Source: Octopus sinensis (Eukaryota). From it: a DNA stretch of 40,714 nucleotides. Every line of letters starts with the position of its first letter. Positions within the stretch are counted from its first letter, which is position 1. Location: assembly GCF_006345805.1 (NCBI RefSeq), contig NW_021835371.1, positions 1 through 40,714 on the forward strand. Direction: 5' to 3'. The notes under the pieces are model-generated. The model did no database searches and was not told the origin of the DNA. It saw only the letters and a program-made list of their open reading frames with translations. The translations under genes were made by a program, and so were the position numbers. Of the stretch, positions 1 to 40,714 are shown in pieces.

Positions 1-196
1 ATTTGGCTGCACCTGCGCAAATTTTAAGTAGACCAAATTTTAAAATTTCACTAAACTTTAAAATTTCCACAGATGCAGCCACTTTTCAATTTCTTTAGTT
101 TTTCTTCCAATACGCTAAATATGAAACCAATTTTTTTTTTAAATGAAGAAATTGAAAAGTGGCCGCCAATCAGAGATCCCAAAACATTCCATTTCA

Positions 197-305
197 CCTT
201 GCTTCAGTCCACTCAGCTGTAAATGAGTACCAGCAGTAGCTGAGAAGTTAACTCTGCTACAGACCGCGTCCCATCCAGGGGCTTATTGTAATCCCAGTTA
301 CTTAT
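197..305 (+). mobile_element. SINE family E central-domain fragment
   Basis: cagtccactcagctgtaaatgagtacc...cccatccagggg matches the fuller minus-strand copy at 38245-38470. Confidence 0.5.
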
Positions 306-705
306 AGTAATGATGGTGATGCAATCCTCCTGATGTAGGAGGACTTCTTGAGCCAATCGAGAAAACTCCGCAGATCCAAGATAGCCCTGAAAGCTAAGAC
401 CTAGCGCCTTCTCTAACTGTAGTTCACCGACATAGTATTTAAACTGGTCATATCAGGCCCAATGCATCTACCTGTTTTATATTCAAAATGGCCGCATCTG
501 GCCTCTCATACCTACCGTACAATGTCATTGTGAAAATAAACATTCACATCATCAAAATCTTGAAGCTACAAGATGATGCATGATCAATTCAAAACTGTGC
601 ACAAATAAGCGTTATATTCGACAGAATAATCTGAATGGCAAAGGGTTATATTAATAGTGGCCACATCCACTCTTGTCATTTTCGCTACTCTCACCAAATT
701 TCCAG

Positions 706-781
706 TAAATATACTTTGAGGACAACACTGCCCTTTTTTATAATGGAACTCGAAAAAGTCAGTGAGGGTTCTACTAAAGAG
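706..781 (+). CDS. Candidate 76-nt coding exon of an unknown host gene ((x)KYTLRTTLPFFIMELEKVSEGSTKE)
   Basis: Pyrimidine-rich acceptor ...ctctcaccaaatttccag| at 705; consensus donor GAG|GTAAGT at 781/782; only one frame is open; unique sequence; peptide not recognised. Confidence 0.35.
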
Positions 782-834
782 GTAAGTCTCTGTCATCACG
801 GCTTTCAGCCTCATCTACCATACAATTTCTTAAC

Positions 835-1006
835 CATAATCCTTCCTGTTATAGGCACAAAGCCTGAAATTTTTGGAGAAGGAGCCAGTCGATTAGATCA
901 ACCGCAGTGCGTAACTGGTACTTTAATTTATCGCCCTCGAAAGGATGAAAGGCAAAGTCGACCTCGGTGGAATTTGAGCTCAGAACACGAAGATAGATGA
1001 AATACT
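835..1006 (-). mobile_element. SINE family B body with B2-type tail (headless)
   Basis: Contains gtcgactttgcctttcatcc...gataaattaaagtaccagttacgcactgcggt core on the minus strand; begins exactly where the B1 copy at 1007-1238 ends. Confidence 0.75.
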
Positions 1007-1238
1007 TATTTCTTTACTAGCCACAAGGGGCTAAACACAGAGAGGACAAACAAAGACAGACAAACGGATTAAGTCGATTATATCGACTCCAGTGTGTAAC
1101 TGGTACTTATTTAATCGACCCCGAAAAAAATTAAAGGCAAAGTCGACCTCGGTGGAATTTGAATTCAGAACGTAGCGGCAGACGAAATACTGCTAAGCAT
1201 TTCACCTGGCGCGATAACGTTTCTGCCAGTTCGCCGAC
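1007..1238 (-). mobile_element. tRNA-derived SINE family B, long-tail subfamily B1
   Basis: Head ggcgaactggcagaaacgtta (A box) ... gttctgaattcaaattcc (B box), core, tail ...gtgtttagccccttgtggctagtaaagaaata; near-identical to 31582-31808 and 32682-32911. Confidence 0.85.
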
Positions 1239-1269
1239 TTATTAACGTTAACCTTTTAACAATAATAAT

Positions 1270-2105
1270 AGTTCTTTCCAATTTTGGCACAAGGCTAGTA
1301 ATTTTTAAGGGAATGATAGTCGATTATATTGACTCCAGTACGTGGCCGGTATATATTTTATCGACCCCGAAAATAGGAAAGGCAAAGTCGATCTCGGAGA
1401 AATTTGAACTCAGAATGTAAAGAGTCAAAAGGAGAGCTACTGAGGATTTTGTCCCGCTTGCTGACGAATCTGCCAGGTTGCCGCCTTAAAATTTTGGATA
1501 AAGGGGGTTAGTTGATTACATTGACCCCCAGTGCTCAACTGGTACTTATTTTATCTACTCACGAAAGGATGAGAGGCGAAGTCGAACTCGGCGGAGTTTG
1601 AACTCGGAATATGGAGCTCAAAACAACGGAGATGAAAATGGTGATGATGATAATAATGAGGATGATAACGATGATAATTGTTTTGATGATGATGATGGTT
1701 TCAAATTTTGCCACAAGGGCAGCAGTTTTGGGGGAGGAGTTGTGTCGATTACAATGATCCCAGTGTTCAACTGGTACTTATTTTATCGACCCCAAAGGTT
1801 GAAAGGTAAAGTCGATCTCGACGGAATTTGAACTCAGAACGTAACGACGAGCGTAATACCGCTAAGCACTTTGCCCGGCGTGCTAACGATCCTGCCAACA
1901 CGCCGACGGTATTTGAACTTGGATTACCGCTAAGCATTTCGTCCTGTGTGCTAACGATTCTGCCAACACGCCGCCATAAAATTTTGGTTAAAAGGGATTG
2001 GTTGATTACATTGACTCCAGTGCTCAACTGGTACTTATCTTATCTACCCCCGGAAGGATGAAAGGCTAAGTCGAACTCGGCAGAATTTGAACTCAGAATG
2101 CGAAT
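1270..2105 (-). mobile_element. Cluster of about five full or partial SINE B2 copies separated by (GAT/AAT)n tracts
   Basis: Repeated aaggcaaagtcgacctcggcggaatttgaactcagaac motif near 1380, 1575, 1805 and 2065; heads near 1487, 1900 and 1975. Confidence 0.8.
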
Positions 2106-2184
2106 TTCAAAGAAATGATAAAGATGAAAATGGTGATAATAATAATAATGAGGATGATAACGAAGATGACTGTGATGATGATGG

Positions 2185-2217
<33 letters not shown>

Positions 2218-2502
2218 CTTTTATTCGCCACAAGGGCATAGATGATGGGTACATCACAAGGACAGAGAACAATTTGTGAATAATAATAACGATGATAATA
2301 ATAATCGTTCACATAAGGAAAGGGGAGTTGATGGAATCGCAAGCCAGGAAATTAAGTCAAATCCATTCTCTGAAATCACAATCACAACTGAGAATTAATC
2401 AAGGAATCACCATTTTGCGATCAACTTTCTACAATTTTAGAAAAATGGAATTTATTTTCTGCTGTACAAATACTATTTTAAGGTGGTTTTATATTTTGTA
2501 TA

Positions 2503-2504
<2 letters not shown>

Positions 2505-2580
<76 letters not shown>

Positions 2581-2628
2581 CGTGTGTGTGTGTGTGTGCG
2601 TGCGTGTGTGTGTGTGTGTGTGTGTGTG
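2505..2628. repeat. (TG)n microsatellite
   Basis: Directly visible. Confidence 0.95.
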
Positions 2629-2939
2629 CTGTTCCTTCACCGCTGGCAGAATAGGAATAGCTAATAGCAACAAATAAGTCAATTGCAAATGGAGGGAGCA
2701 AAGCGCACACACACACACACACACATATGCAAATGGAAATTAAAAAAAAATATTATGGTTGCTGTAGTAGTGGTGATAATAATAAGTGTAGTGTGCTAGT
2801 AATAATATAATGCGCTCGTGGTCGCCATTTGTTAATTGGAACAAAAGGTTTTTTCAGAAAACGGGTAAAACCCGCCTCCACATTTTCTCTCGGCAAACGT
2901 GGGCAGCTTTGGTCTAGAAGGAATAGGTTCTTGAGTGCT

Positions 2940-3075
2940 TGTGTGTGTGTCTGTGTGTCTGTGTGTGTGTGTGTGTGTCTTTGTGTGTGTGTCTTTATGT
3001 GTGTCTTTGTGTGTGTGTCTTTGTGTGTGTGTGTGTATGTCTTTGTGTGTGTGTATGTCTTTGTGTGTGTGTCTT

Positions 3076-3130
<55 letters not shown>

Positions 3131-3160
3131 AGAGAGCGAGTGAAAGAGAGAGAGAGAAGA
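2940..3160. repeat. Compound (TG)n/(GA)n microsatellite
   Basis: Directly visible. Confidence 0.95.
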
Positions 3161-3451
3161 ACCAACGTTTGCCCCTTCTGCCTCGTCCATGTTTACAATC
3201 TAGATTTCGAGCTGAAATAAATATCGTTTGAATGAAAATGCTCTTTCATTCTGTTCACCAACGATATTCATTGGACGGTGCCCAACTGGAGCACCGACAT
3301 CATTTTTGGAACGCGGGCGTAGCTGATGGGTTAATCACGATTATGGTTCAGAAGCTCCTTTTACGACAATATGGTTTCGAGTTCAGTCCCACCATGCAGT
3401 TCCTTCTATGTTTTGGATTTTCTTGTGATTGAATTTATCAGGCGGAAATGT

Positions 3452-3523
<72 letters not shown>

Positions 3524-3524
3524 T
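3452..3524. repeat. (GATA)n microsatellite
   Basis: Directly visible; resumes at 3683-3700 beyond the insert. Confidence 0.95.
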
Positions 3525-3682
3525 GTTTCTTTATTAGCCACACAGGGCTGCACATAGACAGGACAAATTACAAGGTAGAGCTTTTCTTTTGGGGGTAAAA
3601 AAAGGGGATTTGGTTTTCGATCAAAAGGGATCGTAAAAGGAAAGAAAGAGGACAAAAAAGGGGGATAAATTTTTTTAAAAAA
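3525..3682 (-). mobile_element. 3' terminal (T-rich UTR) fragment of a LINE-like element, possibly L1/Tx1 clade
   Basis: Minus strand ends ...gctctaccttgtaatttgtcctgtctatgtgcagccctgtgtggctaataaagaaac with AATAAA; second copy at 17326-17540; clade assignment is inference. Confidence 0.6.
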
Positions 3683-3784
3683 TAGATAGATAGATAGACA
3701 GAAGTGTGCGTAAGTAAATGTGTTTGTGTGCATGTGTTTGTCCCTCCACATCGCTTGACAACCAATCTTGCTCTGTTTACATCC

Positions 3785-3930
3785 CTTTAACTTAGCGGTT
3801 CAACTAAAGAAACCGGTAGAATAAGTATCACACTTCGAAAAAAAAAAGCATCGGGGTCAATTTGTTTGACTAAAGTGTGTGCCTCCAACATGGCGGCAAT
3901 CTAATGAGTGAAGCAAATAAAATAGAAAAG
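3785..3930 (+). mobile_element. Degenerate 3' half of SINE family A
   Basis: aacttagcggtt...tagaataagta...ggggtcaatttgtttgactaaa...ccaacatggcggcaatc aligns by eye to the A consensus. Confidence 0.6.
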
Positions 3931-4107
3931 ATGTTGGCCCCAGTAATTATTTCGGCTTTGACGCCTCATTTATTGATCCCCCGTTGATTTCTCAAGTCGC
4001 TAAGTTACCCTTTTAGAATAAAGAAGTGTGACTCGACATAGCGCAAACACAAAGAAAACCCGAAACATCGAATAGAGTTTGATATAAAGACGATGATTCA
4101 ATCACTA

Positions 4108-4139
<32 letters not shown>

Positions 4140-4144
4140 TAGCA

Positions 4145-4612
4145 AAGGACGAATTACCGCTAAGCATTTTTTAGCGTGTTAACAATTCTGCCAGCTCGCC
4201 ACCTTAATAATGATGATGATGATGATGATGAGGAGGAGGAGGAGGAGGAGGAGGAGGAGGATAATCCTTTCTACAATAGGCGCAAAGTCTGGATCTTTGT
4301 AGGGACAATCGATTACATCGACCGCAGTGTTTCACTAGTACTTAATTTATGGACCTCGAAAAGATGAAAGGCAATATTCGACCTCGGCGGAATTTGAACT
4401 CAAAACGTAAGAAGGGACGAAATGCCGCTAAGCATTTTGCCCGGCGTGCTAACGATTCTGCCGGATCGCCGCCTTAAATAATAACAATCCTTTCTATTAT
4501 AGGCACAAGGCCTGAAATTTGGAGAAGGAGATAGTCGATTACATCGACCCCATTACTCAGCTGGTGCTTATTTTATCGACCCCAAAAAGGATGAAAGGCA
4601 AAGTCGACCTCA
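4145..4612 (-). mobile_element. Head-to-tail SINE B2 array (partial, full and head-only copies)
   Basis: Copies at about 4487-4612 and 4262-4477 plus a head at 4145-4205, joined by (GAT/GAG/AAT)n linkers. Confidence 0.8.
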
Positions 4613-5399
4613 GATTTAACAATAATCATGATGATGGTATGTGTGTGTGTGTGTGTGTATGTGTGTGTGTGTGTGTGTGTATGTGTGTGTGTGTGTGTGT
4701 GCGTGCGTGTTTGTGTTCGTATATGTGTGTCATAAAGAGAAACAGAGAGGGAGAGAGAATTTTTAAAATTAATATGGCAGTTTAGGGTTATTGTAAAATA
4801 AAGATGAAATAAGAATAAAAATGAAAGAAGCTAAAGGAATGGATTACGAACGTTAAGAAAGTTAGGGATAATGAAGAAGCAGAAAGTGAATAAAAACAGG
4901 AAATTGAAAAGAGAAGAATGGCATAAAAGAGTTAAATATTCAAGAAAAAGGGATATTGAAGCTTTATGAAAGGACCATAGTATAAAAATATTAGTCAATG
5001 ACAGAAGCATAAAATGTAATTATTAATAGGTAAGAATATGTAAAGAAAGAAAATGGAGAAGGTAAACATAGGCTTACAACAAAGCAAATTGTCTAAAAAT
5101 CAATAAAGTAGGATATCGATAAAATGGGAGGTAAAATAAAATAATCCCTTACAAAATCAAAAAGATGGCGGTTAGATGAAAGATGATCGGGGTAAGGTTT
5201 TTCTTTTCTTTGAATCTATCCATGTTTTTTGAAATATTGCTTGTTGCAACCTGAACATTACTGACGTAAAATTGCCTTATATGGAGTTTTTCTTTTCTCT
5301 TCTTTTATTTATCTTATTTTCAGTAGCTCCACCTTAGAATTTCCCATCTACAAATGCTTCTTTCACAGCTCTATGTTTTATGTATTCTATTATTATTCA

Positions 5400-5797
5400 C
5401 TAGCAGTATCGCCCGGCGTTGCTCGGGTTTGTAAGGGAAATAACTATATAAGCATTTTTAGAGATGTAAAGTATAATAGCCTTCTCAATATGGCTAACCA
5501 CAAAAGGGGGCGATGTTACTGTAGCTTTTTACGTTCTGAGATTTAATAATAGATTTTTAGAGAGTTACTTCCCTTATATATGCCAAAAATGCATTAAAAA
5601 TGGGAAAAAATGATGGTAAATTATTTTTTAAATCGTAGACTCATCGTAGACGCGCACTAATACCCAGAAGGGCTCGATATGAATCACGACTATAAGATAC
5701 CCGGTTTTGGTTAAACTGCATCGCAAAATGTGGGAGTAGTTAGGAATCTAAATCGTAGGAGACAGACAGCACACAACCTTACTTTTATATATAAAGA
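5400..5797 (-). mobile_element. Non-autonomous Helitron (copy 1 of 3)
   Basis: On the minus strand: 5'-TC start, 3'-CTAG end, inserted between A and T; GC hairpin CCCGAGCAACGCCGGG about 12 nt before the 3' end. Confidence 0.85.
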
Positions 5798-5863
5798 TAT
5801 TCTAACGTTTTCTGGGCGCAATCGCGAGATCGAAAATACACTACACTATGAAATGAAATTAGT

Positions 5864-6165
5864 GGAGGCACATGGCCTAGTGGTTAGAGCAGCGGACTCG
5901 CGGTCGAGGGATCGCGGGTTCGAATCTCAGACCGAGCGATGTGTGTGCTTATGAGCGAAACACCTAAGCTCCACGCGGCTCCGGCAGAAGGTAATGGCGA
6001 ACTTCTGCTGACTCTTTTGCCACAACTTCCTCTCACTCTTTCCTCCTGCATCTTGCAGCTCACATGCGACGGACCGGCGTCCCGTCCAGGTGGGGAACCT
6101 ATACGCCAAGGAAACCGGGAAAATGACCCTTATGAGCCATGCGTAGCTCGAGAAGGAAGAAACAA
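5864..6165 (+). mobile_element. tRNA(Arg)-like SINE family C1 (possibly one of the described octopus OR-type SINEs)
   Basis: A box tggcctagtgg, B box ggttcgaatct; perfect 17-bp TSD tatgaaatgaaattagt (5847-5863 / 6166-6182); the OR assignment is from memory and unverified. Confidence 0.9.
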
Positions 6166-6496
6166 TATGAAATGAAATTAGTCAAGTAATAATTATAAGT
6201 ATTAATAAGTATTAATTCTTGTAGTTATGGCATCTTAAGTCGTTTCAGAGATGGCAGCCAACTAATGTTCCTACAAATTCTTTCGATAGGTGTGTGTGTG
6301 TGTATATGTGTACACATACGTATACACTCTATAACATCCTGTGTTAGCATTGTATGTGTGAGTGTGTGTGCGCGCGTGGATGTAGAGAAATACAGGCATA
6401 TCAAATTCCATACAACAGAAAGTCTTCATTTATTAAAATTACCTCCGCCTCTAGATGATGTAACACAATTACCAAATGGCAAGTGAGATCAGCTAC

Positions 6497-6540
<44 letters not shown>

Positions 6541-6548
6541 ATTATATA

Positions 6549-6706
6549 TGCGCATGGTGGTAAAAACCTTACTTCCCAACCACATGGCTCCGGGATCAAT
6601 CCCACTGCGTGTCACCTAGAGCAAGTGTTTTCTACTGTGGCCTCGGGCCAATCAAAGCCTTATGACTGGATTTGGCATACGGAAACTGGAAGAAGCCCTT
6701 CGTATG

Positions 6707-6749
<43 letters not shown>

Positions 6750-6944
6750 GCCCCACCACCGCTCGAGAACTGATGTTGATGTTTTTACGTCCTCGTACTT
6801 AGCGGTTTGGCAAAATGGACCAATAGAATAAGTACCAGATTTTTAAAAAATAAGTACTGTGCTCGATTCAATCAACTAAATATTCTCCAAGGCATTGCCC
6901 CAGCATGATCGCACTCAAATGACTAAAACAAATAAAAGATAAAA
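6549..6944 (+). mobile_element. SINE family A, diverged variant with internal (TG)n
   Basis: cccaaccacatgg...cccactgcgtg head, ggaaactggaagaagcc, internal microsatellite, tagaataagtac core, ccccagcatg tail. Confidence 0.75.
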
Positions 6945-7165
6945 TATATATATATTAAATCAGATCGAAGCAAAATAGATAAGACCCTGCTTCCGTATGT
7001 CGTTAAGGTATTTTGGCAATGTATCACCTGAAAATATTCGGAGGTGTATTACCTGGAGAAATGGTACTTTGTAAAAATACGAACTTGCATAATATTACGT
7101 ATCAAGTCATACAATTGTATTCGTGTTTTCAGTAATTATAGTATGAAAACATATAAGGTTTTATT

Positions 7166-7169
<4 letters not shown>

Positions 7170-7220
<51 letters not shown>

Positions 7221-7252
7221 AGTATTATTATTATTAGTAGTAGTAGTAGTAT

Positions 7253-7295
<43 letters not shown>
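7170..7295. repeat. (TA)n followed by (TAT/TAG)n at the 3' flank of the Dong/R4 fragment
   Basis: Directly visible. Confidence 0.95.
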
Positions 7296-8455
7296 TTCAT
7301 ATATGCTCAACAGATTAGACTGTTGGATAAGAAAAGAATCCTGACATTGGGCTACGAGTAGTCTTACATGCTAAGAACCCTCCTAAGTATCCTAGCTGTC
7401 CCTAATAACACTGTTTTCTGCAACTGTACTAAACTGAGTTTTGTGCCTATTTCCTCTATCCATCTGTTCAGATCCTTAGGGATAGTTCCCAATGCACCTA
7501 TAACTGCTGGGATACTTGTTACCCGCACTTTCCATAGACTCTGTAATTGAAAAGCTAGGTCCTAGTGCTTTGCTATTTTTTCTCTACTTCTTATATCAAC
7601 ATCTTCAGAATTTGGGACTGTAAAGTCAATCACCGGGCACTTTCTATTCCCTTTATCTACTACTAGCAACTCAAGCCTTCTAACTTCTATTGCTCTGTCA
7701 GTCTGAATGTTAGAGTCCCACAACATCTTGTATTTCTTACTTTCTAGTACTTTACTAGGTTCATGTTCATATCATTTATCAGTATGTTCAAATCCTAGCT
7801 TTCTGCATAGCTCCCAGTGGATTGCCCTCCCTATGTTGTCTTGACTTTTCTTGTATTCTCTCTGTGGCAGCATGATGCATTCACTTACTATATGAGTAAC
7901 GCTTTCCTCGTTTGACTTACATAACCTACATTGGGAATCTACTTGATGTTTGTCTATCTTGGTTTTTATCCAATTAGTCCTTAATGCTTAATTTTGTGCA
8001 GCTACTAACAAACTTTCTGTCTCCCTCTTCGGCTTTCCTTTCTGCAACCATAACCATGTCTCACTACTTATTGTTTGCTGCAACAATCTTTGGGAATCTG
8101 CCATGCAACGTTTTCTCCTGCCAGTCAGATAATTTCTAGATCTTTTTTTTTTTTTTTGGTTTTCAACTTCGTTTGGGTTTTTGGTTTTCCTGTCTTGCTG
8201 TGACTCTAGCAGCTTTTAATAAACTTTCTTCACCATTACCTACATAGGAGTCTATATCTACTCTAGCTATCTCCACGCAGTTTTCTACTGATGTTAACCC
8301 TCTTCCGCCTTCCTTTCTAAGAAGGTGTAATCTTGCTACTCCTGCCCTTGGGTGGAGTCCTCCATCTATATTGCATTCCCGCCTAGCTTTCCCTGCTTAG
8401 CTTTGCTGATTTAGATTTTGTCCAATCTACAAAAGCTGCTGAGTATCTAAGTAAT
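7296..8455 (-). mobile_element. 5'-truncated, decayed RLE-type non-LTR retrotransposon (Dong/R4-like): RT C-terminus, CCHC knuckle, restriction-like endonuclease
   Basis: Manual minus-strand translation gives ...CRLCKSNEESVTHIVSEC...IHWELC...K*YEHEP...LWDSNIQTDR...LLVVDK...KCPVIDF...DLAFQLQSLW...IGALGTIP...LQKTVLLGTARILRRVLSM* (stop at 7364-7366), with in-frame stops. Confidence 0.85.
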
Positions 8456-8684
8456 GGTCAGGCCTTCTATGGCTCATGTTGTGGGTTTTGTTCATTTTGT
8501 TGTGTGTTTAAAGTATGAATTTATTCATGTTTCTTTTTGGAGGGATGTTGCATAGTAGTGTGTGTATACTATTTTATAGTATTTATATTTATCCGTCCGT
8601 TGTTCTTTCGCTTTTGTTTGATTTTGTTATGGGTTCCGTTAATTATTATTATTAATATCATCATTATTATTATTATTATTATTA

Positions 8685-8726
<42 letters not shown>

Positions 8727-9064
8727 CATCATCTTCTTTCAATTCTGTTTCCTTTTTTTTTTTCCTTTTCTGGCACCTTGGCCAGAGAAATGCTCCGTAT
8801 ACAGGCCATTAAAATAAACACACCAGGTTGTTCATTTACAAAGTAACGTGACAGAAAAAAAGGGGAAGAAAGAGAAAAGGGAAAAAAATAAAAATATAAA
8901 AGTAAACAAAGAAAATAAAGGGCAAAAAAGGAAAGAAATTTCAGTGACAATGCTCTTCTCGATAGGTGTGACGTACCAGCTATGACAATCTTTTGCACTT
9001 CCTCTATGGATGATTACCCAGGGATCATTCTTCAATAATTTTCAGTTCCTTTTTTGATCATTCC

Positions 9065-9151
9065 AGTTTGATCATTCGAGTTTCATGACACTGCGATCTT
9101 CAGGTTCCTGCTTGAAGATCGCAGTAGGTGAAACTCATCGTGGTGCAAACT
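9065..9151 (+). ncRNA. Candidate pri-miRNA-like hairpin
   Basis: Stem segments agtttg/caaact, atcat/gtggt (G-U), gagtttca/tgaaactc and actgcgatcttca/tgaagatcgcagt, about 37 bp in total with a small loop; no expression evidence. Confidence 0.45.
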
Positions 9152-9310
9152 CTCAGTTTTAGTACCAATAGAAAAAACCATCGTCTACAATATATATTGA
9201 GTACTCCTTTTCAATTTGTCTGACATAAACCAATGTACGAATTATATATAATCCTAGGTGTATACTAATGTGTGTGCGCGTACACGCACACACACACACA
9301 CACACACACA

Positions 9311-9495
9311 CGAAGGAGGGGTGCTGAAAACTTCCTAGCTTTAAGGGTATCACGAGAGGTCTGGATGGAGGCCCAACCTTCCGTGTTCTGTTACAGAGCT
9401 TAGAAAAACTGAAGGGCCGCTGCAATATGTGTATGAATCTGAGAGAGGAATAAGTTGAATAAAATCATAATTAATTGATCTTCTATTTTCTTTAT

Positions 9496-9497
<2 letters not shown>
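9311..9497 (+). mobile_element. Internally deleted mariner remnant
   Basis: TIR-like gaggggtgctgaaaacttcctagcttt plus degenerate transposase end LEKLKGR(C)N(M)C(M)NLR(E)E*VE*, similar to the mariner ...RW.KC....G.YVE* terminus. Confidence 0.6.
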
Positions 9498-9541
<44 letters not shown>

Positions 9542-9794
9542 TGTGTGTGTGTGCGTGAACTATCTCGAGCATTTTATTGTTCTTATGCGTTTGAGTTTTT
9601 TGGTTTTTCTGTTGAAAATGAAACTCGTGTCGTGAGACATTCTCATTTTAGATTTTAAAAAAAACATCGTATCTTCCTCTACATGTATTGAGAACTCCTC
9701 TCCCATTCGTCCGACATAGCTCAATGCTCGTATATATATATGTGTATGTGCGTATGTGTGGTAATATATACCATTAACACGTCACAGTTTTCAA

Positions 9795-9832
9795 CTTATT
9801 CATTTTACTTTTTCTTTCTTTTTCAGGTAAGT
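9795..9832 (+). promoter_or_regulatory. Candidate recursive splice site (zero-length exon, 3'SS-5'SS AG|GT)
   Basis: CTTAT branch-like motif 9795-9799, tract ttttactttttctttcttttt, CAG 9824-9826, immediately followed by GTAAGT 9827-9832. Confidence 0.6.
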
Positions 9833-10289
9833 ACTTTCCTACATGAACGATATTGATTTTCAAAGTTCGGATCTTGGTCTGTACAATACTGTTTCTTTTT
9901 TTTCTTTTCTGCTTTCAACTTTCTTTTATACATATTTCCGCTTGTAAATTCTTTAACTTGTTTATATATCTGTACATGAAACAGTCTGTGTATATTCGCG
10001 GAGTTTGTGTGTGTGCGTGAAACCGTTGATATGTTTTATATTTATTTGATTTATAAAAATCTCCTCTATTGGAATATGGATAATTTTTTTTAAAGTTATA
10101 TGCAGAATATTAGAAAATTCTTGAATATTTTCACCGTTCCACTTACAGTTTTTATTTTCAGAATATTTAGATCTTTTAAGAGATTGTTTATATATATCAT
10201 TGCCAGAAAATCTCGACAATTCGTGTAAATGTAAACTGACTCAAAGTATACTTGAAATATTTGCTTCCGGTAAACATCTTTTAACATTA

Positions 10290-10537
10290 GGTTATTGCTG
10301 AAATTGATGGATCAATCATACAAGTGGCGATTAGAATGTCACAGGAAAGAATTGCAAGACGGATTCTTCGAGCCGAGGAAACTGGCAGGAGACCTAGGAG
10401 TAGACCAAGAACGAGACGGTTGAATAATATCCATAGTCTCAGGTGATCATGTTTGGAAATCCAACCGGAGGCGTCTGAGGACACTACACAATAACCCTCC
10501 CAGGAATAGCAGGTGGAGAAGATGGTTGGATGGATGT
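10290..10537 (+). mobile_element. 3' end of an RTE-like LINE
   Basis: Frame from 10333 reads RMSQERIARRILRAEETGRRPRSRPRTRRLNNI, resembling the G.RPRGRP..RW RT C-terminus; ends in a ggttggatggatg tail. Confidence 0.65.
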
Positions 10538-10551
10538 ATTAAAAATATAAT

Positions 10552-10695
10552 CAGTCATGGCCAAAAGTTTGGAACATAAGTCTGAAAATTAGAATTTTTA
10601 TATTAAATGCCCAAAGTTATATTTGAATCGAATTGTACTTGGGCACAAAAAATGTTGTTTTTTTTTTAAATGTTCAAAACTTTTGGTCATGACTA
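10552..10695. mobile_element. Tc1-like MITE
   Basis: TIRs cagtcatggccaaaagtttggaaca / tgttcaaaacttttggtcatgacta, followed by TA. Confidence 0.75.
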
Positions 10696-10839
10696 TATAT
10701 TTACAGATATGAAATAAAAAAATAATAATAGACAATACAATATAGTTACACACAAATATAATATTTATGCCTACCTGTGCATTCTCAGGACATACATACG
10801 CAGAGGCTAACGTGTGTATGTATATAAGATTGATCTAAG

Positions 10840-11210
10840 GTGCAGGGAACCCATACATTTAAGTATGGTACTCCATTCAATGATGTTACTCCATTCAATT
10901 TATTTGTGAAGATTGGATCTATCTATACTCCGATGTGCAAACTGGTCAGCTTAATATCGCATTAGAAGGATGTATGGATATAATATTCACACTGAGCTTA
11001 TCAACTGAACCGTTGTTTTTATCTAGTGGATACATGTTTCTTTTCTGTACAGTTATTCCTATGCTTGCAGAATCTTTCACCTATACTCTGAGCTGTTTCT
11101 CCCATATATGTTTCAGGGAGATTTCTAATTGGTCCTTCTTGGCATCATATATGATATATTGTGGGTCCAACTTTGCTTTGATCTCAAAATTATCTGTCTT
11201 TAACAGATGA
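10840..11210 (-). mobile_element. Highly decayed GIY-YIG endonuclease relic (Penelope-like)
   Basis: Minus strand reads ETYMGETAQSIGERFCKHRNN (compare YIGET...RF.EH) and downstream SEYR*I; frameshifted. Confidence 0.45.
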
Positions 11211-11785
11211 GAACATACAAAGGACTGATTCTAATGGATCTACTTAGCTTCTTCGTTTTTCTTTTTCGACATTGATATCTCGGTAGATTAGTTATTTCAT
11301 TATTGAATATGACATGTATAAACATTACACTATCAAACTTATTGCTGTGGTACCACTTACTGTCCTTAGCTATTTTATTCTGCTCTCTGCCATTCTATCC
11401 CAACTAATTTATTCCATACAGCCTCCGCATACCTCTGTCTACCTGTCTTTCTTCCTGTCATCTTTACGCACTTCCAACATGTTATAAATTTCGCGTGAAT
11501 TTCTTACAAGATACTATTCCAATAATAACAGGGGGAAATAAACAATTAAAAATATGAATTCCCCAAAATATCTGTAAAATCTCAACTTCGCCATGCAAGA
11601 TTCATCTTAAGGCACCGCCGCACCATTTTATTTTTCTCATCAAAGAAATAGACAAACAATAACAGACAGGTTATATCTTGTTATAAGAAAATAAAACCTG
11701 CTAATGAAAAAGAAAAATCAGTAATCCATTGACGAATAATAATAGAGATGTGACATAAAACAGGCAGAACAGATTATCTTGGGTT

Positions 11786-11822
<37 letters not shown>

Positions 11823-12190
11823 TATTAATAATAATAATAATAACAACAACAATTATAATTATAAATTCATGCATAAAACAAAGCAAGACACCATAATCCA
11901 TTGGATTAATTATTAAACCTTTTGTTTATTTTCGTGTGTTTGTGTTTCTGTATTGTTATATTCCATCAGTCGGTTTTGTTGTCCGGATTATCTTTTTATT
12001 ATTTCCCTTTGTTATCATTAATTCTTACACTGAATGGAGTTTTTCACATTCATTGGATTTTAGCTTAATGTTTTGTTGCTTTGTTTTTTTTTTAATATGG
12101 GTTTGTTTTTGTCGTGTTTTTTTTTTCTTCACAAGGGCGTAATGGCATATTGCAGAAATCTATCGTGTTTCTAACACTATACTAGTAATA

Positions 12191-12335
<145 letters not shown>

Positions 12336-12869
12336 GCATATGTGTGGGTGTATCAATAGGCGTGCATGCACGCAAGACGGTTTATGATAGGTGTACCAAA
12401 TAACCGATGAGATTGTAACAAGCTAAGTATTGTCTACTCGCAACAATTGTATAGGGGGCGAGGGTACGTCTGCGTGTGTTGTGTACTTTCAGCGCCAAAT
12501 CGTCCGTCACCAAAATAGCCATCAGCAAAATAGCCGTTGCCCCATTTCGCTCCAGTTTCATTACGTCTTCACATAATTCTAAGGTGAGGTGGGGATTCTC
12601 AGCACACATGTACGCAGGGCTCGACATGATTTGCTCATGGATTTGGTAGGCGGAAACCGAAAGAAGCTCGTGCCTACATGCGTGTATGTGAGTGAGTCTT
12701 CACGTGTGTTCACCAGTTCGTAAAAAAAAAAAAAAGAAAAAAAAGAGACGTTACGCAGACGGTGCCGGACAGGGTCGTTTGCCTGCAGCCTACTGCGAAA
12801 GCATCTTTGGGCCGTGTCTTGTTCGATAGGTTAAGAGATTATTAATTGGCTTGTAAACAATTGAGGAAT

Positions 12870-12995
12870 TGTGTCAGGAAGAGCATCCGACTGTGGAAGA
12901 TTCTACGTTAACGTACTCTTCTCTGACCCATGCATGCATGGAAATATAAGCATTAATACGACCACGACAATGATGTTGATGATGATGATGAGGAT
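12870..12995 (+). mobile_element. SINE family F 3' tail ending in (GAT)n
   Basis: gtcaggaagagcatccgactgtggaa...tctgacccatgcatgcatggaaa...gatgatgat; a related minus-strand piece (ggttggatgccct) lies at 33050-33200. Confidence 0.5.
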
Positions 12996-13189
12996 GATGA
13001 TACCCCAGATTTCAGAATTGTAGGCGATCGCTTTGTTTTCCTAATGTGTAACGCTGATCCTGAGTAGGTCTACGTACGTAATGAAATAAGTGAATGTAAA
13101 AGAGCCAGACATTCCATACTTTCAAATGTCTCAGACTTAGTTGAACACCAATTCTGCATGTCCCGACATGCAATGGTTTATCTATGGTA

Positions 13190-13707
13190 GTGGTTCTCAA
13201 GCGAGGTTCATATGATTCTTGGGAGTTCATATAAGACTTTTCGGAGTCTGCGGCAGTATTTTAGAGGTTAATGAAAAACTTTTATTTTGTATTTATAACG
13301 AAAAAAAGAAAAGAAAGAAAGAAAGAAAGAAACAGGTTCACACAGTTCAATATGTTTTCAGTCAGTGAAACATATTCTCTCAGAAAGTATGTCCGGTAAG
13401 TTCACCGTTATCAATTCACCGGGTTTTTTTTTTTTTTTTTTTTTGTTTTTGGTCATTTTTTTTCACAATAAAATAGCTTTTAACTATTAATAGTGAAATA
13501 CTATGGATTATATTTTCTCGGTAAACTTTCCTCCCAGTAAGCTTTTCTCACGAGGAGTGAACTTTCACTGCGGCGAATTAATGGCGTTGAACTTACCTGT
13601 AATCCTCGGAGAGTGCTATTGCAAACCCACGCAAGTGAATAGGTGATAAATAAAATAACAATTTTGAAAGAACTATCTATAAAACTTGTTTTTAAGCATC
13701 AAAAGAT
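13190..13707 (+). mobile_element. Older interrupted hAT-type MITE copy
   Basis: tagtggttctcaa start; internal segments (ttcatataaga..., ttttgaaagaactatctataaaa) match 13708-14066 and 30976-31321. Confidence 0.5.
13395..13597. mobile_element. Small IR-bounded non-autonomous element nested in the hAT copy
   Basis: Perfect 10-bp inverted repeats ggtaagttca (13395-13404) / tgaacttacc (13588-13597). Confidence 0.45.
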
Positions 13708-14066
13708 CAATGGTTCTCAACCGGAGTCCAAATGGCATCTGAGGGTTCATATAAGATTTTGGGGGTGGAGATGAGGATTCATGCAACAAAATGGTAAATT
13801 GGGGATCCACAATAGTATTTTAAGGGCCCCTGAAAAAATGCTGCTTTAGATGTATGTATTGGAACGTTATTTCAAGAAATAGCTGGGTTTCTTTCTTGAA
13901 CGTTTTACATTGTTCAACCTAAACAAGTTAATGTGTGAAGAACAAATATGAATTTTGAAAGAAATATCTATAAAATTCGTTTTTAAACATTGAATGGGTA
14001 TAAGAGCCGAATAAAATAAAATTGTAATCAAGGGGTCCATAGATAAAAGATGGTCGAGAAACCCCG
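13708..14066 (+). mobile_element. hAT (Charlie-like) MITE
   Basis: TIR caatggttctcaacc ... ggtcgagaaaccccg; body similar to 30976-31321. Confidence 0.7.
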
Positions 14067-14220
14067 ATATAGATAGTCGGATCCACACATATTTAGCTCC
14101 AGACCAGCATTGATCCAACAGATATAGGATCAAAGGCGTTCAGGAGAGAGAGAGGTCTGATTGGTAACCAGAGTTTCAGTATTTTTCTAGCTATATATGT
14201 AGTTATATATTTGTTTGTGT

Positions 14221-14523
14221 GGAGGTGCAATGGCCCAGTGGTTAAGGTAGCGGACTCGCGGTCGTAGGATCGCGGTTTCGATTCCCATACCGGGCGTTGT
14301 GAGTGTTTATTGAGTGAAAACACCTAAATGCTCCACGAGGCTCCGGCAGGGGGTGGTGATCCCTGCTGTACTCTTTTTCTCACTCTTTCTTCTGTCGGCC
14401 TGCTCACTTAGCCAGCGGGGTGGCGTCATTCGAAGGCTAAAACAATGCGAGCGCATTGTGACCAGCGATGTGTAACAACATCTGATGGTCTGGTCGGTCA
14501 CGAAAAAGAAAAAGAAAAAAGAA
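14221..14523 (+). mobile_element. tRNA(Arg)-like SINE family C2 (head shared with C1, different tail)
   Basis: A/B boxes tggcccagtgg and ggtttcgattcc; A-rich tail; 14-bp TSD with 13/14 match, atatttgtttgt(g/a)t, at 14207-14220 / 14524-14537. Confidence 0.85.
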
Positions 14524-15039
14524 ATATTTGTTTGTATAATATGATGGTCTGACCGTTGCATCTGTGTATATGTTTATCACAATCTTTACACATGGAAAAA
14601 TGTCAAACATTTCTGTTACAGAATTGTGGACATGCGCAGACATCCACAGTTTCACTGCATTTTTTTTCTCTATCCCACTCTTTATTTCTTCATCTGTCCT
14701 ATCAATCCATTTACCTACTTGTTTGTCTATCTATATATCTATCTATTTATCTTTCTATATTATCTATCTGTCTGTGCTGCCCATCCATTTATCTACGATG
14801 TCTTTCTATCAATCAATTTATCTATTTATCTATTTATTTATCCTGTCTATCTATCCTCTCCATTCTTATCTAGCTAGCTACCTATGCTGTCCATCTATGT
14901 ATCTTCCTCTTTGTCTGTTCCTCTTTCTATCTGTCTTTTTCTGTATAACTTCAAAATATTTTTAACCACTTACCAGATCGTTCTGATTCTCTCCCCTTCC
15001 TTTAACCCTCTCTCTGCTCAGTTTCTCTCCCTTTTTCTC

Positions 15040-15830
15040 CCTTTTTATCTCCTCTCCTCTCACTCTTTCTCTCTTTCTTCTTCTTCTCCTTCTTCTTCTT
15101 CCTCTTTTCTTTCTTCTTCTTCTTCTTCTTCTTCTCTTCTTCTTCTTCTTCTTCTTCTTCTTTTCTTCTTCTTCTTCTTCTTCCACCATTCGTATAATAC
15201 AAGGTCAAAGCAACAAGATTTCACCAATTTCTACACAACTTACCATTTATCAGATCTCTACTATTTCTTTATAATCCGATCTTCATGTTTTTTTGCCTCC
15301 AATCTTCTAGCATCTTTTTCCTTCATCTTTTTTTTTTTTATAAAACATATTTCACATTTTTTATTACTTTTTCTTTCCTTTCTCATCTTTTTCCCCCTCA
15401 TCTTCTCCTCTACAAATTCCCTCTTATTCCATATTCTTCTCACTATCTCTCTTAGTTTCTCTTAGTTTCATCTTTGTTTTTTGGTTTGTCTGCGGGTTTT
15501 TTGTTCTTTCTTTTTTTCTTCGTCTTTATTCATACTTATCTCCTTCTTTCATCGTCGTCATTTTCTTTCTTGTCTTAATCTTCTGTCTCCTTCTACCTTC
15601 TTTCTCTTGTTTCCCTTCTGTCAACATTATCATCGTCATCATCACCATCGTCATCAGCACCACAATCATCATCATCTCTCCTATCGGGACAGTCGTCATC
15701 ATCACCATCATCATTATCACCACCAACAACACCATTATCGACATCATCATCATCATCATCACCACCACCTTCATCTCATCTGTCGTCGTTTTCATTGTCT
15801 TTTTTTATTTTCTTAATCTCTTCTTTTTGT
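15040..15830. repeat. Pyrimidine-rich low-complexity block with (TTC)n and (CAT)n
   Basis: Directly visible. Confidence 0.85.
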
Positions 15831-15877
15831 GCTGTCTTCTTCATCTCCCGCGCGCGTCATATTTTCCCATCCTTCTC

Positions 15878-15913
<36 letters not shown>

Positions 15914-16078
15914 CCTCTCTCTCTCCTCGTCTTCCACACAGACCGACAAACTCATACTTGAAATATAAGAATTAAAAAAAAAAATGACAAATTCTTCCCA
16001 AAATCACTCTTCAAACGGATTGCGTTTCAAATAACAGATATGAAAATCAATAACTTTGCTATAGATTTTCTCCTTCCC

Positions 16079-16079
<1 letters not shown>

Positions 16080-16117
<38 letters not shown>

Positions 16118-16197
16118 GTTATTATTATATCATCATCATGTTATTATTGTTATTATTATTATTATTATCATTATTATCATCATCATCATTATTGTTA

Positions 16198-16249
<52 letters not shown>

Positions 16250-16319
16250 CATCATTATTGTTATTATTGTTATTATTATTATTATTATATTATTATTATT
16301 ATTATTATCATCATCATTA

Positions 16320-16367
<48 letters not shown>

Positions 16368-16368
16368 T
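16080..16368. repeat. (TAT/CAT)n microsatellite
   Basis: Directly visible. Confidence 0.95.
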
Positions 16369-16439
16369 TTATCGGTCGTGTTGCTGTTTTCAATCCATAC
16401 TTTAACGCGCGAAATTCTCAGTTCGCAATCCATCAGTCT

Positions 16440-16480
<41 letters not shown>

Positions 16481-16865
16481 GGGCGCACATATATACACTA
16501 CGCATGCATAGAGTCAGCTCTATTACACATATACATGCATTCAAAAAAAAAATTGCAAGTCCTCCTCATCCTCTACTGCGCATGTGCATACACACATACA
16601 CTTGCCCATGTCTCCTACCCGCCCCTCCTACAGACGACTTCACCTCACGTGCGTCATAACTACTCGAAATATAAAAAAAAACACAGACAATATAAAGAAA
16701 AGCACACAAGTATATAAACTAATACACACACACACACACACACCGACACAGAAACGTACATCTTTTCACACTGCCACACATACGAAAACATAAACAGCCG
16801 TATATATAAACACACTTCGTAGAAACTCAAAAATGTGATCACACATAAGTGTGCGATTTGGCACA

Positions 16866-16906
16866 GACAGACAGACAGACAGACAGACTGACAGAGATAG
16901 ATAGAT

Positions 16907-16993
<87 letters not shown>

Positions 16994-17098
16994 TAGATAG
17001 ATAGATAGACAGATAGACAGATAGACAGATAGACAGATAGACAGATAGACAGATAGACAGATAGATAGATAGATAGATAGACAGATAGATAGATAGAC

Positions 17099-17141
<43 letters not shown>

Positions 17142-17158
17142 CAGATAGACAGATAGAC

Positions 17159-17219
<61 letters not shown>

Positions 17220-17325
17220 TAGACAGATAGACAGATAGATAGATAATAGATAGATCGACAGATAGACAGATAGATCGATAGATAGATAGATGATAGATAG
17301 ATAGATAGAGATAGAAGATAGATAA
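16866..17325. repeat. Long (GACA/GATA)n microsatellite
   Basis: Directly visible; GATA resumes at 17541-17675. Confidence 0.95.
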
Positions 17326-17540
17326 GTTTCTTTATTGGCCACACCGGGCTGCACACAGATGGAACAAGTTACAAGGTAGAGCTTTCTTTTGGGGATGAAG
17401 AGAACAAAAAAACAAAAGAAAAAAGGGGTGGCGTAGGGTTTTCGATCAAGAGGATCGTAAAAGGGAAGAAAAGACACAAAACAAAAAAAAATTGAATAAA
17501 ATAAAAAGAAAAAAGAAAAAAAAGGAAAGGAAAAGGAAGA
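17326..17540 (-). mobile_element. Second copy of the LINE-like 3' end inside (GATA)n
   Basis: Minus strand ...agctctaccttgtaacttgttccatctgtgtgcagcccggtgtggccaataaagaaac matches 3525-3682. Confidence 0.6.
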
Positions 17541-17591
17541 GATAGATAGAGAGAGAGAGAGAGGAGAGAGAGCGAGCATGGAGGATGATGG

Positions 17592-17674
<83 letters not shown>

Positions 17675-18456
17675 TTCTATATATCTTATTTAACTCGGAT
17701 ATCCTGTAGAAAGACGGAAGACTACGATATTGGTCTCGAGGAAGCATTTCGTATTGGTGCATAATGTTAAAAAAAGAAACAGAAATCTAGGACGAACAGA
17801 TGAAAAACGTCTAAATACGGCAGTGGATTTGCTAAATCTTGACTTCTTCTTCTTCTTCTTTGAGCGTCTTGATACAAGTGTGTGGTGTGTGTGTGGTGTG
17901 TGTGTGTGTGTGTACAGTCTGTGCACAGCTCTCGCTGCTTGTAGGACGGATACATTTAACGGTCGACCCCCCACCATAAAGATAACCTCACTGCTCTCCT
18001 TTAACGGGCAAGACAAACTGTTCCTTTGTCTGATGGCAATTTTGAAAGCTCTTCTGTAATTCTCTAGGCTGAAAAGCACTCAGAGCAGACATTTTCCATT
18101 TCGGTCAGGTTTTCGTTGACTTTGTCAGGTTCTACCGGGAAAGGAAGTTGGGAGTAGAGAGCAAAGTTCTCCCCTCCAATGAATGGTAAACATAATTTGA
18201 GTGGATGTAACAACTTTAAGTATGCGCCTGTAGTTTCAAGAACAACAACTGAGGGAGGACACTTGCCTATGATGGTCTTATTGATCTTGAATCTGAAGAA
18301 TTCACTGACTGGCCCTAGTTGAAGGTCCTTCATTCGTATACTAGATATATTTTTTAACATCTTCTCTTTACTTTTTTCCGTTCTCTTCGCGCAATTTTAT
18401 GTATCTAAACTCCTCCTCCCAAACACATGTACGCTCTATAAGTAAGCTGTCCATTT

Positions 18457-18619
18457 AGGCGCAGGCGTGGCTGTGTGGTAAGAAGGCTTCTTCCCAATCA
18501 CTTGGTTCCGGGCTGAGTCCCACTTCGTGGCAAATTGGGCAAAAGTCTTCTACTATGGCCTCGGCCTGACCAATGTCTTGTGAGTGAATTTGGTAGACGG
18601 AAACTGAAAGAAGTTAATC

Positions 18620-18625
<6 letters not shown>
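18457..18625 (+). mobile_element. SINE family A 5' half
   Basis: aggcgcaggcgtggctgtgtggtaag...gatttggtagacggaaactgaaagaag, ending in (TA)n. Confidence 0.85.
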
Positions 18626-18668
<43 letters not shown>

Positions 18669-18738
18669 GAACATACTGTATAGATTTGAAACAGACCTGA
18701 TCGACAAATCTCTCGGTACCTTCTCGTTGTATAATCTC

Positions 18739-18830
18739 GGCTCAGTGCTGGTGTGGCAAAAGGTTGGCTCAGCACTGGTTAGGCACAGGTTGGCTCAACG
18801 CTGGTCAGGCAAAAGGTTGGATCAGCCGTG
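18739..18830. repeat. Degenerate 27/26/27-bp minisatellite
   Basis: Units ggctcagtgctggtgtggcaaaaggtt, ggctcagcactggttaggcacaggtt, ggctcaacgctggtcaggcaaaaggtt. Confidence 0.8.
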
Positions 18831-19138
18831 ATCGACAGCTCTGTTGACACCTCATTGTATAACCTCTGATCAACACTGACATACCAGTCCCAACATATTG
18901 ATTTTCTTTTGCTCATATACTACATAAGACTATTTTATTCGCTTTAAACATCCTTTTTTAAAGAGGCCGTAATTTGATATACTTGACACGACTGTTATTT
19001 TTAGCAAGTCAATAAACTGCCTAGAAAATTTCCATAGTAAACTTACGAAACAGTGGTTGTAGTAGATTTGATAGAGAACGCACTTCAATCAATATTTCTT
19101 TTAATTTGTTCGTTATATGAAATATTTTACTTTCGAGT

Positions 19139-19292
<154 letters not shown>

Positions 19293-19389
19293 ACGGTCTA
19301 GACATGTGTGTTGACAACTTGTAAATTGCTCCGAGTGATGACAAATGCTTGCTAACCAATCAGTGTAATATAGACAAGACTACTTGGGA

Positions 19390-19900
19390 GATGTATGGGT
19401 GTGTGTGTGTGTGCGTGTTTGTATGTGTGGGTGGGAATATGTATGTTGTGTGTGTGTGTGTATGTGTGTATGTTTGTGAGTACGTGTATGATACGCATGC
19501 TGCGTTAACGTGTGATGTATGCATATGTGTGTGTGTATCTTTATATAGCTTTGAGGTGGATGTACATATATATATATGTATATATACATATATTATGTAT
19601 CATACATATATCATATACACATGAATTTATATATATATATATATATACATACTTGTGTACATATATATATATATATACATACATACATGTGTACATATAT
19701 ATATATTACATACTTACGTATATATATATATATGTATCTATGTATGTATGTATATATGTATATGTATGTGTGTGTATGTATATTTAATTTAAACATCTAT
19801 GTTTACAGGTTTATATGTTTCATATATTTGCGTGGGTATGTATGTATATGCATAAGATGCATGGATATGCATAAAAGTGTGTATACATTCTATGTGTGTG

Positions 19901-19937
<37 letters not shown>

Positions 19938-19960
19938 TGTGTGTGTGTGTGTGTGTTGTA
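19390..19960. repeat. Degenerate (TG/TA)n low-complexity tract
   Basis: Directly visible. Confidence 0.9.
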
Positions 19961-20199
19961 TTTCTTTTCTTCATTGATGTGCTCTTCTTAACCTAACAAC
20001 ACTTAACATCTAACTCGAATCCTGCCATATTATCTAAAACCAGCGGCATTTCAATCTTGATTTGACATTTACGCTGCAAGCTTCTAGACAAGACAACACG
20101 AAAAGATGTAGCACTGAAGGCATTAGGCAGCTGTCCTACTTTGATAGGTGGTTTATAAGAAGGCCCTCTTAACGCTGGACCATACATCCGTAAAATATG

Positions 20200-20238
20200 G
20201 TGTGTGTGTGTAGATATAGCATATATATATGTATATAT

Positions 20239-20291
<53 letters not shown>

Positions 20292-20467
20292 CGTATATAT
20301 ATATATATATATACAGACGTATATATATATATATATACAGACGCTATTATATATATATAAATATATATACAGACGTATATATATATATATTATATATATA
20401 TGCAGACGTATATATAAATACACACACATACATATATACATATATGTATATATTACGTCTGTGTGTA

Positions 20468-20511
<44 letters not shown>

Positions 20512-20550
20512 GTATATGTGTGTGTGTGTATGTATATATATATAAAGACG

Positions 20551-20581
<31 letters not shown>

Positions 20582-20607
20582 ATTGTGTGTGTATTATATA
20601 TAACATA

Positions 20608-20653
<46 letters not shown>

Positions 20654-20689
20654 GCATATATATATGGACACTTTCTACATGTATGTGTG

Positions 20690-20732
<43 letters not shown>

Positions 20733-20770
20733 TGTGTATATACACACACACACGCACACACACATACAGA
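20200..20770. repeat. (TA)n/(TG)n tract with repeated atatacagacgt units
   Basis: Directly visible. Confidence 0.9.
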
Positions 20771-21004
20771 GCAGTATCATACAATGGGCAATCATGTCTC
20801 TTATACACTACTGTACCGCTTATCTGGCTTCCGGAAATCCGGGAACGTTGTGCAATATTGTGCAATGTACCCTCTATTGGCCAAACAGATCCTGTTGGCT
20901 AAATTGCATACACCGTGTTAAAACTAGGTTTGGTCTATACTTTTTTATGTGAACTAATAAGCACTAAACATACTCTGCTGAAGAAGTGTTTTGATTTGTG
21001 TCTA

Positions 21005-21400
21005 TCTTTATATATAAAAGTGAAGTTGTGTGTCAGTCTCCTACGATTTAGATTCCTAACTACTCCCACATTTTGCGGTGCAGTTTTACCAAAACCGGGT
21101 ATCTTATAGTCGTGATTCATATCGAGCCCTTCTGGGTATTAGCGCGCGTCTACGATGAGTCAACGATTTTTAAAAAATTTAACATCATTTTTTTCCATTT
21201 TAATGCATTTTTTCGCTATTATATAAGGGAAGTAACTCTCTAAAAATGTCTACGATGAGTCAACGATTTTTAAAAAAATTTACCATCATTTTTTTTCCAT
21301 TTTTAATGCATTTTTTGCTACTTTTTGGCTATAACTCTCTAAAAATGCTTATATAGTTATTTCCCTTACAAACCCGAGCAACGCCGGGCGATACTGCTAG
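21005..21400 (+). mobile_element. Non-autonomous Helitron (copy 2 of 3)
   Basis: A|TCTTTATATATAAAAG ... hairpin CCCGAGCAACGCCGGG (21373-21388) ... CTAG|T. Confidence 0.9.
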
Positions 21401-21739
21401 TATCTGTTAAATAAAATCACGTTCTTCATTCTTCTTCGTTTAATTTTCATTATATAAACATTATACTGTATAATGGTTCAATATAATGTATTTTAAGAAT
21501 TTTTAGACCCTACTTAAGAAATTTATTAATTTGAATCTGTTAAATAAAATTCAGTTCTTTTCTTTTCATAGTTCGTTTTATACTAAAAGAAAACCCCAAA
21601 AAAAAACCCAGAAATCTGGATTACTTCCAGCCCCAAGTTTGCCGTATATATTGCCCGGTACTATATTAATATAGAGCACTGGTTCCTAAACATTTCGAGC
21701 TGTTACCCCCTTCGCACCCATGCCACGTTCCTAATTCTT

Positions 21740-21837
21740 AGCTGGTACTTATTTCATCGACCTCGAATTTGAACTCAGAACGTGAGAACGGACGAAATGC
21801 CGCTAAGCATTTTGCCCAGTGTCAGCTCGCCGCCTTA
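21740..21837 (-). mobile_element. Deleted SINE B copy
   Basis: gctggtacttatttcatcgacctcgaatttgaactcagaac...cagctcgccgcc. Confidence 0.7.
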
Positions 21838-22380
21838 TTACCTCTACATATATAGACGGCAAAATGTATGTGTGTGTGTCCTGTATACAAATCCACAATT
21901 TTTCAGTTAGAGGGCTCGCACCTTCCATGATCATTCAAAACCGTCCAAGGGTGGTCGTGCATATCTTTACACTTCCCCAGTCACCCCGCAAAGCCATTAA
22001 AAAAATCAATAGAAATGACTTTTTTGTAAATTTTCTATCCAAAACCCAATCAAAATGCCCGAAACTTGATACGCCAATTGAATGCCAGCTAGCTGTATGT
22101 GATTGGTCGGAGATTTGGACAGTACTCGCGTGTAAGTCCTGGGGTCGATTAGCTCGACTAAAAGGCGGTGCTCCAGCATGGCCACATGTTCATGGATGGA
22201 ACGTCTTTCGTCGTAGGTCTGTTTGATCCCGACTGACTGGGAACCCAAATAACAATATCTGGAACGTTAGTCATTCATTCGTGTGACTTGCAACATTTTA
22301 TAGGTTCGAAACACTCACGGCTGACCCAGGGCTACATAACAAAATTGATGGAAATCTGTTTATTTGGTTCAATATTTATT

Positions 22381-22617
22381 TACTCTTTTACTCTTTTACT
22401 TGTTTCAGTCATTTGACTGCGGCCATGTTGGAGCACCGCCTTTAGTCGAGCAAATCGACCCCGGGACTTATTCATTGTAAGCCCAGTACTTATTCTATCG
22501 GTCTCTTTTAGCTGAACCGCTAAGTGGCGGGGACGTAAGCACACCAGTATCGGTTGTCAAGCAATGCTAGGGGGACAAACACAGACACACAACCACAGAC
22601 ACACAAACCACACACAC

Positions 22618-22653
<36 letters not shown>

Positions 22654-22816
22654 GACAGGCTTCTTTCAGTTTCCGTCTACCAAATCCACTCACAAGGCAT
22701 TGGTCGACCCGAGGCTATAGCAGAAGACACTTGCCCAAGATGCCACGCAGTGGGACTGAACCCGGAACCATGTGGTTGGTTAGCAAGTTACTTACCACAC
22801 AGCCACTCCTGCGCCT
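22381..22816 (-). mobile_element. Full-length SINE family A (tRNA head, internal microsatellite, (GAGTAAAA)n tail)
   Basis: Near-identical to 28424-28838 and 36778-37190; approximate TSD atttattt/atttgttt. Confidence 0.9.
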
Positions 22817-23099
22817 ATTTGTTTATTTTTGTGAATCCTGAAAGTGGTGGTGGTGGTGATGGTGGTGGCAAAGGGTGTGGGGGAGTTTGTGAATGGATGG
22901 GAGGGATTTGAGGACAGGAGATCAAGCTGTAGAAACTCGCTTTAACGCAGTAATTCCAACTGTTCCATTAAAGGATTAAAGTACTTTGGTGGAAACTTTT
23001 TTAAAATTCTTCATGTTAAAGGCTGCCAGTATGTGCGCAGGCGCGCGCGTGTTTGTGTGCGTGTGTGTATGTGTGTGTGTGTGTGTGTGGAATGCTATA

Positions 23100-23685
23100 A
23101 TGATGATGGTGATGATGATAATGATGAGCAGTGGTATTTATTGGTGATGGCGGAGACTGCAAGCCAAACAAAAAAATAGGTGGTAGTGGTGGTTGTGGTG
23201 GTGGTGGTGGTGGTGGTGGTTTTGGTGGTGGTGGTGGTGGTGGTGATGGCGGCGGTAGTGATTGTGGTGGTGGTGGTAGTGGTGGTGGTGGTGGTGGTAG
23301 TGGTGGTGGTGGTGGTGGTGATGGCAACGGTGGCGGTGGCGGTTGTAGTAGTGGGGGCGGCAATTATGATGAATCATCCTTCCAGACAGCACGTTTCACT
23401 GATGGTGATGTTGTGATGGTGATGGTTTAAAAGCCCTTCTACTGTGCAATATTGTTGTTATGACGATGATGACGACGACGATGATGATGATGATTGTGAA
23501 GATGGTTGTGAAGATGGTTGTGATGATGGCGATGATGATCACCATCATCGTCGACAACAGCGTCATAAGAGTAATAAGTAATAAACATATTAGGAATGAC
23601 CATGATGATGTAGATGACGATGATGATGATGGTGGGGGGGTGATGATGGTGGTGGTGGTGTTGGTGGTGATGATGGTGATGATGG

Positions 23686-23716
<31 letters not shown>

Positions 23717-24078
23717 GGTGGTGTTGATGATAATGACGACGATGAGGATGATAATGATGGTGGTGGTGGTGGTGGTGATGGTGGTGATGATGATGATGGT
23801 GGTCGTCGTCGTCGTGATGATGATGGTGGGGTGATGATGATGATGATATGTGATAGCTTATCCTTTCTATCTAATGCTTTTGTAATGATGATGATGACAT
23901 AGTGGTGATGCTGTGGCTTTCAAGACTCTTTTTCTGATGGTGATGACTGGGTTTTATATTGTACCGTTGTTGTTGTTGTTGTAATGATGACAATGATGAT
24001 GGTTGGTTTTGATATTGGTATTTGTCTTTATATAGTAAGTAGTACAGTTTATTACCGTGGTGGTAATGATGCTGCTGC

Positions 24079-24110
<32 letters not shown>

Positions 24111-24960
24111 ATGAGGATGATGATGATGATGACGATCATGATGGTGATGATGAAAGTGGTTAAGGATGAAGCGCTTCTTTTTGTCGTTGTTGTTATTGTT
24201 GTTGTTGTTGTGATGGTGGTGGTGGTGGTAGTCGTCGTCGTCGTCCCCGTCTCGGCTAATTAGTTAGAGCCACACGTGGGTAGATAGCAATGATGGAGAT
24301 GACGATGATGATGACGATGGTGATGACGATGGTGATGATGATGATGATGATGACGACGACGATGATGATGACGATGACGATGATGATGATGATGACGATG
24401 ACGACGACGACGACGATGATGATGATGATGATGATGATGATGACGATGATGATAATGATGATGATGATGATGATGACGATGACGATGACGATGATGATGA
24501 CGATGATGATGATGATGACGATGATGATGACGATGATAATGATGACGATAATGATGATGATGATGATGATAATGGTGATGAGGATGCTGATGATGACGAC
24601 GATGAGGATGATGATGATAATGGTGATGAGGATGATGATAATGGTGATGAGGATGATGATGAGGATGGTGATGATCGGGCTAGAAACGGCGCTAGAGATG
24701 GTGGTGGTAGTGGTAGTGGTGGTGGTGATGATAATGATAAAAGTGATTAAGTTTGAAGCGCTTCTTTTCGGTTCTTGTAATGGTGGTGGTTGAGATAAAG
24801 TGGTATTTAGGGGGGGGACTGGTGGTGGTGGTGGTGGCACTGGTGGTGGTGGTGGTGTTGCTGGTGGTGGTGCTGGTGGTGTTGCTGGTGGTGGTGGTGC
24901 TGGTGGTAGTGATGGCTTGTTGTATTCGTAGGGTTGTGGGGCTGGTGCGGACGGTAGAGG
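23100..24960. repeat. About 1.8 kb mosaic of (GGT), (GAT), (GAC), (GCT) and (GTT) trinucleotide repeats
   Basis: Directly visible; source of the poly-M/V/P/H/I ORFs. Confidence 0.9.
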
Positions 24961-25217
24961 CGTAACTTGTTGCGTGATTGATATAGGATCGAATACAACG
25001 GACAGTTTTGTTTATGTATGTTGCGTTGTGGTATTGTATATGTGTGTGTGTAATATATATATGGTACACACACACACAGATGCACACACGCCTGTATACG
25101 TGCGTGCAGTCACATGATTTCACTATAACTCACCCCCACTCCTATTTACACGCGTGTTGTATATGTATGTGTATGAACAGATGTGTGTATGCGTATGTAT
25201 ACATATGTTTGTCTCTT

Positions 25218-25297
<80 letters not shown>

Positions 25298-25859
25298 GCG
25301 TGGGGGTGGCTAGGGTAAGCGGCAGTTTCCAATCAGATGTGATACCTAGAACTCCGCTGATTGATTACATCCCTTACCAATTGTGAACAGCTGTCATGTT
25401 GATATGCCGTCAGTGAGATTCGATCTCCCATCCCTGTTGCATTCAGCATATGCCTGAACATAAACACACACACACGCACACACACACACACGTACGCATG
25501 TATGTATGTATGTCATCAGTCTAACTAACATTCAAACCTGTCTCACACGCTGACACAAACAATCATTCTTTGCAAATTCTTCTGTTTCATTGAAGAATGT
25601 TAATTAATGTTTTATATCCAGATTTAATTTAGCTTCAGCAGCAACAACAGCAACAGTTACATCCAGTTCATCATCATCATCATCGTCGTCGTCGTCATCG
25701 TCGTCGTTATCATCATCAACATCGCCATCACCATTCACATCATTATTGTTGTATGGGAAAACGGTCACATACACACATACAGACAGACACATACATTCAC
25801 ACATTACCCAAAACCTCCTCCACCACGACCATATCACGGTAGTCCATGTCATGTCATCT

Positions 25860-25927
25860 ATAAGCGATCATATTAACTTTTATAAGACATAAGCGATCAT
25901 ATTAACTTTTATAAGACATAAGCGATC
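25860..25927. repeat. Perfect 29-bp tandem duplication (about 2.3 units)
   Basis: ataagcgatcatattaacttttataagac x2 plus ataagcgatc. Confidence 0.9.
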
Positions 25928-26160
25928 TTAACGATTGCAATGAAACACACGCACACACACATACACAAGCAGAAGCACACAGTAAGCAAGAGAGAAAGAG
26001 AGGTGAAGAGAATGAGCTTCCTTCGTCGACTTCATCCCGTGTAGCTTTAACGTAACAGCTTATTGTATTACCTTCCACCTTCCACCGACACTAACCCAGA
26101 CGTGCCACTCAACAATATGAACGGTTCAACATCAAATTGATTAACTGACGTCCCAATCTT

Positions 26161-26196
<36 letters not shown>

Positions 26197-26249
26197 CAGA
26201 TTCTCTTATTCTTTTGTTTCAGCCATTGGATTGCGACCATGCTGGGGTA

Positions 26250-27583
26250 TCGACATATGCCCACAGGTCGGAGATTGTTGGACACTGCACGATTGCGTGC
26301 AGAACGGTTTCGTCGCTCTGCCCGCATCTAGGGCAGGTCGGCCCCGTGTTTCTCGAGCCATGCCTATAGAGCTTATCCTGAACGGGTAGCGCTTCTCGGT
26401 AGCACTGCCAGGCCAGGGATCTCTGGAAGTTGTCCATAGGTCCCGGCCTGAAAGTCGTCTCAAACAGGCGGGTCAGGTATTCCTCGTCGACGCCCAGGTT
26501 TGCCTCAAGATCGTCGTCGTACCTCCCCTCCACTAATCCCCTATAGAATGCTTTGGTTGTGTTGAAGTCACTCAAGGTTGACCCGGGACGGCAGAGTTGC
26601 TTGAGAGCAACGCGACACTCGCGGTGCCATTCGCCCTTCCTCGGCCTCTTTTTGATCCACGACTGCAGTTCGGTCGTGGAGACGAGCTGCGGGAATGCGT
26701 GCCTCACAAACGGCGACCACACCTGTTCACCGTCGTTCCACAAGAAGCCGAAGAGAATGCGTTCTAGTTTGGTGATGGTAGGGTCGGGACAATGTACGAC
26801 GGTCAGGCGGTAGTAGATGATGGACGCGATGTACGTGTTCGCCACCTTCGCCCGACCTTTTAGGGACAGTTTCCTCTCGGCCCATTGCCGGGCGAGAGTG
26901 ACCACCCTACTCGTTATCTCGTTCCAGTTCTTCTCCATTTGGAGGTCCGGACCGAACCAGACCCCGAGCAACTCAACTGGGCCGTCCGTCCAGCGTCCCA
27001 CGACGGAGGTACTGGTGGACGGCATGGGCTTGCTTCTCCAGGTACCGAGCTGCAAGCCCACTTTTCCCGGTTAATTTTCGCTCCTGTCACCGCTTCGTAG
27101 TCTTTCAGTGTCTCGCCGACCAGCTCGATGTGCTTGTGGCTTGACACTATGACGGTGACGTCGTCCGCGTATGCAGACAAGCTCGTCCCGCATCCCAATT
27201 CTCGCGGGATGCCCCTGAGTCGTAGTAGTGACTCGAGGGTCAATACGTATAGAAGCGACGAGAGGGGGCATCCCTGATGGACCGAACGTGCAATGTCGAA
27301 AGGTCTCGATAGATGTCCATTTACACGAATTACCGAACGGATGCCTCTGTACAAGGCAGCTATCCAGCCGCGGAAGACGGGACCTAAACCAGCCGCTCTC
27401 AGGACTGCCTCCAAGTATCGATGTTCTACCCTATCGAAGGCTTTCGATTGATCCAAATTGATCAGGGCCCCACCCATGCCAAGTTCCTTAACTACTCTGT
27501 CTATGATGTAGCGCATCAGATGGAGGTTGCCATGGATGCTCCGGCCCGGCAAGACGCACGTTTGCGCCTTTTCGACCAGTTTC
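26250..27583 (-). mobile_element. L1/Tx1-clade LINE ORF2 fragment (RT domain to CCHC), frameshifted and truncated at both ends
   Basis: ORF 26914-27552: LDQSKAFDRVEH, SVHQGCPLSSLLYVL, YADDVT, GAKINREK; frameshift near 27062; ORF 26219-27061: VELLGVWFG, LSLKGRAKVANT, LFGFLW, CPRCGQSDETVLHAIVQC; visibly more GC-rich than the flanks. Confidence 0.9.
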
Positions 27584-27613
27584 TATTTATCTAGCTATCT
27601 TTGTATTTATCTA

Positions 27614-27649
<36 letters not shown>

Positions 27650-27683
27650 TGTATGTATGTATGTATGTATGTATGTATGATGT

Positions 27684-27881
27684 ATGTTTGTGTGTCTGTG
27701 TTTGTCCCCCCAACCGATGCTGGTGTGTTTACGTCCCCGTAACTTAGCGGTTCGGCAAAAGAGACTGATAGAATAAGTACTAGGCTTACAAAGAATAAGT
27801 CCTGGGGTCGATTTGCTTGACTAAAGGCGGTGCTCCAGCTTGGACACAGTCAAATGACTGAAACAAGTAAAAGAGAAAAGA
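27684..27881 (+). mobile_element. SINE family A 3' half (head missing)
   Basis: gtgtttgtcccccc...aacttagcggttcggcaaaagag...ggggtcgatttgcttgactaaaggcggtgctccagc...aagtaaaagag. Confidence 0.85.
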
Positions 27882-28423
27882 AGCCGCACACTAAATTTTC
27901 CAGGTAAAAAAAATAGCGGCTTATACACCGGAAAATACAGTAATTGTAGTGGCAGTGGCAAGTTCAGTCACTGGTTGGTAGTCGATAGTGTAGAAGTGGC
28001 TGTCCGCCAGTAGAGAGGGGAAGAGTAAGGAATGCACGAGAACAGAGTGGTGACATTTAGTGGAGAAGATCCGGAAGTTGTTCCTCTTCGATTACTACCA
28101 CAAACAGCAGTAGCTTTCTTCAACTGAATACACGTCGTTGATTGGTTAAAATTACCCAAATACGACAACTTTAACACGAAATAAATTCTAAAATACGAAA
28201 TTTAGTCAAAAATGTTCAAAGTAAACCGTGTTCTACGTGAGAAATTACACCAGTGTATGAAGTTTCAAACTGTTTAACTAAAAAAAAATTGCTTAAAAAA
28301 TCTGTAAGCCAAACTGAACAGATTCAAACTCTTTTGCATAGTTTTTAGATAAGCTTTCTTATAAGACTATCTGATCCCATGCCGTCAAAAATGACGGCTA
28401 ATTCTAGGATTTTATACATATAT

Positions 28424-28838
28424 AGGCGCAGGAGTGGCTGTGTGGTAAGTAGCTTGCTAACCAACCACATGGTTCCGGGTTCTGTCCCACTGCGTGGCAT
28501 CTTGGGCAAGTGTCTTCTGCTATAGCCTCGGGCCGACCAAAGTCTTGTGAGTGGATTTGGTAGACGGAAACTGAAAAAAGCCTGTCGTATATATGCATAT
28601 ATATATATATGTATGTGTGTGTATATGTTTGTGTGTCTGTGTTTGTCCCTCTAGCATTGCTTGACAACCGATGCTGGTGTGTTTACGTCCCCGTCACTTA
28701 GTGGTTCGGCAAAAGACCCCGATAGAATAAGTACTGGGCTTACAAAGAATAAGTCCCTGATCCGATTTGCTCGACTAAAGGTGGTGCTCCAGCATGGCCG
28801 CAGTCAAATGACTAAAACAAGTAAAAGAGTAAAAGAGT
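28424..28838 (+). mobile_element. Full-length SINE family A
   Basis: As for 22381-22816. Confidence 0.9.
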
Positions 28839-29280
28839 ATATAAGGTACATAATAATCACAGATACATACATTCATATACCTCCCTTGTACACACACACT
28901 CACACGGAGTTGAAACGCTGTTTGATTTTTCTTTTTAGCGTTGATTGTTCATCATCCTACTTCCATTGCACGCACACACACGCGCAAACACATACACACA
29001 AACACAGACATACACGCACACATTCATATGACTCCCTTTTACATACACAAACGTGCCCCAGCATGGCTGCAGCCTCAAGGCTAAAACATATAAAAAAGTG
29101 AAAGAATAGACTCACCGCTGAGCTGAAACGTTGTTTGATTTTTTCTTCACCGTAGAACTTCCATCATCCCGCTACCAAGTTTGCCATCACCGCTTCCTTC
29201 CCCATTCATCTATCACCCCTTCCTTTCTCGTTTATATGTTGTGACGGAGGAATACGCGAGAGTATTATTATAGCAGATTA

Positions 29281-29571
29281 GGCGCCGAGCTGGCAGAAAC
29301 GTTAGCATGACGGGCGAAATGCTTAGCGGTATTTCGTCTGTCGCTATGTTCTGAGTTCAAATTCCGCAGAGGTCGACTTTGCTTTTCATCCTTTCGGGGT
29401 CGATTAAATAAGTACCAGTTACGCACTGGGGTCGATGTAATCGACTTAATCCGTCTGTCTGTCCTTGTTTGGCAAAGTCGACCTCGGCGGAATTTGAACT
29501 CAGAACGTATTGGCAGGCGAAATACCGTATTGGCAGGCGAAACGTGCTAACGTTTCTGCCAGCTCGCCGCC
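29281..29571. mobile_element. Adjacent inverted pair of SINE B copies (+ then -)
   Basis: ggcgccgagctggcagaaacgttagca...gaggtcgactttgc then gcaaagtcgacctcggcgg...tgctaacgtttctgccagctcgccgcc. Confidence 0.85.
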
Positions 29572-30466
29572 TTCGTTACTTACCACTCCTAAAACCACCC
29601 CAGTTGCTAGAAATTCGATGTGCATCAGTCTGGAGACACCAGAAGAGTGTACACATAACCATTTCTCATTTCTCGTGTTAGAATTTTGGTTTTGGTCGAT
29701 GTTTTTCCCCACCAGAGAAGAACCAAAGCACGCCATGATCATGAATGGTTTTAACCTTGATAAATAACCAATTGGCACTGATCAAACGTTTTACCTGTGT
29801 CTTTGCCGACATAATTGGCTTCTCACTAAACACGACAACAGGATAATATAAATGATATGAATAAGTGTTTGTACAGATAATCCATCAACGGATTATAAAC
29901 TGCAATTCGAAAGATTCACCTTTTGTCATACACAATGTGATATGCTAATTTTGTTTGTAAATTAATTACATTAAAGATACGCGTACCTGGCCTGTGGAGT
30001 ATTCAGCCACTTAAGCTTTAATTCAGTTGATCGAACAACTAAAATCTCAAGGTCAGATGTTCTGACCGAGATCCATTTTTGTTGTTGCTAGGAAACAACA
30101 CCGACCGCTTCCATTGTACTTCTCCCCGAGTCAGTTTGCTTGGAACACTGCTGCTGCACAACGGTGCAGTGGGCCGTGTGTGTGTGGGGGGGGGAGTGAG
30201 TGTGTGTATTTGCAGCTGCATTTGTGAATGTGTGTAAGAGTGTGTCTGTGTATGTGTTTGCTTGTGTATATGTGAGTGTATGTATGTGTATGTAAATGCG
30301 TGCATGTACATATCTGCGTGCACGTACATATCTGTGTGTCTCTATATACGTATGTGTCTGTGTGTTTGCGTGTTTATGTATGTATGCGTGTGTGTAGGTA
30401 GATATGTAGGAGTGAGTGTAAGCGCGCGCGCGCGCGTGTGTGTGTGTTCATAAACCTGAAATATAG

Positions 30467-30504
30467 AAGGATGTAATGAAAGCGTCCGACAGAAATTTAA
30501 CAAG
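30467..30504 (+). CDS. Weak candidate 38-nt exon (KDVMKASDRNLT+2 nt)
   Basis: Good donor AAG|GTGAGA but poor acceptor (aaatatag after a TG tract); phase 0 to 2 would link the 706-781 and 38722-38783 candidates. Confidence 0.2.
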
Positions 30505-30772
30505 GTGAGAGAAGATTCTTTTCACCTGCTGACGACCGGAGTGAGAACAGCTCTCAAAATGTAAGAGTTCTAAGAAGGTTTTTTTTTTATTCGTTTTTTT
30601 CCGGGAGAGAGAGAGAGAGAGAGAGAGAGAGCTGCATTAATTATTCCTTGGGACCCCTTTGCACACTGAACCCAAGAAATGATACGCAGAAGGAAACCCA
30701 GCTTCCCACCCATTCATTTCATATCGGTCTGGATGAAAAGAGAAAGACAGAAAGGAGAGGAAGACAAGTTAA

Positions 30773-30960
30773 GGCGATCCTTCGGTATAGGTACCGTAAG
30801 TACCGGAAGTGGCTTTGTTTACATTTCTGAAGATAATAGAAACCCTTTTCTCCCACCCCTAACCCTAACACAAACCCTAACCCTAACCCCCATATATATA
30901 AAAAAAAACACTATCTTGATATGTATCCGGTTCTTCCGGTACCTATACCGAAGTTACGCC
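30773..30960. mobile_element. IR-bounded non-autonomous element containing (CCCTAA)n
   Basis: Perfect 17-bp IR cttcggtataggtaccg (30780-30796) / cggtacctataccgaag (30937-30953), outer ggcg/cgcc; four CCCTAA units at 30858-30890. Confidence 0.65.
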
Positions 30961-30975
30961 GTTATTATTCTAAAC

Positions 30976-31321
30976 CAGTGGTTCTCAACCGGGATCCGCA
31001 TGGACACTAAGGGGCTATATGAGATTTTTGGGGTCCACATAACAGAATAGTAAATTGGGGATCCATAATAGTATTTTAATGGCCCTTGAAATAGTTTTAC
31101 TTTAGATGTATGTATTGGTATGTATTGCAAGGGACAGCTAGATTCCCTTCTCTAACATTTTACAGAGTTCATCCTACACGAGTAAAATGTATGGAAAACA
31201 AAACAGGAAAGAAGTATCTGTAAAACTAATTTATTAACATTGAATGGCGATGGGTGTCCACTAGAATAAAATGGTAATCAAAGGCCTCTGTAGCAAAAAA
31301 AAACATCGTTGAGAACCCCAA
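30976..31321 (+). mobile_element. hAT (Charlie-like) MITE
   Basis: TIR cagtggttctcaac / gttgagaacccca; 8-bp TSD ttctaaac / ttgtaaac (7/8). Confidence 0.8.
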
Positions 31322-31581
31322 TTGTAAACGAGAGAAATCTCGGCTGGTGTCGGAAAGATGAATGTATTGTACAAGCGATACATTGCGATAGGGGCGAAAA
31401 AACGACAGTGTTTGCTGTGGTAATTGGTTGTTGCTTGCCTTTTTAGTTTGGAAAGAAGGCAGCGCTAATAACCCTTTACAACGGCTCCGAGACTGGAAGG
31501 GCAAAGAGGGAGGAATAAATTTATCCCCTGGCTGTGCTTACCAACCACATGGTTTCGGGTTCAGTCCCACTACATGACACC

Positions 31582-31808
31582 TATTTCTTTATTACCCACA
31601 AGGGGTTAAACACAGAGGGGACAAACAAGGACAAACATAGGTATTAAGTCGATTACATCGACCCCAGTGCGTAACTGGTACTTAATTTATCGACCCCGAA
31701 AGGATGAAAGGCAAAGTCGACCTCGGCGGAATTTGAACTGACAACGTAACGCAGACGAAATACCGCTAAGCATTTCGCCCGGCGCGCTAACGTTTCTGCC
31801 AGCTCACC
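31582..31808 (-). mobile_element. SINE B1 inserted into the head of a SINE A copy (about 31535-31840)
   Basis: A head ...cccactacatgacacc| resumes as ...gcaagtgtctgctactatagc after the B1 copy. Confidence 0.85.
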
Positions 31809-32259
31809 GTGTGCAAGTGTCTGCTACTATAGCACCAACCAAATGGTGGTGTTAAACCGGGCGACAGTTTAAGTATGTCAGGAGTTGTTTCATGTCATAA
31901 TTATTCTCATAATTGTGATACCATTAAGGACGAAAGAGAAGTGGTTTTATGTCGTAATTGTTCTCACATTTGTGATACCATTAAGGAAGTAAGTTATTTA
32001 TTAAGTAACTAGAAAAGAAAAAAATGTTGGTCCTCTTGTTGATGTGTGTGAATAGTGATTCTACATATCAACACCGATACTCCAGAAAAGAAACGTGGAT
32101 GCTGTAACTTAGCAGTTGGCAAAGAGAAAACGATAAAATTAGTATGAGAATGAAATTAGTACTGTGGAGGAGATGACACATGAAAGACTAAACTCTTGAA
32201 CACGTGCTCCAGCATGGTCGGGGCCTTGTGACTAAATCTAATAAAACAGTGTTTCAAAT

Positions 32260-32460
32260 TTTTGACGCAAGATCAACAATTTTGAGGGGAAGGGCAAGTC
32301 ATTTACATCGACTCTACTACTTGGATGGTACTTTATTTTATCGACCCTGAAAGAAAGAGTTGACTTAGGCGGAATTTCAACTCAGAACATAAAAAAGCCG
32401 GGAAAACGCTGTTAAGCATTTTGTCCGGCGATGCGACGATTCTTCCAGCTCGTCCCCTTT
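32260..32460 (-). mobile_element. Diverged SINE B2
   Basis: tttacatcgactc...ttatcgaccctgaaa...ggcggaatttcaactcagaac...ccagctcgtccc. Confidence 0.65.
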
Positions 32461-32681
32461 AAATCCTGTAAAAATTATAAAGAATAAGTATGTATTTCAA
32501 TTCAGATAGAAACCCGCCCATCTTCCAAGCAGTTGCTTTGCTTTGGAACAATCATGTGGTTTCGAGTTTGTTCCTATTGCACGGCGTTTTGGGTGCCTCC
32601 TACTTCAGATTCCGCTTCCGGTCAACCCAAGCCCCATGGGTAAAAATCGGCTTGGTGGGAACCTGCCAGATTAACTGTACC

Positions 32682-32911
32682 TATTTCTTTATTACCCACA
32701 AGGGGTTAAACACAGAGGGGACAAACAAGGACAGACATAGATATTAAGTCGATTCCATCGACCCCAGTGCGTAACTGGTACTTAATTTATCGACCCCGAA
32801 AGGATGAAAGACAAAGTCGACCTCGGCGGAATTTGAACTCACAACGTAACGCAGACGAAATACCGCTAAGCATTTCGCCCGGCGTGCTAACGTTTCTGCC
32901 AGCTCGCCGCC
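32682..32911 (-). mobile_element. Full-length SINE B1 with TSD
   Basis: 11-bp direct repeat ttaactgtacc at 32671-32681 and 32912-32922. Confidence 0.9.
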
Positions 32912-33348
32912 TTAACTGTACCACTTTTCAGAGTGGACACGAATCGGTGCTCTGGTTTTCACTCCTTCACCTGACCCTTGGATGTGCCTTTAGCGAAGCG
33001 AGGACCAAGTCCCTAATCTGAGAATAACGCAATATGGCTATTCTTACTACATCAACCGATAGGCCACGGTTATTTCCGGTTTGAGTATGCCTTCCTTTAT
33101 CCACCAGACTCCATTATCTGCCTTTGCACAGTTTCTACGGTTGGATGCCCTCCCCAACCCCAATCACTTTACAGAGGGAACTGGGTGCTTTTTATGTGTT
33201 ACAGACTACACCAGTCATGAGTAAACGAAGGCCCACGGGACTTTCCGAATGGCACGCTTAATGAAAAGTTACCTTGAATTTTTGTAGTAGTGCGGCCTGT
33301 ATGACGATGACCATATCTGCACTACATACTGTATGCCATTCCTAACAG

Positions 33349-33349
<1 letters not shown>

Positions 33350-33393
<44 letters not shown>

Positions 33394-33563
33394 ACTCTCT
33401 CTCTTTCTCTCTCTCCCTCTCTCTAACTTTCTCTCTCTCTCCCTTTTCCCTCTTTCTCTCTCTCTCTCCTTCCCTGTTTTTTCTCTCTCTTTCTCTCCCT
33501 GTTTCTCCCTCTCAGCCCCCTTTTCTTTCTCTCGCTCACTTTCCCTGTTTCTCTCTCCTTACC

Positions 33564-33600
<37 letters not shown>

Positions 33601-33726
33601 TGCTTTCTCTATCTCTCTCCTTCTTTCCATGTTTCTCTCTCTCTCTCTCTTTCTCTCCCTGTTTGTCTCTCTCTCAGCCCTCTTTTCTTTCTGTCTCGCG
33701 CCTTCTCTCTTTCTCTTCCTCTCCCT

Positions 33727-33775
<49 letters not shown>
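33350..33775. repeat. About 430 bp polypyrimidine (CT-rich) tract
   Basis: Directly visible. Confidence 0.95.
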
Positions 33776-33777
<2 letters not shown>

Positions 33778-34724
33778 ATGGACGCAAACAACCCAAAATT
33801 CAGCCTCCCACCTCCTCTACGCAGCCTACTCCCACCAAGACTAAAAAAAAAAAGACATGAACGGAAGAAACGTATAACAAACAACAAAAATATACACCAT
33901 TAATTATTAAAAAAAAACTCCCTCCTCACACCAACACACCCTAATTCACAGTTTTCACTATTTCTGACGTCATCAACTTTTGTTTAAAACTTACCAATCA
34001 CGTGACTACATTGATAAACCAGTTATTTTGTTCCATTCCGACATTTGGCGTCCGATTATTTTGCTGCATTTCTTGTGTTTCCTCGTTGTTGTTATTATTT
34101 CGGCTGAGTTGATCTATTTTTGGTACAACACCAATGAAACATGTAACATATATAATAATAACCTGTTGATGGTGGAGAAAGTAGCCATATTAACGGTAGA
34201 GATGACGGCGCGAGTGATGCTAATGATGATGATGATGGTGGTGGCAGTGGGGCTTTTTTTTCTTTTCACTATTTTTGTTAGGTTTTTTGTTTTTTTACTA
34301 TTTATTTATTTTCTATTTTCTTTTCCGCCATCCATTGTTGGAGTGATTATGTTATTTATAGTCTCCGCCAAGCGTATAGGTGTTGGTGCTGGTGGTTGTG
34401 GTTACAATCAAGGTGATGATGTAGAAACTAGTGGTTGCGAATGATAGCAGAGTTAGGTGTGGTGCTGGTTGTTGCGGTGTCGTGTTCGGTGGGTGGGTGT
34501 GTGGTAGCCGTGGTATTATATTTTTTTGTGGAAATGTCGGCGATAATTGTGGTACTGTTGTTGTAGTTTAACTAGCCCAAGATCAACCCTGATCAAGCTG
34601 ATCAAATATATTCCAGACATGACCATTCCATCTTTTAAGGGATATGTATATTTACGCAAATTGTGTGCGTGTGTGTGGGTGTGTGTGGGGGGTGCGTATG
34701 TGTGGGTGTGTGTGTGTGTGTGTG

Positions 34725-34844
34725 TAGGTATGGTTATTTCTCAACCACATGGTTCTGGATTCAGTCTCACTGCATGGCACCTATAGCCTCAGGCCGACCA
34801 AAGCTTTGAATGGATTTGGTAGACGGAAACTGAAAGAAGCCCGT

Positions 34845-34877
<33 letters not shown>

Positions 34878-35113
34878 CGTGTGTGTGTGGTGGTCTTTAT
34901 GCTTATGTTTGTACCCCACAACCCCTTGACAACCAGTGTTGGTTTGTTCACGTTCCCATGACTAGGCGATTCGCGCAAGAGAGAGAGAGAGATAGAAGTG
35001 ACAGGCTTCAAAATAATTACTATGGTAGTTTCTTTCGATTAGGGAACCCTTCGAGACGTCAAGACGGTACCCCACGATGGCTGCAGTCCAATCACTAAAG
35101 CAAGTAAAAGATG
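34725..35113 (+). mobile_element. Diverged SINE family A copy
   Basis: caaccacatggttctggattcagtctcac...ggatttggtagacggaaactgaaagaagccc, microsatellite, 3' half, aagtaaaaga. Confidence 0.75.
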
Positions 35114-35184
35114 GGCTTCTAGACTCATGAGTTCCTATTTCCGGGCAAGTACTCAGTGTGCCCGTACCTTAAGACGGCATTAGA

Positions 35185-35197
35185 CAAACAGACAGAC

Positions 35198-35282
<85 letters not shown>
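35185..35282. repeat. (GACA)n(GATA)n microsatellite
   Basis: Directly visible. Confidence 0.95.
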
Positions 35283-36124
35283 CTACATTATCTAATATAT
35301 CTTTTCCATTCTCAAGATAGTAATGTGTAATTTGAGGAACATTTGTCTACCATTTCTTGTAGATTGAGTGACCACATAGAGAGGCTTCCTTGTCTGAAAT
35401 TTTACTGTTTTTGCCATTGTCATTTAACCTCAGGTCAACCCTGATCGAACAGATCTAAGATCAAAAGCCTCCTGGCCGTGACGATGTCGTCCTTTTCTTT
35501 TGCATATGAAACCTAAGGTCGCAAGCTCAGAGACGTGTTCTTTCGTGACTCATTGAAGATATGATTTAAGGAAGACCTAGCTGCTATTTCTAGTAGCAGG
35601 TCGAATTATCGTGTTTATGTAGAGAGACTCGGTCGAGTTGATAATGATGTGCAATTATGTGTAGTAGATTTTTGTGGTTTTGACGTCTGATGCTGTGTGT
35701 GGTGGTGGTGATGGTGGTGGTGATGGTGGTGGTGGTGCCGGTGATGCTGGTGGTGGTGCTAATGATGGGGATGATGTCGGTGATGTATTCTTGTGGTAAT
35801 GTCACAATAGTAATAATGTATGATGGTGTGTAACGATGAGGATGGCGGAGATGTATGAAGAGGAGTGTAATGTAATGGTCATGATGATGATGATGATGAA
35901 CCACAGTCTAAAAGAATGTAATATCGTGTTCTAGGATTGCTGTATTTGTTAATTTATTTACATTTTGTTCTGTTTCTTTTGTATTATCAGTTTTCTTTTG
36001 CTTTTGTTTATTTCATTTGTTTTTGTTCTATTTTTTTTCTTGCTACTTTCACGATTTATTTTAGATATTTTTTTCTTGTTTCTATATTTTTATTCGGTCT
36101 GATATATTTCTTTCTCTCTCTCCT

Positions 36125-36174
<50 letters not shown>

Positions 36175-36777
36175 TTTTCTCTATGAAGCGCACAGCCGAA
36201 TACTTACGCACACACATACACATATGCAAGTACTGTGTGTATGTGTGTGTATGTATTTTCTAGAGTGCATAATTTCTTGGTTTAAACAATACACTACCCA
36301 CACACACATATATATACACATATATATACATGCACAAATGAACTACAAGATGGACAAAGTACGAGTGCGCATGCACACATAAAAAACTAAGTGGAATGGT
36401 GATAGAGAGAAGGTTGCCTTTTGTCCATCTCTCTCTTTTGTCCATTTCTCTCTATCTATCTACCTCTCTATCTATCTTAGAATATATTTTGAAATAAAGT
36501 GTACTTTCGTACAAATCTCCGTTGTCATTGGTAACAATGCAAATAATCTATCAAAAAGGGTCAGTAAACGTCTTATATCAATGACCTAATGACCCTTCCG
36601 TGCAATTGATGATAACATATCGAACCCGATCATAGAAATTTCTGAAACAAAATAAAAAGTATAATTAATAGAAAAAGTATTTCTTGATTCAAAAACAATA
36701 ATTCTTTCGTTCTTTTAAGGCATTACCGCTTTTTTTTTATAAGAAATATTCATAGAAATTTAATTAAAATACTCAAC

Positions 36778-37190
36778 AGGCGCAGGAGTGGCTGTGTGGT
36801 AAGTAGCTTGCTTACCAACCACATGGTTCCGGGTTCAGTCCCACTGCGTGGCATCTTGGGCAAGTGTCTTCTGCTATAGCCTCAGGCCGACCAATGCCTT
36901 GTGAGTGGATTTGGTAGACGGAAACTGAAAGAAGCCTGTCGTATATATGTATATACATATGTATGTGTATGTATGTCTGTGTGTCTGTGTTTGTCCCCCT
37001 AGCATTGCTTGACAACCGATGCTGGTGTGTTTACGTCCCCGTCACTTAGCGGTTCGGCAAAAGACACCGATAGAATAAGTACTGGGTTTACAAATAATAA
37101 GTCCCGGGGTCGATTTGCTCGACTAAAGGTGGTGCTCCAGCATGGCCGCAGTCAAATGACTGAAACAAGTAAAAGAGTAAAAGAGAGTAA
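36778..37190 (+). mobile_element. Full-length SINE family A
   Basis: As for 22381-22816. Confidence 0.9.
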
Positions 37191-37244
37191 CGAAATTGAT
37201 AAAGAACAATAAAAACTTAGTCATACCATATTTGGTAAAATTAA

Positions 37245-38168
37245 GGCGACGAGCTGGCAGGATCGTTAGCACGCCGGAAAAATTGCTTAGCAGCATTTCT
37301 TCCGGTTTTATTGCTCTGATTTTAAATTCTGCCGAGGTCGGCTTTGCCTTACATCTTTTGGGGCTGATAAAATAAGTGCCAGTTGAACACTGGGGTCTAT
37401 GTGATTGACTTACCCCCTCCACGAAATGGCTAGTTCCGTAACAAAATTTGGAAACATTATTATTAGTAGTAGCAATATTAACGTGATGAGTTGGCAGAAG
37501 AGTCAGCACGCCAGACAAAATGCTTAGCGGCATTTCTTCCGGGCATTTTGCCCTGAATTCAAATTCCGCTGCGGTCAACTTTGCTTCTCATCCTTTTGCA
37601 GTCAATAAAATAAGTATCAGTTTAAGTGCTGGAATCGATGTAATCCACTAGCACCCTCCCACACACCTCATCGCAGCCCACAACATTTCAGGCCTAGTGA
37701 TATAGTCGGAGTATCGACCCCTTGGATAACCGCATAGACAACCCAACCTCCACCACCTCAGAAGTCAGTATTTATCACTTCGAGCTGGCAGAAACGTTAG
37801 CACACCGGGAGAAATGCTTAGCAGTAATTCGTCTGCAGTTACGTTCTGAGTTCAAATTCCGCCGAGGTCGACTTTGCCTTTCATCCTTTCGGGGTCGATT
37901 AAATAAGCACCAGTTACGCACTGGGGTCGATATAATCGACTTAATTCGTTTGTCTGTCCTTGTTTGTCCTCTCTGTGTTTAGCCCCTTGTGGGTACTAAA
38001 GAAATAGGTATTTCGTCTGCCGCTACGTTCTGAGTTCAAATTCCGCCGAGGTCGACGTTGCCTTTCGAGGTCGATTAAATAAGTACCAGTTACGCACTGG
38101 GGTCGATATAATCGACTTAATCCGTTTGTCTGTCCTTGTTTGTCCTCTCTGTGTTTAGTAAAGAAATA
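37245..38168 (+). mobile_element. Same-orientation cluster of four SINE B copies (two B2, then a tandem B1-B1)
   Basis: Heads near 37245, 37487 and 37781; a headless body starts at 38007 directly after the aaagaaata tail. Confidence 0.85.
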
Positions 38169-38244
38169 AGTTATTGAAATTATTTCCATGGATTTAGATT
38201 TTAGTCTGCTGTGACCCCGGGATCTCATATGACTGCAGATTAAC

Positions 38245-38470
38245 GCGATTATCATGGCGTATAAGTAACTGAGGTCATAACACTCCTCCCAACCCCTGAA
38301 CAGGACGCCGATTCGTCGCAGAGTTAACTTTCAAGCTATTGCTGGAACCCATTTACGGCTGAGTAGACTGGAGCAACCTAAAATGGAAGTGTTTTACTGA
38401 AGATTAAAACGCGCCGGTCTGTCCGAGAATTGAAACTACGACTTTACGATCACGAGTGCAATACTCTAAC
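38245..38470 (-). mobile_element. tRNA-headed SINE family E
   Basis: Minus strand gttagagtattgcactcgtgatcgtaaagtcgtagtttcaattctc head, then ccagtctactcagccgtaaatgggttcc core shared with 197-305. Confidence 0.6.
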
Positions 38471-38721
38471 TGCCGTTGCAACCAGAATATGAGAAAACAT
38501 GGTTAATAAAGGATTAGTACTTGCACACTTGTGTGCACGTCCTTTCGATTATATCTGATGCCAAGACCCACCTACACAATAAAAAAAATCAGCACTCTGT
38601 AAGCAATATAATTCTGGAAGCTATAATAACCTGTTGTAGGAACCATCGAGGCAGGTGCAACAACTATAAACTTTCTCAAGTCGCGCACTTAGAAACCTCC
38701 GGTTTTCCGTGCTTTCAACAG

Positions 38722-38783
38722 TGAACTAGCAATTGGATGGTATGCAATCTCTCCGCCAATTCATATCGCCAGCGCGATCGCAA
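38722..38783 (+). CDS. Candidate 62-nt coding exon ((x)ELAIGWYAISPPIHIASAIA)
   Basis: Acceptor cctccggttttccgtgctttcaacag|, donor CAA|GTGAGT; only one frame is open; unique sequence; peptide not recognised. Confidence 0.35.
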
Positions 38784-38815
38784 GTGAGTAAACACACAGA
38801 CACACACACGTAGTA

Positions 38816-38976
38816 TCTTCTTTGCAACAAAATACAGCAAGTTTCATGCTGGGCGGAAGATACCTGGCCCAGCTTAGATCAAGGTCTGATAATTGCCAAG
38901 TTGGTTTGCAACAGCTTGATGTAAGCAGGACCAGATATCTTCCTCTCAGCATGAAAGTTATTTGTTGCAAGAAAGA
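38816..38976. ncRNA. Long imperfect RNA-hairpin-forming inverted repeat
   Basis: 38842-38883 pairs gap-free with 38915-38956 (36 WC, 1 GU, 5 mismatches on +); outer ttgcaacaaa/tttgttgcaa. Confidence 0.45.
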
Positions 38977-39049
38977 CATTGCATGCGAAATATTAACTCT
39001 CAATTTTATCGAGTGCTTTATTTCACTGAACCTGTCGACAAACGAACAG

Positions 39050-39385
39050 TACACTAGACTGCGGCCATACTGGGGCACTCCCTTGAAGAATTTTAGTCGA
39101 ATAAATCAACCCCAATTCTCGGCACTTATTCTACCGATCTCTTTTAACGAATAGCTATGTTACAGGAAATAAACACTCTAACACGTGTTGTTAAGCGGTG
39201 ATGGGGAAAGACGCAGATATACACATACATATATATACACGACGGGCTTCTTTTTTTAGTTTTCGTCTACCAAATCCACTCACAAAACTTTGGTCAGCCC
39301 GAGGTTATAGCAGAAGACACTTGCCAAAGGTGCCAGACAGTGGTACGAAGTTAGGAAGCAAGTTTCTTACCACACAGCCACTCCT
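39050..39385 (-). mobile_element. Diverged SINE family A copy
   Basis: gactgcggccatactggggcac...cttattctaccgatctc 3' half plus ccgtctacc-type/ccacacagccactcctg head on the minus strand. Confidence 0.7.
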
Positions 39386-39510
39386 GTGGTTTCAATGTAT
39401 CTGGAATGTGGAGTAATATTCATTTATTGAAAACATTTAACAATCAGCAGGTTTGTTTTGGTATAATGTAGCTCATCAGAGAATGAACCTACAGCCTATA
39501 AAATATTATT

Positions 39511-39571
<61 letters not shown>

Positions 39572-39715
39572 CTATATAATATATATACATACACACACAT
39601 ATATAGATATATATATATATATATAATATATATATATATATATTATATAATTATATATTACGGAGATGTACTTGCATAGCAATGACCTGATCTGAGATCG
39701 TGTGCTGGAACGAAA

Positions 39716-39989
39716 ACAATTGCAGCGTGGAAGGTGTTTATAAGCCATTTAAAAGAAACGCACAAATACCGTTAAATTCACTTCAACAATTAATTTAATA
39801 ATTTGTCAAAATATTTTCGTCGCTTTGAGACCGCGACCTGTTCACTGACAAAAATTCGTGCTGTGAACAGGTCGCGGTCTCAAAGCGACGAAAATATTTT
39901 GACAAATTAAATTTAAATGTTGAAGTGAATCTAACGGTTTTTGTGCGTTTTTTTTAAATGGCTTATAAACACCTTACCCGCTGCAATTG

Positions 39990-39990
<1 letters not shown>
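39716..39990. repeat. 275-bp palindrome (about 130-bp arms, 17-nt spacer)
   Basis: acaattgcagcg...cgacctgttcac [39846-39862] gtgaacaggtcg...cgctgcaattgt; the inner ~46 bp is perfect. Confidence 0.9.
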
Positions 39991-40077
<87 letters not shown>

Positions 40078-40175
40078 ATCCGGTTTCTGACTGAAGATCA
40101 AAGGCTTCGAATGACCCGTCTGTTTTCTGTGTTCGTCCCTTTGTGTATTTCACGTTCTTGTTTCTTTATATATAA

Positions 40176-40578
40176 CTAGCAGTATCGCCCGGCGTTGCTC
40201 GGGTTTGTAAGGGAAATAACTATATAAGCATTTTTAGAGAGTTATAGCCAAAAAATAGCAAAAAAATGCATCAAAAATGAAAATAAAATTATGGTAAATT
40301 TTTTTTTAAATCGTTGACTCATCGTAGACATTTTTAGAGAGTTACTTCCCCTATATAATAGCGAAAAAATGCATTAAAATGGAAAAAAAATTATGGTAAA
40401 TTTTTTTTTAAAGCGTAGACTCATCGTAGATGCACGCTAATACCCAGAAGGACTCGATATGAATCACGACTATAAGATACTCGGTTTGGGTTAAACTGCA
40501 CCGCAAAATGTGGGAGTAGTTAGGAATCTAAATCGTAGGAGACAGACACTCACACAACTTCACTTTTATATATAAAGA
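40176..40578 (-). mobile_element. Non-autonomous Helitron (copy 3 of 3)
   Basis: A|CTAG...hairpin...AAAGA|T on +, i.e. TC...CTAG on - at an A|T target. Confidence 0.9.
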
Positions 40579-40714
40579 TTTTTATACCTATATATACATA
40601 TATATATATATGTATGAAATTGATAGATAACTTAAACGTGTGGAATAGTCTTTTGTACCCGAGCCAGTCCAGCAGCTCTTAAAATTTTTTTGTGTTAATA
40701 ATTAAATAGTTGCG

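What the first reader, a model, noticed from the sequence alone, without database searches (positions are those of the whole stretch)
9795..9832. Strong recursive-splicing (ratchet point) motif in a cephalopod-like giant intron
Seen: branch-like CTTAT, then ttttactttttctttctttttCAG|GTAAGT. This is a strong 3' splice site fused with zero spacing to a perfect 5' splice site, in non-repeat sequence; no other site of this quality was seen on either strand. Established: Drosophila long introns are removed stepwise at such AG|GT zero-nucleotide exons, and vertebrates use RS-exons. To my knowledge this has not been characterised in molluscs. Inference: it would split the putative intron after donor 782 into 9,045-nt and about 20.6-kb steps.
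Basis: partly seen in the sequence, partly recalled or inferred. Interest (0 to 1): 0.8.

Follow-up and report, generated by a model that had tools for sequence, protein, structure and literature searches.

The report
Perfect recursive-splice-like motif, function unproven
The window really does contain a textbook "acceptor fused to donor" splice motif in what looks like octopod DNA, but a site this good is expected by chance about 800 times per genome. Nothing here shows that it lies in a transcribed intron, so it is a candidate, not a discovery.

Summary
At 9795-9832 (+) the sequence reads CTTATTCATTTTACTTTTTCTTTCTTTTTCAG|GTAAGT. It is the best 3' splice-site match of 4568 AGs and ties for the best 5' splice-site match of 4959 GTs in the window, fused at 9826|9827, in non-repeat DNA.

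Keeping the window's real pyrimidine tracts, a site this good is expected 0.013 times per window. That is about 800 per 2.5 Gb genome, so one such hit in a multi-window scan is unremarkable.

The recursive-splicing reading could not be tested:
- No coding exon, host gene or transcribed strand could be established. Pfam found nothing and two searches of 5.8 billion proteins found no homologue.
- No credible downstream donor defines an RS-exon.
- No orthologous sequence or RNA data was reachable.

An octopod origin is supported: the LINE and both SINE families are shared with an Argonauta hians locus.

My best reading is a chance juxtaposition in T-rich unique DNA (about 0.65). A genuine ratchet point remains possible (about 0.2) and would be the first reported in a mollusc. 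It would be a known mechanism in a new taxon.

The parts
9795..9808 (+). Three overlapping branch-point-like YTNAY motifs: CTTAT (A9798, -29), TTCAT (A9802, -25) and TTTAC (A9807, -20)
   Evidence: Read directly. The positions fall in or next to the -36..-21 window reported for Drosophila ratchet-point branch points (10.1101/006163). Usage was not tested.
9803..9823 (+). Polypyrimidine tract TTTTACTTTTTCTTTCTTTTT, 20 of 21 pyrimidines, with T at -5 and -6
   Evidence: TRF does not call it a tandem repeat. About 5.7% of plus-strand positions carry a tract of at least 16 of 20 pyrimidines, so such tracts are common here.
9824..9826 (+). CAG, a 3' splice-site-like trinucleotide; the putative junction lies after G9826
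   Evidence: The acceptor PWM scores 15.7 bits, rank 1 of 4568 AGs on both strands. The zone from 9788 to 9824 is free of AG.
9827..9832 (+). GTAAGT, a 5' splice-site-like hexamer; with the preceding CAG it forms the full 9-nt U1-complementary consensus
   Evidence: The donor PWM scores 12.6 bits, tied for first of 4959 GTs. CAGGTAAGT occurs only twice in the window.
9833..9950 (+). Stretch where a cryptic RS-exon and its donor would be expected; only weak donors are present (TTG|GTCTGT at +50, 2.0 bits; CTT|GTAAAT at +117, 2.5 bits), and stop codons occur in all three frames within 39 codons
   Evidence: No RNA structure stands out (z = 0.1).
779..787 (+).
   Evidence: It scores 11.6 bits, third best plus-strand donor. 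The 13-codon ORF in front of it (745-781) has no homologue.
7362..8400 (-). Frameshifted 3' part of a LINE ORF2, the nearest identifiable element upstream of the motif (context)
   Evidence: 76 homologues at 32-55% identity carrying RVT_1 or zf-RVT domains.
26219..27552 (-). LINE reverse-transcriptase fragment (context; used to place the taxon)
   Evidence: Pfam RVT_1 at 4.8e-19 and zf-RVT at 4.7e-08. The best named relative is from Argonauta hians. It shares 73% nucleotide identity with the LINE in L002.

Best explanation
This is most likely a chance juxtaposition. A T-rich tract, of a kind common in this AT- and T-rich, microsatellite-laden octopod DNA, happens to be followed by CAGGTAAGT. 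The sequence looks like an ideal ratchet point, but there is no evidence that it sits in a transcribed intron or is used by the spliceosome. If the plus strand is transcribed, U1 and U2AF would very probably bind it. That binding is an inference from the consensus, not something shown here.
For: A site at least this good is expected 0.013 times per window and about 800 times per 2.5 Gb genome (consistent). Observed counts at looser thresholds match expectation: 2 against 2.0 at 8 bits or more, and 1 against 0.88 at 9 bits or more. So there is no wider plus-strand enrichment.

Pyrimidine tracts are frequent locally; 5.7-6.2% of positions have at least 16 of 20 pyrimidines.

No host gene was found. 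The non-TE ORFs of 40 residues or more (7,225 aa) gave no Pfam family. The ORFs around the site gave no homologue. The 56 unique ORFs on both strands plus the guessed exon peptide gave none either. Rfam and ARAGORN found no RNA gene or tRNA.

T/A and G/C skews vary in sign along the window once repeats are masked.

No credible donor lies 20-300 nt downstream to define the cryptic RS-exon. Current models require such an exon in flies and vertebrates (PMC8605326; PMC6224609).

The background density of such sites on non-coding strands is about 0.1 per 100 kb in every animal examined (PMC2773006).
Against: At the level of this one window the site is improbable (p about 0.013). It combines the single best acceptor with the joint-best donor.

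It has all the specific ratchet-point hallmarks:
- T at -5 and -6, found in 99.5% of fly ratchet points.
- Branch-point-like adenosines at -29, -25 and -20.
- An AG-free zone upstream of the acceptor.
- A full GTAAGT donor.

A strong same-strand donor lies 9 kb upstream, a spacing within the 2.6-63.6 kb range of fly recursive segments.

All five invertebrates examined by Shepard et al. showed 4-22-fold sense-strand enrichment of such sites in large introns. If cephalopods behave the same way, a large share of perfect motifs would be functional.

Failure to find a gene is weak evidence, because the window could lie wholly inside an intron.
Confidence: 0.65

Rival explanations
1. It is a genuine zero-nucleotide recursive splice site (ratchet point) in a long intron of a plus-strand gene. 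An upstream exon is first spliced to G9826|G9827. That regenerates a consensus donor, from which the rest of the intron is removed in a second step.
For: The sequence matches the (Y)nNCAG|GTAAGT consensus perfectly, with T at -5 and -6 and branch-point candidates at -20 to -29. It is unique in the window, with a window-level expectation of 0.013. It lies in non-repeat DNA. A strong same-strand donor lies at 782, giving a first segment of 9,045 nt, within the fly range. [quoted passage not shown]
Against: No evidence exists that the plus strand is transcribed or that the window lies in an intron. No downstream donor of more than 2.5 bits defines an RS-exon. Conservation could not be tested. About 800 equally good sites are expected by chance per genome. 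Repeat-rich vertebrate genomes with similarly long introns show almost no enrichment.
Confidence: 0.2
2. It is the edge of an unannotated exon, such as a non-coding, alternative, poison or cryptic exon. Either the acceptor at 9826 is used with a weak donor downstream, or GTAAGT at 9827 is the donor of a T-rich upstream exon.
For: Both half-sites are individually the best in the window. Weak donors exist at +50 and +117. All three frames after 9826 close within 39 codons, which would fit a non-coding or poison exon.
Against: The flanking ORFs have no homologue. The upstream stretch contains a TA/TG microsatellite-like run at 9733-9760 and has no good acceptor of its own. The downstream donors score 2.5 bits or less.
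Confidence: 0.08
3. It is a U1 snRNP docking site with no splicing role, for example one that suppresses premature cleavage and polyadenylation in a long transcript, or acts as a decoy site. The adjacent tract would be incidental.
For: CAGGTAAGT is fully complementary to the 5' end of U1 snRNA (established knowledge). AATAAA and ATTAAA hexamers are plentiful on the plus strand, 42 and 24 copies.
Against: Nothing suggests selection. It explains only half of the motif. Transcription of the strand is unproven.
Confidence: 0.05

Closest known systems
Drosophila zero-nucleotide ratchet points (Hatton 1998; Burnette 2005; Duff et al., 10.1101/006163)
   Same: It has juxtaposed acceptor and donor around AG|GT, a prominent pyrimidine tract, T at -5 and -6, a GTAAGT donor, and branch-point candidates about 20-30 nt upstream. 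The hypothetical segment sizes (9 kb, about 20 kb) fall within the fly range.
   Different: Fly sites are defined by junction reads, saw-tooth coverage, lariats and strong conservation, and lie in annotated introns longer than 11 kb. None of that is available here. Fly sites are also followed by a roughly 50-nt cryptic RS-exon with its own donor (PMC8605326), which is not evident here.
Vertebrate RS-exons (Sibley 2015; Blazquez 2018, PMC6224609)
   Same: It would regenerate a 5' splice site after the first splicing step, in a repeat-rich genome with long introns.
   Different: Vertebrate recursion depends on exon definition through a downstream donor. The best candidates here score only 2.0-2.5 bits.
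Background 'RP-sites' on antisense strands and in intergenic DNA (Shepard et al. 2009, PMC2773006)
   Same: A motif-only match with no supporting transcript evidence. The reported background is about 0.1 per 100 kb per strand, in line with my estimate of 0.15 per 100 kb per strand at 11 bits or more.
   Different: This example sits at the very top of the score range rather than just above a threshold.
Cryptic acceptors created by T-rich tracts, such as antisense-retroposon tails in Alu exonization (own knowledge)
   Same: A strong acceptor arises from a T-rich, low-information tract followed by CAG.
   Different: No retroposon body could be identified next to the tract, so this origin is conjecture.

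Membership tests
Zero-nucleotide recursive splice site (ratchet point) | Acceptor and donor consensus fused at AG|GT: (Y)nNCAG|GTAAGT | tested here: met
   15.7-bit acceptor and 12.6-bit donor, the best joint site on either strand.
Zero-nucleotide recursive splice site (ratchet point) | T at -5 and -6 (196 of 197 fly ratchet points) | tested here: met
   T9821 and T9822; the criterion comes.
Zero-nucleotide recursive splice site (ratchet point) | Branch-point adenosine about 21-36 nt upstream, with no intervening AG | tested here: met
   A9798 (-29) and A9802 (-25) lie in YTNAY contexts, and 9788-9824 is free of AG. This is sequence only; usage was not tested.
Zero-nucleotide recursive splice site (ratchet point) | Lies on the sense strand inside a long intron (longer than about 11 kb in flies) | tested here: inconclusive
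No exon or gene was detectable on either strand. Skews are inconsistent. CpG o/e is 0.82, so there is no sign of gene-body methylation.
Zero-nucleotide recursive splice site (ratchet point) | Followed by a short cryptic RS-exon (about 50 nt) ending in a usable donor | tested here: not met
   The best downstream donors within 300 nt score 2.0 bits (+50) and 2.5 bits (+117). The PWM is approximate, so a weak donor cannot be excluded.
Zero-nucleotide recursive splice site (ratchet point) | Sharp conservation peak at the site across related species | not testable with these tools
   No orthologous locus was reachable. There were no called proteins near the site, the 26-mer is absent from metagenome contigs, and the one octopod locus obtained (L002) is not orthologous.
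Zero-nucleotide recursive splice site (ratchet point) | Exon-to-site junction reads, saw-tooth nascent-RNA coverage and recursive lariats | not testable with these tools
   No RNA-seq data were accessible.
Vertebrate-type RS-exon | Acceptor followed by a regenerated donor plus a competing downstream donor that defines an exon | tested here: not met
   no donor above 2.5 bits lies between +4 and +161.

The most novel reading that the evidence does not exclude
The site is a working ratchet point in a long intron of an octopod gene. That would be the first recursive splice site documented in a mollusc or any lophotrochozoan. It would imply that stepwise intron removal at zero-length exons is ancestral to bilaterians and still serves the very long introns of cephalopods.
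Probability: 0.2. Interest if true: 0.6.

Novelty: not a real feature. Interest (0 to 1): 0.2.

Why it matters
If it were real, it would extend recursive splicing from insects and vertebrates to molluscs. It would also offer a handle on how cephalopods process very long, repeat-filled introns, many of them in neural genes.

As it stands, the value is methodological. A perfect ratchet-point motif is expected about once per 80 windows of this composition. Single motif hits therefore cannot carry the claim. The genome-wide sense-versus-antisense count is the test that would.

Tried and rejected
1. Finding the same or an orthologous locus through called proteins. Exact look-ups of the 85-aa ORF next to the site and of the 280-aa LINE ORF found nothing on record. 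A homologue search with all ORFs between 9563 and 10311 gave no hits. The LINE fragment 1.4 kb away gave only hits at 55% identity or less.

2. An exact 26-mer across the junction was absent from JGI metagenome contigs.

3. Exon hunting. Pfam on 7.2 kaa of unique ORFs found nothing. A homologue search with 56 unique ORFs plus the guessed exon1-exon2 peptide also found nothing.

4. Rfam and ARAGORN found nothing. The minus strand reads ACTTACCTG, like the 5' end of U1 snRNA, but it diverges straight afterwards and Rfam reports no U1, so I rejected a U1 pseudogene.

5. Strand inference from T/A and G/C skew looked promising on raw sequence (+4.9% and +4.3%). It collapsed to +2.9% and -0.2%, with changing signs, once repeats were masked.

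6. CpG o/e of 0.82 shows no gene-body methylation signal and is uninformative about strand.

7. A TE-borne origin of the motif is unsupported. There is no intra-window copy and no match in the A. hians locus.

8. RNA folding around the site gave z = 0.1.

9. A block-wise shuffle simulation timed out. I replaced it with the analytic estimate.

10. I tried to reach long annotated octopod genes for a sense/antisense enrichment test. The long proteins among the hits came from a pseudoscorpion and a fish.

Full report
**What is there**

- The tract at 9803-9823 is 20 of 21 pyrimidines.
- T occupies positions -5 and -6.
- There is no AG between 9788 and 9824.
- Three YTNAY motifs place candidate branch adenosines at -29, -25 and -20.
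- CAG|GTAAGT is the full nine-base consensus complementary to U1 snRNA (established knowledge).

**Is it more than chance?**

Within the window it stands out.
- The strict pattern YYYYYYYYNCAGGTAAGT occurs once, and never in 100 dinucleotide shuffles.
- CAGGTAAGT occurs twice against 0.36 expected. The other copy, on the minus strand at 13591-13599, has no pyrimidine tract.
- I used approximate metazoan consensus matrices written from general knowledge, not trained on this organism. The acceptor is the best of 4568 AGs and the donor ties for the best of 4959 GTs on both strands.
- The joint score of 12.6 bits compares with 8.9 for the runner-up.

Pyrimidine tracts are common here: 5.7% of plus-strand positions have at least 16 of 20 pyrimidines. 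I therefore kept the window's real tracts and modelled only the ten-base tail with an order-2 Markov chain.
- Sites of 12.6 bits or more are expected 0.013 times per window on both strands, which is about 800 per 2.5 Gb.
- Sites of 10 bits or more are expected 0.36 times, and sites of 8 bits or more 2.0 times.
- The observed counts are 1, 1 and 2.

Apart from this one site, the window looks like its own null. A scan that reads many windows will meet such a site about once in 80.

**Context**

The site is in unique sequence. No intra-window repeat covers 9560-10300 and no tandem-repeat array covers the tract.

The surrounding window is heavily repetitive.
- 211 tandem-repeat arrays and several interspersed families cover 43% of it.
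- A frameshifted LINE ORF2 tail lies at 7362-8400 on the minus strand.
- A LINE reverse-transcriptase fragment lies at 26219-27552 on the minus strand (Pfam RVT_1 and zf-RVT).

**Taxon**

- The exhaustive representative search with the 280-aa LINE ORF gave, as its best named relative, hypothetical proteins of the octopod Argonauta hians at 58% identity.
- A 23-kb A. hians locus (L002) shares the LINE at 73% nucleotide identity.
- L002 also shares both of the window's main SINE families. One has a 60-nt core that is 91-97% identical.
- More distant named relatives come from a pseudoscorpion and a fish at 31-33% identity.

'Cephalopod-like' is therefore supported, although the species is not A. 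hians.

**Is there a host gene on the plus strand?**

I could not show one.
- 104 non-TE stop-to-stop ORFs of 40 residues or more (7,225 aa with spacers) gave no Pfam family at E of 0.05 or less.
- All ORFs between 9563 and 10311 gave no homologue among 5.8 billion proteins.
- That database does contain annotated octopod proteins, so an annotated exon of reasonable length would probably have been seen. Short exons and untranslated exons would not.
- The donor at 782 is good: GAG|GTAAGT scores 11.6 bits, third best on the plus strand.
- Every AG near 30.4 kb is a poor acceptor, at 2.4 bits or less.
- Raw T-over-A and G-over-C skews look like those of a sense strand. After masking repeats they fall to +2.9% and -0.2% and change sign along the window.
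- CpG o/e of 0.82 shows no gene-body methylation signature.
- Rfam and ARAGORN found no embedded RNA genes that could give an orientation.

**Fit to what is known of recursive sites**

Duff et al. (10.1101/006163) report the following for flies:
- 197 ratchet points, in introns of 11-133 kb.
- Recursive segments of 2.6-63.6 kb.
- T at -5 and -6 in 99.5% of sites.
- Branch points mostly at -36 to -21.
- Strong conservation.

The sequence-level features are all met here, and the hypothetical 9.0-kb and roughly 20-kb segments would be ordinary.

Joseph and Lai (PMC8605326) state that intronic ratchet points are associated with a short cryptic RS-exon of about 50 nt. That exon has its own downstream donor and must be recognised before splicing. 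Here the best downstream donors within 300 nt score only 2.0 bits (+50) and 2.5 bits (+117). By my approximate matrix this feature is not met.

Shepard et al. (PMC2773006) give the key calibration.
- Background density is about 0.1 site per 100 kb per strand in all animals.
- Sense-strand enrichment in large introns is 4-22-fold in five invertebrates.
- Enrichment is 0.9-1.5-fold in vertebrates.
- No mollusc was examined.

No paper in the library links recursive splicing with cephalopods beyond one incidental co-occurrence. A 2024 preprint lists only flies, mice and humans as species where recursive splicing has been seen.

**Weighing**

If octopods resemble the invertebrates studied, several hundred perfect functional sites could exist alongside about 800 chance ones, and the posterior for a random perfect motif would be roughly 0.3-0.5. 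If they resemble vertebrates, whose repeat-rich long introns they share, it would be about 0.05.

Averaging those priors and discounting for the missing RS-exon donor and missing gene evidence, I put a genuine ratchet point at about 0.2. I put some other splice-related role at about 0.1-0.15 and a functionless chance motif at about 0.65. These are judgements, not computed posteriors.

**Verdict**

The interpretation cannot be decided with the data reachable here. If it were true, it would be a known mechanism in a new phylum rather than a new kind of system. Interest is low until the site is placed on an annotated assembly and checked against total RNA-seq and orthologous introns.

Noticed in passing
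window 887-2095, 4148-4611, 29274-29573, 31579-31809, 32678-32923, 37233-38157: A roughly 240-nt SINE-like family has 19 copies or fragments in 40 kb, 14 on the plus strand and 5 on the minus. Ten same-orientation fragments are packed head-to-tail at 887-2095 and 4148-4611, which looks like a SINE-derived tandem array. The family is about 75-79% identical to copies in the Argonauta hians locus L002 (19803-19941, 22244-22382).
   Followed up: partly
window 28424-28837, 36766-37185, 22383-22829 (-), 6557-6944 and others; L002 984-1043: A second family of about 420 nt has at least 10 copies. Its roughly 60-nt core (CGACAGGCTTCTTTCAGTTTCCGTCTACCAAATCCACTCACAAGG...) is 91-97% identical between the window and A. 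hians, while the flanks diverge. Each window copy is preceded by a TA microsatellite. ARAGORN found no tRNA and Rfam found no match.
   Followed up: partly
window 5381-5799, 21003-21401 (opposite orientation), 40159-40579: Three copies of a roughly 400-nt element, 92-93% identical, carry internal repeats of about 100 nt.
   Followed up: no
window 38807-38985 (ORFs 38764-39105 on the minus strand and 38792-39151 on the plus strand): A hairpin-like inverted repeat has 45-nt arms, 84% complementary, 31 nt apart. Both strands stay open for about 115-120 codons and encode similar peptides. It may be a foldback or MITE-like element. No homologue was found.
   Followed up: partly
window 9282-9312 and 9497-9557: A (CA)n run and a (TG)n run face each other 184 nt apart, 97% complementary over 31 nt. 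They lie 270-540 nt upstream of the motif and could pair in RNA or DNA.
   Followed up: no
window 30850-30890: A short interstitial run of telomere-type CCCTAA repeats (TTAGGG on the other strand).
   Followed up: no
window 11022-11144 (-): An ORF scrap, ...TYMGETAQSIGERFCKHRNN..., resembles a GIY-YIG endonuclease motif of Penelope-like retroelements by eye. Pfam and the homologue search gave no hit, so this is unconfirmed.
   Followed up: partly
window 23000-25000: A strongly strand-biased, G-rich low-complexity block (GC skew up to +0.61) has long Gly-, Pro- and His-rich ORFs on both strands. It is probably expanded simple repeats.
   Followed up: no
L002 5723-6421, 11741-12439, 17740-18438: In the A. 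hians locus the LINE segment recurs three times at a spacing of about 6 kb, so the element sits in a tandem duplication there.
   Followed up: no
whole window: Tandem repeats cover about 24% of the window (211 TRF arrays). Adding interspersed repeats and the two LINE fragments (masked by hand) brings coverage to about 43%. CpG o/e is 0.82 in unique DNA and 1.0 in the SINE-like copies.
   Followed up: yes
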